Below, in pieces: positions 1-8,867 of a stretch of 8,867 nucleotides of DNA; position 1 is the first letter of the stretch, and each line of letters starts with the position of its first letter. This DNA is from Zygophlyctis sp. KS116. Lineage: Eukaryota > Fungi > Chytridiomycota. The stretch is from the NCBI GenBank assembly GCA_054661495.1, contig BAAFSQ010000363.1, forward strand, positions 1 to 8,867, read 5' to 3'. The position numbers and the translations under genes are program-made. Below the pieces are notes generated by a model, which saw only the letters and a program-made list of their open reading frames with translations, searched no databases and had not been told where the DNA came from.

Positions 1-801
1 CTTTTAGAATTTTCTGACAGTGTTCTTCAAAATCTTCCATATCAGAGTGTTCTTTGATCATATCCACAATTTCAATATACACGGAATTTAAATATTTTAA
101 AACATCATCCAAATTATGAGAATTAATCCAATTATGATTGATTGATAGAGTTTCTCCAATATTAAGGACTTGATGGTACCATCCACTACCAATTAAATAC
201 AAAAAAATTACGATGGCACAAACATAATTTGACCCGGACCTTGCATAATCTCTTGAACGACAACCTTTTCTGCATCTCTAAACCCAGAAAGATCATAATT
301 GTTTATATTTTCTAGCACATTTCCAAATTTATCTTTTAGAAAACCTTCTTGCTCTGGAGAAACAAAAATCCATTTTTTAAATCCAGTCAAATTAACTGAC
401 CATGAAAATGACTTTAGTACATCATGATGCATCCGAGTCCAAGATCCATCAAGACCTAAATATAGAAATCTGTAGTCATCTAATCCTACATGATCCGAAT
501 ATTCATTCAAGAAATCATCTTGCAAGATTTTTGGTAATTTATAAGGCTCCTTGATTTCCTTGAAAAAATGAAAATCCTTCAAGTAGTAATTTTTTTCTCT
601 CATGCATACTATTGCCTCTTTAAACGTACATACAATCTTTTCCTGCTTAGGATCCATAAAATCAGACACTGATACTTTACAATGACCAAAGTACTCTAAA
701 AGTCTGTCATAGTCTGGAATATCATCTCTTGTCCATGCATTCATTCCTGGCCAGTCTAGAGTTTCTGTGAGGATCTGCGGTCTAAACCAATCAAAATTCA
801 T
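1..801 (-). CDS. JMJD4: JmjC-domain 2-oxoglutarate/Fe(II) oxygenase, JMJD4-like; exons 801-212 and 185-<1, intron 186-211 (26 nt); 3' end runs off the window
   Basis: Motifs YYLKDFHF, DDYRFLYLG..SWTRMHHDVLKSFSWSVNLTGFKKW (HxD iron ligands). Removing GTAATT...GGTAG restores FVPSGWYHQVLNIGETLSINHNWIN (distal His), typical of JMJD4. Confidence 0.88.
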
Positions 802-900
802 TCTAACAATTGAAGCTTTGACTTTAGGTGAATGCCTCAGATTCGAGGGCCGACAAGATAAGTCAAATCGTGGCGCAATTTTTTTATCAAAAGTTTAAAA
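802..900. promoter_or_regulatory. Putative bidirectional promoter between JMJD4 and RPL7
   Basis: Only 99 nt separate the divergent start codons. Inferred from geometry; no specific site recognised. Confidence 0.5.
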
Positions 901-1767
901 ATGTAAGTTTCTCAATCTAAATTTCAGGACAATGAATACAGTCCCAGAGTCAGTTTTAAAGAAGAGAAAGACTACAGAAAAGATTGCTGCAGCTAGATTG
1001 GCTGAAGCTGTTCAAAGAAAAAAGGTATTTATAAAAATGCAGATGTGATGATCCATTTTTGCAAGCGAAGCTTAATGCAGTGTAGCTACATTTAACCATC
1101 TTTCGGGACTGATCTGCATTCATATTTACTAATCTATTAGGATAATAAGGCAAAACGTCGGGTTATTTTTAAGAGAGCTGAAGCATATGTCAAGGAATAT
1201 CAGTCAAAGGAAAGGGATACAATTAGATTGTCTCGTCAGGCTAAAGCTATGGGTTCATTCTATGTGCCTGAAGAAGCTAAATTGGCATTTGTTGTTCGAA
1301 TTAAGGGTATCAATAAGTTGGCTCCCAAACCTAGAAAAATTCTTCAGTTACTTCGTTTGAATCGAATTAATACTGGAACTTTTGTTCGCTTAAATAAAGC
1401 CACTCTTCAAATGCTTCAATGGGTTGGTCCTTATGTGTCATGGGGTTATCCAAACTTGAAAACTGTTAGAGAATTGATTTATAAAAGAGGCTTTGCTAAA
1501 GTAGATAAGCAAAGAATTCCAATCTCTGATAATTCAGTCATTGAAAAGGCATTGGGAGAATTTGGAATTATTTGTGTCGAAGATTTAATTCATACAATAG
1601 TCACTGTAGGCCCAGCCTTTAAACAAGCAAATGGTTTTCTTTGGCCTTTTACTCTCTCTAATCCTACTGGAGGATTTAAAGGGAAAAAATCTATCCATTT
1701 TATTGAAGGAGGTGAAAATGGAAATCGTGAAGATAAGATCAATGGATTAGTTCAAAGAATGCTTTAA
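901..1767 (+). CDS. RPL7: 60S ribosomal protein L7 (uL30); exons 901-902, 928-1024, 1141-1767; introns 903-927 (25 nt) and 1025-1140 (116 nt)
   Basis: Spliced protein [15 protein letters not shown]...[16 protein letters not shown]...[34 protein letters not shown]...[17 protein letters not shown]...[15 protein letters not shown]. Intron 2 has branch site TACTAAT (1127-1133). ATG 932 is an alternative start. Confidence 0.97.
1036..1120 (+). ncRNA. snR39B: Intronic box C/D snoRNA, predicted guide for LSU rRNA Gm805 (yeast numbering), snR39B/SNORD2-type specificity
   Basis: 8-bp terminal stem AATGCAGA (1036-1043)/TCTGCATT (1113-1120); box C GTGATGA (1045-1051); box D CTGA (1109-1112). Guide ACCATCTTTCGGG (1095-1107) is the exact complement of conserved LSU CCCGAAAGAUGGU; the D+5 base pairs with the G of CCCG. 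Confidence 0.92.
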
Positions 1768-1775
1768 ATTGATAT

Positions 1776-1781
1776 AATAAA
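1776..1781 (+). terminator. Candidate polyadenylation signal of RPL7
   Basis: AATAAA 8 nt after the RPL7 stop; AT-rich background makes this weak evidence. Confidence 0.4.
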
Positions 1782-1868
1782 GAGTTATTACTAATTCGAG
1801 CTTTTTATCTTTTGAAGTTTAAAAGTAATTTATGAATATGAAACATTTGATCTGGAATTGCATTATAT

Positions 1869-2162
1869 CTAGCCAAAAGCCACTGTTGTTGAATAATTAC
1901 AGATTAAACTTCCGTCTACAGCATAGCAATCGTACAAGTCTTGAACGATTGCATCTGGCATTGGCGCGAAACTGGAATTGATATATAAGAACTCTAGTTA
2001 GATTAAGCTAATTACTAGCAAGTCATTTTCTTTTAGTCCTAATAGCTTCAATAATAATACTTTAACAGCTGCAAATGTATTATCCCCACTGAGTTTGTAA
2101 AATGGTTGTTTTAGGATTGGAGCACTTCCAATGGCTTTGAATTGGAAAACCACTTTGCTCAT
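1869..2162 (-). CDS. ATG12: Ubiquitin-like autophagy protein Atg12, 89 aa; exons 2162-2016 and 1991-1869, intron 1992-2015 (24 nt)
   Basis: Spliced protein MSKVVFQFKAIGSAPILKQPFYKLSGDNTFAAVKVLLLKLLGLKENDLL/FLYINSSFAPMPDAIVQDLYDCYAVDGSLICNYSTTVAFG*. It has the Atg12 hallmarks KAIGSAPILK, FLYINSSFAP.PD and C-terminal AFG with the conjugating glycine. Confidence 0.95.
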
Positions 2163-2208
2163 TTCTACACAATAAAAGTCTAGAGTTCGAACCCCATCAG
2201 AATTTTTT
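2163..2208. promoter_or_regulatory. Putative minimal bidirectional promoter between ATG12 and the STRAD-like gene
   Basis: 46 nt between the divergent ATGs at 2162 and 2209. Confidence 0.5.
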
Positions 2209-3210
2209 ATGCAAAATTTTGAATTGTTGTCCGATATCGGTAATTCGAATTGCTTATCGTAGGAGGAATAGAGGATATATCATATTTATATCTTGCTAGA
2301 TATACATCAAAAGATACGTTTGTATCTTTAAAATATACTGATCTGACATTATCAACAGACTTTGAGTTGATTCAGGAATTGCAGGTAACATGGTCTGTCT
2401 CGCTTACCAAAGAGGACAATACTAAATACTAAAATATGCAAGCATGACAATATATTGCCTTATTTTGAATCCTTTACGGAAGGAGAACAGCTGTGGACAG
2501 TAACATTACCATCAGAACGAGGTAATTGTAAATATTCAAGTTTAAGGGACGTGTAAGAACATACTTAAGTCGGCACCAGAGGGACTGAATCAAAATCAAG
2601 TCGCATTTGTTTTAAAGGGGGTCTTAAAGGCTCTCATGTATTTACATTCAAATCATATGATTCACAAGTAATTTTTTTCATATAATGCTAGTGATGTTAG
2701 AGCTGATAACATTGTGATTGATTCAGATGGCCAGGTTAAATTAACAGGCTTAAGACAAGTCACTCATTTGAATAAAGACGGAGAGTATCTAGATTCTATT
2801 TTCTCTTTAATTGGTGATAATCTTGAATGGGCATCACCTGAAATATTGGCGCAGGTAATATTTGTTGCTTTAAAGGTAGAATACGAATTATACAACTTCT
2901 GCAGATATATATAGTGTAGGAATAACAGCATTAGAGCTCTTCTTTAATAAAACTCCTTTTGATGACTGGCCACCGTTAAAGGTATACTTTTTCAACTCAA
3001 ATCTAGATTTTACAGTGTAAAATTGAATATCAAGTTCCAAAAATAATATCAGATAAATCCATGGACAAAAATATGTCTGATTTCATCCAATTATGTGTAA
3101 GAAAAAATCCAGCTGAAAGGTAACTACCAGAAATTAAATTTAGACCAACTGCCGAAGAGCTGCTAAAGCATCATTTCATTAAGGCGACTAAATTACAAAA
3201 ATTTACTTGA
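2209..3210 (+). CDS. STRAD: STE20-family pseudokinase, STRAD-like, 275 aa; exons 2209-2239, 2263-2384, 2413-2521, 2547-2667, 2692-2854, 2880-2981, 3007-3119, 3144-3210
   Basis: Seven GT-AG introns (23,28,25,24,25,25,24 nt) give an open kinase fold: KHDNILPYFESF, VAFVLKGVLKALMYLH, IHNDVRADNIVI, VKLTGLR (GLR replacing DFG as in STRAD-alpha), LEWASPEILAQN, ADIYSVGITALEL, PFDDWPPLKIL, ERPTAEELLKHHFIK. Confidence 0.8.
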
Positions 3211-4530
3211 ATAGATAGAATCCTTATCTAGATTTTGAAATGACATTAAACCATAACTCTCTCCACCAGAAAGTATTTTTGAACCTTGGTCAATTTTATA
3301 TTCACCTCGACAATTCCATAAACATTCTGAATTCAATAGTCGTTGCGCTAAAATGAACAGTCTTGGCAGCTTCTCTTCATTTTCTATCCAAAATGTTCTC
3401 ATATCTAATCCTCCATAATTGTCCTTTTCTTTCCAATATTCTTCAACCTTTGCAATTAATTTTTAAGGATTACTTCGTCCTCAATGGCAAATGTTTGATC
3501 AAATGGCGACCTTATCCTTCTATTCTTATCTATAAAAATACTTGAAGACTGTAATTTGTCCCATTCTTTTCTACAAGTTTCCTTCAGAAGTAATTTGAAA
3601 TCTGATGATTGATCATTTATGAAAATATCAGACTTTGTGAATATAGAAGGATCCAACAACGACCCAATAAAAAACGCCGAATTTTGATAAGACTTATAGC
3701 AATCTTCAATTTTGGACTTTAAATGACTTATGAATTTCATCGTTTTTTCGCAATAATCGTAATCATTTGCTTGAGAAATTGAGTGAATTCGATGAAGTGA
3801 TTCGTTAAAAATGGAAGATAAATGTATATAAGATGAATATTTTACATCATCACCCAGCTGAGAAGATCGTTCGCGCACAGTAAATTCTTTCAAGAATTCA
3901 GTTGATAGTTTGAGTTCTTTAAAATCGGCATTTCGGGCAATCCAAGATTCCGTAATATTAATCAAATCTTGATAATGGCAGTTCACAGAAAAACACAACT
4001 GAATATTAGGATTCTGGATGCATAAGCGTTCATGAAGTTTAGAAATTGAATGTTTCAGTTTTATATCGGCTATAATGATGGCAGAGACTTTCGCAACCAA
4101 TCCTAAGTCCACTATTTGTTCATAAACTACTTTTATATATTGATGTTCAGAATTGATTGGTAAAGAAAAGAGATTAAACCTTAGTGTTTTCATCCCCCTA
4201 GAAAAAAATGCTACTTGACAAACAAGTAATTCTTTCCGTATGACGAAAAATATCAGATTAAAGAAACTGGATTCACTAGAAATTATACTTGAGATTCGGT
4301 TAATATGTAGCTTATCCATAAGTTCAATTTTTTCCCGAGTTTTTCCATTCAAAAAACTACTGGTACTGAGATTAGATAAAAATGGCTTCAAATCATTGGT
4401 CGGTAAATTTGCAGCATTAATTGATTCAAATAATGACCGAGTATCCTCCGCCTTAAGCAAAGAAATATTTGCCAATGGATGGCGAGCCAAATCGAAACTA
4501 CTTATCATAAAAGATCGACCTAATAATGAA
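3193..4530 (-). mobile_element. hAT-transposase-derived coding region, probably domesticated and immobile; left boundary approximate
   Basis: Recognised by eye: the 'L..WGI..KV..IVTD'-like block, an LLDP block and the C-terminal dimerization-like 'E...Y...D...FW......P.L..LA..LL'. The S..SER.FS catalytic-Glu motif is absent, and I found no TIRs or TSDs. Confidence 0.6.
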
Positions 4531-6089
4531 AAACATTCCACCTCGTCAAATTCATTCGCTCTTAACTTAACCTTAAATTTTTTAATGGGGAAATCAATTC
4601 GACATTTAGTCTGAGTGATGTCATTTTTAAAATACAGGAGCGGATCTGGCCTAGCGGGGAAGCAATACAAGGACATGATATCTTCTTTCCTAACATAAAT
4701 TGAACTTGAGACGTACCTCATCGATCCTTCAGATATTTCATACGAGAATTCAAATGGTTCTCTAATAGATTTTCTTTTCTTTGGGTTTGCTGTTTCGGAA
4801 TTCCCTTGATTTTGAATGGTAACATTACAAGATTTATCATTCTTTGAGCAAAATTCACAAACTTTATCAATCCAAATGCAATTGATTTTCTATAATTAAA
4901 TAAAAAAAATACTCTGATAAAGCAATAATCACATTTTTTTAAAGATGATTGGGCAGCCGCAGTGCGATCTTCAATCTTAGTATGTTGAATACTTTTTGAA
5001 AATGAACGCAGAGGTAGAGGTTCAAAATTTTGAATTATATCGGAGTCATCAGAATCGCTTGTTTCTAAACTATTAGCACGACTTCTAAATATCAGAAGAG
5101 ATCCAAATTACATAGATTCTGATACAATGATATTTTGTAATAATGTTGATGAAAATAGATCACATGGTCCTTTTAGATGAAACGCCAATTTTTGAGATCC
5201 AGAAAAATCAACTTCTTGAAAATCCATCAATATTGATACAACATTTCTACTTATCAATCGCGTTACAAAGGATTTGATAGCTCTTATCTCTAAGGATGTA
5301 CCTATTATTAACAAAAGGTCTGGAGAGCTTGAAAAATCAATATCAAAAATTTGTGAAATCAAATGACCTTATCTAGTTATATCTTAAGATTCTATACCGT
5401 CAGGATTTGGACCCCCATTCTGTAAAACAACAAATGTCTGAAGTTTACCAACAGGCCTCTGTCTTTTATTTTCTGCCCTAGATCTGTTAGTTTCTTCACA
5501 GGAAGGACACGCAATATCACACTTATCGATTTGAAGCCGTTTGGCTAATTCGACTGTAAATTTTGTAGTATAATGGCACACACCACAAAACAGTTTTCGT
5601 AGATGGCCTATCTTTAGACTGCAAATCATACCATGTAATTGCACTACCTTGTTTTCTAGTTGAGCGTCAGATAAACTAGAGACTCTTTTTAGTCCAGATT
5701 GTGCTTCCAAGTCATCTATATTTTGAGTATAAATTCTCTTCAATCGCCCAGAGTCTGCCAATTTCTTTAAAAAAATATGAGTATCCGACGGAGCAGCAGT
5801 TTGCAGCATCATTTTCATATCTCCAATCTAAACAATTTAATTTCTGCTCGATTACCATTTGCAAGTATTTCCTTCCAATAGCTTGATCTGAATGAACTTG
5901 TACATAATCAAAAACATGTTTTCCATATTTCGAATAAATCCCTTCTGGTCCTCCCCGAAATGCAGGAATTCCACAAGACGTTGACATTCCTGCTCCAACA
6001 ACAGCAATTATATTCGATGATTTGTTCAGGATATTGATCACTTGTGAGAACTGCGCAGTGTCTGGAGAAGTAAATACTATGGGTGGCAT
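3193..6089 (-). CDS. Sirtuin (Hst3/Hst4-like) - Zn(II)2Cys6 - NLS - degenerate hAT transposase-like fusion protein, ~912 aa; exons 6089-5856, 5827-5632, 5607-5398, 5367-5112, 5084-4913, 4889-3474, 3447-3193
   Basis: Six GT-AG introns (28,24,30,27,23,26 nt) yield a 2739-nt stop-free frame. Sirtuin motifs GAGMSTSCGIPAFRG, YTQNIDDLE, QLHG, CGVC...CPSC, LLIIGTSL; Zn cluster CDYCFIRKINCIWIDKVCEFCSKNDKSC; PKKRK; hAT-like blocks LGLVAKVSAIIIAD, GSLLDPS, EVEEYW...FWIENEEKLPRLFILAQRLL. Confidence 0.8.
4827..4933 (-). other. Zn(II)2Cys6 binuclear cluster (GAL4-type DNA-binding domain), split by intron 4890-4912
   Basis: Exact C-x2-C-x6-C-x6-C-x2-C-x6-C spacing with basic RK between Cys2 and Cys3. It appears only after removing the 23-nt intron. 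Confidence 0.88.
5112..6089 (-). other. Sirtuin (SIR2-family NAD+-dependent deacylase) domain of the fusion gene, class Ic Hst3/Hst4-like
   Basis: All core motifs occur in order after splicing. RPVGKLQTFVVLQNGGPNPDG and PDLLLIIGTSLEI resemble the Hst3/Hst4 segments G.LRP.IVLY.E.HP.G and PD.LII.GTSLK. Confidence 0.9.
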
Positions 6090-6129
6090 ATGTTCAAGTT
6101 TAGGTTAAAAAAGTCCAAATCGGTATCTT

Positions 6130-6893
6130 CTATTCAAAACTAGTATTATATAGTCTTTGATAATAATTCATCAATGCAAAATCATTTTCTGTCAATGGAG
6201 TCAATGCCGCCCAGCCCTTTTCAAATTCTATATCTACATCTGAAATATGCCCTATGCTATCCTCTGGTACTGGAACAATCCAAGTCTCTTCTCTAGATCG
6301 TTTTTGCTAAATTTAGATTTGACATGCTTACTCTTTCACGGTCTTCTTCCATTCTTTTCAAAATTATATTTGGATCTCTCATATTATTATCATTATGCAA
6401 AATAGACAATAATGCAGTTGACTTGGCCTATACAAATGAGCAATAAAACAATTACCTTTTCAAGAATAATTTTTAGAGAAGAATCAATTTGTTCAAATAA
6501 CTCGTTTCTTAAGATTGCTTTTACTTTCCATTGAGTCAAAACTTTTCTTAATTGATAAACATTGGCTATTCCATCATCGGATTTGTTGGCTTGATCAACA
6601 ACTAAAGAAACTATTTCCTCTAATTTGGCCATTATTTGATCTACATAGCCATAAAACTGTAGTTTTGAAGCATGTTTACAAAGAGAATCCAAAACATAAA
6701 ATACATTAAGACGATTCAACGGAGGTGTTAAATTTAAATTCTCAATCAAAAGAATAAATAATTCTTCATAGTACTCTCTATGAGAATAACAAAAGTCAAC
6801 AATCCTTTGAATTTGGGAAGCAGATAGTTTCTTTTTAATGTTTTCAGTAAATACTGATCGGACAGTAAATATATCAGAGTAATGGGCTTCCAT
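6130..6893 (-). CDS. CTK3: CTD kinase I gamma subunit (Ctk3), ~236 aa; exons 6893-6456, 6427-6332, 6306-6130
   Basis: N-terminal CID-like region (DIFTVRSVF...NRLNVFYVLDSL...GIANVYQLRKVL). Removing 28- and 25-nt introns gives the Ctk3 C-terminal signature ILKRMEEDRERQKRSREETWIVP...EFEKGW. Start placed at ATG 6893 rather than TTG 6959. Confidence 0.88.
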
Positions 6894-7015
6894 AAACTTT
6901 CTGACGGTTGATTGTGCGGTGTAGGTCTTCACATTCTTTAATCTCAATGATGTGACCAATATTTATTCCCAAAATTCCCTATTTCTTGTATATAGATTAT
7001 TATTTAATAAAAATA

Positions 7016-8055
7016 TCACTGAGAATTTACTACCCGAACTGAATCAAAGTAAGAGTGGTTCATGGCTTCTAAAGGTAGAATACGGTCTTGGTGATCATAT
7101 CGAAGTAATTTATCAAGAAAATCGAGCGCTTCATTAGAGCAATATTTTTGGTTTTCCGGAGTGATAAACTTTGACCAAGGTTTTCTAGGATATCTTTTCA
7201 AAATATCATCAAAATGTGAATCTAATTCGATATTATACTTTTCAAGGTATGCAAATAAATCATCCGTCCCTAAAACCTTTGCGATGGTGACTAATTGATC
7301 ATAATTATCTTGTCCATGAAAAAATGGTTCCTTTTTAAAAATCTTGATTTAGAAAATTTTGAAATTACCATGCTAGCAAACATACAACCCAAGCTCCACA
7401 TATCTAAAGAGTAATCATACTCTTGAAAATCAACCAGTAATTCAGGCCCTTTAAAGTATCGAGAAGCAACTCGTACATTATATTGTGTACCAGGATGATA
7501 AAATTCTGCCAATCCCCAATCAATCAACCTCAACTGCAATTTTAAAGTTGAAAAAACTACCTGCTTCTTTTCATGATCAATCATGACATTGTGCGGTTTG
7601 ACATCTCTGTGCATTATACCTCTTGAGTGGCAAAAGTCCAGAGCCTTTAATAATTCATAGATATAAAAGCGAATATCCAAGTCTGAGAGCCTTGGATACA
7701 ATGTTTTAAAATCTGTGTTATTAACATTTTCAAAAATCAATGCAGGAGTTTTAGACTGCGGATCCCTGACAATATCCAGTAATTGAATAATGTTTACCCC
7801 TCCAGACAAATTCTGAAGTATTTTAACTTCCCTTTTGATCTTTTTTTTCTTTATTGGCTTGAGAACCTTTATAACACATTTGGAATCTGCAGCTGTATTT
7901 ATCCCAAGAAAAACTTCAGAGTACTTTCCTCTTCCAACCTTTTTAATTATCTCATAATTATCCTGGGAATTCCAAGTGATTACAAGTGCATCATAGTCCC
8001 AGTATTCTTTTGGCTGAGAATCATTTACATGAGCATATCTCTTTGCAATTGACAT
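7016..8055 (-). CDS. CKA1: Casein kinase II catalytic alpha subunit, 328 aa; exons 8055-7561, 7533-7369, 7342-7016
   Basis: [84 protein letters not shown]. Introns 7534-7560 (27 nt, in frame) and 7343-7368 (26 nt). Confidence 0.98.
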
Positions 8056-8378
8056 TTTTCAAACAATTTTTTACGATTCAACACCTTCACCATGGCTGTT
8101 AAAATTATACCAACCTGTTTCAAGATTGATCACGAATTGAAGTAAAGACTGTTAGAGATTTTCATATTTGCATGAGTGATAAAGCGACAACTTCTTTTCG
8201 TAGGCTAGTGTCATTTTTGACACAACTAGTCAACTATTTTTCTTTAGAAATCATTGCTTTGAAATTAGAGTGTTTGTTCGAGATCATCGATGCTATTTAT
8301 TCAGACATTGCTCTAATTAACGGGAGAACTAAATGTTGATATTGTCCGGTTTCTGTAATAGATTAACATTTGTTTCGG

Positions 8379-8698
8379 ATGGTGGTAGCTCTCTTAATTT
8401 TTTGATAGCAAGGGCTATTCGTGCAAATAACAAAGAAAAATGAGCTGATGAATCTTAACGCAAGGACACTCAAATGTAAATCATCTTGGCTATCAATTAC
8501 TTTCTGGACCTATTCCCAAAATGATGGCCCCACTAGAAAAATTAATCTCAGGTAAAATTATTTGCTGGAAAAAGGAACGTTCTGCCATTTGTGCAAACAT
8601 TCAACACTACCTCACACGACCTTCCCCAAAGCTTTATCATGCGGAGAAGGATCCTCGATAAAATTTTTCAGTCCGTCACTGGGCGTAAGTTTAGTTAG
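8379..8698 (+). CDS. Tentative 90-aa hypothetical protein; exons 8379-8384, 8409-8551, 8575-8698
   Basis: Two GT-AG segments of locus-typical size (24 and 23 nt) give an open frame ending ...FIMRRRILDKIFQSVTGRKFS*. No family recognised, and competing models exist on both strands. Confidence 0.2.
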
Positions 8699-8766
8699 CC
8701 ATGAATAATTAATATCTTTCACTACACTTACAATTAATTGAAGCTGGTGGGGTGAAGTCGTGAGGT
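8609..8766. repeat. Imperfect inverted repeat, arms 8609-8634 and 8741-8766
   Basis: ACCTCAC(AC)GAC(C)TTCCCCA(A)AGCTT can pair with AAGCT(GG)TGGG(GT)GAAGTCGTGAGGT, about 22 bp with bulges, GC-rich relative to background. Confidence 0.4.
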
Positions 8767-8867
8767 TCACGGGTAATTTTCTCTTCAAGAAATTGGTGCG
8801 TATTTCATATAAAAAAAATTTCATGTTCTAAAAATTTCACGTTCTGAGTTCAATTCCCGAAAAAATT

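Follow-up and report, generated by a model that had tools for sequence, protein, structure and literature searches.

Does the sirtuin encoded on the minus strand of the window (here the whole stretch of 8,867 nt that was analysed) end as a free enzyme, or is it spliced into a transposase-derived body, and what could such a protein do? We compared the locus with eight related loci from other metagenomes, whose sirtuins are 53–98% identical. Single exons or natural ORFs served as queries for database searches and for folding, and the joined protein was used for frame checks, alignments and trees (local scripts).

Predicted splicing across the sirtuin junction

The gene had been predicted as six introns and a 912-aa product. 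All six are GT-AG introns of 23–30 nt, and a single open frame runs from the ATG at 6089 to the stop at 3193. On the other hand, a seventh intron (4716–4690) is real, because its equivalents in L005 (24 nt, with stops), L008 (28 nt) and L012 (25 nt) hold stops or shift the frame; L006 and L007 also carry an equivalent. The protein is therefore 903 aa, and the frame check on DNA gives eight exons and seven introns (Table 1). L005 shares all seven introns in position and phase despite saturated synonymous sites, with lengths differing modulo 3, and a counterpart of intron 7 is absent in L006, L007, L010 and L011. A further candidate intron (5448–5420) was rejected, as splicing there runs into a stop.

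Table 1 Features of the minus-strand fusion gene, in window coordinates.
Feature	Position	Strand	Observation or basis
Whole gene	3193–6089	−	one open frame; L005 ortholog has seven identical intron positions and phases
Exons 1–4	6089–5856, 5827–5632, 5607–5398, 5367–5112	−	open frame
Exons 5–8	5084–4913, 4889–4717, 4689–3474, 3447–3193	−	open frame
Intron 1	5828–5855	−	28 nt, phase 0; 22 nt in L005, 25 nt in L008
Intron 2	5608–5631	−	24 nt, phase 1; precisely missing from 96%-identical L003
Intron 3	5368–5397	−	30 nt, phase 1; 26 nt in L005
Intron 4 (junction)	5085–5111	−	27 nt, phase 2; counterpart in relatives and paralog L013
Intron 5 (within cluster)	4890–4912	−	23 nt, phase 0; 28, 34, 25 nt in relatives
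Intron 6	4690–4716	−	27 nt, phase 2; in frame, overlooked in the original prediction
Intron 7	3448–3473	−	26 nt, phase 0; 29 nt in L005
Hst3/Hst4-like sirtuin domain, aa 1–~292	5130–6089	−	Pfam SIR2; nearest named matches; tree
Altered acetyl-lysine loop VVLQNGG (FGExL / LY[NG][ED] equivalent)	5411–5431	−	invariant across the clade
Acidic Ser/Asp linker with FEPL motif, aa 300–349	4934–5084	−	FEPL conserved
Zn(II)2Cys6-type cluster, aa 350–377, interrupted by intron 5	4827–4933	−	six Cys invariant in five loci
PKKRK nuclear localisation-like signal, aa 392–396	4770–4784	−	KRK invariant in five loci
hAT RNase H-like core and helical insertion domain, catalytic residues lost	3474–4310	−	ESM Atlas, AF2 and Foldseek
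Last exon, carrying the first half of the C-terminal dimerisation motif of hAT (FW..PRL..LA)	3193–3447	−	Pfam Dimer_Tnp_hAT

Genes are tightly packed in this genome. CTK3 ends ~40 nt ahead of the sirtuin ATG, and the stop codon of the fusion gene overlaps the end of a convergent kinase gene, which also follows in L001/L005, L003, L006, L010, L011 and L012. The window gave no Rfam match and no relevant tandem repeat, and a sigma-70 promoter scan stayed at chance level, that model being inapplicable to a fungus. Introns of 22–30 nt hide such genes from metagenome gene callers, and on every contig the fusion gene was split into unrelated fragments.

At the sirtuin/linker junction, a phase-2 GT-AG intron of 25–65 nt occurs in all eight related loci. 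The frame runs on into the hAT body in seven of the eight, six of which share the gene neighbourhood. Among the nine loci compared, the downstream open frame spans 400–610 aa in those that are full-length, and in L011 the junction intron opens into the hAT body without any further intron. A frame-joining GT[AG]..AG pair at phase 2 is present in 9/9 loci, compared with 0.5–6% of dinucleotide shuffles per locus, so joining of the frames by chance is very unlikely. The product over the seven less-related loci is ~7e-12, under a null that also rewards an open downstream frame. A weight matrix of splice-site letters failed to separate the junction intron from decoys; it was overfitted to its training set and was not used as support.

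Retention of the junction intron leads to a stop after aa 299, leaving a free sirtuin. Past the junction, the first in-frame Met is 114 codons downstream in the window, beyond the cluster and the nuclear localisation signal (NLS), and 215 codons in for L010, while several orthologs have an in-frame ATG soon after the junction. The claim that no in-frame ATG lies between the sirtuin and the zinc cluster is true of the window and of L003 but not of every ortholog, since in L005 a Met follows 18 codons after the junction. In the single listed RNA run, a freshwater metatranscriptome (X1), junction-spanning reads numbered zero, which counts against our preferred reading. It yielded four single-read contigs that are nearly identical: two lie in unspliced stretches of the hAT body and two in CTK3. 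They cover no junction and are uninformative on splicing.

Conservation of intron and frame, along with the Hermes-like fold described below, supports the original prediction of a single fused gene containing an Hst3/Hst4-like sirtuin, an acidic linker, a Zn2Cys6 cluster, an NLS and an hAT-derived body. From the sequence comparisons, the fused gene is very probably real, and its sirtuin exons are predicted to splice via the conserved phase-2 micro-intron into the acidic linker and a dead hAT body.

Domains of the predicted protein

The sirtuin exons match Pfam SIR2 with 28.5 and 45.8 bits (cut-off 24), and the domain retains GAGxS, TQNID, the catalytic LHG, the CxxC..CxxC zinc ribbon and GTS. 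Its pN/pS of 0.10 against L003 reports strong purifying selection. The nearest named relatives, from Diversispora, Gigaspora and Kappamyces, are 33–35% identical, in a protein search that took in proteins up to 1.75 times the length of the sirtuin query. The clade is sister to Hst3/4-like fungal sirtuins with 100/99 support on a stem of length 1.14, in a tree of few outgroups and long branches that does not include yeast Hst3/4.

Fungal Hst3/Hst4 sirtuins are class Ic H3K56ac deacetylases (PMC6640630), and an eraser of this kind had been proposed here. The grouping with Hst3/4-like sirtuins stands in its favor, but two loops do not fit. The acetyl-lysine/β-staple loop reads LQNGG in every clade member, compared with LYGD, LYNE or FFGE in the outgroups, and the GIPDF/GIPDFR loop is replaced by GIP[AP]F/GIP[AP]FR in all of them, the Asp being lost. 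The FGExL loop shapes the β-staple and the acetyl-lysine tunnel (PMC7696986). Because the acetyl-lysine loop is changed clade-wide, H3K56 deacetylation cannot be assumed, and the alteration suggests that the substrate has shifted away from the standard H3K56ac. Both the changed loop and the missing GIPD Asp count against the reading that we prefer.

Beyond the junction, the FEPL motif of the linker is found in 8/9 loci. Both the Zn(II)2Cys6 spacing and the PKKRK signal are present in the spliced frame, as predicted. The cluster spacing C-x2-C-x6-C-x6-C-x2-C-x6-C fits the C-x2-C-x6-C-x5,12-C-x2-C-x6,8-C rule; Pfam Zn_clus matched weakly (best E 0.069) with only half of the cluster scanned per exon, and a half-cluster profile had no PDB match. 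The linker, cluster and NLS ahead of the first Met evolve under purifying selection, with a pN/pS of 0.24 (p 0.03) against L003 and of 0.36 (p 7e-7) for L005 compared with L012. The cluster is limited to the subclade of the window, L003, L005, L008 and L012 (support 100/99); the four lineages L006, L007, L010 and L011 lack it, which counts against our reading. Sequence-specific targeting by Zn2Cys6 is therefore no function common to the clade, and since the cluster occurs in only one subclade, the shared core is the sirtuin plus the dead hAT body. In that subclade, the window included, Zn2Cys6 and KRK stand where hAT proteins bear a BED finger. A fungal hAT element, Restless, undergoes alternative splicing and codes for a Cys6 zinc motif.

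The C-terminal half had been called hAT-like, and its fold agrees. The top ESM Atlas rows are all hAT/ZBED1, and Foldseek on the AF2 model from the window has Hermes among its matches at ranks 2–4. With the L006 AlphaFold model (pLDDT 73), 11 Hermes chains come out on top (E 2e-8), and VIA gives Z 18.1 over 332 residues against Hermes; on the low-confidence window model, VIA returned generic helical or RNase H folds only. An RNase H core and a helical insertion domain are thus supported. Pfam Dimer_Tnp_hAT scores 31.2 bits (cut-off 21.4) in L006 and is weak in the window (E 0.057), the matches ending at profile position 42–47 of 84. Pfam found nothing on the long body exon of the window. A body profile matched no PDB sequence and, among proteins, only its own member, so neither a donor hAT family nor an annotated full-length ortholog was found.

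The hAT body is predicted to be catalytically dead, its D, D, E and CxxH positions lost. These positions were placed by the hAT consensus, together with PMC4763223. Across eight loci, no conserved acidic residue was found at the β1 end or the ERxFS place, and CxxH was not found; in the subclade of the window a single Asp remains, displaced by one residue from the second site. The last exon is without the SSxxxERxFS catalytic-Glu motif, and no zf-BED match or motif was detected.

Across the hAT body, pN/pS is 0.47 (p 0.003), with 0.44 for the core against L003 and 0.09 (p 0.002) for the C-terminal motif. Against the preferred reading, aa 431–540 are near-neutral (pN/pS ~1 against L003), and the body evolves fast, being 34% identical in a comparison in which the sirtuin reaches 80%.

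The body is not intact in every relative. L012 has ~1 kb of the body deleted and its last exon decayed, with linker, cluster and NLS kept; in paralog L013, which has the junction intron too, only an acidic tail of 40 aa comes after it and the hAT body is absent; and the L010 body is frameshifted or mis-assembled. These three cases count against the preferred reading. The clade as a whole forms a series of sirtuin-hAT, sirtuin-Zn2Cys6-hAT, sirtuin-Zn2Cys6 only and sirtuin only.

What the fused protein may do

The explanation we favor, with modest confidence, is a host-transposase fusion gene that is old, domesticated and confined to one locus, and that would encode an oligomeric, chromatin-tethered NAD-dependent deacylase. 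The host belongs to an uncultured lineage of freshwater Chytridiomycetes; RPL7 spoke against Rozella. The protein would be nuclear, and its dead hAT body could serve as an oligomerising, DNA-contacting scaffold, by analogy with DAYSLEEPER or hDREF/ZBED1, which would hold the NAD-dependent sirtuin at chromatin. In those relatives that have the Zn2Cys6 cluster, it may contribute sequence preference. The tethered sirtuin would then strip lysine acyl marks locally, and the outcome may be local repression, or a stabilised genome, perhaps at repeats. The original prediction also raised a possible policing of related elements. When the junction intron is kept, a free sirtuin may be produced. That the fused protein acts as a chromatin-tethered deacylase seems slightly more likely than not. 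A bolder version, which seems less likely, would have an Hst3/4-type sirtuin turned into a self-targeting chromatin eraser throughout a chytrid lineage by the dead hAT scaffold and a reshaped acyl-lysine pocket, with Zn2Cys6 replacing BED in one subclade to make a sequence-specific silencer of a single protein, and the 27-nt intron acting as a switch to free sirtuin.

Among the alternatives, the one that survives best, though we think it unlikely, accepts the fusion but not a histone deacetylase: the sirtuin could remove another acyl group, act on a non-histone target, ADP-ribosylate or only sense NAD, and the hAT scaffold would then serve as a platform that binds protein or DNA. The clade-wide LQNGG loop, the change from GIPD to GIP[AP] and the long stem speak for it. 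On the other hand, strong purifying selection has preserved the catalytic His, NID, GAGxS, GTS and the zinc ribbon, and the nearest relatives are Hst3/4-like.

It is rather improbable that the working part is only the sirtuin and acidic tail (plus the NLS), the hAT body being a tolerated, slowly decaying passenger and the main product arising by junction-intron retention or with a short tail. The deletion in L012 that spared the linker, cluster and NLS, the acidic tail alone after the same junction intron in L013, the low identity of the body and the near-neutral aa 431–540 would be expected of a passenger. However, a neutral passenger would gain stops, while the 400–600-aa frame, the Hermes fold and the FW..PRL..LA motif survive in six lineages over saturated synonymous divergence, with constraint on both the C-terminal motif and the core.

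A split into two adjacent genes, in which the sirtuin is free and ends at 5108 and the hAT-derived gene has its own start at a downstream ATG, is very unlikely. Intron retention does stop the frame at once, intergenic gaps of 40 nt such as that to CTK3 allow close packing, ATGs follow soon after the junction in several orthologs, and metatranscriptome X1 has no junction-spanning read. But 113 selected codons, including FEPL, the six Cys and KRK, precede the first Met in the window and L003, in L010 the first Met comes 215 codons in, and a phase-2 frame-joining intron in 9/9 loci would hardly arise by chance.

Least credible of all is a mobile hAT element, active now or recently, with the sirtuin as cargo or anti-silencing factor: it has the hAT fold and the commonness of transposons with chromatin domains (bioRxiv 2021.11.30.470311) on its side, but the same locus is occupied in seven relatives, TIRs would find no space, as the upstream gene is ~40 nt away and the downstream gene overlaps, and the catalytic positions are not conserved. 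No long terminal inverted repeat was found at the gene ends, and no TIRs, 8-bp TSD or dispersed copies at the locus, with one close relative per sample apart from L013. A present-day element carrying a sirtuin is set aside, given that synteny is fixed, that element ends would not fit and that the active site is dead. Because DDE, CxxH and BED are gone, the ends have no room and the locus is fixed, we regard it as domesticated rather than mobile; neighbourhood and pN/pS describe an orthologous fixed locus under purifying selection.

Comparison with known systems

Captured transposases are known to give rise to new chromatin regulators (SETMAR, CENP-B, SLEEPER, ZBED), and among the enzyme-transposase fusions known, writers and readers of animals and plants predominate. 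The architecture had been flagged as possibly undescribed, and we found no published account of a sirtuin-hAT fusion.

SETMAR/Metnase (SET plus mariner) is the type case of host-transposase fusion (bioRxiv 2021.11.30.470311). In SETMAR, and as predicted for the fusion here, a host chromatin-enzyme domain is joined by splicing N-terminal to a domesticated transposase at a single fixed locus, whereas the fusion here has an eraser, a fully dead hAT body, a chytrid host and Zn2Cys6 in one subclade. With Hst3/Hst4 it shares the sirtuin motifs, the zinc-ribbon insert and a sister position in the tree; it differs by a C-terminal addition of 400–600 aa, LQNGG instead of LY[NG][ED] and GIP[AP]F instead of GIPDF.

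Like DAYSLEEPER/SLEEPERs, ZBED1/hDREF, ZBED6/MGR and Kat1, the fusion has an hAT fold without element ends, an NLS by the DNA-binding position and a C-terminal dimerisation motif. Unlike these, it bears Zn2Cys6 or nothing in place of a BED finger and is covalently bound to a sirtuin. SLEEPERs have likewise lost their catalytic residues (PMC3499209), whereas Kat1 keeps DDE and cuts DNA (PMC4763223).

Isolated gene models listed by Grau-Bove et al. also place a sirtuin and a TE domain together (Chara SIRT6-Gypsy; 'Notgen' SIRT2-Harbinger DDE_Tnp_4). Those are single-species models that show no conservation across a lineage and are of other sirtuin classes and TE superfamilies, with none HST3/4 or hAT among the matches listed.

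The functional logic proposed for the fusion is, by analogy, that of the fission yeast Abp1/Cbh1/Cbh2 CENP-B proteins and deacetylases. There, transposase-derived CENP-B brings Clr3/Clr6 to Tf2, and Hst4 represses Tf2 (PMC7175516), so that a transposase-derived DNA binder and a deacetylase silence transposons. In fission yeast, separate pogo-derived proteins recruit zinc-dependent HDACs in trans, whereas here the sirtuin and hAT body would be one polypeptide. A sirtuin eraser and hAT scaffold kept over a deep fungal clade would, if true, be a one-protein version of the CENP-B plus deacetylase system, and the domain series of the clade offers a natural test set for the ways in which a sirtuin is redirected by a scaffold that binds DNA and by an altered acetyl-lysine loop.

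Gene model and sirtuin domain

As originally predicted, six introns join the fusion gene into one open frame of 912 aa; a seventh, in-frame intron required by the relatives was missed, and the protein is hence 903 aa. If the junction intron between sirtuin and linker is retained, the protein ends at aa 299. Because the single RNA run listed contained no junction-spanning read (two reads, both in the hAT body), splicing was examined by comparison across related loci from other metagenomes. Database searches and folds used single exons or natural ORFs rather than the joined protein.

The sirtuin is Hst3/4-like, with catalytic His and NAD motifs retained. In sirtuins the FGExL loop builds the beta-staple and acetyl-lysine tunnel (PMC7696986); in every clade member the equivalent loop is LQNGG, and the GIPDF motif reads GIP[AP]F. 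These changes make an altered substrate likely enough that H3K56ac activity cannot be assumed. That the sirtuin acts on a non-histone target or is no deacetylase, a reading these changes suit and the retained motifs do not favor, has perhaps a modest chance.

The hAT body and the domain series

The top ESM Atlas rows for features of window exon 7 are all hAT/ZBED1 clusters (scores 0.89-0.91, leads only), and its low-confidence model matches Hermes. The core of one relative (L006), folded from a 12-row alignment, reached pLDDT 73; its top 11 Foldseek matches are all Hermes (best E 2e-8), VIA gives Hermes Z 18.1 over 332 residues with the next match only 9.8, and every Atlas shape match is a hAT. 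L006 also passes Pfam Dimer_Tnp_hAT, Pfam matches ending ahead of the ERxFS motif. With catalytic positions read off the hAT consensus (PMC4763223), members have F, L, N, H, K or T in place of the first catalytic Asp, and the CxxH and ERxFS motifs are absent in all; the body has no BED finger. Taken together, these results identify the body as a dead hAT transposase. A pN/pS of 0.47 for the body as a whole, with 0.09 over its C-terminal motif and ~1 in aa 431-540, points to selection that is real yet relaxed; a decaying passenger, which would suit the last stretch but not the C-terminal motif, is unlikely.

The predicted Zn2Cys6 cluster holds for the window, L003, L005, L008 and L012, a group recovered as a single clade (support 100/99), and not for L006, L007, L010 and L011, which carry sirtuin and hAT without it. 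A single gain appears simplest, the tree base being unresolved, with loss the alternative. L012 (78% identical to L005) has ~1 kb of body deleted and its last exon decayed with stops, leaving sirtuin-linker-cluster-NLS as a natural short form.

Conserved junction and gene neighborhood

Among 1.8 billion representatives searched with the body, phmmer detected just two matches: a near-identical copy, and a relative at 33% (contigs L001/L005) that has the window's gene order. All seven introns of L005 (22, 24, 26, 27, 28, 24 and 29 nt) match the window in codon position and phase, and splicing gives a single 892-aa frame despite saturated synonymous sites. A sirtuin search contributed L006, L007, L008, L010, L011 and L013, while L012 was picked up by scanning contigs; spliced proteins among relatives are 904, 892, 921, 942 and 695 aa. 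In 9/9 full loci the end of the sirtuin carries a phase-2 GT-AG intron (27, 27, 27, 25, 28, 34, 55, 65 and 40 nt) followed by an open frame, with the FEPL linker motif after it in eight. Under a null that also rewards an open frame, 0.5-6% of the shuffles of each locus contain a frame-joining phase-2 pair. The one-base shift in L010 reflects either decay (incipient pseudogene) or misassembly; there is an N gap in that scaffold as well.

Two separate genes are very improbable, because in the window 113 codons of linker, cluster and NLS, under selection (pN/pS 0.24 for window vs L003, 0.36 for L005-L012), precede the first possible downstream Met and would go unexplained.

In L013 the junction intron is followed by just a 40-aa acidic tail, so this may be the sirtuin's own last intron, the hAT having been captured in the tail exon. 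L013 and L011, from one sample, are identical over ~200 nt and 90% overall; L013 is a paralog or sister of L011 that supplies a free sirtuin, unless it is in part chimeric through misassembly.

Intron 2, present in the window, L005, L008 and L012, is cleanly missing from the 96%-identical L003, by this comparison a recent exact deletion. Intron lengths differ by lineage (22-30 nt in the window, 26-40 in L006/L011, 52-76 in L007/L010) while positions persist, and several sirtuin introns were gained or lost between subclades. The clade is a good system for micro-intron evolution.

The window is eukaryotic and gene-dense (GC 33%, introns 22-30 nt), in the order JmjC, RPL7, ATG12, kinase gene, fusion gene (minus strand), CTK3, CK2 alpha. 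The kinase gene, which we take to be a STE20/STRAD-like candidate, is interrupted by many micro-introns and is the constant downstream neighbor in seven loci; it lies convergently next to the fusion gene in L001/L005, L003, L006, L010, L011 and L012. Neighbors differ in L007, and the L008 contig is too short to judge. Histone-fold genes (Pfam Histone / CENP-T_C) lie immediately upstream of the fusion gene in L011. Compaction is extreme at both ends of the fusion gene, and a mobile element is hardly credible, because element ends would have no room between CTK3, which stops ~40 nt before the sirtuin ATG, and the kinase gene, which overlaps the fusion stop.

The window's RPL7 has its best named matches in Chytridiomycota (83-84%), and in the RPL7 tree window, L005 and L006 form one clade beside Rhizophydiales, Spizellomycetales and Rhizophlyctidales, the region that holds phytoplankton-parasitic Zygophlyctidales and Clade I (bioRxiv 2023.06.28.546836), which may plausibly include the host.

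Coordinates of features in the window and related loci
Feature	Locus	Position
Kinase gene (+)	window	2200-3210
Overlap of fusion and kinase stop codons, ~18 nt	window	3193-3210
Exon 7	window	4689-3474
Seventh intron	window	4716-4690
Junction intron	window	5111-5085
Intron 2	window	5631-5608
CTK3 stop to sirtuin ATG	window	6089-6130
Site lacking intron 2	L003	2135-2146
Shift in T run, hAT core	L010	4139-4145
Histone-fold genes	L011	537-1477
Body deletion and decayed last exon	L012	1264-1520
Sirtuin with short tail	L013	190-1260

Possible action and precedents

Sequence comparison across loci strongly supports a fused gene, and shows that its locus is fixed and under selection and that the hAT fold it encodes is dead. 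Host-transposase fusions are already known as a kind: a survey of 172 eukaryotes gives 823 chromatin-TE fusion models, of which at least two involve SIR2; these two, SIRT6-Gypsy and SIRT2-Harbinger, are neither hAT nor HST3/4 (bioRxiv 2021.11.30.470311). Our literature search found no sirtuin-hAT fusion; this fusion and its lineage-wide conservation appear to be what is new.

The KRK signal would direct nuclear import, the hAT body would oligomerize and contact DNA, and Zn2Cys6 would add sequence preference in one subclade only. The tethered sirtuin could then carry out local NAD-dependent deacylation, leading to repression or genome stabilization; Hst3/4 have this kind of effect genome-wide. 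SLEEPERs (PMC3499209) and hDREF are the models for such a body, and among working systems the nearest parallel comes from fission yeast: there CENP-B, itself derived from a transposase, recruits deacetylases to Tf2, an element that Hst4 represses (PMC7175516).
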